Origin: Rhodospirillales bacterium
Lineage (GTDB): Bacteria; Pseudomonadota; Alphaproteobacteria; UBA9219
DNA: 24,245 nt
Direction: 5' to 3'
Assembly (NCBI GenBank): GCA_015654915.1
Contig: JAATFY010000182.1
Span: forward strand, 1 to 24,245
Part shown: positions 1-24,245 of the stretch, in pieces
Position numbering within the stretch: position 1 is the first letter of the stretch
Layout of the letters: every line of letters begins with the position of its first letter
Translations under genes and position numbers: made by a program
The notes under the pieces: generated by a model
The model's database searches: none
Told to the model about the DNA's origin: nothing
Seen by the model: only the letters and a program-made list of their open reading frames with translations

Positions 1-69
1 CGGTGTAGGTCGGCCTGCATTGGTCATAGGTCGCGGCCACCTAGTTAAAACGGGCGGAGAAAGTCATAT

Positions 70-744
<675 letters not shown>

Positions 745-831
745 GATTGCGGACAATTTCCCGAGCGGATGAATACATCCGGCATCATAAAGCCCCCTTG
801 CCGCGCGTCCAGTGTTGCTTTCCAAAAATAT

Positions 832-1023
832 CCCTCTCCCCTTGCGGGAGAGGAAGCAAAAACTTGGACTTACGCAGTAAGTCCTTAGTTTTTGCAGGTG
901 AGGGGTCAGAGTCATTATGTACCCCTCCCCGAATTTGCTGCGCAAATTCGACCGGGCTGGCATGACCGGTCCCTAAACCCGACTTATCTTGCTGCATTCG
1001 CAGCAAGCCCGCAGGGGGAGGGT
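832..1023. repeat. Composite palindromic intergenic repeat (CCCTCTCCCCTTGCGGGAGAGG...GGTGAGGGG type)
   Basis: Inverted ends ccctctccccttgcggg / cccgcagggggaggg enclose nested hairpins: gcaaaaact/agtttttgc, ggacttac/gtaagtcc, gaggggt/acccctc, cgaatttgc/gcaaattcg, cttgctgc/gcagcaag. Confidence 0.75.
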
Positions 1024-1092
1024 GATAAAAAATGGTAACCGAAAAAGTTACCTTGTCTTGCGCCAAACGGGACGGGTTTCTATAACCCTTGC

Positions 1093-1764
1093 ATGATTTT
1101 GGCCTGTCCTCTCTGTCATGCGCGGTTTCTGGTATCGGCAAGTCTGTTCGCCGCGGGCCCGCGGCAGGTGCATTGCGCCCATTGCCGCCATGGCTGGCGC
1201 GCCGAAGCGTCGTCCGATCCCGCCGAAGCGCCGCCGCCCGTCGCCGCTCGCACGCCGGACCCCGAACCGGCGGCGCCCGCGAAGCCGCAAACTATCCCGC
1301 TGCCGGAAGAACCGCTGCCGTCCTGGCTGCGCTGGAGTATTAGAATCGGTGCGGCTGTCATATTGGGCGTTCTGTTTTTAGGACTGGTGTTCGGCCGCCA
1401 GCAGGCGGCCAAAATGTGGCCCTTCACCGAAGGCGTTTACAATAAAATCGGCCTGCATATATACCATGCGGGCGAGGGACTCGGGTTCGAACAGGTGCGG
1501 TCGGAGCTGCGGTACAACGGCGGCATAACCCAGTTGATCATCGAGGGCGGCATCCATAACGAAACCAGAAATACGCAGCAAATCCCCGATATTCTGGCGT
1601 CCGCCGTGGGCCCTGACGGAAAAATCATGCAAAGCTGGCAGATTGACGCGCCAGCGGCTAGAGTATTCGCGGGCGAGACGTTAAGGTTCCGCTCGACCAT
1701 CAACGCCCCGCGGGGCACCGTTACGGAAATCAATCTGGTTTTTATCGAGCCGAAAAATGAATGA
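1093..1764 (+). CDS. MJ0042-type zinc-ribbon membrane protein (probable DUF3426 C-terminus)
   Basis: N-terminal CPLC...CAHC zinc ribbon, Pro/Ala-rich linker, one hydrophobic TM segment, then a beta-rich C-terminal domain. Confidence 0.85.
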   Translation: MILACPLCHARFLVSASLFAAGPRQVHCAHCRHGWRAEASSDPAEAPPPVAARTPDPEPAAPAKPQTIPLPEEPLPSWLRWSIRIGAAVILGVLFLGLVFGRQQAAKMWPFTEGVYNKIGLHIYHAGEGLGFEQVRSELRYNGGITQLIIEGGIHNETRNTQQIPDILASAVGPDGKIMQSWQIDAPAARVFAGETLRFRSTINAPRGTVTEINLVFIEPKNE

Positions 1765-2161
1765 GAATTCCAAACCCAAAGACACCGGCGCGCGCGTCCT
1801 GATCGCCGAGGACAATCCCGCTGGGCGCGAGTTCATCGTCCGATCGCTGGCCTCCGCTGGCCATAAACCCGTTGCCGTGGCCGACGGGCAGCAGGCGCTG
1901 GATGCCCTCGCTAAGGAAAAGTTCGACGTTCTGGTGACCGACATTGTGATGCCGAATGTCGACGGCATCGCTCTCGCCCTCAAAGCAGTGCGGCTCTTCC
2001 CCGATTTGCGCATCGTCATGATCTCCGGCTATGCACAGGAGCGTATGCGGGCGCATAACCTCGACGCCCTCGTGCATCGCATTATCGCCAAGCCTTTCTC
2101 GCTGGAAGAAATATGCGATGCGGTGAAAGAATCCATCTCGCTGCCGCCCGGCGCCGTCTGA
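1757..2161 (+). CDS. Single-domain response regulator (CpdR-like)
   Basis: Receiver motifs LIAED, VTDIVMP (phospho-Asp), ISGY, KPF; no output domain; overlaps the upstream gene by 8 bp. Confidence 0.85.
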   Translation: MNENSKPKDTGARVLIAEDNPAGREFIVRSLASAGHKPVAVADGQQALDALAKEKFDVLVTDIVMPNVDGIALALKAVRLFPDLRIVMISGYAQERMRAHNLDALVHRIIAKPFSLEEICDAVKESISLPPGAV

Positions 2162-2172
2162 GTTGGCATCTG

Positions 2173-3045
2173 ATGAAATCCCCCATCCGCAAAGCCGTGT
2201 TTCCCGTCGCCGGTCTCGGCACGCGCTTCCTTCCCGCCACCAAGGCGATGCCGAAGGAAATGCTGACGCTGGTTGATCGGCCTTTGATCCAGCATGCGGT
2301 GGACGAAGCGCGCGCGGCGGGCATCGAGCAGTTCATTTTCGTCACCAGCCGCGGCAAAGGTGCGCTGGAAGACCATTTCGACAGCAACAACGATCTGAAA
2401 CGCACGCTGGAAAAACGCGGCAAAAAACAGGCCCTAAGCATTCTGGAATCGACGGAAATCGAATCCGGCCAGTTGCTGTTCACGCGCCAGCGCGAGCCTT
2501 TGGGCCTCGGTCATGCCGTATGGTGCGCGCGGCATCTGGTCGGGAACGAGCCCTTCGCCATTTTGCTGGCGGACGACGTGGTGCTGGCGAAGAAACCCTG
2601 CTTGCAGCAGATGCTGGAAGCGTATGGTGAGGTCAGCGGCAATCTGGTCGCGGTCGTCGACGTGCCGCGCGAGCAGACCAGCCGTTACGGCATTCTGGAT
2701 GTCGAAAAAGACGACGGGCGGCTGGCCAAGGTCAAAGGCCTGGTCGAAAAGCCGGAACCGGCCAAGGCGCCCTCCACGCTTTCGATCATTGGGCGCTATA
2801 TCCTGCAGCCGGAAATTTTCCATGAGCTTGAAGCCAAGCGCACCGGCGCGGGCGGTGAGATCCAGATCACCGACAGCATGGCGAAGCTGATAGGAAAGCA
2901 ACCGTTCCACGGGTTGCGCTTCGAGGGCACGCGCTACGATTGCGGCGACAAGGTCGGCTTTATCGAAGCCAATGCCGCCTTTGCCTTGGCGCATCCCGAG
3001 ATCGGCCCGCAGGTGCGCGGCGTCCTGAAAAACCTTCTCCGTTAA
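2173..3045 (+). CDS. galU: UTP-glucose-1-phosphate uridylyltransferase
   Basis: KAVFPVAGLGTRFLPATKAMPKEML, GLGHAV, GAGGEIQITD. ATG at 2173 chosen as start. Confidence 0.96.
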   Translation: MKSPIRKAVFPVAGLGTRFLPATKAMPKEMLTLVDRPLIQHAVDEARAAGIEQFIFVTSRGKGALEDHFDSNNDLKRTLEKRGKKQALSILESTEIESGQLLFTRQREPLGLGHAVWCARHLVGNEPFAILLADDVVLAKKPCLQQMLEAYGEVSGNLVAVVDVPREQTSRYGILDVEKDDGRLAKVKGLVEKPEPAKAPSTLSIIGRYILQPEIFHELEAKRTGAGGEIQITDSMAKLIGKQPFHGLRFEGTRYDCGDKVGFIEANAAFALAHPEIGPQVRGVLKNLLR

Positions 3046-3054
3046 GGGATTCCC

Positions 3055-4356
3055 ATGCAGATCGTGGTGATGGGTGCTGGTTATGTCGGGCTGGTGTCGG
3101 CGGCTTGCTTCGCCGAGTTCGGCCACAAGGTCACCTGCATCGACCAAAATCCGGAACGCATGGCCGCCCTGCTGAAAGGCGATATTCCGATCTTCGAGCC
3201 CGGCCTTGACGAGCTTGTCGCCAAAAACATGGAACGCGGCACGCTGGTCTTTGCCGCCACTTTGATGCCCGCCATGGATTCGGCGGATGCCGTGTTTATC
3301 GCCGTCGGCACCCCCGCGCGGCGCGGCGACGGTTATGCCGATCTCAGTTATGTTTATAAAGCCGCCGAAGAAATTGCGCGGAGCCTCAAGCGCTATGCCG
3401 TCGTTGTCACCAAATCGACGGTGCCGGTCGGCACCGGCCGCGAGATTGTGCGGCGGATGCATGAGGCCAATCCAGAGGCCGAATTCGACGTTTGCTCCAA
3501 CCCCGAATTCCTGCGCGAGGGTTCGGCAATCAATGATTTCATGCAGCCCGACCGCATCATCCTCGGCTGCGAAAGCGACCGCGCCGCGGAGGTCATGAAG
3601 GCGCTTTACCGCCCGCTTTACCTGATCGAAACGCCGACGGTGCTGACGTCGCTCGAGACGGCCGAACTGATCAAATACGCCTCCAACGCTTTTCTGGCGA
3701 CCAAGATCACTTTCATCAACGAGATCGCCGATTTGTGCGAAAAGGTCGGTGCCGATGTGCAGGTGGTGGCGAAGGGCATGGGGCTCGACGGGCGCATCGG
3801 AAAGAAATTCCTTCATGCGGGGCCGGGTTTCGGCGGCTCATGTTTCCCCAAGGATACGGTGGCTCTCGCCCGTACTGCGCAGGACAAGGGCGCGCCGTTG
3901 CGCCTTGTCGAGGCCACCATCGACATCAACACGAAACGCAAAACCGGCATGGCGGATCGTATCATCGCCGCCTGCGGCGGTTCGGTGAAAGGCAAAACCA
4001 TTGCCGTGCTCGGCCTCACTTTCAAGCCGAACACCGACGATATGCGCGACAGCGTCAGCCTCGATGTCGTGCCCGCGCTGCAGAAAGCGGGAGCCGTTAT
4101 CCGCGCCTACGATCCGGCGGGAATGAAGGAAGCCAAAACGTTATTGAAGGACGTAACGTGGTGCGATGGTCCTTACGCGGCGATGCAGGACGCCGATGCC
4201 GCCGTCATCCTCACCGAATGGAACGAGTTCCGCGCGCTGGATATAAAACAAATGAAAGCGGCATTAAAACAGCCGGTGCTCATCGACCTGCGCAACGTCT
4301 ACAGCCCCGCCGATATGCGGGCGGCGGGTTTCAGATATGTGAGTGTGGGGCGGTAG
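3055..4356 (+). CDS. ugd: UDP-glucose 6-dehydrogenase
   Basis: Rossmann GAGYVG, NPEFLREG, ELIKYASN, catalytic GFGGSCFPKD, GLTFKPNTDDMR. Confidence 0.95.
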   Translation: MQIVVMGAGYVGLVSAACFAEFGHKVTCIDQNPERMAALLKGDIPIFEPGLDELVAKNMERGTLVFAATLMPAMDSADAVFIAVGTPARRGDGYADLSYVYKAAEEIARSLKRYAVVVTKSTVPVGTGREIVRRMHEANPEAEFDVCSNPEFLREGSAINDFMQPDRIILGCESDRAAEVMKALYRPLYLIETPTVLTSLETAELIKYASNAFLATKITFINEIADLCEKVGADVQVVAKGMGLDGRIGKKFLHAGPGFGGSCFPKDTVALARTAQDKGAPLRLVEATIDINTKRKTGMADRIIAACGGSVKGKTIAVLGLTFKPNTDDMRDSVSLDVVPALQKAGAVIRAYDPAGMKEAKTLLKDVTWCDGPYAAMQDADAAVILTEWNEFRALDIKQMKAALKQPVLIDLRNVYSPADMRAAGFRYVSVGR

Positions 4357-4357
4357 G

Positions 4358-5053
4358 TTACCGCTTTCTTTTGGATGGCGTTTCCATTTTCTCGACCCTG
4401 TTGAGAGGCGTCGCCTTTTCCCACATGGAATAAAACTGGTGGCGGAAAGCTTCGGCTATCACATGCGATTGGAAAACGACTATCTTCGGCGATGGATCGG
4501 ACTTGGTGAGAATAATCGCGTACTTATCGTCGTAAACGTAAAAAGGCACTGAGTCGACATAATGCTTGGAGATCCAGCGGCATTCGCAATAGGGCGCGGC
4601 CTGCGAGGCATCCCCTTCGGTTATAATGGATTTCACCGCGATGACGTCTGTTATTGCCTTCATTCTTTCGTAGTGAAAAGTTTTATAATCGCCGATGACC
4701 TCGGAAAACTGTCCTGTTGATGGCCAAACTTGCACTATTTCGCCGCGCCTTTTTTTGCTGGATTGGTAAACATCGTCGAAGAAAGCCTTGGCGCCTTCGC
4801 GACCTTGATAGATCGTTATATCCTCCGGCTTATGCCGTACACCACCGGGCTCGATAAATTCGAGGCCGTTATTCTCAAAAGCTTGCCGAAGCATCTGCGT
4901 GGTTTTGCCGCGCGGCGAGATGTGACCAAGCTCCAGTTTCCTTACGGTCGCGACGGAAAGGCCCGATGCGGCGGCCAGATCGTCCTGCGACCAATCGACA
5001 AGGGCGCGGGCCGCTTTTATTTGGCGCGCCGTAAGACTGCCCATCCTGTCCAT
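4358..5053 (-). CDS. XRE-family HTH regulator with extended C-terminal domain (copy 1)
   Basis: QIKAARALVDWSQDDLAAASGLSVATVRKLE is an XRE HTH; C-terminal VPFYVYDDKYAII...FYSMWEKA. Start is ATG 5053 or 5044. Confidence 0.85.
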   Translation of the reverse strand: MDRMGSLTARQIKAARALVDWSQDDLAAASGLSVATVRKLELGHISPRGKTTQMLRQAFENNGLEFIEPGGVRHKPEDITIYQGREGAKAFFDDVYQSSKKRRGEIVQVWPSTGQFSEVIGDYKTFHYERMKAITDVIAVKSIITEGDASQAAPYCECRWISKHYVDSVPFYVYDDKYAIILTKSDPSPKIVVFQSHVIAEAFRHQFYSMWEKATPLNRVEKMETPSKRKR

Positions 5054-5291
5054 ATGCACACCGTCAATCAAGTTCCTGCGAATGCTTTTCTTTTAGCGCA
5101 ATAACTGCAGAAAGTCATGTCGATCCGGAAAGTATAGGAAACCGTCAGGCTTGATATATGAAATAACTACTTCGCCCGAATATAGCCTTGGCAGGGCTTC
5201 GCAATGGACCAATCCTATGAATTCAGCCGTTGTCAAAGCGGCGAAAATCATGACACTCGCGGAATAGAAGAAATTAGATTTGGAGGGCATC

Positions 5292-5633
5292 ATGAATGCC
5301 GTGCCGGTCAGGTCCGAGATAGTATCCGACGAGTCGATCGAAACAATTACCGCGAATGCCGCGGATAATACGGTCGTTCCCTTCATGCACCGCAACACTC
5401 CGGATAGTGGATCGTCATCCGGCGAACTTCTCAATTCGCACAGTCTTCTCGCGCTTTACGCCGTCCTCGCGCATGTCGCTTCCAGCCACGACATGCCACA
5501 GGAACTCGTGCAAACTTTGGTGGAGGCCGAGTTCAGCGTCGACCATGTCGCCAAAATCCCGCAGCGCGATTTTCAGGGCGTCATGGCGTTTCTGCTCGAT
5601 TTGCGCATGGACGAAATCCGGAGCCGGCGATGA
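5292..5633 (+). CDS. Small hypothetical protein, ORF6C-like C-terminus (copy 1)
   Basis: GGAGGG RBS before ATG 5292. C-terminal EFSVDHVAKIPQRDFQGVMAFL resembles the ORF6C antirepressor-type motif and ORF 7985-8287. Confidence 0.72.
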   Translation: MNAVPVRSEIVSDESIETITANAADNTVVPFMHRNTPDSGSSSGELLNSHSLLALYAVLAHVASSHDMPQELVQTLVEAEFSVDHVAKIPQRDFQGVMAFLLDLRMDEIRSRR

Positions 5634-6007
5634 GCAATCGCCGGTTCGCGCCCAAAGAAAAAGCGCCGTCCGGCGCACGTGCTTCCGTCATTCGCTTTGT
5701 GGCCGGTCCGACCCCGCCACGCTGGACGTGCCATCATCATGCTCAAGGCTCGGATATCGAGGCTTATGTCGCAACTCTCGACGGGCTTGAGGTCATCGCA
5801 CAGACCAAAACTATGGATGGCGCCGACGCGCGGACGAACGCTGAGTTGATCGTACAGGCCGTAAATGAATACGAAACTTTACGGCCGCTGATCGCGGAAC
5901 TGGTTAGTCTATTGAAGTTGTATCCAGAAAGTAGCGGTGTGGCCGGCGGGGTAAGGCAGGATATTGAAACCGTTTGCCGCAAGGCGCGGCGGATCTTACG
6001 TATGTGA
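5630..6007 (+). CDS. Hypothetical protein, phage-like
   Basis: ATGA overlap with the previous ORF. TPPRW...TNAELIVQAVN resembles the phage-type 'TPGPW...ANARLIAAAP' pattern. Confidence 0.62.
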   Translation: MSNRRFAPKEKAPSGARASVIRFVAGPTPPRWTCHHHAQGSDIEAYVATLDGLEVIAQTKTMDGADARTNAELIVQAVNEYETLRPLIAELVSLLKLYPESSGVAGGVRQDIETVCRKARRILRM

Positions 6008-6084
6008 TCGCAAGATGGCAGCACTCGAGTAAAGGTTTGTATTCATTAGAGCGTCAATCTTGCGCCGTGCAGAGTACGAATAAT

Positions 6085-6864
6085 TCAACCGGCGGAAACT
6101 TTGGGGGTTGAGCCATTCGTTTTTCTCTGCGCAAGCATGATAAGAAGCGAAGTCATGACGCCGGGGTTTGTGACGGCTTCCAACTCTGTGGTTGTTACAA
6201 ATTGTTTGATGTTAAAGTCGCGTGCGAAGACTTCGCGGAAACGGGCTTTGTCCCAGAAATGCAGGACGTGGCCTTCCCGTTTTTTGTCGGTATAAACGGC
6301 ATCGCGAACCGTTTTGCCGTGTACCGTAAGCGCCTTCATCTGTTCGGGATTGAAATCTTTGGGGGAGCGCGCGCCGATGCAAAGGAAGCCGCCGGGGACA
6401 ATCCGTTCCGCGGCCTTAACTGCAAAATCGTCTACCGGTTTAGGGTCCAGAAGATGGATAGTACGATGGGAATATATGGCATCGAAATGTCCCACATGTG
6501 CATCAAGGACATGGGCCATGGTGCCATGCATAAAAGTGACGCTCCCCTTCATAAGTCCTTCGCTGTTTAATTGCCGTTGAGTAGCAGACGCCAGTTCCAG
6601 CCCTTTTTTCGAAGGGTCGATCGCCAGAACCGTATGGCCCGCCGCGGCAAATTTAAGCGCGTCGCGTCCGTAACCGCAGCCGATATCACACAACATAAAA
6701 AGCTGCGGGCCTTTGCCGGGCTGATTGCGGATAGTATCTCTTAAAAGATCCGCTGTCGGGCTGGAGTCATTACCCCAAATATGACCTTCGTCCGCATAAC
6801 GGCGGTCCCATAGGTCCGGTTTTTCTGCCACCATTGATGGCGTTGTGTCGTCAGGTAATGACAT
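6085..6864 (-). CDS. Class I SAM-dependent methyltransferase
   Basis: Motif I CDIGCGYGRD, then acidic LAIDPS, FDAIYSHRTIH; 24 bp downstream of XRE copy 2 on the same strand. Confidence 0.85.
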   Translation of the reverse strand: MSLPDDTTPSMVAEKPDLWDRRYADEGHIWGNDSSPTADLLRDTIRNQPGKGPQLFMLCDIGCGYGRDALKFAAAGHTVLAIDPSKKGLELASATQRQLNSEGLMKGSVTFMHGTMAHVLDAHVGHFDAIYSHRTIHLLDPKPVDDFAVKAAERIVPGGFLCIGARSPKDFNPEQMKALTVHGKTVRDAVYTDKKREGHVLHFWDKARFREVFARDFNIKQFVTTTELEAVTNPGVMTSLLIMLAQRKTNGSTPKVSAG

Positions 6865-6888
6865 TACTCAATCTTTCAAAAAATTACG

Positions 6889-7608
6889 TTATCTAATCTT
6901 CTTTTCTTTGAAGCGCGCCTCTGAAAAACAGGGTTTGGCTGCTTGCCAGAGGACGTTGAACTGCTCTCTATATGTTTTCGCAACCAGAGCCGAACAAATC
7001 ACAACGATCTGCGGCGTCTCATTATCTTCGAACATCATGATCGCCAGCTTATCGCCGTAAACGTAAAACGGAACGTTGCCTATTGCCTGTTGCGGGTTAT
7101 AGCGGTATTCGCGAAATCCGCCGGTTCCCTGCCGTTCTTCTGGCAGGCAGTGAAACGGGCCTTCCTGAACCAGCACCTGAACCTTGACGTTACCCAACTC
7201 TTTCACGCGCCGAGCGTGCAACATATAGTAATCGCCGAGATGCTTGTCGAACTGGCGGTCGTCGAAGCTGCTGACGCATACCGGCTTGTCGCCGTCCATG
7301 CGGGCCGAAGGTTTCTTTTCTTCTTCGTAAACATCGTCCATAAATTTCTTGAAGCCTTCAGCGCCTTCAAACCGAAGAACAGTGTCGCGGCTGAACCGCA
7401 CGCCTTCGTCTTCCGTAAATTCCACATGATGCGCGGCGAACGCCGCCTTGATCTGCTCCGCGGTTTGTTCCTGCGGACGGAAAGTTCCATGCTCGATATT
7501 CTTCACCGTCTCGGGCGAAATGTTCGCGGCCTTGGCCAGCTCGGTGCGGGTCCAGTCGAGGAGGCCTCGTGCGGCTCGTAGTTGGGCGGCGGTGATCATC
7601 TCATTCAA
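6889..7608 (-). CDS. XRE-family HTH regulator with extended C-terminal domain (copy 2)
   Basis: QLRAARGLLDWTRTELAKAANISPETVKNIE HTH; C-terminal VPFYVYGDKLAIMM...FNVLWQAA; alignable by eye with 4358-5053. Confidence 0.87.
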   Translation of the reverse strand: MNEMITAAQLRAARGLLDWTRTELAKAANISPETVKNIEHGTFRPQEQTAEQIKAAFAAHHVEFTEDEGVRFSRDTVLRFEGAEGFKKFMDDVYEEEKKPSARMDGDKPVCVSSFDDRQFDKHLGDYYMLHARRVKELGNVKVQVLVQEGPFHCLPEERQGTGGFREYRYNPQQAIGNVPFYVYGDKLAIMMFEDNETPQIVVICSALVAKTYREQFNVLWQAAKPCFSEARFKEKKIR

Positions 7609-7666
7609 CTCACAACATAAAATTCAGGCGCATTGCTCTGCACGCGTTCTGGTCTCAACTATTTAT

Positions 7667-7808
7667 GGTATACAATTACCGTTTTGGGAGTAACGAGCGC
7701 AAGCAATGCATTACTTTCATTCAACTTCTCTGCCAACATGATTCTTTCCTTAATTATTTATAAACCATAGAAAAGTTGTGTGCAACTATTTTTTGGTATT
7801 TTGTTACC
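7667..7808. promoter_or_regulatory. Two GGTA-N6-TACC palindromes in an AT-rich divergent promoter region
   Basis: ggta-tacaat-tacc (7667-7680) and ggta-ttttgt-tacc (7795-7808); a TATAAT lies at 7822-7827 on the + strand. Confidence 0.45.
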
Positions 7809-7984
7809 ATCTATTGGTATGTATAATGAGGGCAACAAAGTCATCGATATTGCATATTTTAGGTAATAAAAAGGCCGATAGACCAGCAAAATCGCTGAAT
7901 CCCGAAAAAGCCGCAAAGATTGCACACGAAAGCCAGAAATCAGGTTCAGGTTCTTAAGGTTAAAAATTTCAGAGGAGGTTTATT

Positions 7985-8287
7985 ATGATTGGCAGGTCAC
8001 ACAATGAAAACCACGCGCCGATGTCGGTGGTTTCCGTCCTTACCTCCGAGAGCTGGATGCAAAATCGCAATGACGACAAAGCCGCCGCGACGGTTTCGGC
8101 GAACGAACTGACATCGCTCAGCGCCCTGATCGCTTATGTCGCGTATAATTCCGGCGAGCATGAATTCCGCGTCGAGCGCCGCCTTGCCGATCGTTTCAAT
8201 ATCCAGAACGTCAGCCGTCTGCCGGCGGCTCTGTTTGACACCGCGATCCGTTATCTTGTCGACGGTATGGCGCAGGCTGCGGCTTAA
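7985..8287 (+). CDS. Small hypothetical protein, ORF6C-like C-terminus (copy 2)
   Basis: Strong RBS GAGGAGG; RFNIQNVSRLPAALFDTAIRYL parallels ORF 5292-5633. Confidence 0.75.
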   Translation: MIGRSHNENHAPMSVVSVLTSESWMQNRNDDKAAATVSANELTSLSALIAYVAYNSGEHEFRVERRLADRFNIQNVSRLPAALFDTAIRYLVDGMAQAAA

Positions 8288-9399
8288 ACGCCATTCATCT
8301 TTTTTATGATGAATTTGCCTATATTGATGCACGGCTTCTCTATCAAATTAAACATTACATAGCCCGCTAAAAGGGTTGTTGGGCATGCGATAGCGAACCA
8401 AACAAAAAATCTCACTTCACCCCATGATTGATTAAGGTGCAGTCCATTGAATATCCAAATCTTTATAGGATCAAGATAGGTTAGAATAAGAGCGTGGCAT
8501 AGATATATCGAGTAACAGTAAACTCCATACTTTCCCAGAACCCGATTTCTAGTTATCTTGCCAAAAAAGGATTTCTCAGAAAATGACGCAATAAACATAA
8601 CGGCCAGAGCTGCTGTTGCCAGAATGAGATTTGAAGTCAGGAAAAGACCAAGGATTATGAAGGCCAATACATCCAACAAAACAAGAACGGTCCGACTTTC
8701 CAGAATGCCGGTTTTAAACGCAGGGTGGATGCTCCAGTAATATAAAATGATCCCGACCCCGAAACAAAACCAGTGATGAAGCGGAAAGACAAAAGAATTT
8801 TCGGCGGGAACATTCAGACGCGGCGCGGCATAATTCCAGAAGAAGGCCAATCCCAGTGTCATAATGCCAAACCATGTGGCTTTTGATAGATTTGTTACGT
8901 AACAAAAAACGAGCGGCAAAAATAAGTAGAATGTCTCTTCCACAAAAATTGACCAGCCCATGGGGAACAGTTCCGCCTGCGCCCTGTTGCGGTGAATCAT
9001 AAATCCGAAATAGAGAAAGTAATCGGGGAGGCTGCTTGCCACCGTTCGATGGGCCATCAGCATATAAATGGCGTTTATCAGCCACCAGAACGGCAGGATG
9101 CGAAAGGCGCGTCGAAGATAAAATGAAATCGTCGGTTTTTTGTCGATCGTAAAGCGAATTTTCGAGGACGCGAATAACGTAAATGCGCTGATCATAAAGA
9201 ACAACTGCACCCCACGCGCGCCCGCATTTATAAAGCGCTCAATAAAATGAAAGTGAAAAAGATCGGCTGCCTCATCTCGGCAAAATGCCGCCGTATGGAC
9301 GGCGACAACCATGAGGATCGCAATACCGCGCAAGCCGTCGATATACGGACGATGGAGGCTGTTTTCTGTTGCCGTAAACTGCTGGTTATCAGTGAGCAG
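8284..9399 (-). CDS. Acyltransferase family 3 (OafA/YrhL-like) membrane O-acyltransferase
   Basis: YIDGLRGIAILMVVAVH, GVQLFFMISAF, FYLRRAFRILP, WSIFVEETFY, YSIYLCH, IEKP; multi-TM. The frame is open upstream of TTG 9333; a CTG start at 9399 is inferred and uncertain. Confidence 0.88.
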   Translation of the reverse strand: MLTDNQQFTATENSLHRPYIDGLRGIAILMVVAVHTAAFCRDEAADLFHFHFIERFINAGARGVQLFFMISAFTLFASSKIRFTIDKKPTISFYLRRAFRILPFWWLINAIYMLMAHRTVASSLPDYFLYFGFMIHRNRAQAELFPMGWSIFVEETFYLFLPLVFCYVTNLSKATWFGIMTLGLAFFWNYAAPRLNVPAENSFVFPLHHWFCFGVGIILYYWSIHPAFKTGILESRTVLVLLDVLAFIILGLFLTSNLILATAALAVMFIASFSEKSFFGKITRNRVLGKYGVYCYSIYLCHALILTYLDPIKIWIFNGLHLNQSWGEVRFFVWFAIACPTTLLAGYVMFNLIEKPCINIGKFIIKKMNGV

Positions 9400-9403
9400 A
9401 GAA

Positions 9404-9692
9404 CTTCCCCGGTGACCAAGAAGTCAACCAGAAGGGTTTCACCCTCTGGTGATCGGGGAGTTGATAAACCTGCTGTAACAGAGGTCGCGTAAGCCTTTGG
9501 CCTTTCGGCTTGGACATACACTTACGCCTCCCCGACCATAGTCGAGGAGTGCGAAACGGTCACACAAACCGGTTACAGCAGGGGTTATCACGCCCCGAAG
9601 ACAGGAAAGTCCTGCCTCTGCCACACAGGATGCTGGCAAAGGAACGGAAGGTCAACGGAGAAAATAGTGAGGGTTTTCTCGTCTGATAGTCC
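9404..9692. ncRNA. Candidate large structured noncoding RNA or leader, family unidentified
   Basis: Many nested helices, including an 11-bp perfect stem 9469-9479/9572-9582 extended by tgataa/ttatca and cgggg/ccccg, plus at least five further hairpins; no credible ORF. Confidence 0.5.
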
Positions 9693-9716
9693 GCCTTCGC
9701 CAAGGCTTCGGCGGAC
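9689..9716. repeat. Palindromic repeat gtccgccttcgccaaggcttcggcggac
   Basis: 7-bp stem gtccgcc/ggcggac; core related to the copies at 19740-19767 and 19818-19845. Confidence 0.65.
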
Positions 9717-9756
9717 ATAAGATTTGCTAATTCGCTGCGCTCATAAGCAAACCTAA

Positions 9757-9880
9757 TGGAGCGGGTGAAGGGCTTGCCGCGAAGGCGGCAAGTTAAGGTG
9801 CGGTTGTGCGTGGAGCGGGTGAAGGGCTTGCCGCGAAGGCGGCAAGTTAAGGTGCGGTTGTGCGTGGAGCGGGTGAAGGG
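9757..9880. repeat. 54-bp tandem repeat copying the tRNA-Gly 3' end
   Basis: Unit tggagcgggtgaagggcttgccgcgaaggcggcaagttaaggtgcggttgtgcg occurs identically at 9757 and 9811; its first 16 nt recur at 9865 as the tRNA 3' end. Confidence 0.95.
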
Positions 9881-9938
9881 AATCGAACCCTCGTCGTAAG
9901 CTTGGGAAGCTTCTGCTCTACCATTGAGCTACACCCGC
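9865..9938 (-). tRNA. tRNA-Gly (CCC)
   Basis: Reverse complement gcgggtgtagctcaatggtagagcagaagcttcccaagcttacgacgagggttcgattcccttcacccgctcca: cloverleaf, TTCGA T-loop, encoded CCA. Confidence 0.97.
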
Positions 9939-9944
9939 TTATAG

Positions 9945-10027
9945 CTGCTAGTCCTTAGTTGCCAGCGGTTAGCTGATCAATAATTTAAATCGCTAACAAC
10001 TAACCGCTAACAACTAGCAACTAACCC
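9945..10027. repeat. Inverted arrays of heptamer repeats
   Basis: Left: ctgctag tccttag ttgccag cggttag. Right: ctaacaa ctaaccg ctaacaa ctagcaa ctaaccc. AT-rich spacer between them. Confidence 0.7.
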
Positions 10028-10068
10028 CTCTTTCGGCTAGACTGTTCCCGTTTCCCCAAGGAGGAACA

Positions 10069-10476
10069 GTGCAGAAACCCCTGAAATACATTGCTACGAC
10101 GCGCCAGATTCGCGTTACCGTCCGCCCGTCCTATCTCGACGACCAGTCCGCGCCGAACGACAATCATTTCGTCTGGGCCTACCACGTCACCATCGAAAAT
10201 CTGGGGCAGGAGACGGTGCAATTGCGCAGCCGCCACTGGCGCATCACCGACGCGCGCGGCGAATTGCACGAAGTGCGCGGCCCCGGCGTGATCGGCGAGC
10301 AACCTGTATTGGAGCCCGGCGACATGTTCGATTATACCAGCGGCACGCCGCTGGCCACGCCCTCCGGCATCATGACCGGTTCCTACCAGATGGAAAACGA
10401 ACGCGGCGAAACGTTCGATATCGAAATTCCCGGTTTCTCGCTCGACAGCCCCTATCAACTTATACGACTGCACTAA
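10069..10476 (+). CDS. apaG: ApaG protein
   Basis: [46 protein letters not shown]; GGAGG RBS before GTG. Confidence 0.95.
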
Positions 10477-10477
10477 A

Positions 10478-11362
10478 ATGATACGCGCCGTCACATATGC
10501 GGGGCTGGAGCCCGGCCCGAAATTCCTCGTTATCGGCGCCATTCACGGCAACGAAAAATGCGGCACCGTCGGCTGCAATCGCGTGATGGCGGAAATCGAC
10601 TCCGGCCAGCTGCAGATCACGCGCGGGCAGGTGACTTTCGTGCCGATCGGCAATCCGCGCGCCTACGATCAGGACAAGCGCTATACCGAGCGCAATCTCA
10701 ACCGCTATCTGGTGCCGATGGCGAAGCCGGATTGTTACGAAGCGCAACTCGGCAACATCCTGTGCCCTATGCTGGAAGCGTGCGACGTGCATCTGGCGAT
10801 CCATTCCTATACGGTCGGCGGCGAGCCGTTCATTTTCGTCTCGCCGACGGATGCCAAGGAACAAGCCTTCGCCGCCAGCCTCGGCCCGCATACGTTATTG
10901 ACCGGCTGGGAAGAAGCCTATGCCGCGACCGGCCGGAAGAAAGCCGCCAAGGAAAAGGACGAAGAATCGACGGGCTCCATCGAATACGCGCGCCGTTTCG
11001 GCGCCATGGCGGTGAATATCGAATGCGGCCAGCACAAGGACCCGAACGCGCCTGAGGTTGCCTACCGCGCCATCCGCAACGCGCTGCGTTACCTCGAAAT
11101 GACGCCGGAGCCGAAGCCGGAGCCCGCGCATCTGACCGCGCCGCGCCTTGTGACGGTGACACATGTATTTTATCGCGACGATATGGGCAAATTCCCGAAA
11201 TCATGGAAACATCTGGAGCCGGTCGGCAAGGGGCAGGCGATGGCGCACCGTGAAAGCGGCGAAACCGTCATGGCGCTTGATAGCGGCTACATCATCATGC
11301 CGAAGGAAGACTGTCCGGTCGGCGAGGAGTGGTTTTATTTCGGGGTGGAGAAGCAGGCGTAA
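10478..11362 (+). CDS. Succinylglutamate desuccinylase/aspartoacylase family (M14-like) zinc hydrolase
   Basis: AIHGNE zinc motif, RNLNR, IHS, catalytic IECGQH. Confidence 0.87.
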   Translation: MIRAVTYAGLEPGPKFLVIGAIHGNEKCGTVGCNRVMAEIDSGQLQITRGQVTFVPIGNPRAYDQDKRYTERNLNRYLVPMAKPDCYEAQLGNILCPMLEACDVHLAIHSYTVGGEPFIFVSPTDAKEQAFAASLGPHTLLTGWEEAYAATGRKKAAKEKDEESTGSIEYARRFGAMAVNIECGQHKDPNAPEVAYRAIRNALRYLEMTPEPKPEPAHLTAPRLVTVTHVFYRDDMGKFPKSWKHLEPVGKGQAMAHRESGETVMALDSGYIIMPKEDCPVGEEWFYFGVEKQA

Positions 11363-11369
11363 AAATAAG

Positions 11370-11513
11370 CGTCATCCCGGCGAAGGCCGGGATCCAGCCG
11401 GTCTTTCGATTATAACTGATCTCGACAAGGCGGCAAAAACCGGCCCCTGACGGCCTTGTCAAATACGATGCGGCGGATAGTTCAACTGGGCCCCGGCCTT
11501 CGCCGGGGCGACG
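11370..11513. repeat. CGTC-type REP dimer between convergent genes
   Basis: cgtcatcccggcgaaggccgggatccag (11370-11397) and an inverted copy ctgggccccggccttcgccggggcgacg (11486-11513). Confidence 0.85.
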
Positions 11514-11520
11514 TTGTTTT

Positions 11521-14370
11521 TTAATGCGCCGCCGCCCAGTTAAGGGCATGGCCGGCCTCGGCGATGATCGGCACTTTCAGTTTCACGGCGGGCAGCGGCG
11601 CGTCCTGCATCACCTGTTTCACCAGCTTCTCGGTCGCTTCCAGTTCTTTCTTCGGCACTTCGAACACCAGCTCGTCATGCACTTGCAAAAGTAACCGTGC
11701 GCCGAGCTTGGCCTCAAGCAAAGCCGGGCCCACGCGGATCATCGCGCGTTTCATGATGTCGGCGGCTGTTCCCTGCAGCGGCGCGTTGATGGCGGCGCGC
11801 TCGGCCCCCATGCGGCGGCCATGCATTTTATCGTTGATGCCATTGATGTAAACGCGCCGGCCGAACAGGGTTTCGACGTAGCCGTTCGTATGCGCGAACG
11901 CCTTGGTCGATTCCATCCAGTCGCGCAATTCATGAAAGCGGTCGAGATACTGACGGATAAATTCATTCGCCTCGCCCGCCGAAATGCCGATCTGTTTCGC
12001 AAGCCCGAAGCCGCTGATGCCGTAGATGATGCCGAAATTGATCGCTTTCGCCGCGCGGCGCTTGTCGGGTGTGATGTCTTTCAACGGCACGCCCAGCACC
12101 TGGCTGGCGGTAAGGGCGTGAATATCGACGCCGTCATGGAAGGCCTGAATAAGGGCCTTGATGTCGGCGACTTCGGCGGCGAGCCGCAATTCGATCTGCG
12201 AATAATCGACCGAGAGCAATTCATAGCCTTCGTCGGCGATGAAAGCCTGACGGATGGCGCGGCCGTCTTCGGTGCGGATGGGAATATTCTGCAAATTCGG
12301 GTCGGTGGATGATAAACGCCCCGTCGCCGCGCCCACGAGGGAAAACGACGTATGCACGCGGCCGGTTTTGGGATCGATCTGTTCCGGCAGCGCGTCGGTA
12401 TAGGTCGATTTCAACTTCGCCACGCCGCGCCAGTCGAGCACTTTGGCGACGATGGGATGGGCCTCGGCGAGATCCTCCAGCACGTCGACGGCGGTGGAAT
12501 AAGCGCCGGTCTTGCCCTTGCTGCCGCCGGGTAAATTCATTTCGCCGAACAACACGTCGCCAAGCTGCTTGGGCGATCCGACATTGAACGGATGGCCAGC
12601 CAGCTTGTGGATTTCCTCTTCCAGTTTCTGCAGGCGCTTGGCAAAGCCGCCGCTTTGCTTTTTCAGCACTTCCGGATCGATACGGATACCGGTGCGCTCC
12701 ATTTCGGCGACGACCGGAACCAGAGGCCGCTCGATGCGCTCATAAACGCGCGTCACATGCTGCTGCGCGATCTGCGGTTTCAGAAGGTGCCAGAGCCGCA
12801 GCGTGAAATCGGCGTCCTCGGCGGCATAGTTGGTGGCCTGTTCCAGCGGCACGCGGTCGAAGGTGATGCGGCTTTTGCCGCTGCCGGTGACATCGTTATA
12901 GGAAATCATCTTGTGCTTGAAATGCAGCTCGGCGAGTTCATCGAGTCCGTGGCCGTGAAGACCGGCGGCAAGAACATAGGACAGCAACATGGTGTCGTCA
13001 TAGGGTTCAATGACCAGACCATGTTGGCCCAGCACTTGCGAATCGTATTTCAGATTGTGCCCGATCTTCAGCACGGCCGGATCGGCCAGCAGCGCCTGCA
13101 AAGCTTCCACAATTACCGGAAGTTTTATCTGCTTCGGCGCTTTCGCGGCATCGAAGGAAAAACCGCCGTCCGATGGCGTGGCGTTCGGGTCGATATGATT
13201 GACCGGAATATAGCAAGCCTTGCCGGGCTCGATGGCGAGGGAAATGCCGACCAGTTTCGCGGTGCTTGCGGTAAGGGAATCGGTTTCGGTATCGATCGCC
13301 ATGTGCCCTTTGGCGCGCGCGGCTTCCACCCATCCTTTCAGCCGCGCGATGTCCTGTACCAGTTCGTAATCCTGCTTGGCGTGCGCGAGTTTATCGGCAT
13401 GCGGCGCGTCGCCGCTTTCCGGCACGGCGTCCAGCATTTTTTCGGCAAGCGGTGTGGGTGCCGTTTCCTGTGCAGGCGCTTCGGTACTGCCGATATTCAT
13501 GCGCGCCAGCAGCGAACGGAAACCTTGCTGCTGCAAGAATGCGCCAAGTTCGGTTTTGTGATCAAACCGCGCCTTAAGCTCGCCTACCGGCACCGGCAGC
13601 GGCGCGTTATCATCGAGAAGCACGAGCTTTTTCGAGATGCGTGCTTTTTCGGCGTTTTCCACCAAGGCCTCGCGGCGTTTCGGCTGCTTGATTTCGCCCG
13701 CGCGTTTTAAAAGCGTTTCGAGGTCGCCGTAGAGATTGATCAGTTCCGCCGCCGTTTTCACGCCGATGCCGGGGACGCCCGGCACATTGTCGGTGCTGTC
13801 GCCCGCCAGCGCCTGCACATCCACCACTTTATCTGGCGTGACGCCGAATTTATTCATCACCTCAAGGGCGCCGATGGGAACCGATTTCAGCGGGTCGAAC
13901 ATCTCGACGCCCGGGCGGATCAGCTGCATCAAATCCTTGTCGCTTGAGACAATTCGCACATTCTGTTTTTTGGCGACGGCGGCCTTGGCATAGGCGGCGA
14001 TCAGATCGTCGGCCTCGTAATTCGCCGCTTCGATAGCGGGAATGCCGAAGGCGCGCGTCGCGTCGCGGATCAGGGCGAATTGCGGAATAAGTTCCGGGGG
14101 AGGCGGCGGGCGGTGCGCCTTGTAATCGGGATAAATATCGTTGCGGAAGGTTTTGCGGGCGGCGTCGAAAATCACGGCGATATGCTCGGCCTTCAATTCG
14201 CCCATCAGCTTGTGCAACATGTTGCAGAAGCCTAGGACCGCTCCGATATGCGTGCCGTCGGCGCGCGTCAGGTCGGGCAGGGCGTGGAAGGCGCGGAAAA
14301 TGAATCCGGAACCGTCGATCAGGTAAAGCGTGTTGGGCGTCGTGCTGGCGGAACTCATGCAACTATCCAT
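11521..14370 (-). CDS. polA: DNA polymerase I
   Basis: 5' nuclease LIDGSG...EADD...GVPGIG, 3'-5' exonuclease IDTET, polymerase motifs DYSQIELR, KAINFGIIYG, QVHDEL. Start at 14370 or 14358. Confidence 0.98.
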   Translation of the reverse strand: MDSCMSSASTTPNTLYLIDGSGFIFRAFHALPDLTRADGTHIGAVLGFCNMLHKLMGELKAEHIAVIFDAARKTFRNDIYPDYKAHRPPPPPELIPQFALIRDATRAFGIPAIEAANYEADDLIAAYAKAAVAKKQNVRIVSSDKDLMQLIRPGVEMFDPLKSVPIGALEVMNKFGVTPDKVVDVQALAGDSTDNVPGVPGIGVKTAAELINLYGDLETLLKRAGEIKQPKRREALVENAEKARISKKLVLLDDNAPLPVPVGELKARFDHKTELGAFLQQQGFRSLLARMNIGSTEAPAQETAPTPLAEKMLDAVPESGDAPHADKLAHAKQDYELVQDIARLKGWVEAARAKGHMAIDTETDSLTASTAKLVGISLAIEPGKACYIPVNHIDPNATPSDGGFSFDAAKAPKQIKLPVIVEALQALLADPAVLKIGHNLKYDSQVLGQHGLVIEPYDDTMLLSYVLAAGLHGHGLDELAELHFKHKMISYNDVTGSGKSRITFDRVPLEQATNYAAEDADFTLRLWHLLKPQIAQQHVTRVYERIERPLVPVVAEMERTGIRIDPEVLKKQSGGFAKRLQKLEEEIHKLAGHPFNVGSPKQLGDVLFGEMNLPGGSKGKTGAYSTAVDVLEDLAEAHPIVAKVLDWRGVAKLKSTYTDALPEQIDPKTGRVHTSFSLVGAATGRLSSTDPNLQNIPIRTEDGRAIRQAFIADEGYELLSVDYSQIELRLAAEVADIKALIQAFHDGVDIHALTASQVLGVPLKDITPDKRRAAKAINFGIIYGISGFGLAKQIGISAGEANEFIRQYLDRFHELRDWMESTKAFAHTNGYVETLFGRRVYINGINDKMHGRRMGAERAAINAPLQGTAADIMKRAMIRVGPALLEAKLGARLLLQVHDELVFEVPKKELEATEKLVKQVMQDAPLPAVKLKVPIIAEAGHALNWAAAH

Positions 14371-14371
14371 T

Positions 14372-14530
14372 CGTCATTCCGGCCAAGTGGCGAAAGCAGT
14401 GAGCCACGCGAGCCGGCTTGCTGCGTAGGCAGCAAGCGAGTTGAAGTTAACTCAATGCTTCGCATCGAGCCCGTTTGGTTTGTTTTTGTACAGAACAGAA
14501 AACGGGATGCCCGCTTTCGCGGGCATGACG
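14372..14530. repeat. CGTC-type REP dimer immediately upstream of polA
   Basis: Begins cgtcattccggccaag...gcgagccgg and ends gggatgcccgctttcgcgggcatgacg. Confidence 0.75.
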
Positions 14531-14549
14531 GGGAAAGATAAGGCTGGCT

Positions 14550-14753
14550 CTAATGACCCGCACGGCGCGCGTCGGCATTCGCGGCCAGGACAAAATGCCG
14601 GTCGCAATAAGGACAGTCGACGAAGCCGTCCCTGTTCATGATCAGAAACACGCGCGGATGGCCGAGACTGCCGGGGGCCGCGGCCGTCGTCCCGTCGCAA
14701 TAAAGCTCGGTCGTATCGACAAGAATGGTTTCGGGCGGCATTGGTGCGGGCAT
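14550..14753 (-). CDS. Zinc-finger (zf-CHCC) small protein
   Basis: YCDG...LGHPRVFL...CPYCDRHF motif; ATG 14753 preferred as start. Confidence 0.9.
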   Translation of the reverse strand: MPAPMPPETILVDTTELYCDGTTAAAPGSLGHPRVFLIMNRDGFVDCPYCDRHFVLAANADARRAGH

Positions 14754-14819
14754 GCGGTTTTCTAGCACAGATTTTCGTCCTGCAATCCAGATTTTTGCGG
14801 CGGTGGAAAGCCCGTTAAA

Positions 14820-15218
14820 TCAGGCGACTCTGGCCGCGGCAAGGAATTTATCCGCTTTCGTTTTTACGCCGCCTTCATGCGGAAGATAGGGATACGCTGT
14901 CGTGACCGTATTCACGGCCAGCTCGCGGTTTTGGTCGGCGATGCGGGAAACGTGATAGACAAGAAAGGCCGCCATTCGCCACGCAAACATGTCGGTCAGA
15001 ACCCCGGTATTTACGGAGGGCGCCTGCAGGGTTTCCAGCATTTCGGCAGCGGCTTTTATGGTTTTTACCGGATCGTAGCGCATGGCTTCGCGCATGTTTC
15101 CCCACCACATTTCCGTATTGCGGCGCAATTCGAATTCACGTTTTGCGGCGGCGATATATTTTTCCGTGCGTTCCGCGGGACTGCCATATTGCAGAGGCGG
15201 TATAATTTTTTTAGACAT
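14820..15218 (-). CDS. Hypothetical protein (orphan, helical)
   Basis: 132-codon ORF from ATG 15218 filling the intergenic gap; no recognisable motif. Confidence 0.55.
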   Translation of the reverse strand: MSKKIIPPLQYGSPAERTEKYIAAAKREFELRRNTEMWWGNMREAMRYDPVKTIKAAAEMLETLQAPSVNTGVLTDMFAWRMAAFLVYHVSRIADQNRELAVNTVTTAYPYLPHEGGVKTKADKFLAAARVA

Positions 15219-15313
15219 TCTCTGTTCTTTCGCCGATAAATTAGCTAATCCGATTGCTATAATGACCGTTACGTTATAGAAAAGTTCCCTGTTTCTCAAG
15301 CCCCCTTACACCC

Positions 15314-16294
15314 ATGGCCGCCGCCCCCTCTTCCGCCGATTCCGCGCCTCTTCCGGCTTATGCCGTCGAGATCAAGGGCCTGACCAAGATTTATCGCGGC
15401 GGCAAGAACATGCCGCCCAAGGAAGCGCTGAAAGATATCAATCTCAATATTCCGCGCGGCAGCATATTCGGCCTGCTCGGCCCCAACGGCGCGGGCAAAT
15501 CGACGCTGATCAATATCCTCGCCAGCCTTGTCATCAAAACATCCGGCGAGGCGCGCATCTGGGGTTACGAAGTCGCCGACGAGCCGCGCCTTGCGCGTTC
15601 GGCCATCGGTGTGGTGCCGCAGGAACTCAATCTCGATGCCTTCTTCACGCCCTTTGAGCTGCTGGAATTGCAGGCGGGTTTGTACGGCGTGCCGAAGCGC
15701 GAGCGCATCACGGCGGAACTTCTGGCCGCCGTCGATCTGACCGACAAGGCCAAAGCCTACGCCCGCACATTATCCGGCGGCATGCGTCGCCGTCTGATGG
15801 TGGCGAAAGCGATGGTGCACAAACCGCCGGTGCTGGTGCTGGACGAACCGACCGCCGGCGTCGATGTCGAATTGCGCAAATCGCTATGGAGTTATGTGCG
15901 GCAGCTGAATGCCAACGGCACCACGGTGCTGCTGACCACGCATTATCTGGAAGAAGCGCAGGAACTGTGCGACCGCATCGCCATCATCAATCACGGCGCG
16001 CTGGTCGCGAACGACACCAAGCAAAATCTCCTGCGCCGCATCGACAACAAGCGCGTGACGATCACCATCGATCAGGACCTGACCGAAGTGCCGGTGAACA
16101 TGCGCGCGCACGGGTGGGAGCTGACGGGGCCGCGGCAACTGACGCTGGCTTACCAGCCCAGCAAGATCACCATCGGCCAGATGCTGATGGCGGTGCAGGT
16201 CAACGGTTTCGCGATCGCCGACCTTTCGACCGAGGAAACCGACCTCGAGGATATTTTCCTGCAATTGACGCGCAAGGCAGCGACGGCGGCGTGA
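15314..16294 (+). CDS. ABC-2 type transporter ATP-binding protein
   Basis: GPNGAGKST, LSGGMRRR, LDEPTAGVD, LTTHYLEEA; C-terminal DLEDIFL. Confidence 0.93.
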   Translation: MAAAPSSADSAPLPAYAVEIKGLTKIYRGGKNMPPKEALKDINLNIPRGSIFGLLGPNGAGKSTLINILASLVIKTSGEARIWGYEVADEPRLARSAIGVVPQELNLDAFFTPFELLELQAGLYGVPKRERITAELLAAVDLTDKAKAYARTLSGGMRRRLMVAKAMVHKPPVLVLDEPTAGVDVELRKSLWSYVRQLNANGTTVLLTTHYLEEAQELCDRIAIINHGALVANDTKQNLLRRIDNKRVTITIDQDLTEVPVNMRAHGWELTGPRQLTLAYQPSKITIGQMLMAVQVNGFAIADLSTEETDLEDIFLQLTRKAATAA

Positions 16295-16346
16295 AGATAA
16301 TGTCGGAAAATTAAGTCCGCTAGACTGACGTATTGGATTAAGAGCG

Positions 16347-16455
16347 CGTCATTCCAGGGCGCGCCGAAGGCGCGAATCTGGAATCCATGGACCAGTTTTG
16401 CCGTTAAAACGCTCCATGGATTCCGGATCGCCCTTTCAGGGCGTCCGGAATGACA
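16347..16455. repeat. CGTC-type REP dimer
   Basis: cgtcattccagggcgcgccgaaggcgcgaatctggaatccatg ... catggattccggatcgccctttcagggcgtccggaatgaca. Confidence 0.8.
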
Positions 16456-16545
16456 ATGTTGTTGTATATTAAAGTTGGCCATAAACGTGCGGCATGGCCG
16501 TTGGCTTTCGCGCCGATCCCTGTTATTTATCGCCTGTCCTGATAC

Positions 16546-16622
16546 GGACCCGTAGCTCAACTGGATAGAGTGCTGCCCTCCGAAGGCAGAGGTTGGTGGT
16601 TCGAATCCACTCGGGTCCGCCA
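16546..16622 (+). tRNA. tRNA-Arg (CCG)
   Basis: Acceptor stem ggacccg/cgggtcc, anticodon loop ctccgaa, GGTTCGAATCC, encoded CCA. Confidence 0.97.
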
Positions 16623-16658
16623 AAGATAAAGCCGCCCAAAGGCGGCTTTATCTTTGGC
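16619..16658. terminator. Long perfect hairpin after tRNA-Arg, probable bidirectional terminator
   Basis: gccaaagataaagccgcc-caaa-ggcggctttatctttggc, an 18-bp stem. Confidence 0.75.
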
Positions 16659-16714
16659 GAATTCGGGTACGCTGAAGGGCCAGCCGGTTCGATGACCGAG
16701 CGCGCATAAAATTA

Positions 16715-17227
16715 TCACAGCTCTTTTTGCATCAAGACAGTATCGACCCATTTATTGAATTTAAAACCGAATTTTTCCAGCACGCCGGACTGTTTAAAAC
16801 CCAAATTTTTATGAAACGCGATGGAAGCAAGGTTATCGGCGCCCGCAATGACCGCCAGCATCTGTTTATAATTCTTTTCCTTACATTGCTTTATCAAGTC
16901 GAAAAGCAAACTGTGCCCCACCCCTAAACCCTGATGATCCTTGGAAACATAGACTGATTCCTCTATCGTAAATCTATAGGCAGTCCTGGGGCGGTATTGA
17001 AAAGCATAAGCATATCCAACAATACGCCCGTCTATTTTCGCTACCAGATATGGCAACGACTTATCCGTGGAATCTTTCCAGCGTTTCAGCATCTCTTCAA
17101 ACGCGGGAGGACTCTCTTCGAGAGATACCGTAGTGTTGGCAACGTAATATGTATAAATATCCAAAATTTCCGGAAAATCACCGGCTTTAGCATCACTAAT
17201 AACAATGTTTTCTTTTTTGCTTCTCAT
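16715..17227 (-). CDS. GNAT N-acetyltransferase (phosphinothricin acetyltransferase/YncA-like)
   Basis: IYTYYVANTTVSLE, GYAYAFQYRPRTAYRFTIEESVYV, QGLGVG, NLASIAFHKNLGF, GFKFNKWVD; AT-richer than its neighbours. Confidence 0.9.
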   Translation of the reverse strand: MRSKKENIVISDAKAGDFPEILDIYTYYVANTTVSLEESPPAFEEMLKRWKDSTDKSLPYLVAKIDGRIVGYAYAFQYRPRTAYRFTIEESVYVSKDHQGLGVGHSLLFDLIKQCKEKNYKQMLAVIAGADNLASIAFHKNLGFKQSGVLEKFGFKFNKWVDTVLMQKEL

Positions 17228-17424
17228 AGTAAACCCTGCATGTGGTCGAACTTGAGGTCACTGCGGAATCGTAATAAATCGTGAAAGCGGAAGATACAGT
17301 AAATCTATTTTACGCGCTTTGGTAAAATTGCCCGTATCGACCAACGGCTCGCAACCGTTGCTCATGGCCCGCTCTTTTTACCCCCTTTTTCCTTCCGCCC
17401 ATACCTGCTATCGAACCTCCCTCC

Positions 17425-17515
<91 letters not shown>

Positions 17516-17627
17516 TCTGCATGCGATTGTATGCAGCATTAACCATGAAATGTGAGACACTTTACTGTGTTTTGAATGATCGGTAACGTTGCTACCGGTT
17601 TGATTTATAAACTTATGGAGATAATCT

Positions 17628-17978
17628 ATGACTGTTCAATCTACTGTTTCAGATGAGAGATATTCTTTAGGTGATCGACTTGGGGGCATTTTCCCTGGCA
17701 TGATATTGACAGGCCTTCTCGTTGGTGGGCCCGCCTCAGCCGGAGCACTAGCTGGAGGAGCTCTTGGATTTGGGGCCGCAGCGGTAGAAGTTGTGACGCA
17801 TCTTAATTCATATCATAGCTTGCCTGAAGCAGTGGCGGCAGCCGAAACTTGGACCACTACAGCTAGCTACATAACCGGAACGATCGGTGCAATTATCGGC
17901 GCCAAAAAAGCTTTAGAGCATCCTTGGGCCCGCGCAGCCATTCGGGCAATGTTAGGAATGAAACCGTCTGCTGGCTAA
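17628..17978 (+). CDS. Hypothetical Gly/Ala-rich membrane protein
   Basis: GGAG RBS; hydrophobic GxxxG-rich segments (GGPASAGALAGGALGFG, GTIGAIIG). Confidence 0.62.
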   Translation: MTVQSTVSDERYSLGDRLGGIFPGMILTGLLVGGPASAGALAGGALGFGAAAVEVVTHLNSYHSLPEAVAAAETWTTTASYITGTIGAIIGAKKALEHPWARAAIRAMLGMKPSAG

Positions 17979-18024
17979 GGTTCTAAACGCTATTGCGGGT
18001 TCTTGCTTTATTCCCACTCAATCT

Positions 18025-18267
18025 TTAGCGCGGGTTCGGGTGCCCAACAGGTTTGCCGGGATCTTTTGGCGTGACGGAATACATGTGGCTTTCCTCATAA
18101 GCGATAACGTCTTCGATCTTGTATTTTATCCGCCAGCCGATTTTCATAAAACGCGGCCCCGTACCACGCCAACGCCAGCGTTCAAGCGTTTCGTAAGTTA
18201 GACCCCAGCGTTGCGCGAGTTGATGTGGGTTTAAATATACTGGCTCTTTTTCTACTGGCTTAGTCAT
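18025..18267 (-). CDS. Excisionase/AlpA/MerR-like HTH DNA-binding protein
   Basis: YLNPHQLAQRWGLTYETLERWRWRGTGPRFMKIGWRIKYKIEDVIAYE, a classic phage/ICE Xis-like pattern. Confidence 0.87.
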   Translation of the reverse strand: MTKPVEKEPVYLNPHQLAQRWGLTYETLERWRWRGTGPRFMKIGWRIKYKIEDVIAYEESHMYSVTPKDPGKPVGHPNPR

Positions 18268-18510
18268 GCAATTCCCTTATTTAAAATTGGCAAAGTTCAG
18301 CAATCGAGCTATGTAGCCCGCAACGCACATTGCTCGATTTCAAAGGAACGTCCAGTTATTGAATGCGCTAAAATGTGAAGCTAAGAGCTGTGTGGAAATT
18401 AACGCTTGTTAAGAAAGCGCAGTGCTTATTCCATCAGATTCCATGTTGGCATCTGATTATATTCTGCTAAATCTTTAGAGCGTGGGCGAGTAGCGAAAGA
18501 CTTGCGCCGC

Positions 18511-18549
18511 CATAAACCAAAGGGGCTTTCGGGCCCCTTATGGTTTATG
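18511..18549. terminator. Hairpin, probable terminator
   Basis: cataaacca-aaggggc-tttcgg-gcccctt-a-tggtttatg. Confidence 0.55.
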
Positions 18550-18804
18550 CTGAAGTCGGTGGCGTTGAAGGGCGCGCCCGGGTTCGATGACCGAGCGCAT
18601 CTAGAATAAAAAAAGTTGCGCGAGGGCAGGCTTCGAGCCGCACGCAGTGCGGCGAAAGCAATCCCACCCTCTCCGCCAGTACTCAGAATTTAGCTACAGT
18701 ACTCAGAGCTACGCTGCATTACCTATAAAGCATTAACAAACTTCGCCACGTTAGCTTTTGGCTAAAGCGCGGCGAAGTCTGTCGTGAATAAACCTTTCCC
18801 TAAT

Positions 18805-19272
18805 TTAAGCTACTTGCCCTCTGCAATCCACTTTTCTCGTAACAACCGCTTGCCCGGTTTCGAGAAGCGATTTGAGATTGGACAGAACCTTGGGCCATCC
18901 GCCGGAAACGCCGACGATGGTTTTCGATTGAGCTTTATCGATGCTGTGCGTGACGGTCAGCTTTACTGCACCTTCGTCCTGTTCGATATCAAACACGCAG
19001 AGCGAGTGACCTTCTGCCTTCATTTCCGCATCTTTTTCCTGCAGCCATTTAAGAACAAGGCGCTTCGGCGGGTTGCTTTCAACAACCGAGCCTGTACAGC
19101 AAAGACCGCCATCGTGGAATTGCATTTTCCACGCCGAACCGGTCTTCCATTCGCTTGTGCAATACATGCCAAACCAATATTGCTTCATAAACTCGGCATT
19201 CGTGAGGGCGTCCCACAGTTTTTCCGGCGTGGTTTTGATGTAAGTGGTGTAGATAAATTCGGATTTAGTCAT
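18805..19272 (-). CDS. SRPBCC/AHA1 family protein
   Basis: YTTYIKTTPEKLWDALT, WKTGSAW, PPKRLVLKW, GGWPKVLSNLKSLLETG. ATG 19272 overlaps the ArsR stop. Confidence 0.9.
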   Translation of the reverse strand: MTKSEFIYTTYIKTTPEKLWDALTNAEFMKQYWFGMYCTSEWKTGSAWKMQFHDGGLCCTGSVVESNPPKRLVLKWLQEKDAEMKAEGHSLCVFDIEQDEGAVKLTVTHSIDKAQSKTIVGVSGGWPKVLSNLKSLLETGQAVVTRKVDCRGQVA

Positions 19273-19594
19273 CGTCTTTTTCCTCCAGAGCTTGTCTAAG
19301 ATTGTGAAGAGCCTGCAACCGTCCTCGTTCATATTTGCTGATCCAACGTGTATAAATCTCATTGATCGGCACAGGATTGAGGTAATGCAGCTTCTCGCGC
19401 CCCCGCCATTGCGGGACAACAAGATTTGCTGCCTCCAATAAAGCAAGGTGCTTGGTCACTGCCTGACGGCTCATGTCATGGCCTTCGCAAAGCTCGCCTA
19501 AAGTCAGTCCGGCCTTCTTGTGCAGCCGGTCGAGCAATAGCCTGCGGCTATTATCCGCCAGGGCCTTGAACACCTTGTCTTCATTGGGAACCAT
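19265..19594 (-). CDS. ArsR/SmtB-family transcriptional regulator
   Basis: VFKALADNSRRLLLDRL, MSRQAVTKHLALLEAANLV, GREKLHYLNP. Confidence 0.93.
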   Translation of the reverse strand: MVPNEDKVFKALADNSRRLLLDRLHKKAGLTLGELCEGHDMSRQAVTKHLALLEAANLVVPQWRGREKLHYLNPVPINEIYTRWISKYERGRLQALHNLRQALEEKDDD

Positions 19595-19599
19595 ACGCC

Positions 19600-19629
19600 A
19601 TTATATGCAACCATATAGTTGCATGTCAA
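19600..19629 (-). promoter_or_regulatory. Sigma70 promoter with operator palindrome in the spacer
   Basis: Minus strand TTGACA-18 nt-TATAAT, 5 nt before the ATG; palindrome ATGCAAC-N6-GTTGCAT at 19605-19624. Confidence 0.85.
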
Positions 19630-19739
19630 GGAAACAAAAACATTAAGTTAATATCCATTGAGAAACCGCCATTTACCGTCACTATTAGCCTTGTAATTTG
19701 CTATCGTGAGAGCAGTTACTATCCGGTAGACTTCTCTCC

Positions 19740-19845
19740 GCCACCCTACGCTAAAGCTTCGGGTGGCAGGCCGCCTCTTCTTAGCGGACTGACACCCAAA
19801 TAAAAAAGTTGTAGGGTGCCTTCCGAAGCTTCAGCGTAGGAAGGC
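19740..19845. repeat. Inverted dimer of a cctacgct(a/g)aagcttcgg palindromic repeat
   Basis: gccaccctacgctaaagcttcgggtggc (19740-19767) and gccttccgaagcttcagcgtaggaaggc (19818-19845); cores match 17/18 in inverted orientation. Confidence 0.7.
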
Positions 19846-19920
19846 GGGTTGAGTTTAGAAAATCTTATTTCCGCCATCGACCGTAAAGCATGCGATCAAC
19901 ATCTGATAACGGAGGACAAC

Positions 19921-20364
19921 ATGCCCGCCTACACCATCAAACCGCTCGTCACGGCGACCGCCGTAAATACCGGCGGGCGCAACGGCCATTCGGAAACGAC
20001 CGATCATTCGGTCAGCGTCAACCTGTCGGTGCGCAAGGAAATGGGCGGCCCGGGGTTGCCGGACACGACGACACCCGAACATCTGTTTGCCGCCGGTTAT
20101 GCGGCCTGTTTCGGCGGCGCGATGGACTTCCTCGCCAAGCAACAGAAGAAAGACGCCTCCGGCGCCACCGTCACATGCAGTACGTCCGTCGGTCAGCGCG
20201 AAGGCGGCGGGTTCGGCATCGCCGTAAAAATGCAGGTCAAAATTCCCGGCTGGTCCAAAGCCGATGCTACGGCTCTCGCGCAGGCGACGCACGAAAAGAT
20301 ATGCCCCTACAGCCACGCCACGCGCGGCAACATCGATTTCGCGCTGGAAGTCGAGGGCGCCTAG
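19921..20364 (+). CDS. ohr: Organic hydroperoxide resistance protein
   Basis: GGAGGA RBS; GGRNG, PEHLFAAGYAACF (Cys), CPYSHATRGNI (Cys). Confidence 0.9.
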   Translation: MPAYTIKPLVTATAVNTGGRNGHSETTDHSVSVNLSVRKEMGGPGLPDTTTPEHLFAAGYAACFGGAMDFLAKQQKKDASGATVTCSTSVGQREGGGFGIAVKMQVKIPGWSKADATALAQATHEKICPYSHATRGNIDFALEVEGA

Positions 20365-20435
20365 GAAAAATCCCGCCCGTACCGGCTGATAACGGGCCGT
20401 CGTTTAAGGCAACGGCGCAAATGCCCGTTTTCGCT

Positions 20436-21347
20436 TCAGGGCGCCGGTGCGTCGAGAAAAGCGACGATTTTGGGAATGACCTGAGCGGGCGCTTCTTCCA
20501 TCAGCCAGTGTCCCGAGCCTGCGACGACGACGCCTTCGACATTATCGTCTACAAGCTTGGCCTGCTCGATCAGGAACGGGCCTGACGCTTTTTCGCCGGT
20601 CAGGACCAGCATCGGCATCGGCAGCGGCGTTTGGGCAAAGCCGGCGAAGTCGGCGGCGTCTTTTTCGAAGGCGCGGAAATACTCAAACCCCGCCCGCATG
20701 TGGTCCGGCATGGCATATTCCTTCGCATAAAACACGCGGTCGGCCTCCGGCACCGAATGGGCGGGATCGGCGGCGAAATCGTTCCAGAAATGCTCGAGAT
20801 AGGTGCGCTCGCGCCCCTTCACGAGGGCCAGCGGGGTTTTTCCGTAGAAGTGGAAATGCCACAGGTCGCGCATCAGCCACACGCTTTTCCAGTCGCCGAC
20901 GCCCGGCAGAAAGGCGTCCATCAGCACGATACGGTCGACCTCGGCGGGGTATTGCGTGGCATAGGCGTAGGCGACCATCAAGCCGATATCGTGCCCGACT
21001 ATTTCAATGTGATCGTAACCGAGTTTGTGGACGAGGGCGTGAATGTCCTGCGCCATCACGGCCTTTGTATAGCCGTCCGGCGGCGTGGAGGATTGACCCG
21101 CGCCGCGCAAGTCCGGCGCTATGACGGTATGCGTCTTTTCCAGTTCCGCCATCAGCGGAAGCCACATATGGCTCGTTTCGGCGTAGCCGTGCAGCAGCAC
21201 GACCGGCGCGCCTTTGCCTTCGATCAGGTAATGCAGACGCACGCCGTTTGCATCGGCGAAACGGCTTTGCGGAGCCTTGGCCGCCGCGGGATTCGGAAAT
21301 CCGAGCGCAAGCAAGATCGCCGCGCGCAGCAAAAGGGAGCGTTTCAT
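20436..21347 (-). CDS. Alpha/beta hydrolase, epoxide hydrolase-like, with signal peptide
   Basis: LLHGY, APDLRGAG, GHDIG (Asp nucleophile), GHWLMEE; N-terminus MKRSLLLRAAILLALG...AAA. Confidence 0.9.
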   Translation of the reverse strand: MKRSLLLRAAILLALGFPNPAAAKAPQSRFADANGVRLHYLIEGKGAPVVLLHGYAETSHMWLPLMAELEKTHTVIAPDLRGAGQSSTPPDGYTKAVMAQDIHALVHKLGYDHIEIVGHDIGLMVAYAYATQYPAEVDRIVLMDAFLPGVGDWKSVWLMRDLWHFHFYGKTPLALVKGRERTYLEHFWNDFAADPAHSVPEADRVFYAKEYAMPDHMRAGFEYFRAFEKDAADFAGFAQTPLPMPMLVLTGEKASGPFLIEQAKLVDDNVEGVVVAGSGHWLMEEAPAQVIPKIVAFLDAPAP

Positions 21348-21388
21348 GATGATTATTCCTTGCCAGAAATGCGGTGGACGTTCGGCTG

Positions 21389-22255
21389 TCAGGCGGCGCT
21401 TTTCTTCGACGCATCCATGCCGGCTTCGACCTTGCCCTGTTTGATGAAGGCAAGCAAATCGGCGTTGATCTGGTCCTTGTGCGTCGAGCACATGCCGTGC
21501 GGCGCGCCCTTGTAGATTTTCAGCTGGGCGTCCCTGACCAGCTTGGCGGAGAGCATGGCGGAATCGGCGATCGGCACGATCTGGTCGTCGTCGCCGTGCA
21601 GGATAAGCGTCGGCACGTCGAATTTTTTAAGGTCCTCGGTGAAGTCGGTTTCCGAAAAAGCCTTGATGCATTCGAAGGCGGCGTTGAATCCGGCTTGCAT
21701 CCCCTGCAACCAGAACGAATCCCGCAAGCCTTGCGACACCTTGTTGCCCGGCCGGTTGGCGCCGTAAAACGGCGCGCCGAGATCCTTGAAAAACTGCGAA
21801 CGGTCGGCAAGCACGGCGGCGCGGATGCCGTCGAACGCTTCCATGGGTGTACCGTTCGGATTGGTGGCCGATTTCAGCATCACCGGCGGCACCGCGCCGA
21901 TCAGCACGGCCTTGGCGACGCGTTTCGTGCCGTGGCGGCCGATATAGCGGGCGACTTCGCCGCCGCCGGTCGAATGCCCGACATGGATCGCGTCCTTGAG
22001 GTCGAGTTTCGCGGCAAGCGCCGCAAGATCGTCGGCGTAGCTGTTCATCTCGTTGCCGTTCGAAGGCTGGCCCGACCGGCCGTGGCCGCGGCGGTCGTGG
22101 GCGATGCAGCGGTAACCGCGCGACGACAGGAACAGCATCTGGTCTTCCCACGCGTCCGCGCTCAGGGGCCAGCCGTGACTGAAAACGACAGGCTGGCCTG
22201 TTCCCCAGTCTTTATAATAAATTTCGGTTCCGTCGGTTGCCGTGAATGTCGCCAT
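21389..22255 (-). CDS. cpo: Non-heme chloroperoxidase-type alpha/beta hydrolase (perhydrolase/arylesterase)
   Basis: [40 protein letters not shown]. Confidence 0.88.
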
Positions 22256-22394
22256 GATCGTCTCCTTAAGGTTTGAGGGAGCGTTTCGGCTTTAGAAAAA
22301 AGCAGACAATCACAGAGTCGGAAAAGAGTCGAGAGGGGACATTAACGCCGCTACCGGTTTTCGTTTTATTTTAAATATCAATAGCCTGCGCCGT

Positions 22395-22514
22395 TCATCC
22401 GGCGTCGGAAATTTTATCCGCTTCCTTGTCGGCGTCGAGCTCGAACCACAGCGCGTTCAGGATGGCGAACGCGCAGGCGAGGCCCGCCCCCAAAATCCAG
22501 CTGAAATACCACAT
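22395..22514 (-). CDS. cydX: Cytochrome bd-I oxidase small subunit CydX
   Basis: My translation MWYFSWILGAGLACAFAILNALWFELDADKEADKISDAG (39 aa); GGAGG RBS; 16 bp after cydB. Confidence 0.93.
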   Translation of the reverse strand: MWYFSWILGAGLACAFAILNALWFELDADKEADKISDAG

Positions 22515-22530
22515 GATGTCCTCCCGAAAT

Positions 22531-23670
22531 CTAATACAGGTTCTGCCCGTTTTCCTTTATATCCGCCGCCGTCACCTTGCCGCGCAGCACGTGATAGACC
22601 CACCCTGTATAGGCCAGAACGATCGGCAGGAAAACGACGGTCACAAGCGTCATGGTAATCAACGTACCGCGGCTCGATGACGCGTCCCAGACCGTCAGGC
22701 TCGCATCCGGATCGGCGGATGAGGGCAGCAGGAACGGAAACATGGAAACGCCCGCCGTGCCGATGATGCTCGCCACCGTCAGGGCGCTGCCGAGAAAAGA
22801 TATCAGCGGCTTTTTCATCCGGACACCCGCCAGCACCAGAAAGACCCCAAGCATCGAAAGAACTGGCACCAGCACGGTAACGGGAAGTTTATGATAATTG
22901 TCCATCCACGCGCCCGCGGCATGGGTGACCGTCTTCAGCATCGGGTTCGACGGGCCCTGCGTGGCGACGGCGCTTGTGATGCCGTAGCCTTCGATCCCGT
23001 GCGCGATCCATAAACCGGCAACGCCGAACAGGGCGAGCGTGACGTATGAGAAAATCACCGCCGTTTTACGCGCGCGTTTTTCGACGGCGCCTTCGGTCTT
23101 GACCGCCAGCCAGCTGCTGCCATGCAGCAGGATCATCGAAAGGCTGACCAGCCCGCATAAGAGGGCGAACGGGTTGAGAAGACCGAAAAACGTGCCGCTA
23201 TAGGTCATGCGCATCGTTTCGTCGAAGGTGAAGGGCACGCCCTGCAGCGCATTGCCGAACGCGACGCCGAAAATCACCGGCGGCACCGCGCCGCCGATGA
23301 ACAGGCACCCGTCCCAGAAAGAGCGCCAGTGCGCGTCGGGCATCTTGCTGCGGAATTTGAAACCGACCGGCCGCAATATAAGGCTGAACAACACCACGAA
23401 CATCGCCATATAAAATCCCGAGAAGGCGACCGCATACAGATAAGGCCACGCCGCGAAAATCGCGCCGCCGCCGAGAATGAACCACACCTGATTACCTTCC
23501 CATACCGGCCCGACCGTATTGATGATGATGCGGCGTTCGCTGTCGTTGCGCCCGAGGAAAGGCAGCAGCGCCGCCGACCCCATATCGAAACCGTCCATTA
23601 CGGCAAAACCGATGAGGAGAATGCCGAGCACAACCCACCAGATCAGGCGCAGGATTTCATAATCGAACAT
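22531..23670 (-). CDS. cydB: Cytochrome bd ubiquinol oxidase subunit II
   Basis: GFAVMDGFDMG, GPVWEGNQVWFILGGGAIFAAWP, LTVWDASSS. Confidence 0.96.
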   Translation of the reverse strand: MFDYEILRLIWWVVLGILLIGFAVMDGFDMGSAALLPFLGRNDSERRIIINTVGPVWEGNQVWFILGGGAIFAAWPYLYAVAFSGFYMAMFVVLFSLILRPVGFKFRSKMPDAHWRSFWDGCLFIGGAVPPVIFGVAFGNALQGVPFTFDETMRMTYSGTFFGLLNPFALLCGLVSLSMILLHGSSWLAVKTEGAVEKRARKTAVIFSYVTLALFGVAGLWIAHGIEGYGITSAVATQGPSNPMLKTVTHAAGAWMDNYHKLPVTVLVPVLSMLGVFLVLAGVRMKKPLISFLGSALTVASIIGTAGVSMFPFLLPSSADPDASLTVWDASSSRGTLITMTLVTVVFLPIVLAYTGWVYHVLRGKVTAADIKENGQNLY

Positions 23671-24245
23671 CAGGCGGCCTCCTCGTTCATGGTGGCGGGC
23701 GCGGGCCCGAGGCGGATATATTTCAGCAGCAGGAATATATCGACTGCCAGCAGCGCGGTATAAAAGACCACGAAGCCGATCAGGGATGTCCAGACTTGTC
23801 CCGCTGTGACGGAAGACACGGAAAGGAAAGTCGGCAACACGCCGTCAATCGTCCATGGCTGGCGGCCGACTTCGGCCACGATCCAGCCGAGCTCGGCGGC
23901 GATCCACGGCAGCGGCAGCGAATAGAGGGCCAGCCTCAGGAACCAGCGCTTGTTTTGCAGCCGGCGGCGGCTGGCAAGATAGAAGCCGTAGCCGAACAGG
24001 GCGATAAAATAGAAACCGATCCCCACCATGAAACGGAAGCTCCAGAACAGCGTCGGCACGTCCGGGATCGTGTCGCGCGCGGCCTGATCGATTTGCGCGG
24101 CGCTGGCATGCATGACATCGGGCCGGTAGCGTTTCAGCAGCAGCGCGTAACCAAGATCGTCGCGATGCGCCTTGAATTGCGCCAGCAGCGCCGCATTTTC
24201 GCGGTCGTGGCGTAATTGATCCAGCGCGTCGTAAGTGACCATGCC
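23670..24245 (-). CDS. cydA: Cytochrome bd ubiquinol oxidase subunit I, 3' part (continues beyond the window)
   Basis: FWSFRFMVG, ELGWIVAEVGRQPW; TGA/ATG overlap with cydB. Confidence 0.95.
   Translation of the reverse strand, partial: GMVTYDALDQLRHDRENAALLAQFKAHRDDLGYALLLKRYRPDVMHASAAQIDQAARDTIPDVPTLFWSFRFMVGIGFYFIALFGYGFYLASRRRLQNKRWFLRLALYSLPLPWIAAELGWIVAEVGRQPWTIDGVLPTFLSVSSVTAGQVWTSLIGFVVFYTALLAVDIFLLLKYIRLGPAPATMNEEAA

Follow-up and report, generated by a model that had tools for sequence, protein, structure and literature searches.

TrmB and TrmBL2 of Thermococcales (PDB 3qph, 2f5t, 5bpd/5bpi) join an N-terminal DNA-binding domain to an inactive PLD-fold domain, a design shared with the regulators described here. 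The R-M controller C.Kpn2I (PDB 4yba) belongs to a type of protein of about 80-100 aa that has no effector domain and autoregulates from repeated operators. Streptomyces genomes each carry many paralogous XRE-DUF397 pairs (WhiJ-BldB paralogue loci; Scr1/Scr2) consisting of an XRE-family regulator and a small non-DNA-binding partner, and WhiJ9 binds repeats in its own divergent intergenic region (PMC10294661, PMC6262351, PMC10364602). In Burkholderia phage phiE202, the P2-like immunity region (phrog_6521) encodes gp22 directly after the XRE HTH_3 repressor gp21.

Here, we analyse two regulator/small-partner gene pairs at positions 4358-8287 of a 24,245-nt stretch of alphaproteobacterial DNA (the window). 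On balance, we consider it probable that each pair is a portable, autoregulated sensor-regulator control cassette with a small protein partner, which seems to turn the attached enzyme gene on or off, whatever its identity. The cassettes are best read as neither phage, toxin-antitoxin nor R-M modules. Neither the regulator tail nor the partners fall within a Pfam, NCBIfam or PADLOC family, and a literature search returned no paper on the cassette, in agreement with a previous sequence-only reading that had not recognised a named system.

Results

Gene anatomy of the two pairs

An ORF check recovered all four genes of the duplicated two-gene architecture described in the sequence-only reading, which had overlooked a second small partner, the enzyme cargo, the operator-like repeats and the lineage-wide expansion. 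Pair 1 comprises Reg1 (4358-5053, minus strand; 231 aa, 163 homologues in the protein collection), whose start is the same as in a 231-aa database protein, a divergent intergenic region (5054-5291) and A1 (5292-5633, plus strand; 113 aa). The start of the second small partner gene, B1 (5630-6007, plus strand; 125 aa), overlaps the A1 stop by 4 nt (ATGA), and B1 appears translationally coupled to A1. Pair 2 comprises the paralogue Reg2 (6889-7608, minus strand), with 239 aa if read from a TTG at 7608 and 236 aa from an ATG at 7599, and A2 (7985-8287, plus strand; 100 aa). The ATG is probably the true Reg2 start, because the start ATGATCAC (M-I-T) is conserved at this position in the orthologous loci. 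A class I SAM-dependent methyltransferase gene (6085-6864, minus strand; Methyltransf_25 E 4.9e-13, Methyltransf_11, TPMT, TehB) begins 24 bp downstream of Reg2 on the same strand and matches small-molecule families, not DNA methylases. A2 is convergent with a gene for an Acyl_transf_3 membrane acyltransferase (8284-9333, minus strand; PF01757 E 4.9e-24), with overlapping stop codons.

The segment between ugd and tRNA-Gly has a G+C content of 46-54% versus 60%. Searches of the source genome, an incomplete assembly of 1.53 Mb (69% complete), revealed six regulator paralogues, three A genes and two B genes. DNA similarity between pairs 1 and 2 is left only in short coding stretches and each pair has separate orthologues in other genera, which indicates that the two did not arise by recent tandem duplication.

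Domain structure of the regulators

Reg1 and Reg2 align end to end, as had been claimed, with 33% identity across 230 residues (E 4e-44), and contain the motifs F.DDVY..KK and VPFYVY.DK.AI...P.IVV. Pfam HTH_3 was detected at residues 12-51 of Reg1 and also in Reg2. Based on the AF2 model of Reg1 (pLDDT 92.6), residues 2-75 superimpose on C.Kpn2I (structure alignment: Z 13.5, rmsd 1.4, 34% identity; sequence profile E 2e-13) and residues 76-216 on TrmBL2 (VIA-align: Z 13.2, 18% identity). Foldseek returned TrmBL2 (E 5e-9), TrmB (E 3e-6) and Nuc (E 9e-6), which bears out the proposed TrmB-like/PLD-fold C-terminus; PLD3/4 also match residues 76-216 in structure comparison, and AFDB contains clusters of equal HTH plus TrmB_C layout. 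The HxK..D motif is not conserved in the PLD-fold domain, and Pfam Regulator_TrmB (PF11495) does not match the regulator. The models thus predict a C.Kpn2I-like XRE HTH (2-75) followed by a catalytically inactive PLD-fold domain (76-216) that most resembles TrmBL2/TrmB.

Two unrelated families of small partners

The small partners A1 and A2 share 21% identity across 73 residues (pairwise E 3e-5). This similarity, also noticed previously, is real and not due to chance, since (i) a third A paralogue on contig C215 bridges A1 (E 1e-11) and A2 (E 4e-5) and (ii) a 58-sequence family-A profile finds both A2 (E 5.8e-40) and A1 (E 5.2e-17) in a whole-genome search. The AF2 model of A1 shows helices at residues 49-65, 70-81 and 91-112 with pLDDT above 90, preceded by disordered residues 1-45; the predicted core is an acidic three-helix bundle (pI 5.4 in A1; family median 5.3, with 69% below 6). 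Its closest structural matches are phage Sak (Z 8.8) and Red-beta (Z 7.0), in both cases to the C-terminal domain that binds partners, at Z values that can arise by chance between helical bundles.

The core of family A is probably homologous to the phage families phrog_5825 (best E 4.7e-5) and phrog_6521 (best E 5.6e-4; A2, E 0.0018) and to the N-domain of phiE202 gp22, where the alignment spans residues 35-96 (hhalign E 1.1e-5, probability 82%). The phage-regulatory flavour of the earlier assignment to ORF6C/antirepressor-type proteins therefore stands, but not the ORF6C name: PF10552 gave no match to A1 or A2 at E<=1, and none in a six-frame search across the genome at E<=10. Weak leads in this direction are antirepressor PHROGs (E 0.016-0.11), BFVD ORF6C/Bro-N folds (E 0.03-0.3) and an Atlas score of 0.83 for the ORF6C and Flk_N clusters. 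Matches to the NCBIfam model of Flk (E 0.039) and to GemA (E 0.032) are not significant, and E. coli Flk aligns with hhalign E 0.007 at 5% probability.

B1 has homologues at C215:7126-7605 and, in 11 related genomes, among ORFs linked to a regulator. B was found in one family only; a regulator lies within 1.5 kb in 21/28 B loci, and an operon of A followed by B is seen in 4 loci. The A and B families are not related to each other and take the same position next to the regulator.

Distribution, pairing and enzyme cargo

All 41 of 41 genomes of the order (Micavibrio-like Alphaproteobacteria with small genomes) encode the regulator family, with 285 copies in total and 1-23 per genome. Up to 23 copies reside in a 2-Mb genome at conserved chromosomal positions, and outside the order the family is rare (8/200 other genomes of the class). 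Taking the best A per genome, we found a regulator within 1.5 kb in 25/29 loci. Plain head-to-head pairs make up 23 of these; the remaining two loci each have two regulators, one downstream of A on the same strand and one divergent from A. Such conservation of the divergent pair had been anticipated. About half of the sampled regulators (14/29) have no A or B gene within 1.5 kb, so the partner gene is not obligatory for the regulator. Sequence identities among regulators track those among A proteins (Mantel r 0.43, 0/2000 permutations), and the copy numbers of the two are correlated (rho 0.63-0.69).

In many cases the regulator is the first gene of an operon whose enzyme gene varies by locus. 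The 38 ORFs downstream of regulators include eight Methyltransf_33 proteins, other methyltransferases, three GNATs, an AKR, a 2-hydroxyacid dehydrogenase, an aminotransferase and an FAD/NAD oxidoreductase. The slot equivalent to that of the 6085-6864 methyltransferase holds other enzymes in relatives, and the galU-ugd-Reg/B-cargo-Reg/A locus is syntenic in another genome with different cargo.

Conserved repeats in the pair-2 spacer

Exact GGTAT-N4-TTACC sites occur only twice in the 1.53-Mb genome, both in the 385-bp pair-2 spacer. The first, putative operator O1 (GGTATACAATTACC, 7667-7680, plus strand; a GGTA-N6-TACC palindrome), lies within conserved block 1 of 12 orthologous intergenic regions; a third half-site, GTAA, lies beyond it at 7691-7694. 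In the 12-locus alignment, a block CAAGC-N7-TACTTTCA with fixed spacing (7700-7719, plus strand) comes next. Conserved block 2 upstream of A2 (7782-7827, plus strand), delineated by the alignment and a motif scan, consists of GCAACTA, putative operator O2 (GGTATTTTGTTACC, 7795-7808), a half-site GGTAT (7816-7820) and a TATAAT-like hexamer (7822-7827). O1 and O2 lie 128 bp apart, and the syntenic locus L043 has exactly the same distance between them.

Allowing <=1 mismatch, GGTAT-N4-TTACC is present in 10/12 orthologous pair-2 spacers and in 13/40 of all spacers versus 0.8 expected. Its orientation is constant across pair-2-type spacers, where the sites form a footprint amid otherwise diverged DNA, and A2 orthologues in 11 other genomes keep the A2 upstream region. 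The wider palindrome GGTA-N6-TACC has only 10 sites in 1.53 Mb versus about 22 expected. No 6-mer is more enriched in Reg-A/B intergenic regions than GAAAGT (26/40 versus 7.8 expected). The enriched motifs TTAACCAT and TGAAAGTA are genome-wide and not specific to the module; the latter, part of the 7700-7719 block, occurs 55 times. The pair-1 spacer lacks GGTAT-N4-TTACC and yielded no operator, its short blocks being common to the two closest orthologous loci only. No palindrome common to all regulator subfamilies was found, and a sigma-70 promoter scan gave scores at background.

Discussion

We propose that the regulator binds DNA via its XRE/C-protein-type helix-turn-helix, while the inactive PLD-fold domain most likely serves in signal sensing, with a small molecule or a protein partner as the signal, in oligomerisation or in both. 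In the cassette, a small gene (A, B, or A then B) lies divergently beside the regulator. In pair 2, Reg2 would recognise a pair of tripartite GGTAT-N4-TTACC-N7-9-GGTAw sites in the shared spacer, the first about 70 bp before the Reg2 start and the second directly upstream of, and partly overlapping, the TATAAT-like hexamer before A2; binding at both sites would place both divergent transcription units under its control. The acidic A core in comparison to the regulator pI of 8.3, the Sak/Red-beta-like bundle and the probable homology to gp22 suggest that A acts on its cognate regulator through protein binding, as an anti-repressor or co-regulator, and does not bind DNA.

Alternatively, A and B could be mere outputs, regulator targets that act elsewhere (e.g. 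in the envelope or metabolism) without feedback on the regulator. A regulator and its target would be just as likely to be adjacent and co-inherited, A/B is missing beside about half of the regulators, and unrelated A and B fill one slot as variable cargo would; the annotations of the A-related Flk (flagellar assembly protein) and of gp22 (membrane protein) suggest roles outside transcription. We nevertheless regard this reading as unlikely, although it is a serious contender. Enzyme cargo sits on the opposite side in the operon of the regulator, which sets the conserved A/B slot apart, A and B are small, non-enzymatic and without membrane segments, A co-diversifies with the regulator across paralogous subfamilies, and XRE plus A-like adjacency is also seen in a phage immunity region.

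A CI/Cro-type bistable switch, with A as a second DNA-binding protein competing with the regulator at shared operators, would fit the divergent layout, the two repeats 128 bp apart and the capacity of three-helix domains to bind DNA. It is improbable, however, as the A core is acidic, family-model searches detect no HTH family in A, and its weak fold matches to LysR and homeodomain DNA-binding domains have probabilities of 0.04-0.1, whereas the best matches are protein-binding bundles.

We find it very improbable that the pairs are toxin-antitoxin or anti-phage defence systems with the HTH protein as antitoxin/controller and the neighbour as toxin/effector. The HTH does resemble HipB-type TIGR03070 (E 2.8e-7), PADLOC Control_protein (E 9e-11) and RmrA (E 9e-8), and XRE-DUF397 pairs were once proposed as TA systems (PMC6262351). 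These matches are, however, essentially confined to the HTH, Pfam and PADLOC show no toxin, nuclease, RmrT or restriction family nearby, the PLD-fold domain lacks the catalytic HKD residues, the genes are divergent and not in an operon, and many copies occupy conserved chromosomal positions. The neighbours are small-molecule-type methyltransferases, GNATs and reductases, and the earlier comparison with regulators of defence operons found no evidence. Decayed prophage immunity regions or R-M control units (C-protein plus methyltransferase) might account for the low G+C, the C.Kpn2I-like HTH, the methyltransferase gene after Reg2 and the phage relative of A, but are scarcely credible given 2.9 million viral contigs without A relatives, a locus that by ORF and family annotation lacks phage structural, integrase and endonuclease genes (as had been noted for the structural genes), a methyltransferase of non-DNA type, both cassettes adjoining galU-ugd in another genome with different cargo, and a family present in every genome of the order.

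Considered as control cassettes, the pairs combine features of several known systems. TrmBL2 is the best full-architecture match to the regulator, but the TrmB head is a winged helix whereas the regulators here carry an XRE/Cro-C1 HTH, and they contain only the PLD-like subdomain (about 140 aa) without the extra sugar-binding barrel of TrmB. Unlike TrmB/TrmBL2, they form a multi-copy family in bacterial hosts and are paired with small partner genes. C.Kpn2I is the closest solved relative of the HTH, yet its R-M systems differ from this locus, which has no endonuclease or DNA methylase. In phiE202, gp22 is unlike A in its length (247 aa), membrane-protein annotation, co-directional arrangement with the repressor and phage-borne location, and gp21 has no PLD-fold tail. 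The ORF6C (PF10552)/Flk_N/GemA group shows a similar helical pattern (..F.V....IP...F..A..fL) with no significant model, and A proteins stand alone, unlike the Bro-N/KilA-N/ANT-fused domains of the ORF6C group. The comparison with XRE-DUF5753/DUF397 pairs made in the sequence-only reading is apt as an analogy: the cassettes would work like WhiJ-BldB pairs in their logic only, with no sequence relationship, and combine a PLD-fold tail (DUF5753 in Streptomyces) with a divergent three-helix-bundle partner (a downstream DUF397 gene in Streptomyces) in a different phylum.

Results

Organization of the two regulator–partner pairs

The two regulator–partner pairs (4358–8287) lie within a segment of low G+C content (window 4300–9940; 46–54% vs about 60% in the flanks) that is limited by the end of the galU–ugd pair (2113–3045 and 3055–4356) and by tRNA-Gly(ccc) (9865–9938, minus strand). 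The XRE-HTH regulator of pair 1, Reg1 (4358–5053, minus strand), is separated by a 238 bp spacer from its divergent small partner A1 (5292–5633, plus strand), whose stop codon is overlapped in ATGA by the start of a second small gene, B1 (5630–6007, plus strand). Convergent with B1, a class I SAM methyltransferase gene (6085–6864, minus strand) is located 24 bp downstream of the paralogous regulator Reg2 (6889–7599/7608, minus strand), on the same strand. The spacer from Reg2 to its partner A2 (7985–8287, plus strand) measures 385 bp, and A2 converges with an Acyl_transf_3 gene (8284–9333, minus strand); the stop codons of the latter two genes have 4 bp in common (8284–8287) without a terminator between them. 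Two nested inverted repeats (5864–5882/6029–6047 and 6009–6025/6048–6064) between B1 and the methyltransferase gene, where the two genes converge, may constitute a bidirectional terminator. The source assembly is a 1.53-Mb MAG, 69% complete, from a wood-decay metagenome; a look-up of RNA runs that contain the window returned none.

The sequence-only reading had described regulators that align end to end and small partners that share a pattern, and had overlooked B1 along with the adjoining enzyme gene and the larger family. Both likenesses are borne out: Reg1 and Reg2 share 33% identity (E 4e-44), and A1 and A2, at 21% identity (pairwise E 3e-5), are bridged by a paralogue on another contig of the source genome (C215) and are both recovered when the whole genome is searched with the family profile (A2, E 5.8e-40; A1, E 5.2e-17). 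Since DNA-level likeness of the two pairs is limited to short coding stretches and each pair has its own orthologues in other genomes, the duplication is ancient.

At the same position in a related genome (L043), the same two regulator cassettes occur with other cargo, that is, with other enzyme genes co-directional after the regulator. In this syntenic locus, galU–ugd–Reg/B is followed by an FAD/NAD oxidoreductase–Reg operon that faces A. Both cassettes hold position while the cargo changes, and the segment from ugd to tRNA-Gly resembles a hotspot for variable accessory genes more than it does one mobile element.

Architecture and distribution of the regulator family

HTH_3 (PF01381) is matched by 51/51 regulator-family members, with 34.2 bits for Reg1 and 32.4 bits for Reg2 at a gathering cut-off of 23, and sequence libraries recognise nothing beyond this N-terminal domain. 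We compared an AlphaFold2 model of the regulator, derived from 51 sequences (pLDDT 92.6), to known structures. Residues 2–75 superimpose on the restriction–modification (R-M) controller C.Kpn2I (Z 13.5, rmsd 1.4, 34% identity), which the HTH also matches by sequence profile (E 2e-13); with its XRE HTH, nearest to C.Kpn2I, the head differs from the winged helix of TrmB. Residues 76–216 adopt a phospholipase-D (PLD) fold in the model, which confirms the TrmB-like/PLD-like C-terminus that had been suggested from sequence. Of the fold matches named here, TrmBL2 is the top one by identity (18%; Foldseek E 5e-9; Z 13.2, rmsd 2.7, 126 residues aligned), and the others include vaccinia F13 (Z 13.6), PLD3/PLD4 (about 13), Nuc (12.7) and TrmB (11.1–11.4). 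As in the TrmB family, the PLD-like effector domain is placed after the DNA-binding domain, and the nearest predicted structures are AlphaFold DB clusters that combine an XRE, ArsR or TrmB head with a TrmB-C-like domain.

The tail shares its fold with the catalytic PLD superfamily (Nuc, PLD3, Zucchini) but not the catalytic HxK(x)4D motif: no column of the family alignment pairs a conserved His with a Lys at +2, and the sole frequent His (position 127, 71%) is part of a helix and has no partner Lys. The tail conserves G84, F91, R159, Y174, F207 and W211. The TrmB C-terminal model PF11495 matched neither the proteins (Pfam, E ≤ 1) nor the genome translated in six frames (E ≤ 10); DUF7436 (PF24217) weakly matched 9/51 family members (best E 3.3e-4), 0/10 further members at E ≤ 0.1, and nothing in the six-frame genome search. 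The C.Kpn2I-like HTH and the PLD fold that lacks HxK(x)4D thus identify the regulator, as modelled, as a TrmB/TrmBL2 analogue that combines an XRE head and a dead PLD-fold effector domain.

The regulator family is present in every one of 41 genomes sampled across the genus, family and order of the source genome (285 matches, 1–23 per genome of about 2 Mb); the source genome itself has six copies. Elsewhere in the class, a tail-only query detected it in 8 of 200 evenly drawn genomes, all eight of them small (1.3–2.1 Mb), and the regulator-bearing relatives point to Micavibrio-like lineages. One relative has an HTH-only regulator fragment of about 64 aa (L034:3066–3257) ahead of a second, co-directional A gene; the fragment is a minimal regulator or else a paralogue that has been truncated.

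The small partner families A and B

Neither Pfam, NCBIfam nor PADLOC returned a match for family A, which comprises A1 and A2. When 1.8 billion representatives were searched with its profile, at least 564 family A clusters were obtained, the best 150 of which are all small stand-alone proteins (50–181 aa); where the matches carry a name, it is ‘hypothetical protein’. Related genomes contain 129 family A genes (38 of 41 genomes). AlphaFold2 predicts a disordered N-terminal half and a three-helix bundle at residues 49–112 (pLDDT above 90), and the core is acidic (median pI 5.3) in contrast to the basic regulator (pI 8.3). The top structural matches of the bundle are 80-alpha Sak (Z 8.8, rmsd 1.6, 61 residues), NinB (7.5) and Red-beta (7.0), values that helical bundles may reach by chance; the matched regions are the partner-binding C-terminal bundles of these phage recombination proteins. 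Against the PDB, sequence profiles gave nothing below E 0.5 and Foldseek nothing at E ≤ 0.001.

The pattern common to A1 and A2 had been taken to recall the ORF6C domain of phage antirepressor-type proteins. We could not recover this identity with PF10552, which matched neither A1 nor A2 at E ≤ 1, none of 16 family A members at E ≤ 10 and nothing in the six-frame genome at E ≤ 10. Weak leads in this direction are (i) antirepressor PHROGs at E 0.016–0.11, (ii) BFVD fold matches that include Bro-N and ORF6C proteins (E 0.03–0.3) and (iii) an Atlas score of 0.83 with ORF6C/Flk_N clusters. The comparison with Flk (hhalign E 0.007, probability 5%) is likewise a lead.

Significant profile similarity over the three-helix core is found to two phage PHROGs, phrog_5825 matching 10/16 family A members (best E 4.7e-5) and phrog_6521 matching 6/16 (best E 5.6e-4); A1 taken alone is matched by neither. 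Residues 35–96 of gp22 from Burkholderia phage phiE202 align with family A over 62 columns (hhalign E 1.1e-5, probability 82%), and tblastn of the A2 core against phages returned just E 0.5 matches to phiE202-like gp22, which are meaningful only given this profile comparison. In phiE202, gp22 directly follows the XRE HTH_3 repressor gp21, opposite an Arc-like repressor; an XRE regulator thus lies beside an A-like domain in the immunity region of a temperate phage as well. A search of 2.9 million viral contigs (IMG/VR) found no family A relatives.

Family B is confined to one family of the order (34 genes in 12/41 genomes), with 21 of 28 B loci linked to a regulator, and the A-then-B operon of the window recurs in three other loci. 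An Atlas score of 0.88 with Phage_P22_Y8K6 is a lead. Two further kinds of small ORF accompany the regulators. In the C215 copy (4750–5240, equivalent to L002:936–1426, minus strand), a conserved 55-codon ORF (MLEFEKFLARHGEVVAQAILENLERYEGV...) lies between the regulator and an A-type gene; it is conserved at the protein level in a related genome (L028) and could represent a third type of small partner. ORFs of about 130–160 aa with the motif ..FTALGF.AV.M.G....AKRA.G.A.LIEEFC recur 90–240 bp downstream of regulators (L020:2255–2644, L022:2440–2892, L023:999–1376, L025:2265–2747 and L068:107–559); at L020 and L023 such an ORF separates the regulator from a B gene.

Linkage of regulator, partner and cargo

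We determined regulator–partner linkage from the best A gene of each genome, taken as an unbiased sample (n = 29 loci). A regulator lies within 1.5 kb of A in 25 of the 29 loci; 23 of these 25 show a plain head-to-head arrangement across a spacer of 300–550 bp, and in the remaining two A is co-directional upstream of one regulator and divergent from a second. The divergent pairing put forward in the sequence-only reading thus stands when counted from A, but the reverse count finds A or B near just 15 of 29 best-regulator loci, so that the partner is common and not universal. As expected of linked units, the identities of regulator and A co-vary (34 pairs, Mantel r 0.43, 0/2000 permutations) and their copy numbers correlate (rho 0.63–0.69), neither relation being independent of phylogeny.

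In roughly half of the sampled loci, the next ORF after the regulator runs in the same direction and starts at most 60 bp away. These 38 cargo ORFs include eight Methyltransf_33 proteins, about five other SAM methyltransferases (among them that of the window, 6085–6864), three GNAT acetyltransferases, an aldo-keto reductase (C215 copy of the source genome), a 2-hydroxyacid dehydrogenase, a class IV aminotransferase, an FAD/NAD oxidoreductase and a transglutaminase-like protein. Judged by their domain matches, the cargo genes encode predicted small-molecule enzymes and not defence, toxin or phage proteins, and give no support to the proposed likeness to regulators of defence operons. The eight Methyltransf_33 (EgtD-like) matches reach a best E of 9e-35. 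A recurrent cargo protein of about 330–350 aa, which may coincide with these eight, carries the N-terminal motif ..GHMGPQMYQHH.. (L027, L034, L040, L041, L042, L023).

Putative operators in the divergent spacers

Alignment of pair-2-type spacers from 12 genomes reveals two footprints amid otherwise diverged DNA, which correspond to 7667–7680, 7700–7719 and 7782–7827 in the window. Block 1 consists, in this order, of GGTATAsAnTTACC, TTTTT, one more GGTAA-like half-site and CAAGC-N7-TACTTTCA; block 2 consists of GCAACTAA, GGTATTTAnTTnCC, N7 and GGTATGTATAA, with a TATAAT-like hexamer inside GGTATGTATAA. Common to both blocks is the pattern GGTAT-N4-TTACC-N7-9-GGTAw. In the whole 1.53-Mb assembly, exact GGTAT-N4-TTACC occurs at two sites, both in the pair-2 spacer (7667–7680 and 7795–7808), and the looser GGTA-N6-TACC at 10 sites vs about 22 expected. 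Allowing up to one mismatch, GGTAT-N4-TTACC is present in 10 of the 12 orthologous spacers and in 13 of 40 regulator–partner spacers vs 0.8 expected (maximum of 4 in 200 simulations). Its orientation is constant in pair-2-type spacers, and the two sites (O1 and O2) lie 128 bp apart both in the window and at the syntenic locus. We read these sites as putative operators of the Reg2 subfamily.

An RNA hairpin at block 1 is unlikely because GGTC...TAAC variants break base pairing; Rfam gave no match over 4300–10000 except the tRNA. A mini-ORF (MKVMHCLRSLLPKR) upstream of Reg2 was discarded, the orthologous spacer L047 having GGAAAG there and no start codon. Pair 1 yielded no operator, an exact gapped-palindrome search of 40 spacers for an operator common to all subfamilies stayed at background, and the promoter and terminator scan stayed at shuffle background.

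The 6-mers GAAAGT, GGTTAA/TTAACCAT (TTAACC/ATGGTT) and CAACTA are enriched in the spacers. These words are not assigned to the module because they include genome-wide motifs: TTAACCAT and TGAAAGTA, considered as module operators, occur at 79 and 55 sites. For TTAACCAT, which we take to be the 8-mer form of the alphaproteobacterial CtrA box, roughly 22 sites would be expected by a rough estimate from base composition; the 55 sites are those of (A)TGAAAGTAA. Both AT-rich words (an example in the window is at 7712–7719) are strongly over-represented in intergenic DNA genome-wide and sometimes occur together; they may be the signature of a global regulon or class of promoters to which the cassettes belong.

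Discussion

We hold with moderate confidence that regulator, partner and enzyme gene form a portable regulator cassette. The C-protein-like HTH would bind repeated half-sites in the divergent spacer and thereby govern the partner gene as well as its own operon of regulator and enzyme. A signal would reach the regulator through its dead PLD-fold domain, by analogy with sugar sensing by TrmB, and the acidic, partly disordered A (or B) would bind and modulate its cognate regulator. An anti-repressor role of the partner is a tentative proposal. Doubtful, in our estimate, is a more far-reaching reading as a lineage-specific ‘plug-in’ system of Micavibrio-like Alphaproteobacteria with small genomes, in which dozens of paralogous XRE–PLD-fold sensors, each with a private operator and with a cognate small acidic A/B anti-repressor derived from a phage immunity-region protein, would wire variable, horizontally acquired enzymes into the cell, the dead PLD domain serving as docking or ligand site.

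The main rival, which we rate as improbable, makes A and B mere outputs of the regulator. The co-variation of identities and the acidity of the A core lend indirect support to a putative contact between A and the regulator. It is unlikely that A, small and encoded opposite an XRE regulator, is a Cro-like DNA-binding protein; its nearest folds are partner-binding bundles. Equally unlikely are a toxin–antitoxin (TA) or defence module and a prophage or R-M remnant, whatever the kinship with C.Kpn2I and gp22: no toxin, RmrT or endonuclease–methylase partner was found among neighbouring genes by PADLOC, Pfam or NCBIfam, and the neighbours in 38 loci are metabolic enzymes, not those of TA, RosmerTA or R-M controller systems.

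The design of an HTH joined to a TrmB-like effector domain is already known. The XRE-headed multi-copy bacterial family, both partner families and their operators are neither curated nor described, and a literature search found no paper joining XRE, TrmB and phospholipase D, nor one relevantly joining Micavibrio and XRE. Three families without curated model or literature thus come into view, the regulator tail, partner A and partner B, within a regulator set that is among the most expanded across an entire, poorly known order of Alphaproteobacteria whose members have genomes of about 2 Mb and are probably predatory or host-associated. The cassette could flag variable accessory enzyme genes in metagenome-assembled genomes, and the predicted operator makes the cassette model directly testable in E. 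coli. If the partner is an anti-repressor, the phage immunity-region family of phiE202 gp22 and phrog_6521 would gain a function.

The Streptomyces WhiJ–BldB/XRE–DUF397 network provides a working analogy for the cassette (PMC6262351, PMC10364602): WhiJ9 binds repeats in the spacer from which it is divergently transcribed, whereas its counterpart of the A protein, BldB, is no DNA binder (PMC10294661). The comparison with XRE–DUF5753/DUF397 pairs, already drawn in the sequence-only reading, holds for the logic but not for the parts, as Pfam detected neither a DUF5753 tail nor a DUF397 partner in the regulators or in family A; the cassette and the WhiJ–BldB pairs are alike in logic only. An anti-repressor role of the partner would make this a second, independently evolved XRE-plus-small-partner logic besides that of Streptomyces development and, if the ‘plug-in’ reading is true, the cassette would be a bacterial counterpart of the WhiJ–BldB network built from entirely different folds.

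Follow-up and report, generated by a model that had tools for sequence, protein, structure and literature searches.

The stretch of DNA analysed here, to which we refer as the window, comprises 24,245 nucleotides of a Rhodospirillales bacterium. On its minus strand, from 9655 to 9397, lies a self-contained expression unit, in which a promoter-like site and a leader of ~215 nt are followed by a Shine-Dalgarno site and by the beginning of a gene for an acyltransferase. The core of the leader is a structured RNA of 171 nt (9446..9616, minus strand; a window coordinate equals 9617 minus the element position, 1–171), and it represents one member of a widespread family of extensively folded RNAs. 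The gene (8284..9399, minus strand) encodes a membrane acyltransferase of the Acyl_transf_3 type (Pfam PF01757, E 5e-24). It lacks a canonical start, in that no ATG, GTG or TTG is found before the first TTG (9333), back to the stop at 9426..9424; the translation contains the conserved YIDGLRG upstream of that TTG, and the sole start candidate behind the Shine-Dalgarno site is the in-frame CUG at 9399..9397. Because an ORF of 349 amino acids follows the element, a retron or DRT non-coding RNA was first suspected, and this reverse transcriptase idea was rejected when Pfam identified the ORF as Acyl_transf_3. The element adjoins a tRNA gene with duplicated 3' ends.

The nucleotides upstream of the core suggest a promoter. 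A −35-like hexamer, TTGACC (9650..9655, minus strand), is followed 17 nt further on by a −10-like hexamer, CATCCT (9627..9632, minus strand), which is weak compared with TATAAT and at whose position close copies carry CATTCT. TTGAC occurs at a fixed distance, 52–66 nt upstream of the GGGG of helix P1, in 31 of 115 copies compared with none in a control window. Since a strict sigma-70 scan of 9200–9960 called no promoter, the putative promoter is proposed from positional conservation only.

Searched with the covariance model of the family, R1, the core gives a full-length match of 176.1 bits (E 2.4e-44). The strand of the RNA follows from the base pairs: among the paired cells, read on minus, G-U combinations (231) far outnumber A-C combinations (28). 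The earlier note on this DNA, which was made from the sequence alone, had called the strand ambiguous and had taken the G-U pairs to favour plus; the counts reverse that argument and place the RNA on minus. The folding energy, which the note had proposed to compare with shuffled controls, is far better than theirs on both strands (z −6.75 on minus and −5.4 on plus), and the MFE is −136.3 kcal/mol on minus versus −122.3 kcal/mol on plus. As a hint of expression, an RNA run from the same sample, a wood-decay metagenome, contains 30% of the sampled words of 9250–9760. All of the helices that had been listed in the note exist at the positions where they had been noticed, and each of them can be assigned: 9454–9479/9572–9597 is the closing stem P1+P1b+P2, gcgtaag/cttacgc (9487–9493/9521–9527) is P5, gcc-tttc-ggc is P6, cgac-cata-gtcg is P4, cagga-aag-tcctg (9602–9614) is the 5' hairpin P0, the hairpin at 9427–9450 is P7, and 9404–9413/9451–9460 is the Shine-Dalgarno region paired with a conserved CUCCCC tract.

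The leader can take two mutually exclusive folds, both of which covary. In fold A, 94.7% of cells are paired over 52 copies, compared with 40–50% when the partners are slid, and double-sided changes are found in 37 of 45 pairs; a repeat on 73 copies from other genomes gives 95.4%. These copies are the covarying homologues for which the earlier note had suggested to look. In this fold, a long closing stem P1-P1b-P2 shuts a junction that bears the pseudoknotted hairpin P3, the hairpin P4 and the P5/P6 arm. The 5' strands of the closing stem lie at 9593–9596 (P1), 9585–9590 (P1b) and 9572–9582 (P2), and the 3' strands, placed by the covariation of fold A, at 9456–9459 (P1), 9462–9467 (P1b) and 9469–9479 (P2), all on the minus strand; the three helices are 93.5–96% paired, with double-sided changes in 9 of 10 pairs of P2 and 5 of 6 pairs of P1b. 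P3 (9549..9571, minus strand) combines a stem, 9568–9571/9557–9560, with an H-type pseudoknot in which the loop 9562–9565 pairs with 9549–9552. For P3 and the pseudoknot together, 91.2% of cells are paired as compared with 20–70% for slid partners, and 7 of 9 pairs have double-sided changes. P4, CUCCUCGAC / GUCGGGGAG (9529..9548, minus strand), contributes its 3' strand to both folds. The P5-P5b-P6 arm (9487..9527, minus strand) has a conserved 3x3 internal loop, a 5-nt bulge, a GAAA loop and invariant unpaired bases; its helices are 96–100% paired, and P5 covaries in 8 of 8 pairs. Outside the closing stem, the 5'-terminal hairpin P0 (9600..9616, minus strand) differs in sequence among copies.

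In fold B, the 3' strand of P4 pairs instead with the tract CUCCCCGAUC (9451..9460, minus strand) to form helix X1, and the 3' strand of P2 becomes the loop of a small hairpin X2, the outcome being a Y-shaped domain with a single-stranded ACCA at its end. The 5' strand of X1 (9528..9537, minus strand) pairs with 9451–9460 and corresponds, in the RF02221 alignment, to the closing stem of Rfam sRNA-Xcc1. X1 is 91.5% paired in the 52 copies, with double-sided changes in 7 of 10 pairs. X2 (ACCU..AGGU, 9468..9485, minus strand) is 94.8% paired in the same copies, with double-sided changes in 4 of 4 pairs, and 96.5% paired in the 73 copies from other genomes; its loop is the P2 3' strand and the hairpin is incompatible with P2, and X1 and X2 together are mutually exclusive with P1, P4 and P2. 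Immediately 3' of X1 stands an invariant ACCA (9447..9450, minus strand), or RCCA in the family as a whole, which resembles the acceptor end of a tRNA and in which A is conserved in 48, C in 52, C in 52 and A in 51 of 52 copies. The nucleotides at the base of X1, G(+1) in 41 of 51 copies, U(−1) in 21 of 51 and A(−2) in 26 of 51, fit the known preferences of bacterial RNase P (PMC4919922).

The tract CUCCCCGAUC is X1 3' strand and anti-Shine-Dalgarno tract at once. The Shine-Dalgarno-like site, read from the sequence as GGGGAAG (9404..9410, minus strand), has GGGGAG or GGGAG equivalents in other copies. The duplex between the tail of the RNA and the Shine-Dalgarno region has a mean energy of −13.9 kcal/mol, compared with −10.0 for shuffled Shine-Dalgarno regions, and reaches −10 kcal/mol or lower in 97 of 112 copies; CUCCCC pairs with the Shine-Dalgarno site in the MFE folds of 22 of 48 whole leaders. 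In the window copy, P0 is also strongly complementary to this region, and 9603–9609 pairs with 9404–9410 in the MFE fold of the 236-nt leader. As a general Shine-Dalgarno mask P0 was rejected, its pairing being no better than that with shuffled sequences over 112 copies (−9.0 vs −9.6 kcal/mol). Between the core and the Shine-Dalgarno site lies the hairpin P7, CCAGAGGG-UGAAA-CCCUUCUGG (9428..9449, minus strand), which is terminator-like in a subset of copies. It is not a canonical terminator here, and a terminator scan of 9200–9960 did not call it. P7 is found in 80 of 112 copies with a median of 12 bp, the hairpin base and the X1 3' strand overlap in 76 of these 80, and at least 5 U follow within 10 nt in 34 of them; in the remaining 32 copies, no hairpin separates the RNA from the Shine-Dalgarno site.

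The family has 5 copies in this genome and up to 16 per genome in relatives, this in genomes of 2 Mb. Copies occur in 31 of 55 genomes of the same taxonomic family, and dozens more were found across Alphaproteobacteria, among others in Microvirga, Rhizobium, Agrobacterium and Micavibrio; of the representatives sampled at family level in the class, about a fifth are carriers. Single contigs with pattern matches in Rhodothermales, Gemmatimonadetes, Acidimicrobiia, Acidobacteriota, Chlorobiaceae, Ferrimonas and an uncultured Gammaproteobacterium MAG were rejected as chance, since none of them matched R1. The copies are linked to genes: on the sense side, 101 of 109 are followed within ~75 nt by a Shine-Dalgarno site, a start and an ORF, compared with 20 of 109 in the antisense control. 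The genes encode small membrane proteins, lipoproteins, secreted proteins, acyltransferases, XRE regulators and defence proteins. When 114 downstream proteins were searched against Pfam, ~80% gave no domain, and the others comprised XRE regulators, acyltransferases, Mrr nucleases, a DNA methylase, BamE-like lipoproteins and outer-membrane proteins; many of the ORFs encode very small hydrophobic proteins, 27 of the 114 being no longer than 70 amino acids. No common function that would point to a ligand was found among these 114 proteins.

The element is a covarying leader RNA placed in cis, and Rfam does not catalogue it as such. Its nearest catalogued relative is sRNA-Xcc1. A cmscan of the 701 nt at 9250–9950 against all of Rfam 15, on both strands and at E<=10, matched RF02221 with 27.5 bits (E 0.016 in this 701-nt search). 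The gathering score of that family is 53 bits, so Rfam would not annotate the window element. Scans at the Rfam gathering scores and at E<=10 returned only tRNA and sub-threshold sRNA-Xcc1 matches. The earlier note's proposal of a new ncRNA or cis-regulatory class was essentially right, except that the 3' half of the element has this sub-threshold relative. That half, 9537..9443, aligns end to end with model positions 1–87 and shares with sRNA-Xcc1 a closing stem of ~9–10 bp, a hairpin with a GAAA/GNRA-type loop, a second short hairpin and a 3' ACC tail; in our family, X1, P5/P6 and X2 covary in both the 52 and the 73 copies, and the tail is invariant. Other copies score 28–39 bits with RF02221, and one copy of the same genome scores 40 bits. 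In at least 8 genomes of different families, the RF02221 matches and the 3'-terminal 87 nt of full-length R1 matches occupy the same positions. Conversely, at genuine Xcc1 loci (58–70 bits with RF02221) the long upstream closing stem also folds, and, like our element, these loci possess the 5' half, a promoter-like TTGACC...CATTCT and, further downstream, a Shine-Dalgarno site with an ORF. In Xanthomonas an Xcc1 RNA of 88 nt was detected (PMC2996969), it has been described as trans-acting (PMC2996969; PMC12189769), and Xcc1 was found upstream of symE and in integron cassettes (bioRxiv 10.1101/2025.06.18.660453). The difference is one of scope: in Rfam and the literature sRNA-Xcc1, known from Xanthomonas campestris and associated with integron cassettes, transposons and plasmids, is an 87–88-nt trans-acting sRNA, whereas the conserved unit here is ~170 nt with an expression platform, stands in cis before a gene and has the Xcc1 fold as one of two.

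We consider it reasonably probable that the element acts in cis as a leader with two states and masks the ribosome-binding site, and the gene is probably switched on and off by its leader in response to a signal. CUCCCC is complementary to the Shine-Dalgarno site of the gene as well, and this site would therefore be one of three competitors for the tract, next to the GGGG in P1 and the GGGGAG in P4. In the OFF state, CUCCCC that is free of X1, joined by P0 in the window copy, would mask the Shine-Dalgarno site, and in copies with a U-tailed P7 the full hairpin may additionally terminate transcription. In the ON state, formation of X1 would capture the anti-Shine-Dalgarno tract together with the base of P7. 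Since the topology matches that of the phage P1 c4 immunity leader, we infer tRNA-like processing as a likely trigger or consequence of the switch, in which a cut by RNase P at the base of X1 would free an Xcc1-like RNA; the direction of the switch and the nature of the signal are likewise proposed rather than observed. The RNase P idea is weakened by the copies with P7, in which the CCA is base-paired. Two predictions for the window copy count against a switch, namely that fold A exceeds fold B in stability by 8 kcal/mol or more and that the Shine-Dalgarno site is paired in every state. Further points against this reading are the weak consensus of the promoter, the non-canonical start of the acyltransferase gene and the lack of downstream repeats like the a2/b2 sites of c4.

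A wider reading, which we offer tentatively and think more doubtful than not, is that sRNA-Xcc1 has been mis-scoped and is the 3' domain of a module of promoter and two-state leader, spread over Alpha- and Gammaproteobacteria, that is a chromosomal analogue of c4/CI, is excised by tRNA-processing enzymes and gates acquired genes. Such a module would end like the acceptor arm of a tRNA, with a stem and RCCA, and its refolding or processing would gate translation and, in many copies, also termination. In each genome it would act on dozens of envelope, defence and orphan genes that are not otherwise related, and it could serve as a general post-transcriptional gate for horizontally acquired genes. 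If this is true, sRNA-Xcc1, a poorly understood "virulence-linked sRNA", is half of a larger and very common cis-regulatory device, annotations of the Xcc1 type are to be read differently, a new large class of RNA switches stands before surface-protein, defence and orphan genes, and there is a mechanistic tie to phage immunity RNAs and tRNA processing. The hypothesis is directly testable because cultured carriers exist (Rhizobium, Agrobacterium, Phyllobacterium and Microvirga), among them Rhizobium skierniewicense DSM 26438, Agrobacterium sp. rho-13.3 and Phyllobacterium myrsinacearum DSM 5892.

Several other explanations have to be weighed against a two-state leader. The junction of fold A might bind a small molecule or ion that stabilises P1 and so tips the balance between expression on the one hand and Shine-Dalgarno masking or termination on the other. 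Such a ligand-sensing riboswitch would be in keeping with an elaborate, covarying junction of several helices, with its pseudoknot and its numerous invariant unpaired bases, and also with alternative pairings that involve the anti-Shine-Dalgarno tract and a terminator-like hairpin; an aptamer-like domain in the 5' UTR is indeed joined to a platform of competing helices, and up to 16 copies per genome is a number known from second-messenger riboswitches. Yet no metabolic or transport theme unites the downstream genes, most of which lack Pfam domains, the distribution is patchy even among close relatives (31 of 55 genomes), and fold B is itself a covarying domain with an RCCA tail, which a simple platform would not need; on balance, we judge ligand sensing unlikely. 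The discrete RNA of ~88 nt seen for sRNA-Xcc1 and called trans-acting (PMC2996969; PMC12189769) raises the possibility of an independent sRNA gene, with its own promoter and with P7 as its terminator, that pairs with distant mRNAs, and P7 is terminator-like in ~40% of the copies that have it. We give this explanation a small probability, since orientation and spacing relative to the Shine-Dalgarno site and ORF are held (101 of 109 vs 20 of 109), in 32 of 112 copies no hairpin at all stands between the RNA and the Shine-Dalgarno site, a conserved tract is complementary to the Shine-Dalgarno site of its own copy, and the most variable helix, P2, pairs inside its own leader and offers no conserved seed.

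Two further readings fare much worse. A repeat that matters at the DNA level, for example as a recombination site or as a mobile-element end, would account for the multi-copy, patchy spread, for the adjoining tRNA gene with its duplicated 3' ends and for the presence of Xcc1 in integron cassettes; it is nonetheless very improbable, as paired columns hold far more G-U than A-C, a strand-specific and hence RNA-like bias, compensatory changes preserve the helices despite sequence drift, and the copies keep a fixed position with respect to the Shine-Dalgarno site and start codon. The other reading is a group I intron, or a ribozyme akin to it, that has been rearranged or has degenerated. The earlier note had offered a group I-related RNA of this sort on the grounds of a similarity of 9537–9572 on plus to the 3' end of the Azoarcus intron, and that similarity is all that speaks for it. 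Neither Intron_gpI (RF00028) nor a ribozyme matched 9250–9950 on either strand at E<=10 in Rfam 15, and none matched at gathering in the window; the RNA is on minus, opposite to the claimed similarity; the site lies between a promoter and a ribosome-binding site rather than inside a host gene, and other copies precede unrelated genes. The further "group I-like fragments", gaaggt..caacgg and gatagtcc, turn out to be the reverse complement of the −35 region and a part of an unrelated hairpin, that is, promoter region read on the wrong strand. A group I intron is refuted at the level of the tools used, and we assign it a negligible probability.

The two-state leader that we favour shares features with several known systems. 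With translational riboswitches and attenuators it has in common a structured, covarying 5' domain, mutually exclusive helices, masking of the Shine-Dalgarno site and, in many copies, a terminator-like hairpin that overlaps a competing helix; it differs from them in that no coherent regulon is found and that the alternative fold is a complete domain with a tRNA-like end. Type I toxin mRNAs (hok, tisB, zorO and symE) have long structured 5' UTRs and are activated by 5' processing. Our leaders resemble them in being, on our reading, off by default with a sequestered Shine-Dalgarno site, in preceding many very small hydrophobic ORFs, in the position of Xcc1 before symE and in the pairing of the 5' end with the Shine-Dalgarno region in the window; in contrast, most downstream genes are not toxin-like (lipoproteins, acyltransferases, nucleases) and the pairing between the 5' end and the Shine-Dalgarno region is not conserved among copies.

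The closest parallel in layout is the c4 leader of phage P1, in which a promoter, an upstream complement, a Y-shaped RNA, an ACC tail and the ribosome-binding site of the regulated gene follow one another. The CI RNA of phage P4 is an immunity RNA comparable to C4, and Hartmann et al. reportedly found in 1995 that C4 is excised from its own leader by RNase P. Both C4 and the present element are Y-shaped RNAs with a long closing stem, two hairpins and a junction that ends in ..CAAC. The a1 and b1 sequences of c4 correspond to the 5' strands of P1b and P2, being complementary to the loop of hairpin 2 and to the junction 3' of that hairpin, and this arrangement of an upstream complement to the hairpin-2 loop and the next junction is found in our family on comparison with the P1 record and the Rfam consensus. 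Neither of the C4 models, RF01695 and RF03163 (clan CL00128, phages P1/P7), matched 9250–9950 at E<=10 or any of 20 copies at E<=1, and R1 scored only 2.4 bits on the P1 leader. Since the models of each family miss the other, we regard the likeness as architectural only; homology to C4 was rejected for want of a statistical match in sequence or structure in either direction. Repeats of the a2/b2 type were sought between the 3' end of the core and a point 60 nt beyond the start codon: P2 strands are no more complementary to their own downstream region than P2 strands of other copies are (−10.81 vs −10.77 kcal/mol, p 0.85), and 7–8-mers of P1b do not recur there, the count for 7-mers of the copy's own P1b being 0 of 112 copies. 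A repeat of UGAUAACC at 9391..9384 in the window is idiosyncratic, since P2 and P1b repeats do not recur downstream across copies. Whereas C4 acts on repeated a2/b2 sites at the ribosome-binding site and concerns a phage antirepressor, the present family is chromosomal, with up to 16 copies per genome, stands before envelope and accessory genes, and carries in its closing stem a CUCCCC that matches the Shine-Dalgarno site itself.

The stretch at 9404-9692 contains all of the helices listed in an earlier note made from the sequence alone, and it folds far more stably than shuffled controls on both strands (z -5.4 plus, -6.75 minus), the minimum free energy (MFE) being -122.3 kcal/mol on plus versus -136.3 kcal/mol on minus. 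Paired cells hold 231 G-U combinations and only 28 A-C, so the RNA corresponds to the minus strand of the window, which contradicts the earlier impression that the strand was ambiguous and that G-U pairs favoured plus. At gathering scores, Rfam 15 finds only three tRNAs in the window. A permissive scan of 9250-9950 gave a sole relevant match, sRNA-Xcc1 (RF02221) at 9537..9443 on the minus strand, with 27.5 bits and E 0.016 against a cut-off of 53; neither a group I intron nor any other ribozyme was matched in this region even at E<=10. The element is not a group I intron, and the group I-related reading that the note had considered is set aside.

BLAST-type searches detected further copies in the window's own genome, a 1.5-Mb, 69%-complete MAG, and in 20 of 61 related genomes at 65-84% identity. 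A covariance model of the leader (R1; 174 positions, 45 pairs), built from an alignment of 27 copies (A1), located five full-length copies in the own genome, and copies in 31 of the 55 same-family genomes (at most 16, in one 1.9-Mb genome). At E<=1e-5 it also matched 29 of the 151 genomes that represent families of the class, a tally that takes in one unpublished genome (G110) on which none of the conclusions rests. A pattern scan over GTDB species genomes, using a pattern drawn from the 3' half only, returned at least 118 stretches; those listed are almost all from Alphaproteobacteria by submitters' labels, and the matches listed include Microvirga, Rhizobium, Agrobacterium, Phyllobacterium, Hyphomicrobium, Sneathiella, Rhizomicrobium, Micavibrio and many MAGs. 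Among these listed matches, 72 of the 79 loci examined contain full-length R1 matches (73 altogether), and hence the 5' half accompanies the 3' half. The sequencing run with most DNA of the stretch is a wood-decay metagenome, and 30% of sampled words of 9250-9760 are present in one metatranscriptome of the same sample.

The core of the element spans positions 1-171 on the minus strand, where position p lies at window coordinate 9617 - p. In fold A, the 5' hairpin P0 (1-17) is followed by a long closing stem consisting of P1 (21-24/158-161), P1b (27-32/150-155) and P2 (35-45/138-148), the last being hypervariable in sequence with complementarity always kept. Within this stem lie the hairpin P3 (46-49/57-60), whose loop engages in an H-type pseudoknot (52-55/65-68; 91% paired, 7 of 9 pairs covarying), P4 (69-76/81-88) and an arm composed of P5 (90-97/123-130), P5b (101-102/118-119) and P6 (108-110/115-117); the core ends in CACCAG. 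Standard pairs occupy 94.7% of the modelled-structure cells in alignment A2 (52 copies), compared to 40-50% when partners are slid by 1-3 columns, and 37 of the 45 pairs show changes on both sides. The corresponding values for alignment A3 (73 pattern-scan copies) are 95.4% and 30 of 45. The structured element that the note had described from one sequence has covarying homologues.

The same RNA can adopt an alternative Y-shaped domain, fold B, which consists of X1, pairing 80-89 (GGUCGGGGAG, the P4 3' strand) with 157-166 (CUCCCCGAUC), and X2 (132-149), a small hairpin whose loop is the P2 3' strand; these are the closing pairing and the small hairpin of the Rfam Xcc1 model. Both helices covary even in alignments fitted to fold A: pairing reaches 91.5% for X1, where 7 of 10 pairs have both-sided changes, and 94.8% for X2, where 4 of 4 do (slid controls 36-46%). 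In A3, X2 is 96.5% paired and all four pairs are changed on both sides; the inner X1 pairs are set there by the search pattern and only the outer ones are informative. X1 is incompatible with P4 and P1, and X2 with P2; X1 is also sterically incompatible with P1b/P2 because a 1-nt linker alone follows the 18-bp stem. Having two such conserved alternatives is the signature of a conformational switch. Constrained folding of the window copy yields -105.2 kcal/mol for fold A and -96.9 kcal/mol for fold B, and its unconstrained MFE is -112.3 kcal/mol.

The element is a 5' leader. Among the 109 copies with enough flank, 101 are followed within ~75 nt on the same strand by a Shine-Dalgarno-like site and a start codon with its ORF (30 aa or longer), compared to 20 of 109 that pass the same test on the other side of the element. 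CACCAG is directly followed by the Shine-Dalgarno site in 32 of 112 copies, and in the other 80 a hairpin, P7, intervenes between the core and this site. Upstream, 31 of 115 copies carry TTGAC at a constant distance, versus none in a control window. The promoter-like site of the window consists of TTGACC (9655..9650), a 17-nt spacer and CATCCT (9632..9627) on the minus strand; a strict consensus scan calls no promoter at this site, so the promoter is one that we infer. The downstream proteins are very diverse, with a Pfam domain in only about a fifth, and have a median length of 107 aa (<=70 aa in 27 of 114); 50 of 114 have a hydrophobic N-terminal run and 16 a lipobox-like site. The Pfam domains include HTH_3 (4), Acyl_transf_3 (3 and the window's own), Mrr_cat (3) and BamE (2), in addition to single cases of autotransporter, OMP beta-barrel, Sel1, DNA methylase, PLD-like and others. 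One family of ~100-aa single-pass membrane proteins, with the N-terminus M-x-x-Y-x-F-W-A-D-L-L-x-T-F and without a Pfam domain, recurs behind the leader in Rhizobium, Agrobacterium, Phyllobacterium and Microvirga, and a second recurrent Rhizobiales family of ~80-110 aa contains RKPKPP...RDRxYxPS (loci with the recurrent families: L152, L129, L098, L111, L117, L157, L154, L133, L153, L119 and L103).

CUCCCC(GAUC), a tract that hardly varies among copies, is complementary to the Shine-Dalgarno sites, which are unusually rich in G (GGGGAG, GGGAG). The duplex of the last 17 nt of the core with the Shine-Dalgarno region has a mean energy of -13.9 kcal/mol versus -10.0 for shuffled regions, and reaches -10 kcal/mol or lower in 97 of 112 copies. 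Of the whole-leader MFE structures of 48 copies, 22 have the Shine-Dalgarno site paired with CUCCCC, 12 with the spacer and 4 with the look-alike 5' strand of P4. The one C-rich tract thus has three competing G-rich partners: the Shine-Dalgarno site, the 5' strand of P1 (a weak pairing of 4 bp) and the 3' strand of P4 (X1, 10 bp). In 76 of 80 copies the stem of P7 (median 12 bp, median energy -21 kcal/mol) takes in the final bases of the X1 3' strand, so that formation of X1 would shorten it, and at least five U occur in the next 10 nt in 34 of the 80. The most economical model is a two-state switch. In fold A, with P4 closed, CUCCCC would be free to mask the Shine-Dalgarno site and the full P7 would form, turning expression off, by transcription termination as well in copies with a U-tail; in fold B, the anti-Shine-Dalgarno tract and the base of P7 would be captured and expression would be on. 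This direction is our inference, and the manner of action would be that of a translational and terminator switch. Every state predicted for the window copy has its Shine-Dalgarno site paired, mostly with the P0 region; this pairing with P0 is not general across copies.

RF02221 matches occur in 25 of the 151 class-sample genomes, five exceeding the cut-off. At least eight genomes, from different families, have RF02221 matches that fall on the 3'-terminal ~87 nt of a full-length R1 match (at G054 C39, G084 C1 near 1753.5 kb, G093 C40, G117 C14, G165 C14, G177 C1, G190 C5 and G207 C6), and R1 aligns end to end at loci found with RF02221. Two genuine Xcc1 loci, which score 70 and 58 bits, share three features: a promoter-like TTGACC...CATTCT, a long closing stem formed by the upstream half in the MFE structure, and a Shine-Dalgarno site with an ORF downstream. 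Given the coincident matches and shared locus features, RF02221 represents the 3' domain of a conserved leader that is larger. To this larger family the window element belongs as a divergent member; by the Rfam threshold it is not a member of RF02221. Xcc1 was detected as an 88-nt RNA in X. campestris by Northern blot and RACE (PMC2996969), precedes symE in the integron cassette that is most widespread in Xanthomonas (10.1101/2025.06.18.660453), and in Xylella forms tandem arrays of about 385 bp (PMC12189769); the literature treats it as a trans-acting sRNA. At locus L069 (G084 C1:749745-751817), three genuine sRNA-Xcc1 copies (56-58 bits) lie in ~994 bp tandem units with identical small ORFs in each, a cassette-like array that we liken to those of Xylella (PMC12189769).

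The gene downstream of the window element encodes an Acyl_transf_3 acyltransferase at the edge of a sugar-nucleotide/polysaccharide gene cluster. In this neighbourhood (2113-4356 and 6085-9333), sugar nucleotidyltransferase, UDP-glucose/GDP-mannose dehydrogenase and SAM methyltransferase genes adjoin it and are typical of surface-polysaccharide modification; two XRE-type HTH genes are also near. In the acyltransferase ORF (minus strand) the first TTG (9333) comes after the conserved YIDGLRG motif, no ATG, GTG or TTG occurs between it and the preceding stop (9426..9424), and the sole start candidate behind the Shine-Dalgarno sequence GGGGAAG (9410..9404) is an in-frame CUG (9399..9397); the gene has either a non-canonical start or a damaged 5' end. 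The 8-mer UGAUAACC of the P1b 5' strand (9590..9583) appears again at 9384-9391 minus, just past the putative CUG start, where it would be comparable to the a2 site in the c4 system of phage P1; such a repeat is found in 0 of 112 other family copies, and the recurrence may therefore be due to chance. On the other side lies tRNA-Gly(CCC) (9938..9865 minus). Behind it on the RNA strand come two 54-bp units in tandem (9811-9864 and 9757-9810), which both comprise the last 16 nt of the tRNA, ending in CCA, and a GC-rich hairpin. They look like scars of repeated integration or excision at the tRNA 3' end or like a duplicated terminator module; the window's 9.8 kb on the tRNA side contain no integrase gene. 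Two other leader copies (L018 and L006) lie within 1-1.5 kb of tRNA genes, consistent with islands that have integrated at such genes. A GC-rich hairpin, gtccgcc...ggcggac (9683-9710), separates the leader promoter from the tRNA-derived repeats and contains 'gatagtcc', a fragment that the note had regarded as group I-like; this hairpin, which has no U-tract after it, may be a terminator insulating the leader from tRNA read-through.

Directly 3' of X1 the copies have A (48/52), C (52/52), C (52/52) and A (51/52), so that X1 and RCCA resemble a tRNA acceptor end. At the X1 5' base, G(+1) is found in 41 of 51 copies, U(-1) in 21 and A(-2) in 26, the window having AU|G; bacterial RNase P recognizes 3' RCCA and prefers U(-1) (PMC4919922). 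We also compared the sequence record of the phage P1 immI leader with the window leader. The immI order is promoter, a1 + b1, C4 RNA, and a2 + b2 at the icd ribosome-binding site; C4 RNA has a long closing stem, two hairpins, a junction ending in ..CAAC and an ACC tail, with b' in the hairpin 2 loop and a' in the junction 3' of hairpin 2. The topology is the same as in the window leader, where the P1b/P2 5' strands are the counterparts of a1/b1, and the X2 loop and UUAUCAAC junction those of b'/a'. C4 is reportedly an RNase P substrate, going by the title of Hartmann et al. 1995. C4 models applied to the leader family and the leader model applied to C4 gave no detection either way, c4-type downstream target repeats are absent from the leader copies, and the CCA is base-paired in copies with P7; tRNA-type processing is therefore rated as plausible, not established. 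The c4 parallel is architectural only, and we consider it possible, with a likelihood well short of even, that processing by tRNA-maturation enzymes is a trigger or a consequence of the switch.

In its layout the window element resembles a c4 leader. It differs from a metabolite riboswitch, for which one would expect a coherent regulon, in that the family of the window leader has none. With sRNA-Xcc1 it has in common both the defining architecture and the extended organization of the locus.
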